The notes beneath the pieces are model-generated. The model was not told the origin of the DNA and ran no database searches. It saw nothing but the letters and a program-made list of their open reading frames with translations. A stretch of 64,000 nucleotides of DNA from an uncultured Methylomirabilota bacterium (GTDB taxonomy: Bacteria; Methylomirabilota; Methylomirabilia; Methylomirabilales; 2-02-FULL-66-22), in the NCBI GenBank assembly GCA_963845565.1, contig CAWJSJ010000002.1:2080001-2144000 (forward strand), given 5' to 3'. Both the position numbers and the translations under genes were made by a program. The first letter of the stretch is position 1; the number at the start of each line of letters is the position of its first letter. Below are positions 1 through 64,000 of this stretch, piece after piece.

Positions 1-693
1 ATTGCGTATCTGTTGATGCAGGCGTTCGAGAACGCGTTGCGTGAGGCGGACGATCAGCGCCACGTTGTCTGTCTGCTCACGCAAGTCGAAGTTGATCCCG
101 AGGATCCAGGTTTTCGAAATCCCACCAAACCGGTCGGTTACTTTTACACGGAAGAGGAGGCTCGGGGAATCGCCACGGAGCTCGGCTGGACAATGCGAGA
201 AGACGCTGGCCGCGGGTGGAGATTGGTCGTGGCGTCTCCGGAGCCGAAACACATTGTCGATATCTCCCTGATAGACGCGTTGGCGAAACGGGGCGCCGTC
301 GTCATTGCCGGAGGTGGCGGCGGGATCCCGGTGATCCGCGGGCCAAAGAAGGTCCGCCATGGGGTCGAGGCGGTGATCGACAAGGATTTAACATCCGCGC
401 TGATGGCTAACGTGCTCGGTATAGACGTGATGATGATCCTGACCGGCGTGTCGCGGGTCGCCATCGATTATCGGACGCCGCAGGAGCGCGACCTTGACCA
501 TGTGACTGTTTCGGAGGCCCGGCGCTTGCTCAGGGAAGGACAGTTTCCGGCGGGCAGCATGGGGCCGAAGATCGAGGCCGCTGTTCGGTTTCTCGAACGC
601 GGCGGCAAGCGGGCCATTATCGGTCACCTGAATGACGCCCTGCCTGCCCTCCGTGGCGAGACGGGGACCCACATCGTTCCCGATGAACACTGA
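1..693 (+). CDS. arcC: Carbamate kinase (5'-truncated by window edge)
   Basis: Motifs PTKPVG, EDAGRGWR, GGGGIPV, EAVIDKD, GSMGPK of carbamate kinases (ArcC/YahI/AllK). Confidence 0.93.
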   Translation: MAYLLMQAFENALREADDQRHVVCLLTQVEVDPEDPGFRNPTKPVGYFYTEEEARGIATELGWTMREDAGRGWRLVVASPEPKHIVDISLIDALAKRGAVVIAGGGGGIPVIRGPKKVRHGVEAVIDKDLTSALMANVLGIDVMMILTGVSRVAIDYRTPQERDLDHVTVSEARRLLREGQFPAGSMGPKIEAAVRFLERGGKRAIIGHLNDALPALRGETGTHIVPDEH

Positions 694-1702
694 GGCGCGC
701 ATGCTCATGTCGGTATCGCCATCCTCGGCCAGGGCCGCTCTTCCGACGGCGATTCCCATCACCCGGCTCGGCCGTTTCGCGGCCGACGCGCTTCGAGCGG
801 AGTCCCGGTGGGTGGTCCAGGCCGTTTTCCGCCGCAGCTTCTATTGCCGAAGTCAGGACGGGTCCTTCGTGTGCGTCGGCCCGATGTCGCTCGGCAGTGG
901 GCCGCTGAATGTCCTTTGCCCGGTCCCCGAGCGGACCGACTGGGAGGCAGCCGGTCTCGCGCCGGGCTCCGCCGCAACGTGCGATGGCACATGGTTCCGC
1001 GTCGCGGAGCATTTCGCGTTTTCGCTGGTTGACGCCACGGTCTGGCGGCCCGCCACGCCGGCCACCCGGTGGCAACCGGCGACTATGCGCGCGAACCTGG
1101 TCGCGCTTTCGCGAGAGGCGCGCGCACGATCGGCGCGGGGAGGCCTGCAAGCGTTGGTGCCGTCGTTCGCCGGGAACGCGACCAACCTCGCGGATGGAGC
1201 GTCGGGCGCCGACCCCTTGAACCGGATGGCGCTCGGGGGCGCCGGACCCTTGGCGAGATGGCTGGAGGCGAGCCTCGACCGCGCCGAAGAGCGGATCCCG
1301 ATTCCGAGTGGGGCGATCACGGCGCTGGTCGGTCTCGGCCCGGGCCTGACCCCTTCCGGGGACGACTTTCTCGGAGGCGTGCTGGTGGCCCTTCGGCAGT
1401 TGGGTGCCGCGCGCGTCGCCGCGCGCCTCGCCGCCGCTGTGCTCTCCCATGCCGAGTGGGGCACGAACGACATCAGCCGCGCGCACCTCGCCGCAGCGGC
1501 TGGCGGAGAAGGCGCGGCCGCCCTGCACGGTCTCTTGATGAGCCTGTGCACGCCAGGCGCCCCCGGGATGCGCGACTGGGTGTCCGCGATCGAAACGATC
1601 GGGCATAGCTCCGGCTGGGATGCCGTGGCGGGGATATCCTTGGTGGCGGCCGGATTCGCGCGGGTCGGTCTCGCGCGTGATGGAGGGGCGGCAACGGCCT
1701 GA
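683..1702 (+). CDS. DUF2877 protein (YahE/YlbF/AllH-like)
   Basis: Signature GLGPGLTPSGDDFLGG, TNDIS, GHSSGWD; overlaps the carbamate kinase stop; start uncertain (683 or 701). Confidence 0.85.
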   Translation: MNTEARMLMSVSPSSARAALPTAIPITRLGRFAADALRAESRWVVQAVFRRSFYCRSQDGSFVCVGPMSLGSGPLNVLCPVPERTDWEAAGLAPGSAATCDGTWFRVAEHFAFSLVDATVWRPATPATRWQPATMRANLVALSREARARSARGGLQALVPSFAGNATNLADGASGADPLNRMALGGAGPLARWLEASLDRAEERIPIPSGAITALVGLGPGLTPSGDDFLGGVLVALRQLGAARVAARLAAAVLSHAEWGTNDISRAHLAAAAGGEGAAALHGLLMSLCTPGAPGMRDWVSAIETIGHSSGWDAVAGISLVAAGFARVGLARDGGAATA

Positions 1703-1755
1703 CGGCCGTGCGTGTAACGCGGTGCGTGCCCCGCCGGCGGTGGCGCGCGTGACAC

Positions 1756-1858
1756 GCCGTTGTCAAAGAATTATTTGACGGCAGAAATTCTGAAACGGCA
1801 TAAGGAGCCGTAACGAAATCGCAAGAAGTGGCCAAGTCATTTCGTAACGGCTCCTAAG
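1756..1858 (+). repeat. Repeat family B copy 1 (bipartite ~105 bp MITE-like element)
   Basis: GCCGTTGTCAAAGAA...GAAACGGCA-TAAGGAGCCGTAACGAAAT-N19-ATTTCGTAACGGCTCCTAAG; matches 42325-42430, 57773-57878 and 17950-17990. Confidence 0.85.
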
Positions 1859-1868
1859 GAGAGGGCTC

Positions 1869-3389
1869 ATGGCGATACGTACGGAAATATTATCGTCTTT
1901 CTATCAGGATTCGGTCGTGTTCATGCGCATCGCGTCCCAGATCCGGACGCGGCCTGGGGTGCGGGAGGCGGCCGCGTTCATGGGGACGCCGTCGAACCAG
2001 GGCTTGCTGGAGCAGATCGGCCTGGCGACGGTCGAGAGCAAGGAGGCGCGTCCAAATGACCTGATTCTCACGGTGGACGCGGACAGCGATGCCGCGGCCG
2101 AAGCGGCGCTGGCGGCGGCGAAGGAACTGCTCGCCCAGCGGCGCCAGGTCAGCGAGTCGGCCGCGGAGGTGCGGCCCCGCACTTTGGAGTCGGCTCTCCG
2201 AATGCTCCCTGATGCGAACCTGGTCGCCATCTCGGTTCCGGGGGCCTACGCCAAGTTCGAGGCGATGAAGGCGATCAAGCATGGCCTGCACGTGTTCCTG
2301 TTCAGCGACAACGTGCCGGTCCAGGACGAGATCGAGCTCAAGACCGAAGCGGTGCGCCGAGGCGTCTTGTGTATGGGGCCTGACTGTGGGACAGCCTACC
2401 TGAACGGCATGGGGGTTGGCTTCACTAACGTCGCGCCGCGCGGACGCATCGGGTTCGTCGCTGCCGCGGGGACGGGGCTTCAGGCGGTGGTCTCCCGCGT
2501 CGCGGCGTTGGGAGAAGGTGTCTCGCATGGCATCGGCGTCGGCGGGCGGGATCTATCGTCCGAGGTCGGGGGAATGATGACGCTCTTCGCCCTGGAGGCG
2601 CTGGCGGACGATCCGTCCACCGAAGCCATCGTGATCATCTCGAAACCGCCACACCCGACGATCCTGCCGCGGCTGGAGGCGGCCATTGCGAAGATCCGGA
2701 AGCCGGTGGTGGCGTGCGTGCTGGGCGTACAGGCGCCGGCGCAGAGTGCGGCGACATGGGTCGATACGCTGGACGCCGCCGCGGATGCCGTCGTGGCGCT
2801 GATCGCCAAGCGGAACCTCGGGTGGGGGACGTTTTCGGATGTGTCCGGGATTCGCGCCCGTCTGGCCCGCCTCCAGGCGAAAGGTCCGATTGCCCCCGAG
2901 GTGTTCGGCCTGTACACGGGCGGGACGCTCGCGCATGAGACGCATCTGCTGCTCGATTCTCTTCTGGGACATGACGCTCGGCATCAGATCCTCGATCTGG
3001 GCGACGATCAATACACCGTGGGCCGGCCCCACCCCATGATCGATCCGCAGACTCGGACGGACATGATTCTCAAGGCGGGTCAGGAGAAGGCGGGGGTACT
3101 GCTTGTGGACCTGGTGCTGGGCCGAGGATCGCATCCCAATCCGGCAGCGCCTCTCGCGGCGGCGATACGCCAGGCATCCGCCATGGCCGCGGCGGCCGGT
3201 CGGCGGCTGATCGCGGTGGGGTCGGTTGTGGGAACCGCCGGGGACCCCCAGGACCTCGCGGGCCAGGTGGCCCAACTGGAAGAGGCGGGAGTCGAGCTTC
3301 TTCCATCCAACGCGGAGGCCGCCCGATTTGCCGCACTCCTGGTCAAGCCCGAGCTTGCCGAAACGCTCGCTGTGGAGGTGTCCCGATGA
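1869..3389 (+). CDS. fdrA: FdrA/YahF (AllF-like) acyl-CoA synthetase-family protein
   Basis: YQDSV, MGTPSN, FSDNV, MGPDCGT, GLYTGGTL, DLGDDQYTVGRPHPMID; RBS AGGAG. Confidence 0.9.
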   Translation: MAIRTEILSSFYQDSVVFMRIASQIRTRPGVREAAAFMGTPSNQGLLEQIGLATVESKEARPNDLILTVDADSDAAAEAALAAAKELLAQRRQVSESAAEVRPRTLESALRMLPDANLVAISVPGAYAKFEAMKAIKHGLHVFLFSDNVPVQDEIELKTEAVRRGVLCMGPDCGTAYLNGMGVGFTNVAPRGRIGFVAAAGTGLQAVVSRVAALGEGVSHGIGVGGRDLSSEVGGMMTLFALEALADDPSTEAIVIISKPPHPTILPRLEAAIAKIRKPVVACVLGVQAPAQSAATWVDTLDAAADAVVALIAKRNLGWGTFSDVSGIRARLARLQAKGPIAPEVFGLYTGGTLAHETHLLLDSLLGHDARHQILDLGDDQYTVGRPHPMIDPQTRTDMILKAGQEKAGVLLVDLVLGRGSHPNPAAPLAAAIRQASAMAAAAGRRLIAVGSVVGTAGDPQDLAGQVAQLEEAGVELLPSNAEAARFAALLVKPELAETLAVEVSR

Positions 3390-3562
3390 GCATGCTGAAG
3401 ATCTTCGCCGAGCCGCTGCGGGTGATCAATATTGGGGTCGAGGGCTTCGCCGAGGATCTCAAGGCCGCCGGTGTGGAGGTCATTCAGCTCGACTGGCGCC
3501 CTCCGACGGGCGGGAACGCACGTCTGACTGCCCTGCTGGCCAGCCTGCAAGACGACGACTAA
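3386..3562 (+). CDS. Stand-alone 58-aa FdrA C-terminal / YahG N-terminal module (not in ORF track)
   Basis: ATGA overlap with fdrA stop and GGAGG RBS; MSMLKIFAEPLRVINIGVEGFAEDLKAAGVEVIQLDWRPPTGGNARLTALLASLQDDD. Confidence 0.85.
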   Translation: MSMLKIFAEPLRVINIGVEGFAEDLKAAGVEVIQLDWRPPTGGNARLTALLASLQDDD

Positions 3563-3664
3563 GATCCCCCGTACGCGTCCGAAGTCGTCTGTCGTCCCTG
3601 CTGCGGTGGCAGATTGCACCTCCGACAGTAGGGAGCCGACGGGCCGCCTTGGTGTTGCGACGCG

Positions 3665-4576
3665 TCAACGGGAAAAGGGATGATGCTGAATCCAGTGCCG
3701 GGCGATGTCGATCCGCCGGCAGGTCCAGACATCCGGATGCTGCGTCACATAATCGAGGAATCGCTCCAGGCCCGCCGCCCGTGACGGATGGCCGACAAGT
3801 CGCATATGGAGCCCCACCGACATCATCTTGGGTTGCGTCCTGCCCTCGCGGTACAGCAGATCGAAGCCATCCTTCAGGAACGTGAAGAAGTGATCGGCGG
3901 TGAAAAACCCTCCAACACCGAACTTCAGGTCGTTTGTGCTCAAGGAGTACGGCACGACGAGGTGCGCCGCTTCTCCGACCCGAACCCAGTATGGGAGTTC
4001 GTCGTTGTATGCATCAGAATCGTACAGGAAACCGCCCTCCTCGACAAGGAGTCGTCGGGTATTGATGCCCGGTCCATACCGGCAGTACCAGCCCAGCGGG
4101 CGCTGCCCCACGGTTTTTCCCAACGACTCGACGGCCAGACGTATGTGGCGACGCTCCTCTTCTTCGGACAACTCGAATTGCCTCACCCAGCGCCAGCCGT
4201 GGCTACAGACGTCGTGGCCGGCCTCGACGATGGCCTTGGCCGCCTCGGGGTTCCGCTCCAAAGCCAGAGCGCATCCGAACACCGTGAGGGGAAGACCACG
4301 CTCTCGAAAGATTCTCATGAGCCGCCAGAAGCCGACGCGGCTCCCATACTCGAACATGGACTCGGCGGCAAGGTCGCGGCCTCGGACCGTCTGGCCCGTT
4401 CCAGTGGCTTCGGTGAGCGTCGCTTCGGAAAACCCGTCCTCGTCCGGTACGGAATACTCGGAACCTTCCTCGTAATTCATCACAAAATTGAGCGCTAGAC
4501 GGGCATGGCGTGGCCAGCGAGGGTCAGGAGGATTGGCGCCGTAGCCGACGAGATCGCGGGGATAGCCGTTGGCCAT
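3665..4576 (-). CDS. puuE: Allantoinase PuuE (polysaccharide deacetylase fold)
   Basis: YPRDLVGYG, NYEEG, ESMFEYGSRVGFWR, HGWRW, MMSVGLH. Confidence 0.88.
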   Translation of the reverse strand: MANGYPRDLVGYGANPPDPRWPRHARLALNFVMNYEEGSEYSVPDEDGFSEATLTEATGTGQTVRGRDLAAESMFEYGSRVGFWRLMRIFRERGLPLTVFGCALALERNPEAAKAIVEAGHDVCSHGWRWVRQFELSEEEERRHIRLAVESLGKTVGQRPLGWYCRYGPGINTRRLLVEEGGFLYDSDAYNDELPYWVRVGEAAHLVVPYSLSTNDLKFGVGGFFTADHFFTFLKDGFDLLYREGRTQPKMMSVGLHMRLVGHPSRAAGLERFLDYVTQHPDVWTCRRIDIARHWIQHHPFSR

Positions 4577-4654
4577 GGGTTTCCCTCCGTGGCTTCCGAT
4601 GCCTCGGGAAGCGGCGCAGACTTCGACAACCGGACATGGGGCAAGGTAATTGAA

Positions 4655-5911
4655 CTACGCGGCGGAAACCGCCGTGGACCGCGCGGCCGCGAAAGCCTCC
4701 AGTGCCTTGACGAAGCATTCCATCGGTACTGCCGTGATGCCCGCGCCGATCTGGCCGACTCCAGGCCGGCGACACGCGATGCCGGTGTTGATGACTGGGG
4801 TGAAACCGGTCTCGACCACCTTTCGGATGTCGATTCCAAGCGGCGTACCTCGAAAGTTCAACGCGGGGATCTTGAAAGTGTCGTGTTCTCCCGCGGTGAT
4901 CTCGTAGGACCGCATGGTCGTTTCCACGGCCTTTTGGGGTGTCCCCCCTACGTACTGGACGATGGCCGGTGCGGCGGCCATGGCGCACGAACCCAATCCC
5001 ATGGTCTCGGTGATCGCCGAATCCCCGATGTCCGGATTGGCGTCGTCGGGGCCGAAGCCGGGGAAGTACACGCCCTCGATCTTGGGGGCCGGGGCAGTGA
5101 ACCATGTATCCCCCAGGCCGCTTACACGGATCCCGACCTCGGTGCCGTTTCGGGCAATGGTGGTGACGACGGTGGAATCCGGGATGCCGCTCCCCGCATC
5201 CAGCATCGCCTTGCAGCTCGGCATGACGCTGTTCAGGATGAAATGGCCAGACCCCTCGATAAAGGTGATGGCCTTGATGGCCTGCTCGGTGGACTTGGCC
5301 ACCGCTATGAGATGCGGGGCAAGTGCAAGGGTCAACAGGGAGTTGCTGGCCTTATTCCGGTTGTGCATCTCGTCACCCATCTGGACCGCCTGGGCAACGA
5401 GGTTCTTGATGTCAATTCCCCCGGAGCGACGGATCGCGTCGCGGAGTAATTGAGCCAGCTCGCTATTCATCCAGCGGAGCCGCTCCAACACGTCCGGCGT
5501 GTTTGCCCCGTGCCGCAAGACCTTGCCGATACCCTCGTACAGGTTGCAGTACGTCTCGATGTCGTGGACATCGTTCCGGATCACGTTGACCATCATGGAC
5601 GGGGTGGTGATCCCGGACATGGGGCCGCAGGCCCGGTGATTGTGCAGGGAATCGAAGTGCAGTGCCCCGCCGGCCGCCAAGGCCTCGGCTTCCTCCAGCG
5701 TCGTGGCCCAACCTTCGAACAGGCAGGCGCCGGCAATAGCCCCCTGCATGGGGCCGCACATCCTCTCCCAGGCGACCGGCGGCCCGGCGTGGAAGACGGA
5801 GCGATCGCCCATGCCGGGGATCACGTCCCGCGCCTTGCGGATGTCCACGAGCGTGGCCGTACTCTCCTGAATCCGTTTCACGCATTCCTTGTTCGCTGCC
5901 GAAATACTCAT
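4655..5911 (-). CDS. DUF1116 protein (YlbE/YahG/AllG-like)
   Basis: HAGPP, MGDEMHNRN, ARNG, DIGDSAITET, INTGIA, GQIGAG; RBS GGAGG before ATG 5911. Confidence 0.9.
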   Translation of the reverse strand: MSISAANKECVKRIQESTATLVDIRKARDVIPGMGDRSVFHAGPPVAWERMCGPMQGAIAGACLFEGWATTLEEAEALAAGGALHFDSLHNHRACGPMSGITTPSMMVNVIRNDVHDIETYCNLYEGIGKVLRHGANTPDVLERLRWMNSELAQLLRDAIRRSGGIDIKNLVAQAVQMGDEMHNRNKASNSLLTLALAPHLIAVAKSTEQAIKAITFIEGSGHFILNSVMPSCKAMLDAGSGIPDSTVVTTIARNGTEVGIRVSGLGDTWFTAPAPKIEGVYFPGFGPDDANPDIGDSAITETMGLGSCAMAAAPAIVQYVGGTPQKAVETTMRSYEITAGEHDTFKIPALNFRGTPLGIDIRKVVETGFTPVINTGIACRRPGVGQIGAGITAVPMECFVKALEAFAAARSTAVSAA

Positions 5912-5962
5912 ACCGCCTCCAATGGATGTCAACAGGAACGCCCCGCCCGACGCTCCCGGGCT

Positions 5963-7246
5963 TTACATCTGCTTGGGCAGCCAGGTCACCAGCGCTGGGA
6001 ATTGTGTGAGGAGCAAGGTGAACAGCAACATGATGATGACGTATGGCCAGGCACCCTTGATGACGTCTTTCAGCGGACCGCCATCACGGCGTACCCCTTG
6101 AATGACGAACAGATTCATCCCGACCGGTGGAGTGATCATGCCGATCTCGCTCATGAGAACGATGAAGATGCCGAGCCAGATGGCGTCCCCGCCCACCGCG
6201 GTGACGATGGGGTACACGATCGGGATGGTGGCCACCTGCATGGCCAGGACGTCCAGGAAGCAGCCGAGAATCAGGTAAAACACGGTCAGAGCCAGGACGA
6301 GCATGTTGAATGACAACTGCATGTCCGTAACCACTTTCGTCATGGCCTGGGCCACACCGAGCATGCTCAATGCCAGGTTCAAGACGAAGGCGCCGGTGAT
6401 GATCAGGAGGATCATTCCAGTGAGCTGGGCCGTCCGGATGAAGCAGGGGTTGAGCATGGCGAAGGACAGGCGTCCCGCCTTCAACGCGAAACCTAAGGCA
6501 ACGGCGATCCCCAGGGCGGCCGCCTCGGTCGGCGTGGCGATTCCGAAGTAGATGCTCCCCATCACGATGGAGAACACGATCAACGGGGGAAGGAGGAGCG
6601 GGGTCGCCGCCAGACGCTCCTTCCAAGTGGCTTTTCGCTCCCTGCCGGTGGTGGGGCGCCGTATCGCTTCCATGAAGATGTACATACTGAAGCAGAGGGT
6701 GAGCAGGATGCCCGGAATCACCCCGCCGACGAACAGTTTGCTGATAGAGTTGTTGGTCAGACTGCCGTACACCAGCAGGGCGACGCTCGGGGGGATCAGG
6801 ATGCCCAGCGTGCCACCCGCCGCCAGCGAGCCCAGAGCCATGGGCTTGTCGTACCCCCGCTTGTCCAGCTCGGGCAGCGCCACCGTGCCGATGGTGGCCG
6901 CACACGCGACCGAAGAGCCGGTGGTGGCGGCGAAGAGGGCGCAGCAGCCGATGTTGCTGTGCAGGAGTCCACCGGGCAAGCCCGTGAGCCAGATGGAGAG
7001 TCCCTTGTACATCCCATCCGCAATGCCGCTCCGGAGCAGCAACTCTCCCATCATGATGAACACCGGGATGGCCGTCAGCATGTTTTCGTTGTGGACCCCC
7101 CAGATCACGCTCCCGATGGAATCCAGGAACGGCTGCCCAAAGGCGAGCCACCCCCCGGCCATCCCGAGGCTCATCATGATCGGTCCGATGGGGATGCCGA
7201 TCATCAGCAATGCGACCATGATCAGAAGACCGAGCAATACAGCCAT
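5963..7246 (-). CDS. dctM: TRAP transporter large permease DctM
   Basis: Polytopic; GGTLGILIPPS, TPTEAA, ITPPVGMNLF. Confidence 0.92.
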   Translation of the reverse strand: MAVLLGLLIMVALLMIGIPIGPIMMSLGMAGGWLAFGQPFLDSIGSVIWGVHNENMLTAIPVFIMMGELLLRSGIADGMYKGLSIWLTGLPGGLLHSNIGCCALFAATTGSSVACAATIGTVALPELDKRGYDKPMALGSLAAGGTLGILIPPSVALLVYGSLTNNSISKLFVGGVIPGILLTLCFSMYIFMEAIRRPTTGRERKATWKERLAATPLLLPPLIVFSIVMGSIYFGIATPTEAAALGIAVALGFALKAGRLSFAMLNPCFIRTAQLTGMILLIITGAFVLNLALSMLGVAQAMTKVVTDMQLSFNMLVLALTVFYLILGCFLDVLAMQVATIPIVYPIVTAVGGDAIWLGIFIVLMSEIGMITPPVGMNLFVIQGVRRDGGPLKDVIKGAWPYVIIMLLFTLLLTQFPALVTWLPKQM

Positions 7247-7271
7247 GGCAGAGATCCTCTCCGTGAGCGGC

Positions 7272-7838
7272 CTAGAGGCGCCGCTTGGCGTCCTCGAGCT
7301 CTTCCTGAAGCTCTTCCCTGGCCGCCTTGGGCTCGAACTCCGAGGCCAACTGCGCGGTCTGGCCGCGCAAGAGTAGATAGGTAGCCCGACCGCCCAGCAG
7401 GACGGCCACGATGGCGAAGGCGACGATCCCTGCGTACCAGACCGTCTGGGGGTACTTGAGCGGAGTCGCCCAGGGGGTCGGAGCCGTGCTGTTGTACGCA
7501 AACGTGTCGCGGACCACCCCAAAAGACGCCCAGGCGAGCACCAAGGCGAACAGGGCGATGGAGGTCACGGAGATCCAGTTCAGGAGCGCCTGACCGCGCT
7601 GGGACAGGCGGTAGTGGATCACATCGATGCGCATGTGGTTGCGCCCGATCAGCGCCACGCAGAAGGAGAGACAGGCGCTGACCGCCAGGATGTATCCGCC
7701 GATCTCGTCGGCCCCCTGCATGGACCAGTTGAAGAGCTTCCTGGCCCCGACCTCGACGGTGACGAGCAGACCCAGGAGCATCGTCAGCCAGCCGAAAGTC
7801 AGGCCCAGGATGTCGGAGAGACGCTTCATGATTGGCAT
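7272..7838 (-). CDS. dctQ: TRAP transporter small permease DctQ
   Basis: 4 TM segments, DEIGGY, HMRID. Confidence 0.88.
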   Translation of the reverse strand: MPIMKRLSDILGLTFGWLTMLLGLLVTVEVGARKLFNWSMQGADEIGGYILAVSACLSFCVALIGRNHMRIDVIHYRLSQRGQALLNWISVTSIALFALVLAWASFGVVRDTFAYNSTAPTPWATPLKYPQTVWYAGIVAFAIVAVLLGGRATYLLLRGQTAQLASEFEPKAAREELQEELEDAKRRL

Positions 7839-7920
7839 GGTGCTCCTCGCGCGAAGCCGGGGCGCCACCGCCAGGAGGCCGGGTTGTGTCCCGGTGCTCT
7901 GGCGGTGGCGGAATCCAATC

Positions 7921-8967
7921 CTACTTGATGCCGGTGAGCGGGCCGAGGATCTCCTTCCACTTGGCCCCGCAGCCGGGCATGCTGCGCTCGCACACGGCGG
8001 ACCACGCCGGGAAAGAGATCTTGGCCACCGCATCCGAGAGCAATTTCTGGTCGGCTTCCGTGACCGGAACTTCCTTCATCTTGAATTTGTTGACGGTCTT
8101 GCAGGGTTCCTTCCCGACATTGCAGCGCACCGCGTCGAGGAAGATCTCCTCGGAATAGGCCCAGATGTCCTTGTTCAGGCCGTCGATAGCGGTCTGGAGC
8201 TTCTTCTGGTTCTCGGCGCCCAGCTTCTGCCAGCTATTCAGGTTCATGATGTATCCGTTGAACCCGACCTGGAAGCCGATCGGCATGAAATACTCGGACA
8301 CCTCCGGCCAGCCGGCGGTGTTGGCGGAACTGGGACCGGTGATGGCGCACTCGACCACGCCCCGCGCCAGCGCCTGCTGCGTTTCGGAGAAGCCGACGGA
8401 AACCGGAATGGCGCCGAGGCTCTCGATGAACTGGGCCAGGCTCTGATCGTAGACGCGCACCTTCATGCCTTTGATATCGCGCAGTCCCTTGATCTCCTTC
8501 TTGCAGAAGAGAACCTGGGGTCCGAAGGGCCACAAGCCGAGCAGGCGGGAGTTGAACTTCTCCTGGATCACCTTGTCGAAGTGCGGAGAGTAAAGGTCGT
8601 ACACCTTACGCGCCATCTTGTAGTCGGGAACCAGGCCAACGATATCTTGACCGAGGAGGAACGGCTCGTCACGAGCGGCCTGCGCCGCGCGCAAGGAGAC
8701 GATGTCGAAGAGCCCGGTCTTCGACAGGCGGAGGGTTTCCTCGGATTTCTGACCGGTGACGTCGATGGGCTTGTAGTTCACCGTGGCCTGGATCCCGGTA
8801 TTCTTGGCGAAGTTCTCGAAGAACGGCTGCTCCTTGTTCTTCTGGATCAATCCGGTGGCGATAGGTTGTCCCAGAACATTGAGGGAGATTTCGCCGGCGA
8901 CGGCGGCGCCGGTCAGGACGCTTGCGCCCAGCAACAGAACGAGTGCGGTCCACAGCAGTCGCTTCAT
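7921..8967 (-). CDS. dctP: TRAP substrate-binding protein DctP
   Basis: Signal peptide, DIKGMKVR, ALARGVVE; RBS AGGAGG. Confidence 0.9.
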   Translation of the reverse strand: MKRLLWTALVLLLGASVLTGAAVAGEISLNVLGQPIATGLIQKNKEQPFFENFAKNTGIQATVNYKPIDVTGQKSEETLRLSKTGLFDIVSLRAAQAARDEPFLLGQDIVGLVPDYKMARKVYDLYSPHFDKVIQEKFNSRLLGLWPFGPQVLFCKKEIKGLRDIKGMKVRVYDQSLAQFIESLGAIPVSVGFSETQQALARGVVECAITGPSSANTAGWPEVSEYFMPIGFQVGFNGYIMNLNSWQKLGAENQKKLQTAIDGLNKDIWAYSEEIFLDAVRCNVGKEPCKTVNKFKMKEVPVTEADQKLLSDAVAKISFPAWSAVCERSMPGCGAKWKEILGPLTGIK

Positions 8968-9114
8968 GGAGTGCCTCCTGTTGAAAAGAGTGGCGGGCCT
9001 GAAAAAGGGGAAACGCAAACGCGTCCCCGGAGTGCGACAGGGGTTTCGAGGTGCGGTGAAGCAGTGTGCAGGTCCGGTCCCATATGATGCGTACTCCGGA
9101 CGAAGGTTGAAGAG

Positions 9115-9160
9115 AGAATATGTAATATTGTATTATGTGTCAAGTATTATTTATTGTATT
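9115..9160 (-). promoter_or_regulatory. Sigma70 promoter of the dctPQM-DUF1116-puuE operon with probable operator
   Basis: Minus strand TTGACA (9143-9138), 17-nt spacer, TATTCT (9120-9115) in an AT-rich patch; ATTGTATT repeated at 9127 and 9153. Confidence 0.75.
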
Positions 9161-9512
9161 CGAATCTTGGCTGAAGCAAATGGGCGTGATCGGCATCGAG
9201 CGCCGACGACGAGCCTGAAATCGATCGGCTTCCGTTCCGGGTCGACGGTCAGGTCGCATCTCGGCGCCGGCTTCTTCCGGCCAGGTTCTCGACGGCCGCT
9301 GGGTATCGAATAGAGCACTTGGCGAGTTTGGGTGGCGGGAATAACCGCCGCCGGGGTGGGTGGTCGAAGAAGGGTTTGCGACCGAGGGTCTATGACCAGC
9401 TAACTAACCGGCAATACGCCGTGCCCCGGGAAATGCGTTGCCCGGGCGCCGTTTCGTCTGTTAAGATGCGCTGTCGCGGATGGTCGCGACGCGAAAGGAT
9501 GGGTCGCCTCGA

Positions 9513-12404
<2,892 letters not shown>

Positions 12405-12456
12405 TGCGGACAGGACGTCGGCGCGGGCGACAGACGGGTCGGAATGGAGGCATGCC

Positions 12457-13299
12457 GTGAGCGAGCGCATACCGCCCAAGACGCTACTCACCGTTGCGGG
12501 AGTCCAGCTCGAGTGCGGTCCCGACCGGGATGCGAATTTCGCCAAGGCGCTCGGCCTGGTCCGGATCGCGGCGGACCGGGGGGCCCGGATCGTCTGCTTC
12601 GCCGAGTGCTTCGCCTGGCCCTGGTTTCCCCGCAAGGCGGCGGAGGAGCAGCGCAAGTTGGCGGTGCCGATCCCGGGCCCGTACACCGAGGCGCTGCAAC
12701 TCCTGGCGGAAGAGACCGGCGCCGTGCTGGTGGCCCCGATGTTCGAGACGGCCGACGATTCCGCCCACTACAACACGACGGCGGTCATCGACGCCAACGG
12801 CCACATCCTCGGTATCTATCGGAAGAATCACATCCCCGAGCTGACGAACTACCAGGAGCGGTTCTACTTCCGTCCGGGCAATCTCGGCTTCCCGGTGTTC
12901 AAGACGCGGTATGCGGTCATCGGCGTGCAGACCTGCTGGGACAACTTCTTCCCGGAAGGGGCGCGGGCGCTGGCCTTGAAGGGGGCGCAGCTCCTCTTCT
13001 GCCCCACGGCCTGCTCCAGCCCGGGGAGTGTCGCCAAGTGGGAGCGGGCGATCGTGGGCCACGCCGTCTACAACTCGGTGTATGCGTTCCGTGTGAACCG
13101 AATCGGGACCGAAGGGACGATGACGTTCTACGGGAAGAGCTTCTGCGTGGATCCCAACGGGGACTTCGTCACCGAGCCGAGCGGCGTCAACGAAGGCGTG
13201 GTGCTGGCAGACCTGGACCTGGAGCGGATTAAACTGACCCGCGACGACTGGACATTCTTCCACGATCGGCGGCCGGAGATCTACCAGGATCTGGCATGA
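12457..13299 (+). CDS. Carbon-nitrogen hydrolase (nitrilase superfamily; N-carbamoyl amidohydrolase-like)
   Basis: Glu-Lys-Cys triad (FAECF, YRKNHIP, TCWD), RRPEIY; GTG start after GGAGG. Confidence 0.88.
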   Translation: MSERIPPKTLLTVAGVQLECGPDRDANFAKALGLVRIAADRGARIVCFAECFAWPWFPRKAAEEQRKLAVPIPGPYTEALQLLAEETGAVLVAPMFETADDSAHYNTTAVIDANGHILGIYRKNHIPELTNYQERFYFRPGNLGFPVFKTRYAVIGVQTCWDNFFPEGARALALKGAQLLFCPTACSSPGSVAKWERAIVGHAVYNSVYAFRVNRIGTEGTMTFYGKSFCVDPNGDFVTEPSGVNEGVVLADLDLERIKLTRDDWTFFHDRRPEIYQDLA

Positions 13300-13736
13300 C
13301 GATCGATCGTGTGAGCGGATCGGCCTTTATCCTCCTCGGACTGTTCGTCATGTGGGAACGACGGGTCCTGCCCCTGGGGACCCACGGGCAACCTGGCCCC
13401 GGGTACCTGCCGCTCCTGCTGGCGATCTTGCTGGTCATCCTCGGCGGCCTCCTCGTCCTGCAGGGCAGGGGTGCCACGCCGCTCCGCACCGTCGTCTGGT
13501 CCGAGGCCCCTCACGCCCTCGCCATCCTCGCCTGCACCGCCTTCGCCACGGGCCTACTCGAACGTATTGGGTATCGGATCACCATGGTCCTCATCTTGGG
13601 TTTCCTGTTCGGCGTCATGGAGCGGCTCCGCCCCTGGCAAGCCGCGGTCTTGACCCTCGGCCTCTCTCTCGGCACGTTCTGGCTCTTCGATTCGCTCCTC
13701 CGGGTCCCCCTCCCCAGGGGCGGGTGGGGGTTCTGA
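13296..13736 (+). CDS. tctB: Tripartite tricarboxylate transporter TctB
   Basis: PGPGYLP, 4 TM, LRVPLPRG. Confidence 0.88.
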   Translation: MTIDRVSGSAFILLGLFVMWERRVLPLGTHGQPGPGYLPLLLAILLVILGGLLVLQGRGATPLRTVVWSEAPHALAILACTAFATGLLERIGYRITMVLILGFLFGVMERLRPWQAAVLTLGLSLGTFWLFDSLLRVPLPRGGWGF

Positions 13737-15262
13737 TGGACGTCAGTTTCCAGAACCTGATCCTGGGGTTCGCGACGGTTTTCACGCCGGCCAACATCTT
13801 CTACTCCCTGATCGGATGTCTGATCGGCACCATGGTCGGGGTCCTGCCGGGCGTGGGTCCCCTCGCCGGCATCAGTATGCTCCTGCCCACGACCTTCGGC
13901 CTGGATCCAACCTCCGCGATCATTCTCCTGGCCGGCATCTACTACGGGGCCATGTATGGCGGATCCACCACCTCCATCCTGATGCGCATACCCGGGGAAG
14001 CGGCCTCGGTGATGACCTGCATCGACGGCTACGCCATGTCCCAAAAGGGACGGGCGGGTGCCGCGCTGGCCATCTCGGCGATCGGCTCTTACGTCGCCGG
14101 CACCCTCAGCGTAGTAGGACTCATGTTCCTCGCGCCGCCGCTGGCCAGGTTCGCCCTCGGATTCGGCCCACCGGAGTACACCAGCCTGCTCCTCTGTGGC
14201 CTCGTCGTCCTGGCCTACATGACCGGCGGCTCGGTCGTGAAGAATCTGGCGATGGTCGTGCTCGGCCTGATGTTCGGGATGGTCGGCATCGACCAGATGT
14301 CGGGGTATTTTCGGTTCTCGTACGGGCTGGTGGCCCTGGGGGACGGAATCGGGGTCGTGCCCGTCGCCGTGGGACTCTTCGGCATCTCCGAGATCCTGGT
14401 GACCGCGGGGGCCCCTAAACAGCGCGAGGTCTTGAAGCCGAAGCTCCGCGACCTCCTCCCGACCACGGAGGAACTGCGGGATTCCGCGAAACCGATCCTG
14501 CGAGGGACCGTGCTGGGCTTTTTCATCGGCATCATTCCGGGCTCGGCCCACATCATCTCCACCTTCGTCTCGTACGCCATGGAGCGCCGGCTCTCGAAGC
14601 ACCCCGAGCGTTTCGGCAAGGGCGCCATCGAGGGAGTGGCCGGGCCCGAATCCGCCAACAACGCCGCCAGCGAGGGGGCCCTGGTTCCCATGCTGGCGCT
14701 CGGCGTTCCCACCGGACCGATCCCGGCCGTCCTCCTCGCCGCGCTGATGGTCCACGGCATCACCCCGGGGCCGTTGTTCATCAAGGAGCAGCCGGCGATC
14801 TTCTGGGGGCTGATCGCCAGCATGTACGTGGGGAATTTGGTGCTCCTCCTGCTCAACCTCCCCCTGGTGGGCATCTTCGTGAACTTCCTGCGGATTCCCT
14901 ATCGGATCCTCTATCCGACGATCCTTCTGTTCTGCATCGTGGGCGTCTACGCGGTCAACAGCAGCGTGGTGGACGTCGGCATCATGGCGGTCATGGGGCT
15001 CCTGGGCTACCTCCTGCGGAAACTGGACTTCGAGATCGCACCTATCGTTCTGGGGGTTGTCCTGGCCCCCATCCTCGAGTTCAGCTTCCGGCAGGCCCTG
15101 GCCATGTCCGACGGGCAGTACGCGATCTTCGTCGAGCGCCCCATCTCCGTCACCTTTCTTGCGGTCGGGCTGTTGATGATCCTGCTCGGCTTGAAGCCCC
15201 TGATCTGGAGGAAGGGAAAGGACTGGCGCGATCGGTTGACCCAGGCCGAAAAGAGCACCTAG
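13736..15262 (+). CDS. tctA: Tripartite tricarboxylate transporter TctA
   Basis: GVLPGVG, GAMYGGS, DGYAM, GPESANNA. Confidence 0.95.
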   Translation: MDVSFQNLILGFATVFTPANIFYSLIGCLIGTMVGVLPGVGPLAGISMLLPTTFGLDPTSAIILLAGIYYGAMYGGSTTSILMRIPGEAASVMTCIDGYAMSQKGRAGAALAISAIGSYVAGTLSVVGLMFLAPPLARFALGFGPPEYTSLLLCGLVVLAYMTGGSVVKNLAMVVLGLMFGMVGIDQMSGYFRFSYGLVALGDGIGVVPVAVGLFGISEILVTAGAPKQREVLKPKLRDLLPTTEELRDSAKPILRGTVLGFFIGIIPGSAHIISTFVSYAMERRLSKHPERFGKGAIEGVAGPESANNAASEGALVPMLALGVPTGPIPAVLLAALMVHGITPGPLFIKEQPAIFWGLIASMYVGNLVLLLLNLPLVGIFVNFLRIPYRILYPTILLFCIVGVYAVNSSVVDVGIMAVMGLLGYLLRKLDFEIAPIVLGVVLAPILEFSFRQALAMSDGQYAIFVERPISVTFLAVGLLMILLGLKPLIWRKGKDWRDRLTQAEKST

Positions 15263-15456
15263 CAGGATGCTGAAAAACCCGTTTTTGCGCAGGCTGCTCA
15301 AAAAGGCCCAGGTGCAAGGCGGCGCGTAAAGGGCGGGGTACCCACCGAAGGTGGGTCAAGGCGTACGTCCGGTACGCCGCAGCGAGTGCCCGAGCAAGCG
15401 GGGTACCCGGCCGCAGGCTGGGTCCCCGCAAATGGGCCTTTTTCAGGAGCCTGTTA
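15260..15456 (+). mobile_element. Repeat family A copy 1 (~197 bp MITE-like element)
   Basis: TAGCAGGATGCTGAAAAA...CAGGCTGCTCAAAAAGGCCCA...TGGGCCTTTTTCAGGAGCCTGTTA; homologous to 36350-36543, 38975-39127 and 43490-43686. Confidence 0.85.
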
Positions 15457-15535
15457 GAGGACCGGGGCGGCGACGGCGGGCGACAGATGCCCGGCGCCGC
15501 GTCCGATGAGTGGGCCCGTACAACAGGAGGGGACC

Positions 15536-16528
15536 ATGAAAGCCTTGCGAATGCTTCTTTTGGTAATGGTGGTGGCGTGCGTGGTGGGGAGCCCGCTCCC
15601 GGGGCGCGCCCTGGCGGCAGAGGAGCCGTATCCGACCCGGCCGATCCAGATCATCGTTCCCTTCCCGCCGGGCGGGGTCGCCGACCTGGTGGCCCGGCCC
15701 TTCGCCACGGCGCTGGAGAAACACCTCAAACAGCCGGTGGTGGTCGTCAACAAGACCGGCGCCGGTGGCGCCGTGGGGATGCAGGCCGCCGCCGTCTCCA
15801 AGCCGGATGGGTACACCCTGATGGTGGCCCTCTCCAGCATCTCCGTGATGCCAGAGGTGGACGCCCTCTTCGGCCGCCCGTCCACCTACAAGCTGAAGGA
15901 CTTTGCCCCCATCGGACTTCTGACCGCCGACCCCACCATCCTGGTGATCAAGAACGAGGCCCCCTGGAAGAGCGTGGCGGACTTCGTGGCCGACGCCAAG
16001 AAGCGCCCCAACGAGATCAAGTACAGCTCGTCGGGGGTTTACGGGACCATGCACGTGGCCATGGAGATGTTTGCCCACGCCGCCGGCATCAAGCTGCGCC
16101 ACATTCCCACCGGTGGGGGTGGGCCGGCGGTGACCTCGCTCCTGGGCGGCCACGTGGACTGCCTGTCGGGGGGCCCCAACGTGTCCATCCCCCACATCAA
16201 GGCGGGCACCCTGCGGGTCCTGGCCAACTGGGGGGACAAGCGGCTGGCCGCGCTACCCGACACCCCCACCATGAAGGAGCTCGGTTTCAAGGATGTGGAG
16301 TTCCTGATCTGGTCCGGGTTCTTCGCCCCGGTGGCCACGCCGCCTGCCGCCATCAAGGTCCTGCGCGAGGCCACGGCCAAGGCGGTCCAGGCCCCCGAGT
16401 TCAAGGCGGCCATGGAGAAGATGGACACGCCGATCTATTACCTGGACGCGCCGGAGTTTCAGAAGTTCTGGGACGCCGACGCGGAGCGGTTGATCAAGGC
16501 CGTCCGGAACATCGGCAAGGTCCAGTAA
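15536..16528 (+). CDS. tctC: TTT substrate-binding protein TctC/Bug
   Basis: YPTRPIQIIVPFPPGG, NKTGAGG, PDGYTL, PDTPT. Confidence 0.95.
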   Translation: MKALRMLLLVMVVACVVGSPLPGRALAAEEPYPTRPIQIIVPFPPGGVADLVARPFATALEKHLKQPVVVVNKTGAGGAVGMQAAAVSKPDGYTLMVALSSISVMPEVDALFGRPSTYKLKDFAPIGLLTADPTILVIKNEAPWKSVADFVADAKKRPNEIKYSSSGVYGTMHVAMEMFAHAAGIKLRHIPTGGGGPAVTSLLGGHVDCLSGGPNVSIPHIKAGTLRVLANWGDKRLAALPDTPTMKELGFKDVEFLIWSGFFAPVATPPAAIKVLREATAKAVQAPEFKAAMEKMDTPIYYLDAPEFQKFWDADAERLIKAVRNIGKVQ

Positions 16529-16598
16529 TTCGCGCGACGGGTTTCGGAGGCGGCCGGGGGACTCAGGCCTCCTCCTCGCTGTCCGAGCGGTGGCAACC

Positions 16599-16633
16599 AA
16601 CGGACGGGGAGCCGACGGCTCCCCGTCCGTTTT
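16599..16633 (+). terminator. Intrinsic terminator after tctC
   Basis: AACGGACGGGGAGCC-GAC-GGCTCCCCGTCCGTT followed by TT. Confidence 0.75.
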
Positions 16634-16642
16634 CGAAAGGTA

Positions 16643-16768
16643 AGCATTCAGCATTCAGCGGTCAGCGTTCAGCAAGAACACCCGGCTGCGATCCCGGCGG
16701 AAGGTGCGCACGAAGTCGCCTCGGGTTCCGTTTTTCGACCGAACGCTGACCGCTGACGGCTGAACGCT
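16643..16768. repeat. Inverted pair of heptamer tandem arrays (AGCRNTC)n / (GANYGCT-like)n
   Basis: 16643-16673 AGCATTC AGCATTC AGCGGTC AGCGTTC; 16741-16768 GAACGCT GACCGCT GACGGCT GAACGCT. Confidence 0.7.
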
Positions 16769-16786
16769 TGCTTCGAAGGAGCGGGT

Positions 16787-17680
16787 ATGCAACGGATCGG
16801 GTTTGTCGGAATCGGCTTGATGGGACAGCAGATGTCGCGGCGCCTGCTGGCGGCGGGGTTTCCGGTGGTGGTCTGGAACCGCACCAAGGCGAGGGCAGCC
16901 GATTTGCTGGCGGCGGGGGCGGCCTGGGGAGAGTCCCCGCGCGCAGTGACGGAGGCTTCGGATGTCGTGATCGTCATGGTGACCGATTCGGCCGCCTCGG
17001 AAGCGGTGATCGCCGGGCCGGAGGGAGTGCTGGCGGGCGCCCATCCGGGACTCACGCTGATCGACATGGGGAGCGTGGCGCCCGAAACCTCCCGGGCGAT
17101 GGCGGAGCGGGCCCGGGCCAAGGGGGTGCCGATGCTGGACGCGCCGGTCACCGGCAACCCCAAGGTGGCTTCCGAGGGCAAGCTGGGAATCATGGTGGGG
17201 GGGCCGCAGGCGACGTTCGACGCCTGCCTGCCGATCTTCCAGGCCATGGGCGTGAAGATCATCCATGTCGGAGAGAACGGAAAGGGAACCACGCTCAAGC
17301 TGATCAACAACCTGATCATGGGGGTAGCGATCCAGGCGGTGGCCGAGGCTCTCGTCCTGGCCCAGAAGGCCGGGATCGACCCGGTGAAGGTCCAGGAGAT
17401 CACCTCGGTAGGCGGCGCCCGGACCGGCGCCATGGAGACCCGCGGGCGGCGGATGATCACCCACGATTTCTCGCCCCACTTTTCCGCCAACAACATGTAC
17501 AAGGATCTTTCCACCGCCCTCAAGCTGGCTGACGAGGTGGGGGTCTCCCTCCCGGCGACGAGCATCGCCCGGGAGATGCTGCGGGCGGTGAAGAGCCAGG
17601 GGAAGGGCGAGCTGGATTCCTGCGCCGTCCTGACCGTGATCGAGGCGCTGGCGAATACCGTGGTGGAGAGTCGGGGCTAA
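16787..17680 (+). CDS. NAD(P)-dependent beta-hydroxyacid dehydrogenase (GarR/MmsB family)
   Basis: GFVGIGLMG, DAPVTG, KLINN, MYKDL. Confidence 0.92.
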   Translation: MQRIGFVGIGLMGQQMSRRLLAAGFPVVVWNRTKARAADLLAAGAAWGESPRAVTEASDVVIVMVTDSAASEAVIAGPEGVLAGAHPGLTLIDMGSVAPETSRAMAERARAKGVPMLDAPVTGNPKVASEGKLGIMVGGPQATFDACLPIFQAMGVKIIHVGENGKGTTLKLINNLIMGVAIQAVAEALVLAQKAGIDPVKVQEITSVGGARTGAMETRGRRMITHDFSPHFSANNMYKDLSTALKLADEVGVSLPATSIAREMLRAVKSQGKGELDSCAVLTVIEALANTVVESRG

Positions 17681-17714
17681 GTGCTTCTGCCCGCAATTAC
17701 GGTGACGTATCGCC

Positions 17715-17900
17715 GGTCCCCCGGACCGACCCTCGGACGCCTGGCGCCTGCACCCTTCCCTGCGGGTGGGTACCCGATGCCGGCTCGCCCTTACCCCGGG
17801 TCGGTCCGCTCAGACGCGGCCCTCCGTACCGGGGACGGCTCGCCGGGTACCCATGCGGAGCATGGGTGTGGCGCGGCGTCTCGGGTCGGCCCGGGGGACC
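17715..17900. repeat. ~186 bp imperfect palindrome with two inverted REP-like mini-hairpins
   Basis: Outer arms GGTCCCCCGGACCGACCC / GGGTCGGCCCGGGGGACC (17 of 18 paired); inner inverted GGGTACCC-hairpin units at 17752-17776 and 17844-17867. Confidence 0.7.
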
Positions 17901-17949
17901 TGGACTTATGCGGCCACCGTATACGTCATCGAATTTATGTCCGCGTGTA

Positions 17950-17990
17950 CTAAGCCGTTGTCAAAGAATAACGTGACCGGAGAAATTCCG
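17950..17990 (+). repeat. Repeat family B partial copy (first module only)
   Basis: CTAAGCCGTTGTCAAAGAATAACGTGACCGGAGAAATTCCG matches module 1 of the other copies. Confidence 0.75.
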
Positions 17991-18024
17991 GTGGGGACCT
18001 TGACGAGAAAGGAGACCGCGGGAG

Positions 18025-19209
18025 ATGTTTCAGACCATCGAGTTCAGAACACCGGCCGTCCTCTTCGGCCTGGAGACCATTGCCCGGATCGGTAAGGAAG
18101 CCAAGCGACTGGGCGGCCATCGCGTCCTCATCGTGACGGGACCGCGCGTGAACGCCGCGGGACTGCTGGAGAAGCCCCTCGCGAGCCTGAAGGCCGAGAA
18201 GCTCGAGGTGGACGTCATTGTCGAGGAGCGGGACACACCCGAGCCGGCCACGAGCGTGGTGGAGGAGGTGGCCGACTTCGCCCGGAAGGGCGCCTTCGAC
18301 GTCATCGTCGGCATCGGCGGAGGCAGCATCCTGGACGTGGCCAAGATGGCTTCGGCGCTCCTCACCAACCCCGGGAAGACCCGGGACTATTTCGGGAAGG
18401 AGAAGGTCCCGCAGCGGGGCAGGCCGACCATCATCGTGCCAACGACCTCCGGAACCGGGGCCGAGGTGACCAAGCACGCGATCTTCCTGGACCGCGAGGC
18501 CAATGTGAAGAAGGCGGTGGCCTCGACGAACCTGCTGCCGGACGTGGCCATCATCGATCCGATGCTCTCCGTGAGCTGTCCCTCTCGGGTGACGGCGGCC
18601 GCCGGGATCGACGCCTTCTTCCATGCCGTGGAGCCGTTCTTGTCGCGGATGGCCAACCCCATCACCGACGCGCTTGCCCTGAAAGCCATCTCCATCATCA
18701 CCCAGTGGCTGGGGCCGGCCGTGGCGGACGGCGAGAACATTACAGCTCGCTACCACATGGCCCTGGGAAGCGTCACGGCGGGCTTCGTCCTCAACAACTC
18801 GGGCACCAGCCTGGTCCACGCGATGGCGTACCCGGTGGGCGGCGAATACCACACCCCGCACGGGATCACCTTGACGGTCCTGGCCCTGGCCTGCTTCGAC
18901 GCCATCAAGGTGGCAAAGCAGGACCGGCTGGTGCAGATCGCCGAGGCGATGGGCGAGCCCGTGACGGGCCTCGCGGCGCGCGAGGCCGCGGACCGGGCGC
19001 TCCTGGCCATTCGCCACCTGATGAAGAGCGTGGACCTCCCCGTCTGTCTGGAGGAGGCCGGCATCACGGATCGCTCCCGGATTCCCGTCTGGGCGGTGGA
19101 GGCCCACAAGGAGCAGCGCCTCCTGTCGCGGTCCGCACGCATCCTGTCGGTGGAAGATATCTCCAAGATCTACGCGAAGGCGTTCACCGACTGGGGGCAA
19201 GGGCGGTAA
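18025..19209 (+). CDS. Iron-containing alcohol dehydrogenase
   Basis: GGGSILD, PTTSGTGAE, DAFFHAVE, HAMAY, HG metal ligands. Confidence 0.93.
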   Translation: MFQTIEFRTPAVLFGLETIARIGKEAKRLGGHRVLIVTGPRVNAAGLLEKPLASLKAEKLEVDVIVEERDTPEPATSVVEEVADFARKGAFDVIVGIGGGSILDVAKMASALLTNPGKTRDYFGKEKVPQRGRPTIIVPTTSGTGAEVTKHAIFLDREANVKKAVASTNLLPDVAIIDPMLSVSCPSRVTAAAGIDAFFHAVEPFLSRMANPITDALALKAISIITQWLGPAVADGENITARYHMALGSVTAGFVLNNSGTSLVHAMAYPVGGEYHTPHGITLTVLALACFDAIKVAKQDRLVQIAEAMGEPVTGLAAREAADRALLAIRHLMKSVDLPVCLEEAGITDRSRIPVWAVEAHKEQRLLSRSARILSVEDISKIYAKAFTDWGQGR

Positions 19210-19233
19210 CGGGGCAGGAGGGGGAAAAGAAAG

Positions 19234-19273
19234 AACGACGCGGCCGGCCCCGGATGGGGCCGGCCGCGTCGTT
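19234..19273 (-). terminator. Perfect 18-bp hairpin, terminator with U-tract on minus strand (possibly bidirectional)
   Basis: AACGACGCGGCCGGCCCC-GGAT-GGGGCCGGCCGCGTCGTT; minus strand continues CTTTCTTTT. Confidence 0.8.
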
Positions 19274-19305
19274 TGCTGATCGCTGACCGCCTACTTCTTC
19301 ACACC

Positions 19306-20062
19306 GTGGCGGCTTTCTGGACAACCACAAGATCGGGCTGTCGTACATCAGCTCCATGATCCTCCTCATCGATCCGCGCACGGCCAGTTCCGGGCGGCCA
19401 TGGACGGCGCGCTCATCACCAACCTGCGCACCGGGGCCCAGTCGGCGGTGGCCCTGAAGTACATCCACACGGGACCGTCCATTCGCCTCGGCCTCTTCGG
19501 TGCCGGGGCCAGGGGCGGACACAGACCCGGGCGGTCGCCGAAGTGTTTGCCATCCAGACTCTCACGGTATACGACATCCGGCGCGAGGCGGCCGAGCGCT
19601 TCGCCGACGAGATCCGCCCGGTGGTAAAAGGGAAGATCGTGATCGCCCGCTCACCCGAAGAGGTGATGGACAGCGACGCGACCATCTGCGTCACGCAGTC
19701 GAAGGAGAAGTTCGTCAGGGAGTCGTGGTGGAAGCCCGGAACGGCCCTCTTCCCTATGGGGTCCTATCAGGAATGCGAGGATGCCTGCATCCTCAAGGCC
19801 GACAAGATCATCGTGGATCACATCGGGCAATGTCTGCATCGGGGGGCCTGAAGGAGCTGAACGAGGCGGGCAAGATCTCGGAGCGGAACATCACCGCCAC
19901 CATCGGAGAGGTCGTCGCCGGGAAGAAGCCCGGCCGCACCTCCCCGACCGAGCGTCTGCTCTGCATCCCGATTGGCACGGGGGCATGGATATCGCCGTGG
20001 CCACCGTCGCCTTGCAGCGGGCTGGCGAAAAAGGGCTGGGCGGAACATTCCCCTTTGTGTAA
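19306..20062 (+). pseudogene. 5'-truncated, multiply frameshifted ornithine cyclodeaminase/mu-crystallin family gene
   Basis: Pieces GGFLDNHKIGLSYISSMILLID, MDGALITNLRTGAQSA, GAGAQG, MGSYQE, IGEVVAGKKPGR, G.GAMD lie in alternating frames; no N-terminal part or start. Confidence 0.82.
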
Positions 20063-20170
20063 CTGTCCCCTCCGTACCGATCCCGCAGGTGGCGCGAGAT
20101 CGCAGAGCACTCGAGCCGTACGGCGTAACGGGAGCACGGCATTCCTCTCGCAGGAAAGGAGGTTGACACC

Positions 20171-20812
20171 ATGAAATGGAAACGGGGATTTGAAGTGTGG
20201 GTGTCGGCGGTGATTCTCATGTTGGCCGCATCCGTGGCCGCCCTCGGCTTGGCGGAAGCCGCTGCCCCTCAGTACAAGTGGAAGCTCGCCCACATTCGCC
20301 CCGCGGGGGCCGCCATCGACAAGGACATGCAGTGGTTCGCGGAGAAGGTCGGCAAAGACTCTGGTGGCCGAATCGCGATAGAAATCTACCCGGCCAGCCA
20401 ACTGGGGGATTACACCGTCGTCCAGGAGCGCGTCTCGCTGGGCGCGGTCGAGATGCAGATCGGCCCGCTCGGGACCACGGTGGACAAGCGATTAAACCTC
20501 CCCTCCGCGCCCTACCTGGCCAAAGACTGGAAAGATGCTCGCACGCTGTTCGCGCGGGACAGCCTCCTTTGGAAGAAGACCGCTGAATTGCTGGAGAAGC
20601 AGGACCTCCATCCCATCGGGGGATGGGCGGTATACTTCGGGGGGATTGTCCTGACCAAGGAACCGCCCAGCCCGGGCGACCCGAATGTCGCGAAGAACAT
20701 CAAGATCCGGGTGCCGCCCATCAAGTCGTTTGAACTGACCGCGGATGCCCTTGGCTACCTGGCCACACCTATTCCGTGGGCGGATACATTCACGGCCATG
20801 CAGAGCGGGATC
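20171..20812 (+). pseudogene. 3'-truncated TRAP substrate-binding protein DctP
   Basis: Signal peptide, IYPASQLGD, KIRVPP, WADTFTAMQSGI, then homology stops abruptly at the 16-bp repeat. Confidence 0.8.
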
Positions 20813-21598
20813 CTACTTCTTCACGCCTTCCATCACGGCGTTGTACGCGACCTGCATGGCGTCCTGCAGCCAGGCCACGTCGCCACCCAGGCACATGAAG
20901 CGGCAGCCGCGGGCGATCCACTTCTTGGCCGTGTCCAGGTCGTAGGTGTGCACGCCGCAGGGGATATTCTTCTTTCCGCAGACCTCCAGGACGCGGTCCA
21001 CGCGCTTGGCCACCTCGGGATGACCGATGTCGCCGGGGATGCCGAGGGTCTGGGACATGTCGTTCGGGCCGATGAAGACGGCGTCCACGCCGGGCACGTC
21101 GAGCATGGGCTCCAGGTTGTCCACGCCGGTCTTGGATTCGATCTGGAGAACGATCATGGTTTCCTGGTTCAGCTTGGGGGTGAGCTCGGAGCCCTTGTAT
21201 TTCCCCCAGGAGGTGTGGTTGTTGCGCAGGGACATCCCGCGCTGACCCATGGGGAAATACTTGGTGGAGTGGATGATGAACTCCACCTGCTCCTTGGTCT
21301 CGGTTTGCGGGCACAGGAGCCCATTCGCCCCAAGGTCGAGCGTCTGGTACATCCGCTGGGCTTCTCGACTGTTCGGCACGCGGACGATGGTGGGCAGGTT
21401 CACCCCGCGGGCCGCGACGCAGAAGTCCAGCAGGTCGGGCGGCGTGAAGGAGCCGTGTTCGGCATCCAGGAAAACGTAGTCCCAGCCGGCGTTCTTCATC
21501 AGGACGGCCACGGCGGGCTGCCGGAGGTGGGTGAGCATGGTTCCGAGGACCACGCCCCCGGCCTTGAGGGTCTTCTTCACCGAGTTTTCCTGGATCAT
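20813..21598 (-). CDS. HpcH/HpaI aldolase family protein
   Basis: DAEHG, VRVP, LDLGA, QIES, FIGPNDMS; RBS GGAGG. Confidence 0.92.
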   Translation of the reverse strand: MIQENSVKKTLKAGGVVLGTMLTHLRQPAVAVLMKNAGWDYVFLDAEHGSFTPPDLLDFCVAARGVNLPTIVRVPNSREAQRMYQTLDLGANGLLCPQTETKEQVEFIIHSTKYFPMGQRGMSLRNNHTSWGKYKGSELTPKLNQETMIVLQIESKTGVDNLEPMLDVPGVDAVFIGPNDMSQTLGIPGDIGHPEVAKRVDRVLEVCGKKNIPCGVHTYDLDTAKKWIARGCRFMCLGGDVAWLQDAMQVAYNAVMEGVKK

Positions 21599-22050
21599 CG
21601 CTTCCTCCATCAGGGACAGGGATTAGGGATCAGGGGTCAGGGATTCGAGTTTGGGCGGGGCGCCCCTCACGCCTTGCGCCGTGCAAACCCAAACAGGGTA
21701 GCGCAGGACAGGGGAGCGGCAAAGCGAAAAGGGCCAGAGGTACGCTTCTCCTGACGCCTTTTCGCCGTTCGCTTTCCTCCTTGACAGACGGTAGGTGGCT
21801 AGGTTATTGGTCGCCAACGTGCTGGATGGGATTGTGCGGGTCGAGAGCGGCCGGCCAGGCGGTTCGGTTTTCTCTTCCGCTCGCCTTCTGTTGGAGCAAT
21901 ACCCTCGGGTAGCCCCCATGCCGACTCGACTCGATCGCTCGGTCGAGTGAGTCTCTAGTGAATCTCCGTGGGCTTGCCTGCAGGATGGACCTGCGGACGG
22001 CCGCGGACGTATAACCGGGGCGAGGGCCCCCTGACCTCGGAGGAGGCAAC

Positions 22051-23031
22051 ATGAGAAAAGTGTTGTTCGGAACCCTGATCGTGTTCGCGGTTGTGGCTTT
22101 CGCGATGCCGGGCTTCGCGGGGACCGTCCTGAAGTTCTCCAGCATCCACGAGCCGGCCCATCCGTCAGCCCACACGGCCGAGTTCTTCGCCGCGCGGGTC
22201 AGGCAGTTGACCAACGGCGAGCTCGATGTGCAGGTGTACCACTCTCGGCAGCTCGGCGACGCCCGGGACAACGTTGAGAACGTGCGGAACGGCAGCATCG
22301 CCTTCACCTCGGTGTCCATCTCGAACCTGAGCCAGGTGCTTCCCGTGATGGACGTGTGGTCGCTGCCCTATATCTTCAAGAGCGATGACCACTACTGGTA
22401 CGTCCTGAACGGCGGGAAAGCCATGGAGTTCATGCAGCAGCTCGAGCCCAAGGGGATCAAGGTCATCACGTGGATCACCTCGGGCGCCCGCAACTTCTTC
22501 ACCCAAAAGCCGATCAACAGCGCGGCTGATTTGAAAGGCCAGAAGATCCGCGTCATGGCGTCGCCGGTCATGATCGACACCATGAAGGCCTTGGGGGCCA
22601 ACGGCGTGCCGGTGGCCTGGGGCGAACTGTACACGGCCCTCCAGACGGGCGTGGTGGACGGGGCAGAGAACAACCACCCGTCCGTCATCTCCATGAAGTT
22701 CTACGAGGTCTCCAAGTCCTACAGCCTCGACGAGCACATGCGGATTCCCGACGTGAACATCGTCTCCACCAAGGTCTTCGAGAAGCTGTCCAAATCTCAG
22801 CAGGCTGCGATCCTGAAGGCCGGCGAGGAAGCCACCGCCTACATGCGCGGCGCCTGGAAGATTGCCGAGATCAATGACCTGGAAAAGATCAAGGGCCTGA
22901 TGAAGATCACCACGCCCGACAAGAAGAGCTTAATGGACGCCGTGGCGCCGATGGTGGCGGACAGCGCCAAGAAGCTTGGCGGCGAGGCCTTCGTGAAGTA
23001 CGTCCTGGAGACCGGCAAGAACTTCAAGTAA
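22051..23031 (+). CDS. dctP: TRAP substrate-binding protein DctP (sugar-acid type)
   Basis: DLKGQKIRVM, ELYTALQTGVVDGAENN. Confidence 0.95.
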   Translation: MRKVLFGTLIVFAVVAFAMPGFAGTVLKFSSIHEPAHPSAHTAEFFAARVRQLTNGELDVQVYHSRQLGDARDNVENVRNGSIAFTSVSISNLSQVLPVMDVWSLPYIFKSDDHYWYVLNGGKAMEFMQQLEPKGIKVITWITSGARNFFTQKPINSAADLKGQKIRVMASPVMIDTMKALGANGVPVAWGELYTALQTGVVDGAENNHPSVISMKFYEVSKSYSLDEHMRIPDVNIVSTKVFEKLSKSQQAAILKAGEEATAYMRGAWKIAEINDLEKIKGLMKITTPDKKSLMDAVAPMVADSAKKLGGEAFVKYVLETGKNFK

Positions 23032-23045
23032 GTCTGGAAATCTCT

Positions 23046-23074
23046 CCGGCGGGGGGCTATCCGCCCCCCGCCGG
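23046..23074 (+). other. Intercistronic stem-loop after dctP
   Basis: CCGGCGGGGGGC-TATCC-GCCCCCCGCCGG, no U-tract. Confidence 0.6.
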
Positions 23075-23107
23075 TCCATTCAACTCCCCAGGAACGGGTG
23101 GAACGAC

Positions 23108-23626
23108 ATGTCGACGGCATTCGATCGGGTCCTGGAGTGGATCACGACGGTCGTGAAGTGGGTGATGGTGTCCATGACGATCGTGATCTTCATCATCACG
23201 ACGTATACCGTGTTCACCCGCTATGTCCTGAACATCGTGCCGTCATGGTCCGAGGAGATTCCGCGGTACCTCCTGGTGTGGATCACCTATCTCGGGGCGG
23301 CGCTGGCCATCAAGTTCAAGGAGCACATCAGCCTGGATGTCTTCTTCAACCTGATGCCGCTCCGGGCACGCCAGGTTGGGCATTTCTTCCTGAATGGGCT
23401 CGTCGCCATCGTCGCCGTGATCATGGTGGTGTACGGGATCGGGCTGGTCAACCATTTCGGCGAGGACCTGATGGAGTCGATCCCCGTCACCAATTTCTGG
23501 CTCTATCTGGCCATGCCCGTCTCCGGCACGCTGATGCTCCTCTACCTCGTCCAGGATACCTGGAAGCGGATCCGGGATTTCGGGAAGGCGGAGGCGGCGT
23601 CCGGGTCGGAGATGGTTCCCATCTAG
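23108..23626 (+). CDS. dctQ: TRAP small permease DctQ
   Basis: WSEEIPRY, HISLD, 4 TM. Confidence 0.92.
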   Translation: MSTAFDRVLEWITTVVKWVMVSMTIVIFIITTYTVFTRYVLNIVPSWSEEIPRYLLVWITYLGAALAIKFKEHISLDVFFNLMPLRARQVGHFFLNGLVAIVAVIMVVYGIGLVNHFGEDLMESIPVTNFWLYLAMPVSGTLMLLYLVQDTWKRIRDFGKAEAASGSEMVPI

Positions 23627-23732
23627 ATGGCGTTGCGGTCGAGAATCTCGTACGAGTTTTGGGACGATCCCGGGTCGATCCCGGCTCGGCCGGGTGGTGG
23701 GCTGAACCCATTCGCGGGAAAGTGGCGACATC

Positions 23733-25024
23733 ATGACACTTGGAATCGCGTTCTTCTGCTTCTTCGTTTTCATGATCATCAACCTGCCGATCTCCTTCGG
23801 CATCGGGCTGGGGGCCCTGCTGGCCGGGCTGACGCTGGACATCGACCACTCGACCCTCATCCAGCGCATGCTCTCGGCGGTGAACTCGTTCCCGTTGCTG
23901 GCGGTCATCTTCTTCATCTTCGCCGGGACACTTCTGGCCCGGGGCGGTGTCTCCACCCGACTGGTGCGGCTGGCAGAGGTCCTGGTGGGGCGGATCCCGG
24001 GCGCCATGGCCCACGTCACCATCCTGGCCTGCATGTTCTTCGGCGGCGTGTCGGGCTCCGCGGTGGCCGAGATCTCTTCCATCGGGGCCATGATGATCCC
24101 GACGATGGAGAAGGCGGGCTACAAGAGGGAAACGGCCACCTCCATCGCCCTGGCCTCGGCGGTCATGGGGCCGATCATCCCGCCCTCCATCCCCATGATC
24201 ATCTTTGCCCACACGGCGGGCTCGGTCTCCATCGCCGCCCTGTTCCTGGCGGGGGCCATCCCGGGCATCCTCATCGGACTCAGCCTGATGGTCTGGGCCT
24301 TCTTCCACGCCAAGAAAGCACATCAAGCCGGCGCCGCTGCCGCAGCTCTCCTTCAAGGAGAAGGCCTTCCGGGTGGCCGACGGCATGGCCGGACTCTTCA
24401 CGATCTTCATCATCCTCGGCGGGATCATCTCGGGAATCTTCACGGCCACCGAGGCGGGGGCCGTGTCGTCGCTCTACGCCATCATCCTGTGCTGCGGCGT
24501 GTACCGCGAGACCAAGTGGAGCGAGCTGCCCAAGATCCTGTTCGAGTGCTGCCAGGTCAACGCCGTGGTGCTGTTCCTGGTGGCAACGAGCTCGGTGTTC
24601 ACCTGGATCCTGACCTACGAGAATCTGCCCAAGGTGCTGGCCAACACGGTCTTCACCATCACCGACAACAAGTTCCTGCTGCTCATCGTCATCAACATCT
24701 TCCTGCTGATCGTGGGCTGCCTGGTGGATCTGACGCCGGCGGTCATCATGCTGACCCCGATCCTGCTTGCCCCTGATGCAGAAGATGGGGCTTCACATCG
24801 TCCACTTCGGGGCCATGATGATCATCAATCTCTGCTACGGCCTGATCACGCCGCCGGTGGGGACATCGCTCTTCGTCGGCCTCCGCATCTCCGGCCTGTC
24901 GATGAACCAGATCATCCGGCCGCTAGCCCCGCTCCTGGCCATCGAGCTCGTGATCCTGGCGGCCGTCACCTACTGGCCGCCGCTCACGATGTGGCTGCCG
25001 CGGATGTTCGGGTTCGTGATGTAG
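23733..25024 (+). CDS. dctM: TRAP large permease DctM (two apparent +1 indels near 24315 and 24768)
   Basis: Three consecutive frames join into one DctM: GVSGSAVAE, GPIIPPS / FTATEAG / GLITPPVG. Confidence 0.88.
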
Positions 25025-25069
25025 CGGTGGCGAACCCCGAGAAGGTTTGCTCGGGCGAAAGCGAACATC

Positions 25070-25105
25070 AGCCCCCCTGTTCGAAGAGAGCAGGGGGGCT
25101 TTTTT
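25070..25105 (+). terminator. Intrinsic terminator after dctM
   Basis: AGCCCCCCTG...CAGGGGGGCT-TTTTT. Confidence 0.8.
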
Positions 25106-25157
25106 GCAGCCAGGCGCGTCCACTGCTAGCGTTCCGGGCGGGGAGGGAGCCCGCCTT

Positions 25158-26433
25158 GTGAACGGACAACGGAAGTTCATCCTGGTTCCTGCCGGAAGCT
25201 CGGGCGACATCTACCCGTTCGTCTGGCTGGGGAAGGGGTTGGCCTCGCTGGGCCACGAGGTCGTGGTTGTCGTGCACCGGCCGTTCGACCGGACGATGGA
25301 GGCCGCCGGCCTCCGGACGCTCGGCTACGGGACGGACGAGGATTTCGAGCAGATCATGCGGCACCCCGATCTCTGGCACCCGAGGAGGGGTTTTGAACTG
25401 ATCGCTCTTCTGGCGCCCCGCTTGTACCCGGAGATCGTCTCCCGAGTGCACGCGGAGACTCGCACCAGGCCGAACGCTGCTGGTGGGGGCGGGGATCGCC
25501 TTCGGGGCGCGCATTGCGGCGGAGGCGTTCAAGGTGCCGCTGGTGACGGTTCAGCTTCAGCCGGCCGTCTTCTTGAGCCCGGAAGATCCCCCGGTGCCGC
25601 AGGCAGGGATGGAATGGTTCCGAAAGGCGCCGCGCTGGCTGCGAAGGTTGCTCTACCGGGTCGGGTATTTTCGGACGGACCGACTCTTGGCGGGGGGAAT
25701 CAATGCGTACCGGTCCGAACTCGGTCTCCACCGACCCGTCCGACACATCATGCGCGATTACTGGATGTCTTCCTTCAAGGTGCTGGCGCTGTTTCCAGAA
25801 TGGTACGGCCCAAAGCAGTCGGACTGGCCGCCGCAAACGGTGGTCACGCGGTTCCCGCTCTACGACGACAGCGATCGAGGTTGCCGTGTCCGAGGACCTC
25901 GCGGCGTTCCTGGATGCCGGAGACGCACCGGTGCTGTTCACGCCCGGGTCGGCGAACCTGCAGGCGCGCCGGTTCTTTGACGTGGGACTCGAAGCCTGCC
26001 GCCGGCTCGGCTTCCGGGCCCTGTTCGTGACCCGCTATCCGGAACAGCTTCCTGCCGCGCTCCCACCAGAGATCCGACATGTCACGTACGTGCCATTCAG
26101 CCAGGTCCTGCCGCGCTGCAAGGCGCTGGTCCATCACGGCGGCATCGGCACGGTAGCCCAGGGGCTGGCCGCGGGCGTCCCGCAATTGGTGATGGCCATG
26201 AGCCACGACCAGCCGGACAACGGGTACCGTCTGACCCGCCTGGGTGTGGGGGCGTACGTGTACCCGAAGGCCTTCACGCCCGGCCGCGTGGCCGACGCGC
26301 TGGCGCACCTGACGACGTCGCCCGGAAGTGGCGCGGGCGTGCCGGGCGTGCCGGGCGCGGATCGAAGACCAGATGCCCGCAGAGGCGGTGTTTCGACTTG
26401 TTGGAGGAGGCGCATCGCACGGCCTGCGGTTGA
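25158..26433 (+). CDS. GT1-family glycosyltransferase (RhlB-like), about 4 apparent frameshifts
   Basis: GSSGDIYP, GHEV, LFPEW, FTPGS, VHHGGIGT, HDQPDN spread over successive frames. Confidence 0.82.
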
Positions 26434-26460
26434 TGCGCTGCGGACGGGGAACGGATGCCC

Positions 26461-26977
26461 ATGGACATGGTGCTGTCCCGGTGTCGGCTGCGGCCATTCC
26501 GCGAGGGCGATCAGCCATCCATCGCGCGGTACGCCAACAACCGCCGGATCTGGATCAACCTGCGCGACCGGTTCCCGCACCCCTATACGCTGGCGGATGC
26601 CGATGCCTGGATCCGGGAGGTGGCCGATCAGGATCCGCCGACCCAGTGCGCGATCGAGGTGGGGGGCGACGTGGTCGGCGGTATCGGTCTCACGTTACAG
26701 GAGGATGTTCACCGGCGGTCGGCCGAGATCGGCTATTGGCTTGGGAGAGCCGTTCTGGGGGCGCGGCATCATGAGCGAGGTCGTGCCCGCGTTCACTGCG
26801 TATGGGTTTGCGACCTTCGACGTGTGCCGCATCTTTGCGACCGTCTTCGAGTGGAACCCGGCCTCGGCGCGAATTCTGGAGAAGGCGGGGTACATCCTGG
26901 AGGGGCGGTTGCGAAAGAGCGTGACGAAGGATGGGCGGATGATCGATCAGTTGCTGTATGCCCGCGTGCGGGAGTGA
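26461..26977 (+). CDS. GNAT N-acetyltransferase (RimJ/RimL type), one frameshift near 26740
   Basis: LRDRFPHPYT, SAEIGYWL / GEPFWGRGIM, NPASARILEKAGY. Confidence 0.88.
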
Positions 26978-27021
26978 CGCTTGAGGGGCGCCTTGGTGTA
27001 TGGGGATGCTGGGGGGCCGCG

Positions 27022-27618
27022 ATGGATACGTTGCTGAGCTTGGGGGTGGGTCTGGGGCTAAGTGCGGCCTGCGGCTTTCGCGTGTTTGTCCCGCTCTTGG
27101 CGGCAAGCGTCGCCGCGCAGGCCGGCTATCTGACGCCGGCGCCGGGGTTCGAGTGGATCGGCACATCCCAGGCGCTGTACGCCTTCGCCACGGCGACGCT
27201 GCTGGAGGTCCTGGCCTACTCGATCCCGTGGCTGGACAATGCGCTGGACGCGATCGCGACCCCGGCTGCGGTGATCGCGGGAATGCTCGCCAGTGCGGCG
27301 GTGTTCGCCGACCTTCCACCATTCCTCAAGTGGAGCCTGGCGATCATCGGCGGCGGGGGACTGGCCGGATTGACCCAGGGCGCGACAGCGCTCCTGCGTC
27401 TCAAGACGGCACTGGCGAGCGGAGGGATCGGAAACTTCCTGATTGCCGGCGTGGAGCTGGTTGGATCGGTTGCGGTGTCCCTCCTCGCCATCGCGGTCCC
27501 GTTGGCATGCCTCGTTCTGGTGTGCGGCATCGGCGTGGTCGCGTGGCGTCTCGGCGGACGCCTCATCTTCGGACGCCACGGGCGACCCCAGCGGGCCAGC
27601 GATGGAGAAGCGCGTTGA
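27022..27618 (+). CDS. DUF4126 membrane protein
   Basis: GLGLSAACGFRVFVPL, IPWLDNALD. Confidence 0.85.
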   Translation: MDTLLSLGVGLGLSAACGFRVFVPLLAASVAAQAGYLTPAPGFEWIGTSQALYAFATATLLEVLAYSIPWLDNALDAIATPAAVIAGMLASAAVFADLPPFLKWSLAIIGGGGLAGLTQGATALLRLKTALASGGIGNFLIAGVELVGSVAVSLLAIAVPLACLVLVCGIGVVAWRLGGRLIFGRHGRPQRASDGEAR

Positions 27619-27880
27619 CCGCGTTCGGGGCGAGTGATAGCCTGTTACGCTGATAGGCTTCCCGGGCGGCCGCCCGTCGGTCGTGGATGTGCCAGCGCGG
27701 TCGGTGCGTTTCTTGACCGGACGAGCGGAGGGCATCACGACCGAATCACAGAGAGGAGGGGAGGAAGGTCCACGGCGCTCCAGAGAGGGTCCCAATCAGG
27801 GTGCAGGACATGGACGCGGGATGCGGTGACGGCGTGCGACCAGCGAGCCGTAGCCCACGAGTGGAAAGGGGGAACCCGGA

Positions 27881-29497
27881 ATGACGGATCGGAGTGTATC
27901 CTCAGAGCGCATTACCATCGACGGACTCGCCCGCATGCTTCAGGACGGCCGGATTACCCGGCGCGGCTTTCTGGTGGGTGCGGCGGGACTACTGGGCAGC
28001 ATGGCCGCGGCGGAGGGAATTCTCGCGCGGGTTGCCGGCGCCCAGACAACCAGCAAGAACACCCTGGTGGTCGGTCAGTCGAGCGATGTCAGCAAGCTGG
28101 ACCCCCAGATGAGCACCACGGTCAACGATATCGCTATCACCTTCAACCTCTTCGACAATCTCCTGACTCGCCGCCGCGACGGCAAGCTCCATCCCTCCCT
28201 GGCCACCGAGTGGAAGCTGGTGAACCCGACGACCTGGCAATTCAAGCTGCGCCCGAACGTGAAGTTCCACAACGGAGATCGGTTCACCTCCGCGGATGTG
28301 AAATTCTCCTACGAGCGCTCCTATGACCCCAATGCGAAGGTCATTACCAAGTCCGTGCTGAATACCATCGAGCGCGTCGAGACGCCCGACCCGCTGACGG
28401 TCGTCATCGTCACCAAGCAGCCTGACCCGCTCCTCGCTGCCCGCACGGCCTTCTACGCGGGGCAGATCATGCCCAAGGACTACTTCGCGAAGGTCAAGGA
28501 CGACGAATTCAACGCCAAGCCGATCGGCACCGGCCCGGTGAAGCTCGCGTCGTGGGTCAAGGACGACCGGATGATCCTGGATGCGAACGCGGATTACTGG
28601 GGTGGGAAGTTGGCCGTGAACCAGATCATCTTCCGCCCGCTGCCGGAGCTGGCGGCCCGCGTCGGTGCGCTCCTCAAGGGTGAGGTGGACATCATCACCA
28701 AGATCCCGCCGGACCAGATGGACCGCATCGCCAAGGCGCCCACCACGAAGATCGAGGGCGTCCTGTACGGCGGCCTGTACTGCCTGTCGGTGACGACGCA
28801 GAAGCCGCCCCTGGACAGCAAGCCGTTCCGGCAGGCCATGAGCCTGGCGCTCGACCGCGAGACCATCGTCAAGGAGCTGTGGCGCAGCCAGGCCGCCGTG
28901 CCGAACAGCCTGGTCGTGAAGGGCGACAGCCACCACGATCCGACGTTGCCGCCGCTGAAGTACGATCCGAACCAGGCCAAGCAACTCCTCAAGGAGGCGA
29001 ACTACAAGGGCGAGGAGCTCACGCTCGAAACCCCGATCGGGTTCATGGTGATGGACAAGGAGATGAGCGAGGTCGTCACCGCCATGTGGAAGGACGTGGG
29101 CATCAACGCCAAGCTGGAACAGTTGGAGTACTCGGTCTATCAGCAGAAGATCCGCGAGAAGAGTTTCAAGGGGGTCCGCTGGACCGATCCCACCTCCGCG
29201 TACAACGATCCGGATGGGATGATGTGGCGCCACCTGGCGCCGGGCGGCCCCAACGCCTACTGGTTCCGGAACCCGCGCTTCGACGAGCTGGGCAACGGGG
29301 CTCGCTTCAGCGTGGACGAGAAGTTCCGGGCCGAGGCCTATAAAGAGATGGCGCGGCTGGAGCTGGAGTTCCTTCCGCTGATTCCGGTCATCCAGCCGAT
29401 GGAGCTGTACGGCCTCCAGAAGTACGTGGACTGGAAGCCGTACGCAAACCAGACCATGGAGTTTCGGAACTTCAACCTGAAGCTCACCCGCGGGTAG
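27881..29497 (+). CDS. ABC peptide/nickel substrate-binding protein (SBP family 5, Tat signal)
   Basis: TRRGFL, LATEW, FKLRPNVKFHNG, PIGTGP. Confidence 0.93.
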   Translation: MTDRSVSSERITIDGLARMLQDGRITRRGFLVGAAGLLGSMAAAEGILARVAGAQTTSKNTLVVGQSSDVSKLDPQMSTTVNDIAITFNLFDNLLTRRRDGKLHPSLATEWKLVNPTTWQFKLRPNVKFHNGDRFTSADVKFSYERSYDPNAKVITKSVLNTIERVETPDPLTVVIVTKQPDPLLAARTAFYAGQIMPKDYFAKVKDDEFNAKPIGTGPVKLASWVKDDRMILDANADYWGGKLAVNQIIFRPLPELAARVGALLKGEVDIITKIPPDQMDRIAKAPTTKIEGVLYGGLYCLSVTTQKPPLDSKPFRQAMSLALDRETIVKELWRSQAAVPNSLVVKGDSHHDPTLPPLKYDPNQAKQLLKEANYKGEELTLETPIGFMVMDKEMSEVVTAMWKDVGINAKLEQLEYSVYQQKIREKSFKGVRWTDPTSAYNDPDGMMWRHLAPGGPNAYWFRNPRFDELGNGARFSVDEKFRAEAYKEMARLELEFLPLIPVIQPMELYGLQKYVDWKPYANQTMEFRNFNLKLTRG

Positions 29498-29646
29498 ATT
29501 CGCCGGGCCGCTCGTCCGCTACCGCGCCCCGTCCCGGGAGAAGGGTGGGGCGCGGTAGTCTTGTCCGGGACCGGCGGACGGCCTGGCCCGCATTGTTCCC
29601 GAGCGCAGCTCGCGAACAATGCGGGCTTAATGAGAGCCCGTACGTA

Positions 29647-29687
29647 AGCCCGGATTCGTCACGAAGGATTCGTGAAGAATCCGGGCT
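29647..29687. other. Intergenic hairpin with GGA triloop
   Basis: AGCCCGGATTC-G-TCACGAA-GGA-TTCGTGA-A-GAATCCGGGCT. Confidence 0.6.
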
Positions 29688-29697
29688 CGAGGGACCG

Positions 29698-30621
29698 ATG
29701 CCAGGGTTCGGCCGATTCCTGACCTACCGGGTGGTGCGGATGCTGATCGCGCTGTGGAGCGTGGTGACGGTGGTCTTCGTCGTCATGCGCCTCTCGGGCG
29801 ATCCGGTGCCCCTCCTCCTGCCCCCGGACGCGCCCATCGCAGAGATGGAGCGGCTGCGGAGCGAGATGGGCCTGGACCGGCCGATCTACGTCCAGTACGG
29901 GGTGTTCATCAACCAGGCCGTCCAGGGCGACTTTGGCCGCTCCATCCACTTCCGGACCTCGGCCATGACGGTCGTCTGGGAACGGGTGCCCGCCACCCTG
30001 GAATTGGCCTTTGCCTCGTTCCTGTGCGCGATCGTCTTCGCCATCCCGGCCGGGATCATCTCGGCCGTCAGGCGCGGAAGCCTCATTGATGACATCGTCA
30101 TGGGGGTCGCGCTGGTCGGGCAGGCGGCGCCGACGTTCTATATCGGCATCATGTTGATTCTGACCTGCTCCCTCTGGCTGGGCCTGTTCCCGACGTCGGG
30201 CAGGGGTGACTGGCGGAACCTGGTATTGCCGGCGGTGACACTGGGGGCCTTCGCCATGGCCAGCATCGCCCGGATCACCCGTTCCGCGGTGCTGGAGATC
30301 CTGCGGGCCGACTACATCCGGACGGCCCGGGCCAAGGGGCTGCCGGAGTTCTGGACGCTCGCCAAGCACACCATGCGGAATGCCGCCATTCCGATCGTCA
30401 CGATCGTGGGGCTGCAGCTCGGAAACCTGCTGGGCGGCGCGGTGGTCACCGAGACCATCTTCTCCTGGCCGGGGATCGGGCGGCTGGCCATCCAATCCAT
30501 CTACAACCGCGATTATCCGGTCGTGCAGTCCTGCGTCTTCATGACCGCGGCCATGTTCGTCGTGGTGAACTTTCTGGTGGACGTCGCGTATGGCATCCTC
30601 GATCCACGCATCCGGCACTAA
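29698..30621 (+). CDS. ABC permease (DppB/OppB family)
   Basis: GDFGRS, DYIRTARAKGL, RDYPVVQ. Confidence 0.93.
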   Translation: MPGFGRFLTYRVVRMLIALWSVVTVVFVVMRLSGDPVPLLLPPDAPIAEMERLRSEMGLDRPIYVQYGVFINQAVQGDFGRSIHFRTSAMTVVWERVPATLELAFASFLCAIVFAIPAGIISAVRRGSLIDDIVMGVALVGQAAPTFYIGIMLILTCSLWLGLFPTSGRGDWRNLVLPAVTLGAFAMASIARITRSAVLEILRADYIRTARAKGLPEFWTLAKHTMRNAAIPIVTIVGLQLGNLLGGAVVTETIFSWPGIGRLAIQSIYNRDYPVVQSCVFMTAAMFVVVNFLVDVAYGILDPRIRH

Positions 30622-30625
30622 GGCC

Positions 30626-31489
30626 GTGGAGGTCGGGAACGAAGCCCTCCGGCGGCGGAAGGTGCCCCTCTTTGTCTGGGCCTCGGCGGGTTTCTTGCTC
30701 GTGGTGGTGCTGGCGGCCACCTTCGCCCCCCTGGTCAGTCCGTATGACCCGATCCGGCAGTCGCTCCGCGAGCGGCTCAAGGCTCCGGCCTGGTTTCCGG
30801 AGGAGGGCCGGCAGCGCCACCTCTTGGGCACGGACCAGCTTGGGCGCGACATCCTGAGCCGGGTCATCTACGGCTCCCGGATCTCCCTCGTTGTGGGATT
30901 CGCGGCGGTGTTGATCGGGGGGGCAATCGGGGGACTCCTGGGTCTGATCTCGGGCTACACGGGTGGCATCCTGGACGAGATCATCATGCTGCTGGTGGAT
31001 GGCCAACTGGCGTTCCCGTTCATCTTGCTGGCGATCGGGATCATCGCCGTGCTGGGACCCAGCTTCGGGAACCTGATCATCATCGTGGGGCTCAGCGGGT
31101 GGGTGACCTATGCGCGGGTCGTCCGCGCCCAGGTCTTGACCATCAAGGAGCGGGAGTACGTCCTGGCCATCCGAGGGTTGGGTGGATCCACCTTGCGAAT
31201 CCTGGCGAGGCACATCGTGCCTAACACGCTGGCCCCGTTCCTGGTCATCGCCACGCTGGAGCTGGCCCGCACCATCCTCCTGGAGTCCACACTGAGCTTC
31301 CTCGGCCTGGGGATCCAGCCTCCCACCCCGAGCTGGGGCGGCATGCTGAGCGAGGGGCGGGGCTATCTGGATTCCGCCTGGTGGATCTCAGCCTTCCCTG
31401 GTCTGGTCCTCATGATGACCGCGCTGGTGGTCAGCCGGGTGGGCGACTGGCTGCGGGACGTCCTGGATCCGACCCTACGGGGGATGTAG
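30626..31489 (+). CDS. ABC permease (DppC/OppC family)
   Basis: LGTDQLGRD, EYVLA, PPTPSWG; start uncertain. Confidence 0.92.
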   Translation: MEVGNEALRRRKVPLFVWASAGFLLVVVLAATFAPLVSPYDPIRQSLRERLKAPAWFPEEGRQRHLLGTDQLGRDILSRVIYGSRISLVVGFAAVLIGGAIGGLLGLISGYTGGILDEIIMLLVDGQLAFPFILLAIGIIAVLGPSFGNLIIIVGLSGWVTYARVVRAQVLTIKEREYVLAIRGLGGSTLRILARHIVPNTLAPFLVIATLELARTILLESTLSFLGLGIQPPTPSWGGMLSEGRGYLDSAWWISAFPGLVLMMTALVVSRVGDWLRDVLDPTLRGM

Positions 31490-31521
31490 CGGAATGAGGC
31501 GCAATGGCGCCTGGATCGGTG

Positions 31522-31570
31522 TTGACTGTGCATGCACCGGTGATGCATAATGACGCATTCGGTGCATCAC
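31522..31570 (+). promoter_or_regulatory. Promoter/operator of the vapBC pair
   Basis: TTGACT-18-CATAAT overlapped by palindrome GTGCATGCAC and inverted repeat GTGATGCA...TGCATCAC. Confidence 0.65.
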
Positions 31571-31583
31571 AGGGGAGGGAACC

Positions 31584-31844
31584 ATGGGTGCGATCACGGT
31601 GCGGAATCTCCCGCCCGAGCTGGCGCGGGTGATTCAGCAAAAAGCCAAGAAAGAAAAGATAAGCCTCAACCACGCCGTCATGGACTTATTAGAGACGGCC
31701 ACGGGTCTCGGGAAGCGCCTCAAGAAGGAGGTGCTGCACCACGATCTCGACGAGTTAGCCGGGAGCTGGTCCGAGCAGGAGTATGAGGAGTTCGGCGAGG
31801 CGCTGCGGGAACAACGGCAGATTGAGCCGGAGATCTGGAGGTGA
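31584..31844 (+). CDS. vapB: Antitoxin (FitA/VapB-like ribbon-helix-helix)
   Basis: ITVRNLP...SLN, DLDELAGSW; GTGA overlap with the PIN gene. Confidence 0.82.
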   Translation: MGAITVRNLPPELARVIQQKAKKEKISLNHAVMDLLETATGLGKRLKKEVLHHDLDELAGSWSEQEYEEFGEALREQRQIEPEIWR

Positions 31845-32254
31845 GCCGCATCTTGGTGGACACCTCTGCCTATGCGGCGTACCTGCGTGACCATTCCGAG
31901 GTCAAAGCGGCCATTCAGCGCGCCTCGGAGGTCGGCCTGAGTGCGATCTCCATCGGCGAACTTCGCGCTGGTTTCCTGCAGGGATCGCGCCCGAGACGGA
32001 ACGAAGAGATCTTGCGCCGTTTCCTCGCCTCGCCTCGGGCCCGCGCCTTCGCGGTGGACGAGGAGACAGCCGACCGGTACGCGGTGATTCACAACTATCT
32101 ACGGAAGCAGGGGAAGCCGGTGCCGAGCAACGACCTGTGGATCGCGGCGACGGCTTCGCAGCACGGTCTGCGTCTCCTCACGCTGGATGGGCATTTTCTT
32201 CAGATCCCTCAGGTGATCGTGAGCTTTTTTGAGCCGGTATCGTCCACCCGGTAG
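31841..32254 (+). CDS. vapC: VapC PIN-domain toxin
   Basis: VDTSAY, GEL, NDLWIAA, TLDGHF. Confidence 0.92.
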   Translation: MSRILVDTSAYAAYLRDHSEVKAAIQRASEVGLSAISIGELRAGFLQGSRPRRNEEILRRFLASPRARAFAVDEETADRYAVIHNYLRKQGKPVPSNDLWIAATASQHGLRLLTLDGHFLQIPQVIVSFFEPVSSTR

Positions 32255-32400
32255 GCCGACCATGCCCCAGCGCCACTGAGGCATCGTCTCCTGAACACGT
32301 TCCAACGTGGGCGCGCCTCTTGTCCCAGGGCGCTCTCGTGTGCAGCCCCAAACGGCTCTCGCGCGCCTCGCGCCAGGAAACGTCTTGTAGGAGTTGAGCC

Positions 32401-33747
32401 ATGTCCGACCTCGCCTCTCGCCTTACCCAGATTGTCGGGTCCATTCGCCTCGTGGATACCCACGAGCACCTGTTGTCCGAAGAGGAGCGGAACCGCGCGG
32501 CGCATGACTTCGGGTACCTCTTCCCGCACTATGCGTCGAGCGATCTGGTGTCCTCGGGCATGCCGCCGGCTCTCCTCGAGGCCGTGCGGGGCGCGGCCCG
32601 GCCGGTGCTGATGGAACGCATGGCGCGGATCGGCTGGATCCGCAAGCCGCCACCGTTCGTCGCACCCACCAGGGCGGATCTCTCGCTGGAAGAGCGCTGG
32701 GCGGCACTGGCGCCGTACTGGGATCGGATCCGTCACACCGGCTATGGGACGTGTCTGCGCATCGCCATCCGCGACCTTTTCGGCGTGGCGGAACTGAACG
32801 GGCAGACGTACGCGCAGCTTTCCGACGCCATCGCGAAGTCTCGCCGCGCGGGCTGGTACCGGCACGTCCTGAGAGAGAAAGCCGGAATCGCCGTGAGCAT
32901 CCAGGACGACTTCCGGACGGCTGTGGATCAGGAGTTGTTCGCGCCGGTGGTGCGAATGGAGCACTTCGCGTGCGCCACGACGCGCGGCGATCTCCGGAAT
33001 ATCGAGTCCGACACGGACCGTACCGTCCACTCCCTGGACGACCTGATTCAGGCCATGCACGCCGCACTGGACCGCGACCTGGCCGCCGGGGCGGTCGGCG
33101 TCAAGATCGGGATCGCCTATCGCCGCACCATCCGCTTTGAAAAGACCCCGCGCGCCGATGCCGAGCGGGTGTTCGCCCGGCTCTTCGGTCATCTGGGCGA
33201 GGGGCCCTCCTGGGAAGAGGCTCGCCCCCTGCAGGACTACATGTTCCACGAAATCGTCCGGGCTGCCGTCGAGCGCAACGCGCCGGTCCAGATCCACACC
33301 GGCCTCCAGGAGGGAAACGGCAACGTTCTGGAGAACTCGAACCCGCTGCTCTTGACCAATCTCTGTCTCGAGTACCCACAGGCAAAGTTCGACCTGTTTC
33401 ACGGCGGCTACCCGTTCATGGGGGAGGCGCTGGCGCTGGCCAAGAACTTCAGCAACGTGTTCTTGGATCTGTGCTGGCTGTACATCATTTCCCCCTCGGC
33501 AGGCGCGCGCATGCTGCACGAGGCGATCGAGACCGTCCCCGCCAACAAGATCTTTGCCTTCGGCGGAGACTTCATCATTCCCGAGGGCAGCTACGGGCAC
33601 AGCGTCATGGCGCGACGGACGGTCAGCCGCGTGCTGACGGAAAAGGTCGAGGACGGCTACCTCTCGGAGGATGAGGCTGCGGCGTTGGCGCGGCGGATCC
33701 TGCGTGACAACCCGGCGGCACTGTACAAGCTTCGGTTGGATGGATAG
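32401..33747 (+). CDS. Metal-dependent amidohydrolase (Amidohydro_2/uronate isomerase-like)
   Basis: DTHEH, QIHTG, LFHGGYP, FGGD. Confidence 0.85.
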   Translation: MSDLASRLTQIVGSIRLVDTHEHLLSEEERNRAAHDFGYLFPHYASSDLVSSGMPPALLEAVRGAARPVLMERMARIGWIRKPPPFVAPTRADLSLEERWAALAPYWDRIRHTGYGTCLRIAIRDLFGVAELNGQTYAQLSDAIAKSRRAGWYRHVLREKAGIAVSIQDDFRTAVDQELFAPVVRMEHFACATTRGDLRNIESDTDRTVHSLDDLIQAMHAALDRDLAAGAVGVKIGIAYRRTIRFEKTPRADAERVFARLFGHLGEGPSWEEARPLQDYMFHEIVRAAVERNAPVQIHTGLQEGNGNVLENSNPLLLTNLCLEYPQAKFDLFHGGYPFMGEALALAKNFSNVFLDLCWLYIISPSAGARMLHEAIETVPANKIFAFGGDFIIPEGSYGHSVMARRTVSRVLTEKVEDGYLSEDEAAALARRILRDNPAALYKLRLDG

Positions 33748-33758
33748 GGGGTGCTTTC

Positions 33759-35066
33759 ATGGACGCTGACATCATCAGGACGGCGCAGGCCCTGAAGGGG
33801 AAGGCGATCGCCCGGCGGCGCGATTTCCACAAGCACGCCGAGGCCGCCTGGACCGAGTTCCGGACGGCCTCGATCGTGGCGACGGAGTTGGCGGCGTTGG
33901 GGTACCGGGTGCTCGCGGGGGCGGAGGTGGTGGAGGCGAGCGCGATGATGGGCGTCCCGCCGGCGGCTGAACTGGAGCAGCACCGCCAGCGGGCCCTCGC
34001 CCAGGGGGCGGACCCCGTCTGGGTTGAGAAGATGCGCGGCGGGAAAACGGGGGTGGTGGGGATGATGACGTTCGGGCGGCCGGGGCCCACAGTGGCGCTG
34101 CGCGTGGACATGGACGCCAACGACCTCGGGGAGGCGACGGAAGAGAAACACCGGCCCTTCCGCGAGGGATTCGCGTCGGTGAACGCCGGCGCGATGCATG
34201 CCTGCGCCCACGACGGACACACGGCCATCGGCTTGGGAGTGGCGGAGGTCCTGGCAGGACTCAGGGACCGGCTGGCGGGGACGATCAAGTTGATCTTCCA
34301 ACCGGCCGAGGAGGGCGTCCGGGGGGCCAAGGCCATGGTTGCCAGGGGTGTGGTGGACGACGTGAAGTATATCGTGGGGTCCCACCTGGGGGTCAATCTC
34401 CGGAAGACCGGTCAAGTGGCCTGTCGGACGGAAGGGTTTCTGGCGACGACCAAGCTGGACGCCATCTTCACGGGTGTGCCGGCCCACGCAGGAGGGTCGC
34501 CCGAGACCGGGCGTAACGCCATCCTGGCGGCGGCCACGGCCACGCTGAACCTGCACGCCATCTCTCGTCACAGCAAGGGCGCCTCGCGTGTCAACGTCGG
34601 CGTTTTCCAGGGTGGGACCGGGCGCAACGTCATCCCGGCCAAGGCGGTCATCAAGGTGGAGACGCGCGGCGCCACGACCGAGATCAACGAGTATGTATAC
34701 GGCGAGGCGGTGCGGATCATCGAGGCGGCCGCGGCGATGCACGGCGTGAAGGCGGAGATCCAGCTCATGGGGGGCGCCGCCGGCTGCGACAATGATCCGG
34801 CGCTGGTGGCCCGGATCGAGCAGGTGGCGAAGCGGCAGGCGCTGTTCCCCGAGATCGTGTCCGCGGGCAACATCGGCGGCAGCGAGGATTGCACCTACTT
34901 CATGGAGCGGGTGCAGAAGAACGGCGGGCAGGCGGCGTTCGTGATCTTCGGCACGGAGCTGGCGGCGGGGCATCACGATAGCTTCTTCGACATCAACGAG
35001 GATGCGCTGGTCCCCGGCATCGCGCTGCTCTCGGGCGTTGCCGCGGAGCTGCTGACCAACGGGTAG
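33759..35066 (+). CDS. M20D amidohydrolase (AbgA-like)
   Basis: RRDFHKHAE, RVDMDA, MHACAHDGH, FQPAEEG, GSED, GHH. Confidence 0.9.
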   Translation: MDADIIRTAQALKGKAIARRRDFHKHAEAAWTEFRTASIVATELAALGYRVLAGAEVVEASAMMGVPPAAELEQHRQRALAQGADPVWVEKMRGGKTGVVGMMTFGRPGPTVALRVDMDANDLGEATEEKHRPFREGFASVNAGAMHACAHDGHTAIGLGVAEVLAGLRDRLAGTIKLIFQPAEEGVRGAKAMVARGVVDDVKYIVGSHLGVNLRKTGQVACRTEGFLATTKLDAIFTGVPAHAGGSPETGRNAILAAATATLNLHAISRHSKGASRVNVGVFQGGTGRNVIPAKAVIKVETRGATTEINEYVYGEAVRIIEAAAAMHGVKAEIQLMGGAAGCDNDPALVARIEQVAKRQALFPEIVSAGNIGGSEDCTYFMERVQKNGGQAAFVIFGTELAAGHHDSFFDINEDALVPGIALLSGVAAELLTNG

Positions 35067-35195
35067 GGCTGGGACGCACGTCCACAGGGCGCGGGGCGCA
35101 CCGACAATAGCCACAAGAGGCACAGGACGCACAGAGGGGGTACGGGAACTCTGGGGGTTCCGCCTTCTGCGTTCTTCTACGGGGAGGATTGGCGG

Positions 35196-35642
35196 ATGAC
35201 GATGCGAGTTGACGAGGCGGTGACGAAATTCCGAAACGGGTGCAACTGCTCGCAGGCGATCCTGTCCACGTACGGCAAGACCTTCGGTCTGGACGAAGCG
35301 CTGGCCAATCGCCTGGCGTGCGGCTTCGGCGGCGGGATGCGCCGGGCGGATGTCTGCGGGGCAGTCACCGGGGCCCTGATGGTGCTCGGGCTGCGTCACG
35401 GTCCGACAAGCTGCCCCGGACAGCCGCAGAAGAACGAGACATATGCAGCGGTGCAGGCTTTCCACGAGCGATTTGCGGAGCGGCAGCGAACGGTGATGTG
35501 CCGGGACCTGCTCGGCTGTGATGTCACGACCCCCGAGGGACTGCAAAAGGCGCAGGCGGAACAGTTATTCAAGACGATTTGCCCCGAGGCGGTCAAGGTG
35601 GCTGCTGAGATCTTGGAGGAGATGCTGAGCCTCCCGGCGTGA
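35196..35642 (+). CDS. C-GCAxxG-C-C family putative redox protein
   Basis: NCSQ, GFGGG, CGAVTG, CRDLLG, CP. Confidence 0.88.
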   Translation: MTMRVDEAVTKFRNGCNCSQAILSTYGKTFGLDEALANRLACGFGGGMRRADVCGAVTGALMVLGLRHGPTSCPGQPQKNETYAAVQAFHERFAERQRTVMCRDLLGCDVTTPEGLQKAQAEQLFKTICPEAVKVAAEILEEMLSLPA

Positions 35643-35831
35643 GACGCGGCAGCGGGCAGACGGACGGGTGGCGATTGGTCGATTGGCCAGTTGGTCAATT
35701 CGGGAAGGAATGGAGCGCAGCCGGCAGCCGGCAGGCGGCAGCGAACAGAACGCAGGGCAAAGCGCCAAGGGCCGAACGCTATGCGCTAGGCGCCTTGCGC
35801 TTCGCACTGGGGTGAGAGAGGTGGAGGACCG

Positions 35832-36137
35832 ATGAAAGCCATTGTTGATCTGTGCGTCGTTCCGCTGGGTGTGGGTGTATCCGTATCCCAATATGTCGTG
35901 GCCTGCGAGCGCATTCTGAAAGAGGCTGGACTCCAGACCCACCTGCATGCCTATGGCACCAACATCGAAGGCGAGTGGGACACGGTGTTCGCCGCGATCA
36001 AGACGTGTCACGAGACGGTGCACGCCATGGGCGCTCCCCGCATCTCCACGGTGATCAAGCTTGGCACACGGACCGACCGGGATCAGACCATGGACGACAA
36101 GGTCCGGAGCGTGGAGGCTAAATTGAATACACGGTAG
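35832..36137 (+). CDS. MTH1187/YkoF thiamine-binding family protein
   Basis: SVSQYV, HAYGTNIEGEW, GAPRIST. Confidence 0.9.
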   Translation: MKAIVDLCVVPLGVGVSVSQYVVACERILKEAGLQTHLHAYGTNIEGEWDTVFAAIKTCHETVHAMGAPRISTVIKLGTRTDRDQTMDDKVRSVEAKLNTR

Positions 36138-36349
36138 GACGCCGTGTCGGACCGTTTCGCGGGCGGCAATCGGCGAGCTACGCCTCTGTCACAACGGGGT
36201 TGCGCAGGACGCCAATTGCGTCTTGCTCCAGGCCCCCTGCGGCAGCGCGACGACGTCGCTCTCGAAATGGAACTCGGTCATGTCTACCCCTCGCGACACT
36301 ACCTTCGGTCCAGTCCTGTCGTCGGCCGATCCAATCCGGTAGTCTTGGA

Positions 36350-36543
36350 TTGTGATGCTGTAGAGCTCATTCCTGCCCAGGCTGCCCAAAAGGGCCCAGG
36401 TGCAAGGCGGCTAGCCGACGGCGGGGTACCCCCAGCGCAGCTGGGTCTAGGCGTACTGGAGGTACGCCGCAGCGAGTGCCGAGGCCGGCGGGGAACCTAT
36501 CCGCAGGATGGGTCACCGCAGATGGGCCCTTTTCAGCAGCCTG
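36350..36543 (+). mobile_element. Repeat family A copy 2
   Basis: GATGCTGTAGA...CAGGCTGCCCAAAAGGGCCCA...TGGGCCCTTTTCAGCAGCCTG; supplies the stop codon of the adjacent oxidoreductase. Confidence 0.85.
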
Positions 36544-37612
36544 CCACCTTCACCGCTTGGGCTTGCGCCTTGAGGGCAAGTTCGATGGCCAGGAATGTCT
36601 GCCGCTGGGACATGGCCTCTTCCGTTCGGTGCAGGCAGTCCAGGATGAGTTGGCCAAAATAGGGGAACCCGATGGTGCCGTGTACGGGAAGATGGTGTTC
36701 GCCCTGGTGATCGACGAGGTAGATGTGATCACCGGTCGCATCACGGGCGACATCGAGATACTTCCGGAGCTCGATGTATCCGTCGGTGCCCAAGATCATC
36801 GTGCGGCCGTCGCCCCAGGCGCCGAGTCCGGCGGGCGTGAACCAATCCACGCGAAAATACCCAGTCGCACCGTTGTCGGCCACCAGCGTGGCGTCGCCAA
36901 AGTCCTGGAAATCTGGGTGATTCCGGTTGTGGTAGTTGCCGACCATGCTATGGAGAACGCGCGCGTCGTTCGCGCCCGCGTAGTGGAGAAACTGCTCGAT
37001 TTGGTGGCAGCCGATATCCACCAGGATGCCGCCGTACTGCGCGGGATCCCAAAACCACGGCGGCCGAGTCGGTGCGTTGAGGCGATGCGGCCCCAGGCCG
37101 ATCACCTGGACCACCCGCCCGATGGCCCCCTGGTGAATCAAGTCACCGGCCTTGACCGCGGCCTCGACGTGCACCCGCTCGGAGTAGTAGGCAGCGTAAA
37201 TCCGGCGCGTCTCGGCGACCTTCTTCCGGGCGGCGTCGAGTTGGTCCAAGGAACTCAGCGGCGGCTTGTCGGCGAAATAGTCCTTTCCGTGATCCATGAC
37301 CCGAAGGCCCAGCGGACCGCGTTCGCACGGAATGGCGGCACTGGCGATCAAGCGAACGCTGGGATCTTCGAGGACCTCCGCCTCGGCGCGAGCCGCGTTC
37401 ACGCCGGGATAGGTGGCGCAGAACGACGCGATCCTCTGCGGGTCGGAGTCGACCACCCACGCCAGCTCGCCGCCCGCCTCGATGAGGCCGTTGCACATCC
37501 CGTAGATGTGGCCGTGGTCGAGACCCACGGCCGCGAAACGGAATTCACCTGGCCGGCACACCGCGTTCGCCTTGCCTCGCGGCGCGTAATTCATCCCGTC
37601 CGCTTTTTGCAT
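36533..37612 (-). CDS. Gfo/Idh/MocA family oxidoreductase
   Basis: GLDHGHIYG, DKPP, GGILVDIGCHQ. Confidence 0.9.
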   Translation of the reverse strand: MQKADGMNYAPRGKANAVCRPGEFRFAAVGLDHGHIYGMCNGLIEAGGELAWVVDSDPQRIASFCATYPGVNAARAEAEVLEDPSVRLIASAAIPCERGPLGLRVMDHGKDYFADKPPLSSLDQLDAARKKVAETRRIYAAYYSERVHVEAAVKAGDLIHQGAIGRVVQVIGLGPHRLNAPTRPPWFWDPAQYGGILVDIGCHQIEQFLHYAGANDARVLHSMVGNYHNRNHPDFQDFGDATLVADNGATGYFRVDWFTPAGLGAWGDGRTMILGTDGYIELRKYLDVARDATGDHIYLVDHQGEHHLPVHGTIGFPYFGQLILDCLHRTEEAMSQRQTFLAIELALKAQAQAVKVAGC

Positions 37613-38020
37613 CGCGTACCTCTTGCGATTACCTGCCGACGTTTCGGCCCCGTGTGATGTCGTTGTCCCTGACGCTCTTCGCGTTGCGGGTCGTTTCGTG
37701 AAAATGCCGCGCATTTCCGAGGACGCCTTCGCGCGTATTGCACATGGCGGCGCAGCTTGGCGCACCCCGCCGGCAACTGTCAAGCGGAATCGCCGAGATA
37801 TTCGGCCTGTCGAGGGGTGTCGTGCGTCACGGTGCGTGCTGCTCGGCGGGCCCCGCGCGTCCCCGGGGGGCGCAAAGGGTCGGGTGGCGCGGGCGGCGCT
37901 GCCGAGACGTTTGCGTTGACACCTTTTCGCGGCGGGCAGTATACTGCGTCGCGCTTCGGGGGCGACGACGGCTGTGCTCCTGTTTCGCACCAGCGGGCAC
38001 GGGCCGCGCAAGGAGGGACC

Positions 38021-38977
38021 GTGGAACGGAATCTCGCGCTTGAAGTGGTCCGCGTCACCGAGGCGGCGGCCCTGTCGTCGGCCCGCTGGATGGGCCTGGG
38101 CAACGGGAAGGCCGCGGAACAGGCCGCGGTGGACGCCATGCGGCGGGGTTTCGACGCCGTCTCCTTCTGTGGCCGAGTGGTGATCGGTCAGGGCGAGCGG
38201 GACGAAGCGCCGATGCTCTTCATCGGCGAGCGGATCGGCGGCGGCGACGGGCCGGAGTTGGATGTCGCGCTTGGCCCCCTGGAGGGCTCGAACATCGTGG
38301 CGCAAGGGCGCGCCAACGCCCTGTCCGTAGTGGCGATCACCGAACAGGGTGGCCTGTTCCGGGCGCCGGATATCTACATGGAGAAGATCGCCGTCGGCCC
38401 CCGGGCCAAGGGGGCCGTGGACCTGAGCCTGACGCCCGCGCAGAATCTGGAGAGTATCGCCGGCGCCATGAAGTGTTACGTGGAGGATCTGACCGTCGTG
38501 ATCCTGGACCGGCCGGCCCACGCGGACCTGATTCGGTCTGTCCGCGAGGCGGGGGCGCGCATCAAGCTGATCCAGGATGGTGACGTGTCCGCCGCCATCG
38601 CTACGGCCTTTCCGGAGACGGGGGTCGATGTCCTGATGGGTGTGGGCGGGGCTCCCGAAGGCGTTCTGGCGGCTGCGGCGCTCCAGTGCTTGGGCGGGGA
38701 TATGCAGGGACGCCTGCGACCGCGGAACGACCAGGAGATCGAGCGGGCCCGCCGCGCCGGTATCAAGGAGATGGATCGGATCTACCGGATCGGCGACCTG
38801 GCGTCGGGCAACGAGCTGATGTTTGCGGCCACCGGGGCCACCGACGGCGACCTGTTGCGAGGGGTCCGGTTTTTCGGGGGTGGGGCGCGCACCCATTCGG
38901 TGGTGATCCGGCGCCGGTCCGGGACGACGCGGTTTATCGAGGCGACGCATCGGTTCGACCGCCGCCCAGTCTACTAA
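38021..38977 (+). CDS. glpX: GlpX (class II FBPase) homologue with substituted active-site residues
   Basis: RVTEAAAL, DEAPML, YMEK, DGDV, GGAPEGV, ATGATDG colinear with GlpX; carries E33/Q57/G85/S90/A166. Confidence 0.9.
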   Translation: MERNLALEVVRVTEAAALSSARWMGLGNGKAAEQAAVDAMRRGFDAVSFCGRVVIGQGERDEAPMLFIGERIGGGDGPELDVALGPLEGSNIVAQGRANALSVVAITEQGGLFRAPDIYMEKIAVGPRAKGAVDLSLTPAQNLESIAGAMKCYVEDLTVVILDRPAHADLIRSVREAGARIKLIQDGDVSAAIATAFPETGVDVLMGVGGAPEGVLAAAALQCLGGDMQGRLRPRNDQEIERARRAGIKEMDRIYRIGDLASGNELMFAATGATDGDLLRGVRFFGGGARTHSVVIRRRSGTTRFIEATHRFDRRPVY

Positions 38978-39127
38978 AAGGCTGCTGAAAAAGGCCCATC
39001 TACGGCGTTGGCGCGCTCGGGCGCTCGCTGCGGCGTACCCCAGTACGCCTCACTCGGCCCATCGCTTGCCGCCTTGTAGCTGGACCTTTTTGAGCAGCCT
39101 GGGTCTAAGTGGAGTCTTCGGCATCGT
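38975..39127 (-). mobile_element. Repeat family A copy 3 (short form lacking both GNA hairpin arms)
   Basis: TAAAAGGCTGCTGAAAAAGGCCCA...CTCGCTGCGGCGTACCCCAGTACGCC...TGGACCTTTTTGAGCAGCCTG. Confidence 0.82.
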
Positions 39128-39240
39128 CCGAAAGAGCATCGAGAAAACTCTGGCGTAAGTAGGTGCCACGCAAGCGAGAAGAACGAGAACACGGTCGCGC
39201 TGCATCGCTGACTGCTGAACGCTGAACGCTCGCAACCGAG

Positions 39241-40518
39241 GTGAACGTGATCAAGGGCATTCGAGGGGCTCCGGACATTCTTCCCGACGAGACGGGGAAA
39301 TGGCAGGCGCTCGAGACGGTGGCGCGTGACGTGCTGGATCGGTACGGCTATGCCGAGATTCGCACCCCCATCTTCGAGCGGACCGAGTTGTTCGTCCGCG
39401 GGATCGGTGAGGCAACCGATATCGTCGAGAAGGAGATGTACACCTTCGAGGACCGCGGGGGCGAAAGCCTGACGCTGCGTCCCGAAGCCACCGCCTCGCT
39501 GATGCGGTCGTTCGCAGAGCACAACCTGGCCGCCAAGAGCAGCCTGGTGAAGCTGTACCTGATCGGCCCGATGTTCCGGCACGAGCGGCCCCAGTCGGGT
39601 CGCTTCCGACAGTTCCACCAGGTGGACGTGGAAGCGATCGGCTCGCCGGGCCCTGCCGTGGATGCGGAGGTCGTGGCGCTGCTCCACCATCTGCTGGAGG
39701 CATGGGGTCTGCGCGGCGTGGAACTGCACGTGAACAGCATCGGGGACCCGGCCTGCCGCCCGCGATACCGCGACGCGTTCCTGGCGTACCTCGGGGGGCA
39801 TCGGGACGCGCTGTGCCCCGACTGCCATGTCCGGATGACGAAGAACCCGCTGCGTGTCCTGGACTGCAAGCAGCCGGCCTGCCGGGCGGTCGCCGCCACG
39901 GCGCCGACGCTCTCCGGGTATCTGTGTGACGCGTGCCGGGACCACTTCGCCGAGGTGCGTAGTCTGCTGGACGGCTTGAAGATCGGATACGAGGTGGATG
40001 AGCGGTTGGTGCGCGGGCTGGATTATTACACCCGCACGACCTTCGAGTTCCTGAACCCGGCGCTGGGATCGCAGAACGCGGTGGCCGGCGGAGGCCGCTA
40101 CGACGGCCTGGTCGAGGAGTTGGGCGGACCGCCCACGCCGTCCATCGGATTCGCCATCGGCGAGGAGCGGATCCTCACCTCTCTGGCCGCCCAAGCCGAA
40201 GCGGCCGAGACCCCCCCCATCACCGGAGTGTATGTGGCGACGGCGGGGCCGGTGGATCTGCGGGTGGCCATGGAGCTGACTCAGACGTTGCGGCGGAAGG
40301 GGCTGCGGTCAGCGCTGGACCTGGAGAGGCGCAGCCTGAAAGGGCAGATGCGGCAGGCGAACAAGGACCGGTTCCGGTACTCGCTGATCCTGGGGGCCGA
40401 TGAACTGGCGCGGGGGCAGGTCACGCTGAAGGACATGGTCGGTGGGGCGCAGCACGAGATTCCGCTTGCCGAAGCGGCCGATCGGTTGACGCACTTGCCG
40501 GAACGGGAGATCGTATAG
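39241..40518 (+). CDS. hisS: Histidine--tRNA ligase
   Basis: KEMYTF, LRPEAT, FRHERPQSGRFRQF, LVRGLDYY, GGGRYD. Confidence 0.99.
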   Translation: MNVIKGIRGAPDILPDETGKWQALETVARDVLDRYGYAEIRTPIFERTELFVRGIGEATDIVEKEMYTFEDRGGESLTLRPEATASLMRSFAEHNLAAKSSLVKLYLIGPMFRHERPQSGRFRQFHQVDVEAIGSPGPAVDAEVVALLHHLLEAWGLRGVELHVNSIGDPACRPRYRDAFLAYLGGHRDALCPDCHVRMTKNPLRVLDCKQPACRAVAATAPTLSGYLCDACRDHFAEVRSLLDGLKIGYEVDERLVRGLDYYTRTTFEFLNPALGSQNAVAGGGRYDGLVEELGGPPTPSIGFAIGEERILTSLAAQAEAAETPPITGVYVATAGPVDLRVAMELTQTLRRKGLRSALDLERRSLKGQMRQANKDRFRYSLILGADELARGQVTLKDMVGGAQHEIPLAEAADRLTHLPEREIV

Positions 40519-42288
40519 ATGAAGGGCTGGGAGCGGAGTGTCTACTGCGGCCAGGTCCAGGCCGCCCAGGTGGGAAAGACGGTCACCCTCAACGGCTGGG
40601 TGGATCGCCGGCGGGATCTTGGCGGATTGATCTTCGTCCACCTGCGGGATCGCGAAGGCATCGTGCAAGTGGTCTTCAACCCGGAGCAGTTTCCCGATGC
40701 GCACCGCTGCGCCGAGGAGATGCGGTCCGAGTATGTGGTGGCCGTCCGGGGCGAGGTCCGCCCGCGACCCGCCGAGAGCGTCAATGCCGACTTGCGCACC
40801 GGCGCGATCGAGGTGCTGGCGCACGCGGCGATCATCCTGAACGACGCCAAGACGCCCGTGTTCGCCATCGCGGACGAGACCGACGTGGCCGAGGACATTC
40901 GGCTGGCCTACCGCTACCTGGACTTGCGGCGTGCGCCGCTCCAGCGAAATCTGCGCCTGCGGCACCGATTCTACCAGACGACGCGGCGGTATCTGGACGG
41001 TCAAGGTTTCGTGGAGGTGGAGACGCCCGTGCTCACCAAGAGCACGCCGGAGGGCGCGCGGGACTACCTGGTTCCCAGCCGGGTGAATCCGGGAGAATTT
41101 TTCGCACTCCCGCAGTCCCCGCAGCTCTTCAAGCAACTCCTCATGGTGGCGGGGTTCGACCGGTACTACCAGATCGTCAAGTGCTTTCGGGACGAGGATC
41201 TCCGCGCCGACCGGCAGCCGGAGTTCACGCAGATCGACGTCGAGATGTCGTTCGTGGACCGCGACGCGGTCCTGGCGCCGATGGAGGGGCTGGTCGTCGA
41301 GCTGTTCCGCGAGGTGCGGGGGATTGAGCTGCCCCGGCCGTTCCCGCGCATCACGTTCGACGACGCGATCCGGCGGTTTGGTCTGGATGCCCCGGATATG
41401 CGCTTCGGCCTGGAGCTCCAAGATGTCGGCACGCTCTTCGCCGGGTGCGCGTTCCGGGCGTTTGCCCAACCCCTGGCGGCCGGCGGCCGCGCCATGGCCC
41501 TGAAGGTTCCCGGGCAGGGGGAGATCACCCGGAGCCAGCTCGACCTGCTCGAGACCTTCGCAAAAGGGTTCGGCGCCAAGGGGCTGGCCTGGTTCAAGAT
41601 CGGTCCGGACGGAATCACCTCGCCGGTGGCCAAGTTTCTCCCGGCGGAGCTGCTGCAACAGTTCCGCGAGCGGATGGGCGGCGAGGCAGGCGACCTGCTG
41701 CTCCTCTGCGTGGACCGGCCGAAGGTCGCCGCCGACGCCATGGGGCGCCTGCGGCTCAAGTTCGGCCACGAACTCAAGCTGATCGACCCCAAGGCGTTGG
41801 CCATCACCTGGGTGACCGAGTTCCCGCTGTATGAGTGGGACGAGAAGGAAAAGCGCTGGTCCGCCATGCACCACCCGTTCACCTCGCCGATGGACGAGGA
41901 CCTGGCGCTCTTCGACAGCGACCCCGGGAAGATCCGGGCGAAAGCGTACGATCTGGTGATCAACGGGGCCGAAGTGGGCGGCGGCAGCATTCGGATCCAC
42001 CGGCGCGAGGTCCAGAACAAGATGTTCCAGACCCTGGGCATCGGACCGGACGAGGCCAAGGCCAAGTTCGGCTTCCTGCTGGACGCGCTGGAGTACGGCA
42101 CGCCCCCGCACGGCGGGATCGCCTTCGGTCTGGACCGCCTGGTGATGATCCTGACGGGCGCCGATTCCATCCGGGACGTGGTCGCCTTCCCCAAGACACA
42201 GCGGGCCCAGGACCTCATGACCAAGGCCCCGTCGCCCGTGGACCCGGCGCAGTTGAAGGAGCTACACATCAAGGTGGATCTGGCGTAG
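40519..42288 (+). CDS. aspS: Aspartate--tRNA ligase
   Basis: [47 protein letters not shown]. Confidence 0.99.
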
Positions 42289-42324
42289 TGCCAGATTCGA
42301 GCGCGCTGTCACCGTGTGCGGTCA

Positions 42325-42430
42325 CTTAGGAGCCGTTACGAAATGACCTATACATCTCTTTCTATTTCGTTACGGCTCCTTATGCCGTTTCGGAATGTCT
42401 CCGCTCAACTACTTCTTTGACAACGGCTTA
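42325..42430 (-). repeat. Repeat family B copy 2
   Basis: Reverse complement aligns end to end with 1756-1858. Confidence 0.85.
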
Positions 42431-42469
42431 CGATCCGGTCAGAACGAGCAGGCTAGGGAGGACGCTCGC

Positions 42470-43492
42470 ATGAGACACCCATCCGTCATCAGCCGCCGCC
42501 GTTTCGTCCAAATCGGAGGGGCAGCCCTCGTGATGCCTGCGCTCATCGGCACGGCGCGGGCGCAGACCAAGTTCACCTGCCGGATCGCCCATAACGAGGC
42601 GATCGGATCGCCGCTCACGCAGGCGTTCGAGACCTGGACCAAACTGCTGAACGACAAGAGCGACGGCCGCATCCAGGCGCAGCATTTCCCAGCAGGCCAG
42701 CTCGGCAGCTACACCCAGAACATCGAGCAAAACCGGCTCGGCACGATCCAGATCACGACCGGCGGACCCGACACCGAGGAATCCGTCGCGCCGGAGATCG
42801 CGGCCACCGGCGGCGCGCCCGGCTTCATCTACCGCGACGATGCACATGTCGATCGCGTCCTGCAGGGGGAGATCGGCGTGGAAGTCTCGCGCATCGCGCG
42901 GGCGAAGACCGGCGTCGAATTCGTCGACTATGGCGAGGTCGGATTCCGGCACATCCTGGCGAAGCGGAAGGTGACCAGCCTCGACGAGGTGAAGGGTCTC
43001 AAGATCCGCGTGCCAGAGCTCAAGATATGGGTCGATTTCTGGAAGAAGCTCGGGGCCAACCCCACGCCGCTTCCCTATGCCGAGCAGTACAGCGCGCTGT
43101 CGACCGGCCTGATCGACGGGCTCGAGGCGGACGTCTTCTCGATCAAGGGCTTCAAGTGGGGCGAGCAGGCCAAACATTTGACCCTGACCGGCCACTGGTT
43201 CCTGCCCAAGGCGGTGCGCGTGAACGCGCGCTGGCTCGATTCGCTGCCCGAAGATCTGCGCAAGTTCGTTCGCGACTCCGCCAAAGGCGTCTTCGCCGAG
43301 CAGCGGAAGCAGAACCGGGCCAACGCGGCAAAGACCCTCGAGGAGCTCAGGGCGTCGGGAATCACCATCTATCAGCTCAGCGACGCGCAGAAATGGCGCG
43401 AAGCGACCGAGCCGCTCTTTGCGGAGTTCGGCGCCAAGAGCCCGGCGACCAAGGCGATGATCGACAAGATCCGTGCGCTCGCCGGCGCGTAA
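42470..43492 (+). CDS. dctP: TRAP substrate-binding protein DctP (Tat signal)
   Basis: SRRRFV, FPAGQLG, GFRH, KGLKIRVP, YSALSTGLIDG. Confidence 0.93.
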   Translation: MRHPSVISRRRFVQIGGAALVMPALIGTARAQTKFTCRIAHNEAIGSPLTQAFETWTKLLNDKSDGRIQAQHFPAGQLGSYTQNIEQNRLGTIQITTGGPDTEESVAPEIAATGGAPGFIYRDDAHVDRVLQGEIGVEVSRIARAKTGVEFVDYGEVGFRHILAKRKVTSLDEVKGLKIRVPELKIWVDFWKKLGANPTPLPYAEQYSALSTGLIDGLEADVFSIKGFKWGEQAKHLTLTGHWFLPKAVRVNARWLDSLPEDLRKFVRDSAKGVFAEQRKQNRANAAKTLEELRASGITIYQLSDAQKWREATEPLFAEFGAKSPATKAMIDKIRALAGA

Positions 43493-43686
43493 CAGGCTTC
43501 TGAAAAAGGCCCATCTGCCGGGACCCGTCTTCCGGACGGGTACCCCGCTTACTCGGGCACTCGCTGCGGCGTACCGGGAGTACGCCTTGACCCACCTTCG
43601 GTGGGTACCCCGCCCTTTGCGTGCCGCCTTGCATCTGGGCCTTTTTGAGCAGCCTTGGCGAAAACGATCATTTCAGCGTTTTGCTA
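43490..43686 (-). mobile_element. Repeat family A copy 4
   Basis: Reverse complement closely matches 15260-15456 with the same 197-bp length; begins at the dctP TAA. Confidence 0.87.
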
Positions 43687-43744
43687 CAGCTCTACCACGG
43701 CGCGGGGGGCGGCCTGCGGCCTCCGCGGTGCGAGGGGCAGCGCT

Positions 43745-45625
43745 GTGAGTTCGGAAGCCGCCGTCACGGGCGCCCCGCGAGGCGCCCGCACGCCGATCCC
43801 GGTTCGCATTGCCGATGCGGTGGACCTCGCAGTGGAAGCGGTGTCCGCCACGCTCCTCGTCGGAACCGTGGCGATCGCGTTCGTGCAGGTCGTCTTTCGC
43901 TACGTGCTGAACAGCGCGCTGAGCTGGCCGGAGGAGATGGCCCGCTTCGCCTTCGTGTGGTTCGTGTTTCTCGCCGCCGCGATGGTGACGCGGCGGTCCC
44001 GCCACGTCGTCATCGACCTGCTGCCGCGGGCGCTCGGGCCGAGCGCGCTTCGGGTGCATGCGTGCGCAGCGCGGATCATCTCGGCGACGGTCGCCGCGTT
44101 CCTTCTCGTCTATGGGGCCGATCTGGTCCTGAAGTCCACCTACGTGTCTCCGGCGCTGCAGTGGCCTTACACCTATCTCTATCTCGCCGTCCCGAGCGGC
44201 GCGGCGATTTCGCTGGCGCTGCTGACGCTTGAACCCATCGCTGGCTTCGCTCGGGGCTGGAGCGGCCCGCTGTCGACCCTGGCCGGCGTTGCCGCGTATC
44301 TCGCGCTGGAACGCGCGGCGGGTACGAGCGTCATGGGCTCCTTCGGTGTCGTCTGGCCGCTGGTGATCATCGGCATCGGTTTGATGATGCTCGGCGTTCC
44401 GATCGTCGATGCCCTGATCTTCGGCACATTCGTGGCGTTCCTGCCGCAGGGCGAGCTGGCGCTGCTTCCGGTGCCGCAGGGGCTCACGAACGCGCTGGAT
44501 TACCTGCTGCTCGCCATCCCGTTCTTCATGCTGGCGGCGGGCCTGATGAATGTCAGCGGCATCACCGAGCGCCTGGTGGCGTTCGCGGCGACCCTGGTCG
44601 GACATTTCCGCGGCGGCCTGGGGCACGTGAACGTCCTGACCAACACGCTGATGGGCGGCGTCTCCGGTTCCTCGACGGCGGACGCCGCCGCCATCGCCAA
44701 GACCATGGTTCCCGCCATGGAGCGACGCGGCTATCCGAAACCCTTCGGCGTCGCGCTGACGAGCTCGGCGTCGATTCTCGCCAACATGATTCCGCCGAGC
44801 CTCGGGCTCATCATCTACGGCGCGTTGGCCAGCGTGTCGGTCGGCGCCCTGTTCGTTGCCACCATCGTGCCCGGCCTGTTGATGGCGCTAACGCTGGCCG
44901 TCGTCGTGCACGTCGAGTGCCTGCGGCAAGGCATCGGCGAGCACGGCGAGCGCGCAAGCTGGGCGACGCGTGGAGAGGCCGGGCTGCGCGCACTGCTGGC
45001 TCTCATTCTGCCGCTGGTGATCGTCGGCGGGATCCGGTATGGCGTGTTCACGGCGACCGAGGCGGGGGCGGTCGCCGCGCTCTATTCCGTGGTCTGCGGC
45101 GCGCTGGTATACCGAACGGCCGGCGGGGCCTCGCTGCTGCGGGCGCTTCGCGAGTCGCTGACGGAAACGGCGACGGTGATGGTCATCATCGCGGCCTCCG
45201 CGCCGTTTGCCTTTGCCCTGATCATCGAGCAGGTCCCGCAGAAGCTCGCGATCGCCATGGGCACGCTCGCCGGCAACTGGGTACTGTTGCTGCTGGTACT
45301 CAACCTGTTCCTGCTCTTCGTCGGTCTGGCCATGGAGATGATCGCCTCCATGGTGATCCTGGTGCCGTTGCTGGTTCCGATCCTGAACGCGGCGAAGATC
45401 GACCTGGTGCATTTCGGCGTGGTGATGGTCGCAAACCTGTGCATCGGCGCGCTCACGCCGCCGCTCGCGATCCTGGTGTTCACCGCTGCACGCGTCACCG
45501 ATACGCCGATCCATCTTGCCTATCGCGCCTGCCGACCGTTCATGATCGGTCTGCTGATTTGGCTCGCCGTGATCACCTTCGTACCGGCGCTGAGCCTCGT
45601 TCCCGTGGGCTTGTTCGGTCCATGA
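43745..45625 (+). CDS. Fused TRAP DctQ-DctM permease
   Basis: N-terminal DctQ (WPEEMAR, HVVID) followed by DctM (AIPFF, GVSGSSTAD, IPPS, FTATEAG, LTPP). Confidence 0.9.
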   Translation: MSSEAAVTGAPRGARTPIPVRIADAVDLAVEAVSATLLVGTVAIAFVQVVFRYVLNSALSWPEEMARFAFVWFVFLAAAMVTRRSRHVVIDLLPRALGPSALRVHACAARIISATVAAFLLVYGADLVLKSTYVSPALQWPYTYLYLAVPSGAAISLALLTLEPIAGFARGWSGPLSTLAGVAAYLALERAAGTSVMGSFGVVWPLVIIGIGLMMLGVPIVDALIFGTFVAFLPQGELALLPVPQGLTNALDYLLLAIPFFMLAAGLMNVSGITERLVAFAATLVGHFRGGLGHVNVLTNTLMGGVSGSSTADAAAIAKTMVPAMERRGYPKPFGVALTSSASILANMIPPSLGLIIYGALASVSVGALFVATIVPGLLMALTLAVVVHVECLRQGIGEHGERASWATRGEAGLRALLALILPLVIVGGIRYGVFTATEAGAVAALYSVVCGALVYRTAGGASLLRALRESLTETATVMVIIAASAPFAFALIIEQVPQKLAIAMGTLAGNWVLLLLVLNLFLLFVGLAMEMIASMVILVPLLVPILNAAKIDLVHFGVVMVANLCIGALTPPLAILVFTAARVTDTPIHLAYRACRPFMIGLLIWLAVITFVPALSLVPVGLFGP

Positions 45626-45692
45626 CCGGAGATTGCCGCGCGCGATAGGCGCTCGAGAAACGGGGGGACTGGTGTTCCGTGAGGGGTCAGAG

Positions 45693-46484
45693 GTGAGCGG
45701 ATTACCGTTTGCGCGTGGCAGGTACCGGACCGGCGAATCTCGGCGCTCGGTCCTCGGGCGGTTGTCGCCCGGGCTGGCCCTCTATGCGCGCATCGTCTCC
45801 ATCGTCCTGCGTGCCGGCGCCAAGGCCAAGCGGGGACGGTACGATGATGCGGAGTGGAAAGCGAGCAGCCTTGCCACCGTGCGTGCACTCGAGGCGGCGG
45901 GTGTCACGATCGACATCTCCGGCCTGGAGCACCCGGCAGCGCTGGAGGGCCCCTGCGTCTTCATCGGCAACCACATGAGCACGCTGGAGACATTCGTCCT
46001 TCCGGTGGTCTTGCTCCCCTTCACGAAGGTCACCTTCGTGGTCAAGCGCAGCCTGGTAGAGTACCCGGTGTTCGGGCACGTCATGCGCTCCAGGGATCCC
46101 ATCACGGTGGGGCGAACCAATCCACGGGAAGACCTGAAGGCGGTGCTGGAGGGCGGCGTGGAGCGGCTCGGCAAGGGGGTCTCGATCGTCATCTTTCCCC
46201 AGACGACGCGCGTGCCGCTCTTCGATCCGGAGGAATTCAACACCATCGGCGTCAAGCTGGCGAAGAAGGCCAACGTTCCGGTGGTCCCCTTGGCGCTCAA
46301 GACGGATGCGTGGGGCAACGGGACGCTGATGAAGGAATTCGGCAGGATCGATCCCTCCAAGACCGTGTACTTCGCCTTTGCGGCGCCGATGCGGGTCCAG
46401 GATCGGGGCGCGGAGGAACATGAGGCCATCGTCCGGTTCATCAGGACGAAGTTGAAGGTGTGGGGTGGGTCGGTCGTGGAGTGA
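45693..46484 (+). CDS. Lysophospholipid acyltransferase (PlsC family)
   Basis: NHMSTLE (HX4D-like), IFPQTTR, VVPLA. Confidence 0.85.
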   Translation: MSGLPFARGRYRTGESRRSVLGRLSPGLALYARIVSIVLRAGAKAKRGRYDDAEWKASSLATVRALEAAGVTIDISGLEHPAALEGPCVFIGNHMSTLETFVLPVVLLPFTKVTFVVKRSLVEYPVFGHVMRSRDPITVGRTNPREDLKAVLEGGVERLGKGVSIVIFPQTTRVPLFDPEEFNTIGVKLAKKANVPVVPLALKTDAWGNGTLMKEFGRIDPSKTVYFAFAAPMRVQDRGAEEHEAIVRFIRTKLKVWGGSVVE

Positions 46485-46710
46485 CCTTTCGATCTATCCG
46501 CCCCTGTCCAGGGGACGATTCCGCTGCGACGTTAATCATTCCCACGGCTGGAAACAATCCTGCGGTCTTGTGGTTTCCAGCGGCTTCTTGGCCATGCTCG
46601 GAGTTTACGGGCCATCCAGCCGGCGGCACCGGAGGCCCTGCCAGAGGCGCGAGGGGCCGCGGGTGCGTTGGACAGCCTCCGCCATGCACCTGGGGTGCGT
46701 GGACGGCGCA

Positions 46711-47679
46711 TCACGGGGTCAAGGGCGAGGATTTGATCTGCCGAGCCATAATGAACAGCGATTCCGCCCGTTCACGCGCCTGCGCATCGGGCGCGCGCCG
46801 GAGGGCGAGCTCGCCCAGGCGGCGCAGATGGCCCGACATGCCATCCCGGAACGCGCGAGCGGCCACCGGACCTTTTGGAAAGAGCAGAGCCAGGCCCTCA
46901 GCCAAGAGAGAGGGGTTGACAGAGGTTTCCAGATCCACCGCCCATCGGATTGCGCTTTCGACGGAAGGGCGCGGCTCCCGGGCGAGAGACTCCTCGGCCG
47001 CTTCCAGGGCTGCTTCGCGCCGGATATTCTGCGCCAGAAATCGCTCCGCCGCCTCCACCTCAATGTGCGCCTCGCGCGCGTGGCCGCGGAAAAAGCCCAA
47101 CAGGTTGGCATGGTTGCTCTCGTTCAGGGAACGATCGAGCCAGAACCGGGCCTCCTCCTCATCCACCGGGTATGCCTCGGCCAAGCGGAGGTAAAACTGA
47201 GAAGAGCGGGCCTTGAGGGCGATCGCCCTCCCGAGGATCTCCAAGCCCGGTGCGGGAGGGACACGTGTCGGTAGGAGCGCTTGCTCGAACCAGCACCGAT
47301 AGAGTGACTCGACCGCGCCGATGATGCCCTTGCCTGCCGACATCTTGGAGAGATAGCAGTTCGCCCCAAGGATATAGGCCTCGGTTACGTCCTCCGGGTC
47401 GACTTTGTTGGAGAGTACGATCACGGGGATGGCCGCCCAGGCCGGGTTCGCCTTCACTCTCCGGATCACGTCGAGACCGGAACCGTCCGGCAGTTCCACG
47501 TCCACCAGGATTAGGTCAACAGGTTGGCCGGCCGCCAGGCGCTCCTGAAGGAGGGTCAGCGCTTGGCGCACGGTTGCCGCTGGCAAGACCTCCCCTGAGA
47601 AACCCAGCTGCTGGAAACCAATCTGGACGAGTCTTGCCAGGTGGGGATCGTCTTCCAGGTGAAGAATGCAATATGCCAT
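46711..47679 (-). CDS. Response regulator (REC) fused to a degenerate ferritin/rubrerythrin-like domain
   Basis: LEDD, LVDVELP, VLS, GANCYLSK; C-terminal AIALK..SQFY..LAE...FW...NESNH. Confidence 0.75.
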   Translation of the reverse strand: MAYCILHLEDDPHLARLVQIGFQQLGFSGEVLPAATVRQALTLLQERLAAGQPVDLILVDVELPDGSGLDVIRRVKANPAWAAIPVIVLSNKVDPEDVTEAYILGANCYLSKMSAGKGIIGAVESLYRCWFEQALLPTRVPPAPGLEILGRAIALKARSSQFYLRLAEAYPVDEEEARFWLDRSLNESNHANLLGFFRGHAREAHIEVEAAERFLAQNIRREAALEAAEESLAREPRPSVESAIRWAVDLETSVNPSLLAEGLALLFPKGPVAARAFRDGMSGHLRRLGELALRRAPDAQARERAESLFIMARQIKSSPLTP

Positions 47680-47816
47680 GTCGGTCCTCCGGGGGGAGAC
47701 AGGTGGGGCAGGACGTCTCGGCCGCTCCCCTCTTATTTTTGCTGCTATCCGCGACGAATCGCTCGCCTCGGCAACTCCTCCGACGCGGGTCGCAGTTACC
47801 GCTCCGATGCGGTGGC

Positions 47817-49081
47817 CTACCGGAAGGAATCCAAGCCGGTGAAATCCAACGTTCGGAAGTAGTCCTCCACGGTCTCGGCCCGGCGAATCAGGCGCACGCT
47901 GCCGTCCTCGCGCAGGAGGAGTTCCGCGGAGCGGAGTTTCCCGTTGTAGTTGAAGCCCATCGCCCAACCGTGCGCGCCGGTATCGTGGATGGCGAGGAGA
48001 TCGCCGACCGCGATCTCGGGCAACGACCGCTGGATCGCGAACTTGTCGTTATTCTCACACAGGCTTCCCGTGACGTCATACGTCGCGGTGGCAGCCGCCG
48101 ACTCCTTGCCCAGGACGGTGATGTGATGATAGGCCCCGTACATGCCAGGGCGCATCAGGTTCGCCATGCTGGCGTCGGTGCCGACGTATCGGCGAAAGGT
48201 CTCCTTGAGGTGGATCACCCTGGTCACGAGCCAACCATAGGGCCCCGTGACGACTCGTCCACACTCCATGGCAAGTCTGACCGGGTGCAGTCCGTTCCGC
48301 ACGATGAGGTCGCCGTACGCCTGCCGGATTCCCGCCGCGACGCGATCGTAGCGGTACCGGGTCCTGGTCGGGCCGGTAGGGGATGCCGACCCCTCCGCCG
48401 AGATTGACCAGCTCCATCCGAATCCCGAGGCGCTGCGTGATCTCGACCGCCAACTCGAACACGAGCCGAGCGGTTTCCACGAAATACGCCGGGTCGAGCT
48501 CGTTCGACGCGACCATGGTGTGCAGTCCGAACCGGGTGGCCCCTTTCGCCTTGAGACGGGCGTACCCGGCTAGAAGCTGATCGCGGGTGAACCCGTACTT
48601 TGCCTCCTCCGGCTTTCCGATGATCGCGTTGCCGCCCTTGAGCGGACCCGGGTTGTAGCGGCACGAGACCAGTTCAGGAACCCCGCAGGCACGCTCCAGA
48701 GCGTCAATGTGGCTGATGTCGTCAAGGTTGATGACGGCCCCGAGTCGCCGCGCCTCGCAAAACTCCTCGGCAGGCGTGTCGTTCGAGGTGAACATGATGT
48801 GTTCACCGGTGATGCCAACCCGTTCCGCCATCAAGAGCTCGGGTCGGCTGGAACAGTCCGCCCCGAAACCCTCGGCCTTGAGGATGGCGAGGATGTACGG
48901 GTTCGGCAGGGCCTTGACGGCGAAATAATTGATGAAGCCGTCGAACTCGGCGAAGGCGCGCCTGAAGTCACGGGCGTTCGCCCGGATGGCTCGTTCGTCA
49001 TAGACGTGGAAGGGGGTCGGGAACTCGGCGGCGATCTTCTCTGCCCGCGCTTTCGTGAAGGGGTACGGTCTTTGTGGTCAT
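47817..49081 (-). CDS. lysA: Diaminopimelate decarboxylase (two apparent frameshifts near 49060 and 48350)
   Basis: PTPFHVYDE, FAVKA, NLGGG, ECGR, RPGMYGAYH, GSLCENND, MGFNYN. Confidence 0.9.
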
Positions 49082-49421
49082 CGGTGTGTTTTGGATTATG
49101 GGTGAGCATCCACGCGCAACCTCGGCACACATCTCCGAGCCTGCAGCGGTGTAAGCCACGAGAAAATGCCTCATTAACCCGGTCGGCGTCAAGGGGAAAC
49201 GCGAGACAACGCGACGTGGGAAACTGCCAATCCGGACGCTCGCTCGACGCGGCGATTCTTTTTCGGGAGGGGTTCGGAGGGCCTCGTGGTGCAGGGAGAC
49301 AACCGTTACGTGATCGCAGAGGAGGGTATGATCCGTTGCGCGCCAACGGGTAGCCAGACACATCCGTTTTCGCTTCGCCGGATAATCATTCCCGGATCAT
49401 CTTTTCCCCTGGGTCAAATTG

Positions 49422-49525
49422 GGCGGGAATTTTTACCGGCTTCCCGCCATTGTTTTTTCGGAAGAACCATAACCTCCCAAAAAGTAACACCAGCAGACTC
49501 GCAAAAACCGGGCACGAGTCTTGCC
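49422..49525 (+). promoter_or_regulatory. Sigma54-type -24/-12 promoter with upstream palindromic enhancer candidate
   Basis: GGCACGAGTCTTGC at 49511-49524 (GG-N10-GC); GGCGGGAA-N11-TTCCCGCC at 49422-49448. Confidence 0.6.
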
Positions 49526-49616
49526 AAGGGTTAAACCGGTTTGACTGATCCAGTTCCCGACCGTTTCCATCCGATTTCATTGCGTATTCATTGGGCAGAT
49601 GTCGAGGGGGGTGACG

Positions 49617-51111
49617 ATGGGGTTGATGGCAAGAACCCTCGTCCTTCGGGTAATCAGCCGTGCTTCACGAAGGATCGTGACGAGTCTTTGCTTCGCGAGC
49701 CTCATCCTTGGAACCGCTCACGCCGCGCAGCTCACCGCAACGTGGGTTGACAATTCGGATAACGAGAAAGACTTCAAGCTCGAGCGGAAGACGGAGACAA
49801 CTGGAAAGTATCAACTCCTTGCGTCTGTGCCCGCCGACACGACTGTCTACGTCGACACCACGGTGACCGCAGGTACCACTTACTGTTACCGAATCCGGGC
49901 CAAAAACGACGCCGGGGAGTCCGCCAACTCCAACGAGGCCTGCGCGGTGGCCACCAACCCCGTACTCCGGGCCCTCACCGTTGCCAAGGCGGGCACCGGG
50001 ACCGGTACCGTCGCTTCGAGCCCTGCCGGAATTAACTGCGGCGCCACCTGTAGTGCGAGCTTCACCAGCGGGACCAGCGTCGGCCTGAGTGCGACCGCTG
50101 CCACCGGCTCGACCTTCACCGGCTGGAGCGGGGCCTGTACCGGGACCGGCGGATGCGCCGTGGTACTCGATGCTGCCAAGAGCGTCACGGCGACGTTCGC
50201 GGTCGGAGCGCAGGCCACCACCACGCTTACCATGTCCAGCGTCACCGCCAGCCCAGGCGAGCCCGGTAGTGGCCGGGACGGCCCTCACGCTCACCGCCAC
50301 GGCGACCGGGGGCACCGCCCCCTATCAGTTCAAGTGGTGGGTCTGGAACGGCAGCGCCTGGTCCGTGGCGCGGGAGTGGGCCCCCGGCAACACTCTCCGC
50401 TGGACGCCCACTGCCCCCGGAGATTACGAGGTCCATGCCTGGGTCCGCAATAATGGCGTGACCGCGGACGCCTGGCAGGCGTGGGGCCGTCTCGCTTACA
50501 CGGTGACGGCTGCTCCCACCGCCTCCCTTTCCACCATGTCCACCACTGTCACCGCCACCCAGGCGAGCCCGGTAGTGGCCGGGACGCCGCTCACGCTCAC
50601 CGCCACGGCGACCGGGGGCACCGCCCCCTATCAGTTCAAGTGGTGGGTCTGGAACGGCAGCGCCTGGTCCGTCGCGCGGGACTGGGGGACCGGCAACACT
50701 CTCACCTGGACGCCGCCGGCGCCGGGGACCTACGAGGTCCATGCCTGGGTCCGCAATAACGGCGTGACGGCGGACACCTGGCAGGCGTGGGGCCGTCTCA
50801 CCTACACGGTGACAGACGCCGCCGCCCCGACCATGGCCAGCGTCACCGCCAACCGGACGGGCATCCGACCGGTCGGCCGGTCCGTCACCCTCACCGCCAC
50901 GGCGACCGGGGGCACCGCCCCCTATCAGTTCAAGTGGTGGGTCTGGAACGGGAGCGCCTGGAGCGTCGCGCAGGAGTGGGCCCCCGGCAACACCCTCCGC
51001 TGGACGCCCACTGCCCCCGGAGACTACGAGGTCCATGCCTGGGTCCGCAATAACGGCGTGACCGCGGACGCCTGGCAGGCCTGGGGACGCCTCAGCTACA
51101 CGGTGAGGTGA
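49617..51111 (+). CDS. Secreted protein: FN3 + InlB-B/Flg_new-like domain + 3 Trp-rich repeats (one frameshift near 50250)
   Basis: Signal peptide AHA-A; WVDNSDNE...YCYRIRA (FN3); GTVASSPAGINCG...FTGWSGAC; 3x GGTAPYQFKWWVWNGSAW. Confidence 0.8.
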
Positions 51112-51174
51112 CCGCGGCGATCCCGTAGCCAGGGCCTCCTGGTCGGTCAGGAAGGTATCGAGTGACACCCAAAG

Positions 51175-51207
51175 ACGCGGGGGCTGCCAACAGCTCCCGC
51201 GTTTCTT
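51175..51207 (+). terminator. Probable terminator
   Basis: ACGCGGGGGCTG-CCAA-CAGCTCCCGCGT-TTCTT. Confidence 0.6.
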
Positions 51208-51761
51208 CCTTGGCGACGCATTGGATCCCTCCGCTGCACAGCCCCATTCCGCCCCTCGCCGCCTATGGCCCTTCAGCGCACACCCGCCCATACCCAGGCC
51301 CTGCTCGACAAGCGCGAGGACTCTTGCGGTAATAGCTGCGATGCGGGTTCGCGCCAACTGCTTTCCAATTGACACTTGGCGGAATAGTTGTTAGATGAAG
51401 CTAACGCGATTTATATCGAGGAGGCGATTTTTTTAGGAGTGTAATCGGTGTGGGTGTGTTTGCCCGCTTTGTATGTTCGCCTTCCTGGGTCTGTGGCCCA
51501 GGAAGGCGTTCCTGTTTCTGGGACTGAAATGGTGCTCTACTCAGAGAGTCGATCATGCGGATCGCTCGTGGCCCCGGCCGGGCCTGGTGTGACCACAGAG
51601 GGAACCTCAAGAACGTCGCCCAACAGGACGCGGGCCCATCTTGCGTTCTTGACTGATGGTTGACGCGGTGTCTGTTTCTCCCGATCTTTGCCAGCACGGG
51701 TGTCGAGAGGTGTTCGCATGATTGTTGGTCTCGAGAGCGTTGGAGGCGGGGAGGCGGCGAG

Positions 51762-52223
51762 TTGAAGTCATCATTCGTAATTGGTCTCATCCTTCTGCAA
51801 ACATGTTGCACAGAAATGATCGGACATTGCGTGGACGATTCCGCTCAGTTTTTTTCCGTAAAAGAGATTCTTGATTCATGCGGGATTCCGGGCCCGTGCG
51901 ATGTGGCGAGGGGCTGTGAGGGGAGAATAGTCAGGGTCAAAGGTCACATAGATTATGACAACATCTTCGATAAGAAAACGTATCCGCATTTGCCTTACGA
52001 GAAATTCACCATTCGCGACAGAGACGGGAAGTCCATAGAGGTATGGATTGGCTCCAAGGATAGTCGTGAGATATTCAGCGCCATTCGTCGCCATAAATCC
52101 TTACCTGAGAAAATGGTACACCTCGAGGGAGAAATCGTGGGTTTCGACCTGCCGATAATGGGGGAGTGCCATCGGGGAATAAAGATCCAGCTTGCAGGAG
52201 CCGGGAAGATATTCTTTAGGTGA
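51762..52223 (+). CDS. Hypothetical Cys-containing exported protein, lower GC
   Basis: Open frame ending 16 nt before the protease start; TTG start after GGAGG is a guess; hydrophobic N-terminus. Confidence 0.6.
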   Translation: MKSSFVIGLILLQTCCTEMIGHCVDDSAQFFSVKEILDSCGIPGPCDVARGCEGRIVRVKGHIDYDNIFDKKTYPHLPYEKFTIRDRDGKSIEVWIGSKDSREIFSAIRRHKSLPEKMVHLEGEIVGFDLPIMGECHRGIKIQLAGAGKIFFR

Positions 52224-52239
52224 TCTTGAGGAGATAGCC

Positions 52240-55008
52240 ATGTGGGCAAGAAAACTCCTGCGCTACGGCACCATTCTATGTCTTCTGTTCTCAACGGCGG
52301 CACTTGCCAAAGAGGTCGGTCAGAACGAGGCCAGGACTGTCGCGCAGAATTGGCTCCATCACCTTACGCGCGAAGGCCGATTTGTAGATCATCCCACTGC
52401 TACTCCTCAGATCATTGAGGAGGAGGTCATCGTCTATAACAATTCCGTCGTTGGCTACAATTTTATCCTTCATCCGAGGGGGCACATGATCGTGCCACTT
52501 CGGGACGAACTACCTCCGGTCAAGCTCTATTCTGATACGGCCACGTTGCGGATGGCCGACATGTCTGAGGTGGCAGAGTGGATCAAGGAGGAGCTATTCA
52601 AACTCAACGAAGCGATGGATGCGCACAAGGGGGAACTAGACACCATTGACCATGCCACGACCCATAATGGTAGTCTCTGGTCGCTCTTTGGAGCGGGCGC
52701 CTCGTCTTTCCCCCTGGCATACGAGCGTGCGTCACCCGGGGTCGAATCTCTCTCCATAGGGCCGCTTCTTTCCACGACCTGGAATCAGTCCGCACCATAC
52801 AATATGTATACCCCCTTGTGGTACACGGGGGAAGCTACGGTAACCGGTTGTGTGGCTACCGCGGCTGCCCAGATCATGAAATATTGGAATTTTCCACCCA
52901 CGGGGCAGGGATCTACCTCCTATTCGTGGTCGAACGGAAGCTCTCCGGTGACCCTAAGCAGGGATTTCTCGACGAGCACATATAACTGGGGTTTGATGAA
53001 GAACAACCATACCACGGGCGACACCTCCGCCCAGAAGGATGCGGTGGCCCGGTTGATGTCTGATGTTGGAATTGCGTTTCAGATGGTTTATGGGCCAGCG
53101 AGTTCGGGTGGTTCCGGTGCCAACACGATGTATGGGGTGACGGTCTTTCCAGCGTATTTCAGGTACGCGAATACGATCAGTGGCGCCTATCGAGCCTATT
53201 ACAGTAGCGACAGCGCATGGATGCAGGTGTTCAAGAATGAGGTCCAGAACGGCCGACCGAGTCAACTCCGCCTCAGAGACCCTGCGGCTGGTGGACATTC
53301 CGTCGTGGTCGATGGTTATCGCGATTCCCCATCCGAGCAGATCCATATCAACTTCGGATGGGGTGGATCCTACGATGGTTGGTATGTCACAAGCAATATC
53401 GTTACAGGAGGTTACAGCTGGAGCGATGTCAATTATCAGGCGGCTGTGATTGGGATTTCTCCAACTCCCCTCCCGACCGTCACCAACGTCACCGCCACCC
53501 CGCTGAGCCCCCAGGTTGCCGGGACGCCCATCACCGTCACCGCGACCGCGACCGGGGGCACGGGCTCCTATCAGTTCAAGTGGTGGGTCTGGAACGGGAG
53601 CGCCTGGAGCGTCGGCCAGGACTGGAACGCGAGCCCCACCTTCGGGTGGACCCCCCAGGCCGCCGGCGCCTACGAGGTCCACGCCTGGGTCCGCAATACC
53701 GGCGTGACCGCGGACACCTGGCAGGCCTGGGGCCGCCTCGCGTACACGGTGACGACCGCACCCCTCCCGACCGTCACCAACGTCACCGCCACCCCGCTGA
53801 GCCCCCAGGTTGCCGGGACGCCCATCACCGTCACCGCGACCGCGACCGGGGGCACGGGCTCCTATCAGTTCAAGTGGTGGGTCTGGAACGGGAGCGCCTG
53901 GAGCGTCGGCCAGGACTGGAACGCGAGCCCCACCTTCGGGTGGACCCCCCAGGCCGCCGGCGCCTACGAGGTCCACGCCTGGGTCCGCAATACCGGCGTG
54001 ACCGCGGACACCTGGCAGGCCTGGGGCCGCCTCGCGTACACGGTGACGACCGCACCCCCCCCGACCGTCACCAACGTCACCGCCACCCCGCTGAGCCCCC
54101 AGGTCGCCGGGACGCCCATCACCGTCACGGCGACCGTGACCGGGGGCACGGGCTCCTATCAGTTCAAGTGGTGGGTCTGGAACGGGAGCGCCTGGAGCGT
54201 CGGCCAGGACTGGAATCCGAGCCCCACCTTCGGGTGGACCCCCCAGGCCGCCGGCGCCTACGAGGTCCACGCCTGGGTCCGCAATAACGGCGTGACCGCG
54301 GACACCTGGCAGGCCTGGGGCCGCCTCGTGTACACGGTGACGACCGCACCCCTCCCGACCGTCACCAACGTCACCGCCACCCCGCTGAGCCCCCAGGTCG
54401 CCGGGACGCCCATCACCGTCACGGCGACCGCGACCGGGGGCACGGGCTCCTATCAGTTCAAGTGGTGGGTCTGGAACGGGAGCGCCTGGAGCGTCGGCCA
54501 GGACTGGAACGCGAGCACCACCTTCGGGTGGACCCCCCAGGCCGCCGGCGCCTACGAGGTCCACGCCTGGGTCCGCAATACCGGCGTGACCGCGGACACC
54601 TGGCAGGCCTGGGGCCGCCTCGTGTACACGGTGACGACCAACCTGGCGGCGTATCAACCCCTGGGATGGTCGGACGCCATCGTGGTGGCAGCGGTGAGCG
54701 GGTCCAAGGCGGATGCCGGGACCTACGTCCGGGGGCAGACCTACGACCTGAACGCTGCAGTGGGGAACTACGGGACCGGAGCCATTCTGGGGCGTTACTA
54801 CGTGGACTTCTATGATAACGACGTCCCGATCGGGACGGGTTACGTCGACACCCACCCCGCGGGCTACTTTGTCTCCTGGGAGAGTGCGGCGTACGCGTTC
54901 AGTACGGCGGGCACCCATGTGCTCAAGATGGTGATCGACTCCACGAACGTCGTCCCGGAGACCAAGGAGGCCGACAACGTGTATAGCAAGGCGCTCTTCG
55001 TGAACTGA
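52240..55008 (+). CDS. C10 (streptopain/SpeB-like) cysteine peptidase with propeptide, 4 Trp-rich repeats and a CARDB-like C-terminal domain
   Basis: WNQSAPYN, TGCVATAAAQIMKY, GGHSVVVDGY, HINFGWGG; C-terminal DSTNVVPETKEADN. Confidence 0.9.
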   Translation: MWARKLLRYGTILCLLFSTAALAKEVGQNEARTVAQNWLHHLTREGRFVDHPTATPQIIEEEVIVYNNSVVGYNFILHPRGHMIVPLRDELPPVKLYSDTATLRMADMSEVAEWIKEELFKLNEAMDAHKGELDTIDHATTHNGSLWSLFGAGASSFPLAYERASPGVESLSIGPLLSTTWNQSAPYNMYTPLWYTGEATVTGCVATAAAQIMKYWNFPPTGQGSTSYSWSNGSSPVTLSRDFSTSTYNWGLMKNNHTTGDTSAQKDAVARLMSDVGIAFQMVYGPASSGGSGANTMYGVTVFPAYFRYANTISGAYRAYYSSDSAWMQVFKNEVQNGRPSQLRLRDPAAGGHSVVVDGYRDSPSEQIHINFGWGGSYDGWYVTSNIVTGGYSWSDVNYQAAVIGISPTPLPTVTNVTATPLSPQVAGTPITVTATATGGTGSYQFKWWVWNGSAWSVGQDWNASPTFGWTPQAAGAYEVHAWVRNTGVTADTWQAWGRLAYTVTTAPLPTVTNVTATPLSPQVAGTPITVTATATGGTGSYQFKWWVWNGSAWSVGQDWNASPTFGWTPQAAGAYEVHAWVRNTGVTADTWQAWGRLAYTVTTAPPPTVTNVTATPLSPQVAGTPITVTATVTGGTGSYQFKWWVWNGSAWSVGQDWNPSPTFGWTPQAAGAYEVHAWVRNNGVTADTWQAWGRLVYTVTTAPLPTVTNVTATPLSPQVAGTPITVTATATGGTGSYQFKWWVWNGSAWSVGQDWNASTTFGWTPQAAGAYEVHAWVRNTGVTADTWQAWGRLVYTVTTNLAAYQPLGWSDAIVVAAVSGSKADAGTYVRGQTYDLNAAVGNYGTGAILGRYYVDFYDNDVPIGTGYVDTHPAGYFVSWESAAYAFSTAGTHVLKMVIDSTNVVPETKEADNVYSKALFVN
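53467..54638 (+). repeat. Four tandem near-identical 294-bp (98-aa) intragenic repeats
   Basis: Units start at 53467, 53761, 54055, 54349. Confidence 0.95.
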
Positions 55009-55178
55009 CGCCGCTCCTTTGTGAGAACACCCCCGGTTCGCTTGTTGGACTTGCCCGACAGCCATTCCAAGGACTCAGCGCGACCCAGGGCATGCGCTCC
55101 GCACACCACGCTTGCAGATTGGCACCGCAACCTCACTTCCACCTCTTTGCCATTCAGCGACGAGTGACTTCTTCCCGC

Positions 55179-56264
55179 TTACACCCAGGGTCTAAAGAAC
55201 TCTCGGAACTTCCGGGTTTCATCGGCGGTCTCCATCACGATCTGAAGGTACAGGCCATCCGGCGAGAGGTGTGACCGGAGGAGCGTGAGGTCGTCGAGGT
55301 CGAGCTTCCCGCGAATCAGCAGGCTCCGCCGTCGCGCCTGGACCATCTTGAAGAACGGCATCATCTCCGCGATGGCCGCGTTGCCGACGTCCTTGTTGAT
55401 CTGGATGCAGCCGAGCGATTCGATGTCGAGGATGCGATCCAAGAGGAACAGGGACGAGGAGTGCAGGTGGATGGCGGCGTACGGAAACGCCTCGGCCATC
55501 CGCCGGTCCCAGGGCTGCAGGAGGGTGGTGTACAGATCGGGAGAAAAGAGGGCGGACGAATCCTCTTGGAGGCGGGCCAGCCGGTCCGGGGCCCAGATGC
55601 CCAACTGCTCGATGAGATATCCCCCAGCGAACGGGCCGGTAATTCCGTGCTGCGCGCGGACCAATCCGATCGCGAAATCCGTGCAGCCCTCGGCCAGGCG
55701 TCTAAAGTCGTCCGGATGGTCGTAAAAATCGAAGATCATCTCCGAGGAACCGCGCATTGCGGCGATCATATCGGAGGGGCCCCGGAGAATGGGTTGGCCG
55801 ACGGGGACTCGGTCGCCGAAATGCCTCTTCAGTGTCGCCACGAATTCCAGATATTTTCGCCGCCAGGGATTCTCGTCGGTGAAATCGACCCCGGGAAGAT
55901 CCGCGTATTCAAACCCTCCCTCTTCGGCCCAGATGGATTCCTCGCCGATCTGGACGCGGCACCCCAGCATTGCTTCAAGCCACGGGAAAGGCGGGATCGG
56001 GGCCAGGCCCCGGATCATGTCGTCCTCGACGCCGTCCCAGAGAGCCACGACCCCTTCGTAATCGTCCAGGAACTCCTCGGGGTTGAGATCGTCCGGGGCG
56101 AGCGCCACCTTGCCACGGAGTTTCTGCATGGCCCGGTAGCTCTGCAGGGGAAACCACCCCCCCACGGAGAATCCAATCAGGGGGCGCCCAACCGGTGTGC
56201 GGTTCCAGAACCGACGGTAGCGGTCGATCTTGCCTGCGACGGTTGAGGGAGGTGTACTTGTCAC
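55179..56264 (-). CDS. Uroporphyrinogen decarboxylase-like TIM-barrel family protein
   Basis: RGPSDMIAAMRG...DFYDHP, QEDSSALFSP, IHLH. Confidence 0.65.
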   Translation of the reverse strand: MTSTPPSTVAGKIDRYRRFWNRTPVGRPLIGFSVGGWFPLQSYRAMQKLRGKVALAPDDLNPEEFLDDYEGVVALWDGVEDDMIRGLAPIPPFPWLEAMLGCRVQIGEESIWAEEGGFEYADLPGVDFTDENPWRRKYLEFVATLKRHFGDRVPVGQPILRGPSDMIAAMRGSSEMIFDFYDHPDDFRRLAEGCTDFAIGLVRAQHGITGPFAGGYLIEQLGIWAPDRLARLQEDSSALFSPDLYTTLLQPWDRRMAEAFPYAAIHLHSSSLFLLDRILDIESLGCIQINKDVGNAAIAEMMPFFKMVQARRRSLLIRGKLDLDDLTLLRSHLSPDGLYLQIVMETADETRKFREFFRPWV

Positions 56265-56976
56265 GTGGGTTCTCCTGGCAGCGTGGGCTGTTTCCCTTCG
56301 AGAGATGCGTGTCAGCTTGCCTGAGCCGCGCCGCGAGTGTCAAGGGGAAAGCCGTCTCGCTAATTGTTTTAACGAGACATCGGTGACCTCCTTTCTGTGG
56401 GATGCACTCCTGGTCTATCCCAGGAGCCCGAAAGCCTCACCCATGTCTGTTTACAATAAAGGGTTACTTTGTTTCGCCTTGACAAGGAATTGATACGGGA
56501 GTTACCTAATGCGAAATGGTTCTTCAGACGGAGGAATTTGTTCTGGCGTTTCGCGGGACGCCGGCTCCGTCCCTCCAATCGGAACCGGATCCGATCTGAG
56601 CCACGCGCTGGACGACCTGGCGACGAGACCGGAATCCGGTCTTCCGGTCTACGGGACTTGCGGGCGGTTTCAGTTCATCGACTGGAATGACGGAATCCAG
56701 CCGCGGATTCCCGGGAGTTGACGATCACGCGCAACTTGAACCTGGCCAAAGCGGTGGCGGAGTTCAGGTTGTCCGAAATCATCGCCGATCACTCGCGCGG
56801 CGGTGGGTACTGCCGCGGGCCATGTGCAGCCCCTGATCCGGCGCCTTGACGGTGGGGCAGCAAGCAGACCGGGAACCGGTCACGATCTGTGATCGCCGTC
56901 AGACGTCTTGGATTTCACCGCGATCCTGGCCACGGCTTCACGCCGCGATGCAATGTTACCACGGGGGGGAATCGCT

Positions 56977-57777
56977 ATGCCGGTCAGTCCCAGTTTGCCC
57001 CGTAAGGTGCTCGTGGTTCATGGGGTCCAGTCCAGCGACACCACCCTCAACCAGGACGCCCTCATCAATGAGCTGATCAGGGCCCGCATTGATAACATCC
57101 CCCTGTCTTATGAGTGTGAACTCTACCGATACGAAAACCTCAACGTGGACGCCTTGCAGAAGTACAATACACTCCTCGGTCTGCTGGTGGCGAATCCGAT
57201 CGGCACGGCCATCGGCGGAGCGATCCTTGAAATGATCGGAGATGTGGTGATCTCTCTGCAGAATAGCGCAACCGCCAACAAGATTCGAAGGGGGTTGCGC
57301 CAAAAGGTCCTGGCGATCTTTGAAGCCGGCAACCCCTGCTATATCGTGGCCCACAGTCTCGGCTCCATCTACACCTTTGACGTCCTCAACGCTCTAATCG
57401 CCTCCCGCAGCTATTTCGACCGCAGTTCTCGCAAGACCTGGCCGGTCCAAGGACTGTTGACCATCGGCTCGCCCATTGGCCTTGATATGTTCCAGGCAAC
57501 CGGCCGCAACGCAATCAAGGACTTCGGCGCGGGAGACAAATGGTTTCGGTGGCTGAACATCTGGGATCCCAATGATCCGGTCGTCTCGGGGAACATCTTC
57601 GGCCAACACCTGTCCGGGTACAAGATTGGCGAAAAGTTTCTCTCCGGCGACCCCAATCAAGGATGGGTGATCCGGGATATCTCCACCGATACCGGCAAGA
57701 GTTGGCTCATGGCCCATACGGCTTACTGGCATAGCCCGATTGTTGGTGACAAACTGGTCGACATGATGACGTCTTAG
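56977..57777 (+). CDS. Alpha/beta-hydrolase-fold protein
   Basis: VVHG, AHSLGS nucleophile elbow, TIGSPIG, WLNIWDPNDPV, AHTAYW. Confidence 0.78.
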   Translation: MPVSPSLPRKVLVVHGVQSSDTTLNQDALINELIRARIDNIPLSYECELYRYENLNVDALQKYNTLLGLLVANPIGTAIGGAILEMIGDVVISLQNSATANKIRRGLRQKVLAIFEAGNPCYIVAHSLGSIYTFDVLNALIASRSYFDRSSRKTWPVQGLLTIGSPIGLDMFQATGRNAIKDFGAGDKWFRWLNIWDPNDPVVSGNIFGQHLSGYKIGEKFLSGDPNQGWVIRDISTDTGKSWLMAHTAYWHSPIVGDKLVDMMTS

Positions 57778-57878
57778 GAGCCGTTACGAAATACCTTAGC
57801 CATTTTTGTAATTTTGTTACGGCTCCTTATGCCGTTTCCGAATGTCTCCGGTCAAGTTATTCTTTGACAGCGGCTTAG
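57773..57878 (-). repeat. Repeat family B copy 3
   Basis: Reverse complement aligns with 1756-1858; overlaps the TAG stop of the upstream gene. Confidence 0.85.
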
Positions 57879-57899
57879 CCGGTGGGATGGAGGGCAGCA

Positions 57900-58456
57900 A
57901 TGATTTCCAGACGTTTTCTGCTGCTTGCGATGACCCTGTGGCTGATCGCGGGGTGCGCGAATTCCCTTTACCAGGGGGAACTGGCCGCCGCGGATGCCTA
58001 CGGCAAGGACCGGCACTTTCCTTGCTCTACTGGACCAAGAGCGACCCATTGCTCGGGCAGGCAAAAGCCGGCCCAGCGATTCTCCTGACCGAATGCAGTC
58101 CGCTCACCCGGATTGAATTCGGCGATCGACCGGAAGGCATCGTCTTTCGAGGAATGCCCGGCTTTGACGTCTTACCGGGACAGGCTGGGGCGGTCAATCC
58201 GGACCCAGTCTGCGGGACGATCCTCAATTACCCCACCCTGGCCGACGCCCACGCAGGGCCGTTAGCAGTGGCCATCTACTGTCAGCCGGCGCCGGGGGAC
58301 GGCTTCGCCGTGCAACCGCGCAACTACCTGGCCGCCCGCCCAGAGCCGTATGTCTTCTCGGTCGATGAGAAGATCAAGAAATGGAGCCTCGGCGGAGAGA
58401 CCCTGGCAGGGCCGCCGGTGCCGGAGTGCCGGGAATCGCGGATGCCCAACCAATGA
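57900..58456 (+). CDS. Hypothetical lipoprotein (one frameshift near 58020)
   Basis: Lipobox LIAG-C; continues as LLYWTKSDPLLG... in the adjacent frame to TGA 58456. Confidence 0.7.
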
Positions 58457-58472
58457 CCACAACGGAGGCAGC

Positions 58473-60746
58473 ATGAAAACTCTCTGGTTCGTCCTACTGC
58501 TCCTGGCCGCCCTCACCCCCGCCTGCGTTTCTCCGCGTGCGGTGGGACTCACGACTGAAGCCCTGACCCGGAACGCATCTGTTTGGCCATTGGAAATTGC
58601 CGAGGGGCGCGTCTATACGGACAACGATGCGGCGTTCCTTTCCAAGCTGCGAATGGTCGAAGGGGCCCGCAAGTCCATTGATCTGAGCTACTACATCTTC
58701 GTGGACGACCACAGCTCGTCAGCGCTGATCAAGGCGCTCGTCGACGCGGCCGGCCGCGGTGTCAAGGTGCGGCTCATCGTGGATTACCAGACGAACTACA
58801 AACACCTCGACCTGTACTCGCTGATGGAGAAGGAAGGGAAAGGGAATCTCCAGGTCAGAATGTACGGCCGCCCAACCGCGAATATCGTCAAGGATGCGGT
58901 GTTCATGACCATGGGATGCGGCAAGGAGATGGCGGGGACCCGGGCGGGCCAATGCAGCGCCGACAAGTTCGCCGCCATCGATAAGCTCTTCGCCGACGAG
59001 ACCATTGGAGGCGTGTCGGCGGCCGGCCGGAATATCTCCAACCTGAACATCGGCAATTCCGGGCTGTTTCTTTCGGGTATCTACGCCAAGCGAGCCGACG
59101 TGGTGGCCCTGGCCGCCCAGCAAGGGCAAGGCGTTGACGTGCAGCAGTTGCGGGCGCAAGGGTCCTCCGCTTCCCCCAACGAGAAGGAGCGGCTGAAGTC
59201 GCTGGGCAAAGATTATTGGCGAGCCAAGACCGGGGCGCCGTTCCAGCGCGTGGAGGCCAATGCTGAGTTGTTCTTCGCCTTTGCCGCGTACGGCCAGCAG
59301 TTGAATCCGCTCAAGGACACCGTCACCTCGCTTCTCCCAGTCGGTCGGACAATCAGCGACACCGAAACGCGGGACTGGGATCACTTTACCGACTACACCC
59401 ACCACAAGTTACTGCTGGTGGACGGGACCGCGGTGCAGCTCGGAGGCCGGAATGTGGAGAACTCCTACCACATGCACCCGAATCCGCTGGTGAGCAAGTA
59501 TGTCTTCATGGATACCGACCTCTACGCCAAGCTCACCCAGGGGGGAGAGGCGCTCACGCAGGCGTTCGAGAGTCTCTGGAGCTTCGCCCCCATGGTGGCC
59601 TCCCTGGCCGAGGTGCGCCAGCACGCGCCCAACGATGTTGTCGTGAACATCAAGTACGCCGAGACCCGCTGCGAAACGCGGAAAGAAAAACGGCAGCGCG
59701 AAGAGTGCGTGGCCAAGGAGATGCAGACGAACTTCCATGACCTTGGAACGCGAATGGCTGACGCCAAGCGCACTGTGGACGAGAACGCCCGAGTGTACCT
59801 GACCAAGTACTTGCCTGCACTTCCGCCGCAGCCGGGGCCGGGGTTTGCCCTGGACAAGGGAAGTACCCTCGCCTATCTGGAGAACCTCCCGTTCAACAAG
59901 CAACTCCCCGCCGAGAGGCGGCAGCGCACCTATGGGGCACTTGCCGGCGAGGAGGCGGAGGACGGGAAGTACATCCACGATTCGTGGCTCAAGGCGATCC
60001 CCGGGGTCTGCGCGGCAGCAGCGCCCGGGAACCCGAAGCGGATTGTCCTCCACAACGCCTATTTCCTGCTCCCCGCCAACCTCACCTATGCGATGAGCCA
60101 GCTGGTGGACGGCACCTATGATTGCTCCAACGTGACCGTGACCGTCTTGACCAACTCTTTCGGGACCACCGACCTGAACGTGGTCAATATCGTCGCTCGC
60201 CATGCCCTCAAGGCGTTCACCGAATTCTACCAGCAGCACAGCGATCCGGCGCGGCGGGCGACATTCGAGTATTACGAGTATCAACCCCCCGCGACAGGTC
60301 CCAACCCCTCTCTGCACAGCAAGGTGTCCGTTTTCGGTGATGAGATCATGATCGGCTCGGCCAATGCCGACGTGCGGAGCTTCATGATGGACAGCAACAA
60401 TGCCGTGCTGATTCGGAACGCCCCCGCCTTCCACCGCGAGTACCTGGCCTACATCCAAGGGATTCTTGCGGACGCGGCCAGGTCAAAGAACGTCAACGAT
60501 TCCCTCGCCAACACCCCGCGCGACGTGATGCTGCGGGAGGACCTCGCCTCCTTCCGGCAGATCATGGCCAAGTACGGCGCCGACACACGATTGAATGCCG
60601 GGGAGAAAGCAGGGGTCGAGGCGCGCTTCACCCAGATGCTGAATGATGCCTACGGACTGACGCGAGATTCGATCTCCCCCGATCTGTCGCCCGGCAGGCG
60701 TCGGGAAAACCAGAACCGGTTCAACGAGATGTTCAAGCCGATCTAA
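58473..60746 (+). CDS. Phospholipase D superfamily protein, probable lipoprotein
   Basis: HHKLLLVD...GGRN and HSKVSVFGD...GSANAD; SIDLSYYI, RGVKVRLIVD; N-terminal LTPA-C. Confidence 0.88.
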   Translation: MKTLWFVLLLLAALTPACVSPRAVGLTTEALTRNASVWPLEIAEGRVYTDNDAAFLSKLRMVEGARKSIDLSYYIFVDDHSSSALIKALVDAAGRGVKVRLIVDYQTNYKHLDLYSLMEKEGKGNLQVRMYGRPTANIVKDAVFMTMGCGKEMAGTRAGQCSADKFAAIDKLFADETIGGVSAAGRNISNLNIGNSGLFLSGIYAKRADVVALAAQQGQGVDVQQLRAQGSSASPNEKERLKSLGKDYWRAKTGAPFQRVEANAELFFAFAAYGQQLNPLKDTVTSLLPVGRTISDTETRDWDHFTDYTHHKLLLVDGTAVQLGGRNVENSYHMHPNPLVSKYVFMDTDLYAKLTQGGEALTQAFESLWSFAPMVASLAEVRQHAPNDVVVNIKYAETRCETRKEKRQREECVAKEMQTNFHDLGTRMADAKRTVDENARVYLTKYLPALPPQPGPGFALDKGSTLAYLENLPFNKQLPAERRQRTYGALAGEEAEDGKYIHDSWLKAIPGVCAAAAPGNPKRIVLHNAYFLLPANLTYAMSQLVDGTYDCSNVTVTVLTNSFGTTDLNVVNIVARHALKAFTEFYQQHSDPARRATFEYYEYQPPATGPNPSLHSKVSVFGDEIMIGSANADVRSFMMDSNNAVLIRNAPAFHREYLAYIQGILADAARSKNVNDSLANTPRDVMLREDLASFRQIMAKYGADTRLNAGEKAGVEARFTQMLNDAYGLTRDSISPDLSPGRRRENQNRFNEMFKPI

Positions 60747-60991
60747 TGAGGGAACGCTTTTGTCGGGGGACCGCAACAGGCGGACGATCTCAATAACAGG
60801 TCGGCAAGAAAGAGCGTGAAGGAGGCCCGCCAGTCGCCTCGGAGGCTCCGGAGCGCCGGACACAGGACGTGTTCGGCGCTCTCGTGTCCCGCGACACTGC
60901 GGATGGGGTGGCGCTTTCTGTGATCCGTAATAGCTCGGTCCGTCCCAGATCAAACCACGTCGACGGTTCCTCTCGGAAACGGCCGACCGAA

Positions 60992-62185
60992 ATGGACGCA
61001 GCGCTTGGAGGATTCGAGCGGGGGCGGATCCGGCTCTCCGCCCTGGCCGCCGAGGCGGCCCTCAGCCTGATGGGGTACGCCTCGCTTCGCCCCCTTCCCC
61101 CGCCTCGGCTGGCAATTCCCCATGACAGGGCTCATCCAGACGATTTGTGGCGCCAGATCGACACCATTCCCCGCCAAGAACGAGACGAAAGCGCTTTCGC
61201 CAGTACGATTCGCATGGCCAAGGGCGACGTGTGGCGAAAATTGGCCGACCAGGTGGTCGGGGTGGCCGGAATCGGCTCGATACCCCGCCACCTCCACCAG
61301 ATCCACGTGGCTATGCCCTCCGGCCGAGCCCCCCTTCACGGCCTGCTCCATCTCCCGGAGTCCGCGCGGCCATGGGTGATCCTGGTCCATGGTCTGTACG
61401 ACAGCAAACACAGCCGGTACGTCGTCCTGCTAGCGCAGGCTCTGATCCGACAGGGGTTCGGCGTGCTGATCCCTGACATGCGATGGCACGGATGCCTGCT
61501 TTCTCTGGACTGGCTTCCGACGCTGGGCATCGAGGAGGCGCTGGACTTGCTCGAGTGGGGGCAATGGCTAACGCGGAGTCATCCTGGTCATCCCGTCGGT
61601 CTGCTGGGATTCAGCCTCGGCGGGCTGGATGTGATCCACGCCCTCGGCCGGGTGGACGCGGGAGAGGTCTTCCAGGCGGGCGGGATTGCCATCTCCCCGC
61701 CGGCCTCGCTCCGAGGGACTCTCGACACGCTGGACGCCGCCGCCTCGTTCTGGACCCTCGGGCTGGACGCGGTCCTGCGGAAGTTTTTTCAGCAGGCGCT
61801 GGGGACCCGAATGCGGGCGCTGGGGATCGGGCGGAACGGTGGAGGGCGCTTCGCCCAGTTCCTGGAGTGGATGGTGAGTCGCCTGACCCGGGGGCCGGAA
61901 TTCACATCCTCGCGCTTCTTCGATCTGGCGGATCCTTCCTCGCGGCTTCCTGCCTGCCAAAGGCCGCTCTTGATTCTCGCCTCCCGAAACGATCCGATCT
62001 ACCGGGAGCCGACGGCAGCACGCCTGGTCGAGAAGGCGAAGGGCAACGCCCTCGTGCGCGTGATCGAGACCCCCGGCGGGGGTCACATCGGCCAGCCTGG
62101 GATCTACCCGCAGTGGATGGCGGAGATTCTGAATCAGTTCTTCAGCCTGGCAGCGGGGGTGTCCGGACCTCCCATCACACGCTGA
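60992..62185 (+). CDS. Alpha/beta hydrolase (YheT-like)
   Basis: LVHGL, DMRWHG, GFSLGG, NDP, GGGH; start uncertain. Confidence 0.8.
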   Translation: MDAALGGFERGRIRLSALAAEAALSLMGYASLRPLPPPRLAIPHDRAHPDDLWRQIDTIPRQERDESAFASTIRMAKGDVWRKLADQVVGVAGIGSIPRHLHQIHVAMPSGRAPLHGLLHLPESARPWVILVHGLYDSKHSRYVVLLAQALIRQGFGVLIPDMRWHGCLLSLDWLPTLGIEEALDLLEWGQWLTRSHPGHPVGLLGFSLGGLDVIHALGRVDAGEVFQAGGIAISPPASLRGTLDTLDAAASFWTLGLDAVLRKFFQQALGTRMRALGIGRNGGGRFAQFLEWMVSRLTRGPEFTSSRFFDLADPSSRLPACQRPLLILASRNDPIYREPTAARLVEKAKGNALVRVIETPGGGHIGQPGIYPQWMAEILNQFFSLAAGVSGPPITR

Positions 62186-62192
62186 GCCAGTC

Positions 62193-62837
62193 TCATTTGG
62201 GCTTGCGAGCGCGACGGGCGACGCTCGCCAACAGGTCGGGCAGACTCTGCGTGATGGCCAGATTGTACGCCCAGCGGGGGATCAGGCCGCCTGGATCGGT
62301 GAACACATGATAGAGGAGCAGGGTCTTCCCCGGCCCGTCCTCGGTGAGCACCCAGGCCCCGCGAGTCTCGCTGATATTGCCGGAGCCCGGGACATAGGTC
62401 CAGGCAGATTCCCACACCCGCTGCATCCCGTCCCCCCTGATCCCGTTGGTGATCCGCACGTCGTACTGCCGATCGGTGATCGGGAACGGGAGGCCGAGTT
62501 CCTGATGATTGATGATCGTCCCATCGATCTGCCGCTCCGCGCGGGAGGTCTTCACGTACGGCATGAACTCGGTGAACTTCTCGACGTCGGTGAGGACCTC
62601 GAAGAGCCGCTCCGGTGCGGAATCCATCAGGGCGACTGCGACGACCTCCGTGAGCCGCTCCGGCCCCAGCGGCATCAACTGCACCACATTCTTCCCGCTC
62701 AAGACATCCCGCTGCTGCTCCTCGGAAAGACGGACCGGCAGGCGATCGAAGCTCTCCTGCGCCCGGGCGATTCCCGGCGACCCGAGCAGGGTCAGGAGCA
62801 TCAGAGCAGTCGCGAGGCGGCGCGGTGACGGACTCAT
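62193..62837 (-). CDS. Exported SRPBCC/START-domain protein
   Basis: Signal peptide; APERLFEVLTD, EFMPY, PFPITDR, DPGGLIPRW. Confidence 0.82.
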   Translation of the reverse strand: MSPSPRRLATALMLLTLLGSPGIARAQESFDRLPVRLSEEQQRDVLSGKNVVQLMPLGPERLTEVVAVALMDSAPERLFEVLTDVEKFTEFMPYVKTSRAERQIDGTIINHQELGLPFPITDRQYDVRITNGIRGDGMQRVWESAWTYVPGSGNISETRGAWVLTEDGPGKTLLLYHVFTDPGGLIPRWAYNLAITQSLPDLLASVARRARKPK

Positions 62838-64000
62838 GCGGGGATCGGCTCTCCGAGCAGGGGGCTGATTCGATCTGCCTGCTTTCGACGCAGCAACGGA
62901 ATGACGACCGTGAGTTTGCCGAAGATCTTCGGGCTCACGATTTCTTGCAGGTGCGTGGTGGCCACATCGGGGTCGACCTGCCAATAGGTCACCAGTTCCT
63001 CGGCAGTTCGTATACCGGTCCGGTCGGCGAACTCCTCGAAATCCTCGGCGAGCTGCACACGGAGCCGCGCCTCTTCCACCCACTGCTTGAGTTGCCGGTA
63101 ACTGAAACCGGTCCGCACGGCAAGATCGATGGGCCGAGCATGGCTGAGGTTTTCCAGGTTATCGAAGCCTTCCCGGTCCAGGCGCACTTCATGATCGCTG
63201 CTCATCCCGGCCAGCCGTGCGAGCGGCGTCCCCGCGTATGCTTGTGGCCCGAGACCGAGCAACTGGTTGCTGGTCTTTTCCAGGAGGAACAGCGCGCGAT
63301 TGGGAAAATACCCCAAGAAGAACGCCAGGAGCGGCAGGAGGCGGAGAAAGCGCTCGCTGTTCGCCGCCTGGGAGGCCGCACCGAAGACGTCCAGAGCCGG
63401 GAGCGCAAACGAGAGGACGAGTGCCAGCACACTGCTGACAACCATTCGGAGACTCCCGGCCACATAGGTATGCGGGGACAGATCGAGCGTGAAATAGGCC
63501 CGCAGGAGATACCCGATGAAGTAGACATAGGCCCCCAAAAAGCCGAACTGGAAGGCGGTGAGGCTGATGACAATCTGGTGGTAGTACCTCGGGCGATCGG
63601 TCGAATAGAGCTCGACAAAGGGGCCCAGCAGCAGCATGTTTCCGCCCCTTCCGTAATCCACTCCCAGACCTACCGGATCCGACGTTCGCGGCGCCGAGAG
63701 CGACACCGCCGGCTCGCCGCCGCCCTGGCTCCGCTCTGCCTGGGATGCGGCAGGAGGGGCCGCCGTTTGCTCACCCGCGGGTAAGGGGAAGTACGGCTTG
63801 AAGAGCAAGAGGATGGACACTCCCAACGTGATCACCGCCATCACGACCGTCAGGCTCCCCCAATAGTTCCCCAACCGAAACTGCAGCGGAACGAGGTGCT
63901 CGATGTCCCGCCGAAATAACTCCAGTTCTTTGGCACTGAGATCCCGTTCGATCCGCCGGATCTTTTCGGTTTTCATGTTGCGCACGTATTGGACGGTGAC
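62834..64000 (-). CDS. Hypothetical polytopic membrane protein (5' end outside window)
   Basis: Frame open to the window edge; TM segments GFLGAY..., LAFFLGYFP; C-terminal LAGM...RLDREG..NLENL helix-hairpin-like tail; ATGA overlap with the START gene. Confidence 0.75.
   Translation of the reverse strand, partial: VTVQYVRNMKTEKIRRIERDLSAKELELFRRDIEHLVPLQFRLGNYWGSLTVVMAVITLGVSILLLFKPYFPLPAGEQTAAPPAASQAERSQGGGEPAVSLSAPRTSDPVGLGVDYGRGGNMLLLGPFVELYSTDRPRYYHQIVISLTAFQFGFLGAYVYFIGYLLRAYFTLDLSPHTYVAGSLRMVVSSVLALVLSFALPALDVFGAASQAANSERFLRLLPLLAFFLGYFPNRALFLLEKTSNQLLGLGPQAYAGTPLARLAGMSSDHEVRLDREGFDNLENLSHARPIDLAVRTGFSYRQLKQWVEEARLRVQLAEDFEEFADRTGIRTAEELVTYWQVDPDVATTHLQEIVSPKIFGKLTVVIPLLRRKQADRISPLLGEPIPA

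Follow-up and report, generated by a model that had tools for sequence, protein, structure and literature searches.

The window, a stretch of 64,000 nt from an uncultured bacterium of the order Methylomirabilales, carries an open reading frame (38021..38977) on its forward strand, as are all features described here. By its profile matches, the 318-aa product has the fold of a class II fructose-bisphosphatase (FBPase); it is called pseudo-GlpX below. The frame starts with GTG, stays open over 318 codons and is preceded by the ribosome-binding site AAGGAGGG (38010..38017). This agrees with the first-pass annotation, which had described an intact frame with a good ribosome-binding site upstream of hisS-aspS. 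That gene order reaches well beyond this genome, as hisS (39247..40518) lies 3' of the orthologous glpX in 50 of 50 loci of the clade described below versus 0 of 77 GlpX outside it and 0 of 24 paralogues. The third gene of the likely operon is aspS (40519..42288), and in families outside this genus the operon often goes on with aspS-phoH and more housekeeping genes. The gap between glpX and hisS measures about 60-600 nt, once about 1,400 nt. The divergent upstream neighbor is often a PPi-phosphofructokinase (this genus) or an FBP aldolase/phosphatase, at times followed by a phosphofructokinase; this metabolic neighbor varies by family and is not adjacent to pseudo-GlpX in the present genome.

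A sigma-70-type promoter-like site (TTGACA-18-TATACT, 11/12; 37916..37945) lies upstream of the gene, where one such site was found and 0.1 were expected in shuffles. Sites scoring at least 9/12 occur within 170 nt upstream of 44 of the 50 orthologues, and for two of the other six hardly any upstream sequence is available. Four metatranscriptomes yielded contigs over parts of the gene. Some contigs, from two studies, start at ~37964-37971, close to the predicted promoter and at a point that DNA contigs run past, which gives a weak hint that transcription might begin at this promoter. Between glpX and hisS, a 125-nt element with inverted ends (window 38979-39103) is found. It has 235 blastn hits in the genome, where 99 elements share its end pattern, is plentiful in many metagenome runs and is probably a non-autonomous repeat of the MITE type.

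Pseudo-GlpX matches the Pfam family FBPase_glpX (PF03320) over its full length with 452 bits and reaches 381 bits against TIGR00330, passing the cut-off of 259. Its AlphaFold model (pLDDT 93.5) has a TM-score of 0.94 to 3roj, 3rpl and 2r8t, and the cyanobacterial FBP/SBPases (Synechocystis 3roj/3rpl; T. elongatus 5a5l) are the best Foldseek match. The GlpX proteins of E. coli (2r8t/3d1r), M. tuberculosis (6ayy) and F. tularensis (7js3) share the fold at TM-scores of 0.92-0.94 and are colinear in sequence; SuhB is a distant fold match only. The nearest named homologues come from candidate division NC10 and Candidatus Methylomirabilis, and all database names met for proteins of the clade read class II fructose-bisphosphatase.

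Active-site residues of pseudo-GlpX

Ten residues make up the active site of E. coli GlpX, namely D33, E57, D85, E88, T90, Y119, K164, R166, D188, and E213 (PMC5892879). In class II FBPases the main metal site consists of the motif DPxE/DGT together with E57, while R-P-R binds the 6-phosphate and IxDGD the furanose (PMC10289334). Pseudo-GlpX lacks five of the ten residues (33, 57, 85, 90, and 166). Asp33, a catalytic residue and metal ligand according to PMC5892879, is replaced by E33 (GAA, 38117..38119), and the metal ligand Glu57 by the subclade-defining Q57 (CAG, 38189..38191). The DPxEGT metal/nucleophile motif is degraded to G85-P-L-E88-G-S90 (38273..38290; GGC for G85 at 38273 and TCG for S90 at 38288). 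The main metal site of active enzymes, D85-P-x-E/D88 with E57, is consequently absent except for E88, and the catalytic pair D33-T90 is missing, with E33 and S90 in its place. The R/K-P-R pocket for the 6-phosphate is half-kept in D163-R164-P-A166-H167 (38507..38521), in which R164 and H167 are invariant and R166 has given way to Ala (GCC at 38516). E59, E88, Y119, R164, D186, D188, and E213 are retained, and the IxDGD furanose-binding motif is present with K182 ahead of D186-G187-D188 (38564..38584). Pseudo-GlpX thus shares Y119, R164, DGD, and E213 with the GlpX enzymes named above and differs from them in lacking D33, E57, D85, T90, and R166. All five substitutions, as well as G29, stand at the codons given in the first-pass annotation. 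As a substitution G29 is uninformative, however, since ordinary GlpX vary at this position (E, K, R, or N).

The corresponding nucleophile position has been mutated in the M. tuberculosis enzyme, where T84A is inactive with unchanged substrate binding and T84S has 11-20% of the activity left (PMC5485559). By itself S90 would not abolish catalysis, because T84S remains active. A single contig of run X11 covers 37853-39008 with five differences, none of them in the five substituted codons; in run X2, which belongs to a different study, all five codons are covered and identical. Assembly error as the source of these codons is ruled out by the X11 and X2 contigs.

Loss of catalytic residues across the Methylomirabilales

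Nearly all relatives searched within the order have a glpX match (59 of 60), but in the largest family outside the order only 6 of 150 genomes have one. The gene set analysed, a subset of these matches from which contig-end fragments were left out, comprises 74 glpX from 70 loci. Fifty of the 74 form one clade (SH-aLRT 99 in a tree with 25 of the 50, and recovered with all 50 in a second tree), here termed the hisS-linked clade. All ten catalytic residues are kept in 7 of its 50 members versus 75 of 77 GlpX outside the clade, the other two of which lack one residue; the loss of five in pseudo-GlpX exceeds chance. Close orthologues are therefore not all canonical; had they been, the first-pass annotation would have counted its reading as refuted. 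Its further suggestion, that the pattern E/Q/G/S/A marks a conserved clade, did not survive. Among 170 orthologues, made up of the 50 genes and the 120 nearest protein clusters, the exact pattern occurs in only two. Even within the 90% cluster of pseudo-GlpX position 85 is polymorphic: the 15 members listed (of 123) have G (8), D (4), or H (3).

Judged from the residue patterns, the true subclade is instead the group with Q57 and with neither T90 nor R166. Q57 is found in 77 of the 170 orthologues, and of these one has T90 and two have R166; D33 is kept in 58, D85 in 67, and A90 is present in 63. Other lineages carry other replacements. Family f4 mostly has E33/R57/E85 with P or A at position 90, and R57, E85, and R210 are fixed in 12/13 members each. 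Family f7 mostly has E33 and K57 with G90, and R212 in 9/9. Other members of the genus show R, H, or N at position 33. Because canonical members adjoin the Q57 group within the genus clade, catalytic residues have, on these trees, been lost at least twice independently, and the differing replacements between lineages suggest that there were probably three or more losses. The counts come from quick or FastTree trees whose root was not inferred, and the number is a lower bound. Lys or Arg takes the place of the metal ligand E57 at loci L028-L030 and L051-L069 (f4, f6, and f7), and the extra Arg at 210 (f4) or 212 (f7) looks as if positive side chains held the phosphate in place of the lost metal.

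Degenerate GlpX also occur outside the hisS-linked clade. Two of the three glpX copies in Methylomirabilis-type genomes are degenerate; the f7 genomes (L032-L047) hold a second degenerate glpX of 333 aa downstream of transketolase. This copy has V90 in 12/12, often Q59 and E186, and a median dN/dS of 0.071, indicating purifying selection; the f4 and f6 genes nearest to it are canonical. A tandem of the 333-aa gene with a canonical 326-aa glpX occurs in G046, G052, and G054, where a mixed tetramer would be possible. Of the best 150 GlpX representatives at 50% identity, 99 span positions 30-290, and 26 of these 99 are without at least two of the ten residues. In three of the 26 the absence seems to reflect gaps in the alignment, and some of the rest could be fragmentary genes or errors. 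The usual pattern among the 26 is that E88, R164, and D188 are present and D33, E57, and T90 lost. Twelve of them, placed on the tree with long branches and unsure positions, fall outside the hisS-linked clade. P0154, P0156, P0159, P0160, and P0164 (316-318 aa), also outside the clade, have lost the P1/metal residues and kept R164 and D188.

Site rates and the predicted tetramer center

Pseudo-GlpX is clearly not decaying. Median pairwise dN/dS, from pairs that are not independent, is 0.082 in the Q57 group (21 pairs), 0.096 in f4 (55 pairs), and 0.073 in f7 (36 pairs), compared with 0.094 and 0.089 in two mostly canonical groups. Purifying selection, for which the first-pass annotation had proposed dN/dS<1 as the sign, thus goes on in the degenerate groups at ~0.07-0.1. 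It is distributed unusually. Counted by parsimony on trees from which the catalytic columns had been left out, the P1/metal positions evolve at 1.75 times the mean site rate within the clade versus 0.02 times outside; catalytic sites that are invariant elsewhere are here faster than the average site. Segment 281-292, conversely, evolves at 0.11 times the mean rate within the clade versus 1.36 times outside, and residues 151-160 have a relative rate of 0.38 versus 1.54. Within the degenerate subclades, three groups of 77, 13, and 9 sequences, 4 changes were counted in the 281-290 hairpin versus the 41 predicted by family rates. The same subclades show no change at E59, R164, H167, G187, or D188, and one each at D163 and E213. 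The Q57 group has 9 changes at position 90 and 16 at R166; its dN/dS by class, again from non-independent pairs, is 0.28 for P1/metal, 0.075 for sugar/6-phosphate, and 0.00 for hairpin sites. In f4 (0.095) and f7 (0.072) the P1/metal dN/dS is at background, and the replacement residues are therefore largely fixed in these families. Such fixation would suit a re-used, constrained cleft as well as a dead site and would count against a cleft that was simply abandoned. The hairpin is equally fixed in 34 canonical members.

The frozen hairpin 281-290 (38861..38890) belongs to a beta-hairpin that spans residues 283-297 in the model. The slow patch 151-160 (38471..38500) follows helix 139-150 and is a predicted subunit contact. 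Class II FBPases form a 222 tetramer in which helix 6 contacts the loop between strands 11 and 12 (PMC5892879 section 3.3). The two slow patches would correspond to this helix-6/hairpin contact, and pseudo-GlpX would, going by its family, be a 222 homotetramer. In the Synechocystis enzyme Phe309 stacks on AMP (PMC5892879). AMP sits at the tetramer center, and the exchange R194H abolishes AMP sensitivity (PMC10507043). Alignment to 3roj places F285 of pseudo-GlpX (38873-38875) at chain position 343 and K182 at position 228, which translate to F309 and R194 via an inferred offset of 34 residues. Across the degenerate subclades F285 is universal (99 of 99 members) and K182 nearly so (97 of 99). 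The likeness to the cyanobacterial FBP/SBPases lies in the GVRFF-xGG-xRT hairpin with its AMP-stacking Phe and in a basic residue at the R194 position, a comparison that covers the two residues F285 (=F309) and K182 (Lys for R194). The difference is that AMP shuts off an active enzyme there, whereas pseudo-GlpX keeps the counterpart of the site with its catalytic residues gone. The frozen hairpin may also be a plain subunit contact.

Other enzymes for the reaction and the proposed role of pseudo-GlpX

A canonical glpX paralogue, which the first-pass annotation had proposed to look for, was not found by tblastn in the 5.36 Mb assembly (98.7% complete), where no glpX besides pseudo-GlpX came to light. 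A search of 21 genus genomes likewise detected no divergent second copy. Searches of the genome for class III and class V FBPases gave nothing, and class I FBPase had no match above the cut-off and one below it, an IMPase-like protein. Five phosphofructokinase-family genes of ATP, mixed, and PPi types are present on contigs C2, C4, and C5, and one of the five passes the cut-off for the PPi-dependent enzyme (NF010675). PPi-phosphofructokinase can run in reverse, replacing FBPase, and it is present in 21 of 21 genus genomes. In addition, an IMPase-family protein (C1 528390-528668) has as its best model the archaeal-type bifunctional FBPase/IMPase (161 bits, cut-off 264) and could possibly be a class IV FBPase. 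It therefore appears likely from gene content that other enzymes cover the FBPase reaction in this genome. The presence of a replacement enzyme does not, however, predict degeneration, as f2 and f5 are mostly canonical and yet have class V FBPase in 7 of 7 genomes. A complex prediction for pseudo-GlpX with the PPi-phosphofructokinase of the genome scored 0.00 in two runs, which carries no weight for or against binding. The genome also contains one low-score match to the RuBisCO family, possibly a RuBisCO-like protein.

In the clade, then, catalytic residues have been lost repeatedly under continuing purifying selection, the sugar-ring residues and the hairpin are fixed, and enzymes for the reaction are redundant. 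The first-pass annotation had regarded the protein as an inactive FBPase kept for another job. Purifying selection, recurrent loss across the order and the frozen AMP-site counterpart all bear this out. On balance we favor a catalytically dead tetramer that would bind a metabolite and regulate or scaffold a partner. Members of the hisS-linked clade with intact catalytic residues have a hairpin just as frozen, and the ancestor of this clade might therefore already have had a second, non-catalytic role at the tetramer center. Catalysis, redundant with reversible PPi-phosphofructokinase, FBP aldolase/phosphatase or class I FBPase, could then have decayed lineage by lineage, and the tetramer with its central site would have stayed the working part. 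The predicted ligand would be an AMP-type effector at the center, a fructose phosphate held by the half-kept pocket, or both, and its binding state would be passed on to the partner. AMP sensing specifically is a tentative proposal that we hold to be rather less probable than its opposite. Binding without catalysis may draw support from T84A, which binds substrate normally while inactive, and from A90 in most of the Q57 group. R166 is lost in this group, and sensing of a sugar phosphate would therefore be weakened in the present lineage.

Among the alternatives, an enzyme that uses the kept residues for novel chemistry or on a novel substrate, needing less metal, is improbable but fares best. 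E59, E88, R164, H167, D186, D188, and E213 are near-invariant in the degenerate subclades, and the fixed R57/E85/R210 of f4 and R212 of f7, at background dN/dS, might suit a remodeled cleft. It is disfavored because the replacements differ between lineages: no new residue recurs from one to another, position 85 is G, D, or H in one cluster, and positions 90 and 166 change as in an unused site. Weak FBPase activity sufficient for the cell is less probable still. It could draw on the hydroxyl kept by S90, comparable to T84S, on the retention of E88, Y119, R164, D188, and E213, and on the failure to find a class I, III, or V FBPase or a second GlpX in this nearly complete genome. The main metal site, however, is without D85 and without E57, A90 (the fully inactive variant) prevails in the subclade, with S90 nested among A90 relatives, and the genome offers a PPi-phosphofructokinase and the class IV-like IMPase/FBPase.

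To a similarly small degree we would credit the view that the frame has no function of its own and persists as the head of the essential hisS-aspS operon, under selection against misfolding or polar effects. Its position would suit this, as it is the first gene of the operon in all 50 loci and lies behind a conserved promoter-like site. Translational coupling to hisS is nevertheless absent, given the gap, which here even contains a mobile repeat, and the gene is matched throughout nearly the whole order. Moreover, the surface hairpin is frozen, yet ranks among the fastest parts of other GlpX, and avoidance of misfolding therefore fails to predict the pattern. The first-pass annotation had also considered a subunit of a hetero-oligomer. 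A dead regulatory subunit co-assembling with an active GlpX paralogue would fit the conserved interface and the further glpX, some of them canonical, of f7 (Methylomirabilis-type) and some f4/f6 genomes. For this genus such a subunit role is unlikely, and the co-assembly reading as a whole deserves very little credence, as selection is equally strong here although the searches found no second GlpX in this genome and no divergent one in the 21 genus genomes. Sequencing error or recent strain-specific decay has a negligible chance of explaining the substitutions: G85 is indeed rare (1 of the 120 nearest protein clusters), but contigs from independent studies agree in the five codons, 7 of the 15 listed members of the cluster, pseudo-GlpX included, have the full pattern, and dN/dS against the nearest genome is 0.052.

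Taken by its sequence record, the protein favored here as a non-catalytic tetramer is a class II FBPase turned pseudo-enzyme, and the evolutionary evidence for this is unusually clean. The literature covered, which leaves subscription journals mostly outside its scope and was available in part, describes neither a GlpX without catalysis nor the Methylomirabilales proteins treated here. Enzyme folds in non-catalytic roles are known from SuhB in rRNA antitermination, from HisZ and from the trypanosome prozyme. These resemble what is proposed for pseudo-GlpX, but they have known partners, and in the present genome no active paralogue was found. More broadly, GlpX might have a second job, residing in the center of its tetramer, as a sensor of AMP/energy charge or of fructose phosphate. 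This job might recur in numerous further lineages of dead GlpX, and pseudo-GlpX might represent a widespread sensor class, a generalization that we consider unlikely as it stands.

Metabolic reconstructions of Methylomirabilales, an order of sediment bacteria with nitrite-driven methane oxidizers among them, likely count dead GlpX copies as enzymes, because the database names all say class II fructose-bisphosphatase. Recurrent loss of catalysis beside an effector surface that stays frozen suggests that a core enzyme of gluconeogenesis has a non-catalytic role not yet described, and the live and dead orthologues of the clade, matched pairs with about 85% identity, provide material for finding it. 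If the sensor reading is true, the job would be so important that a whole order kept GlpX after several losses of its activity.
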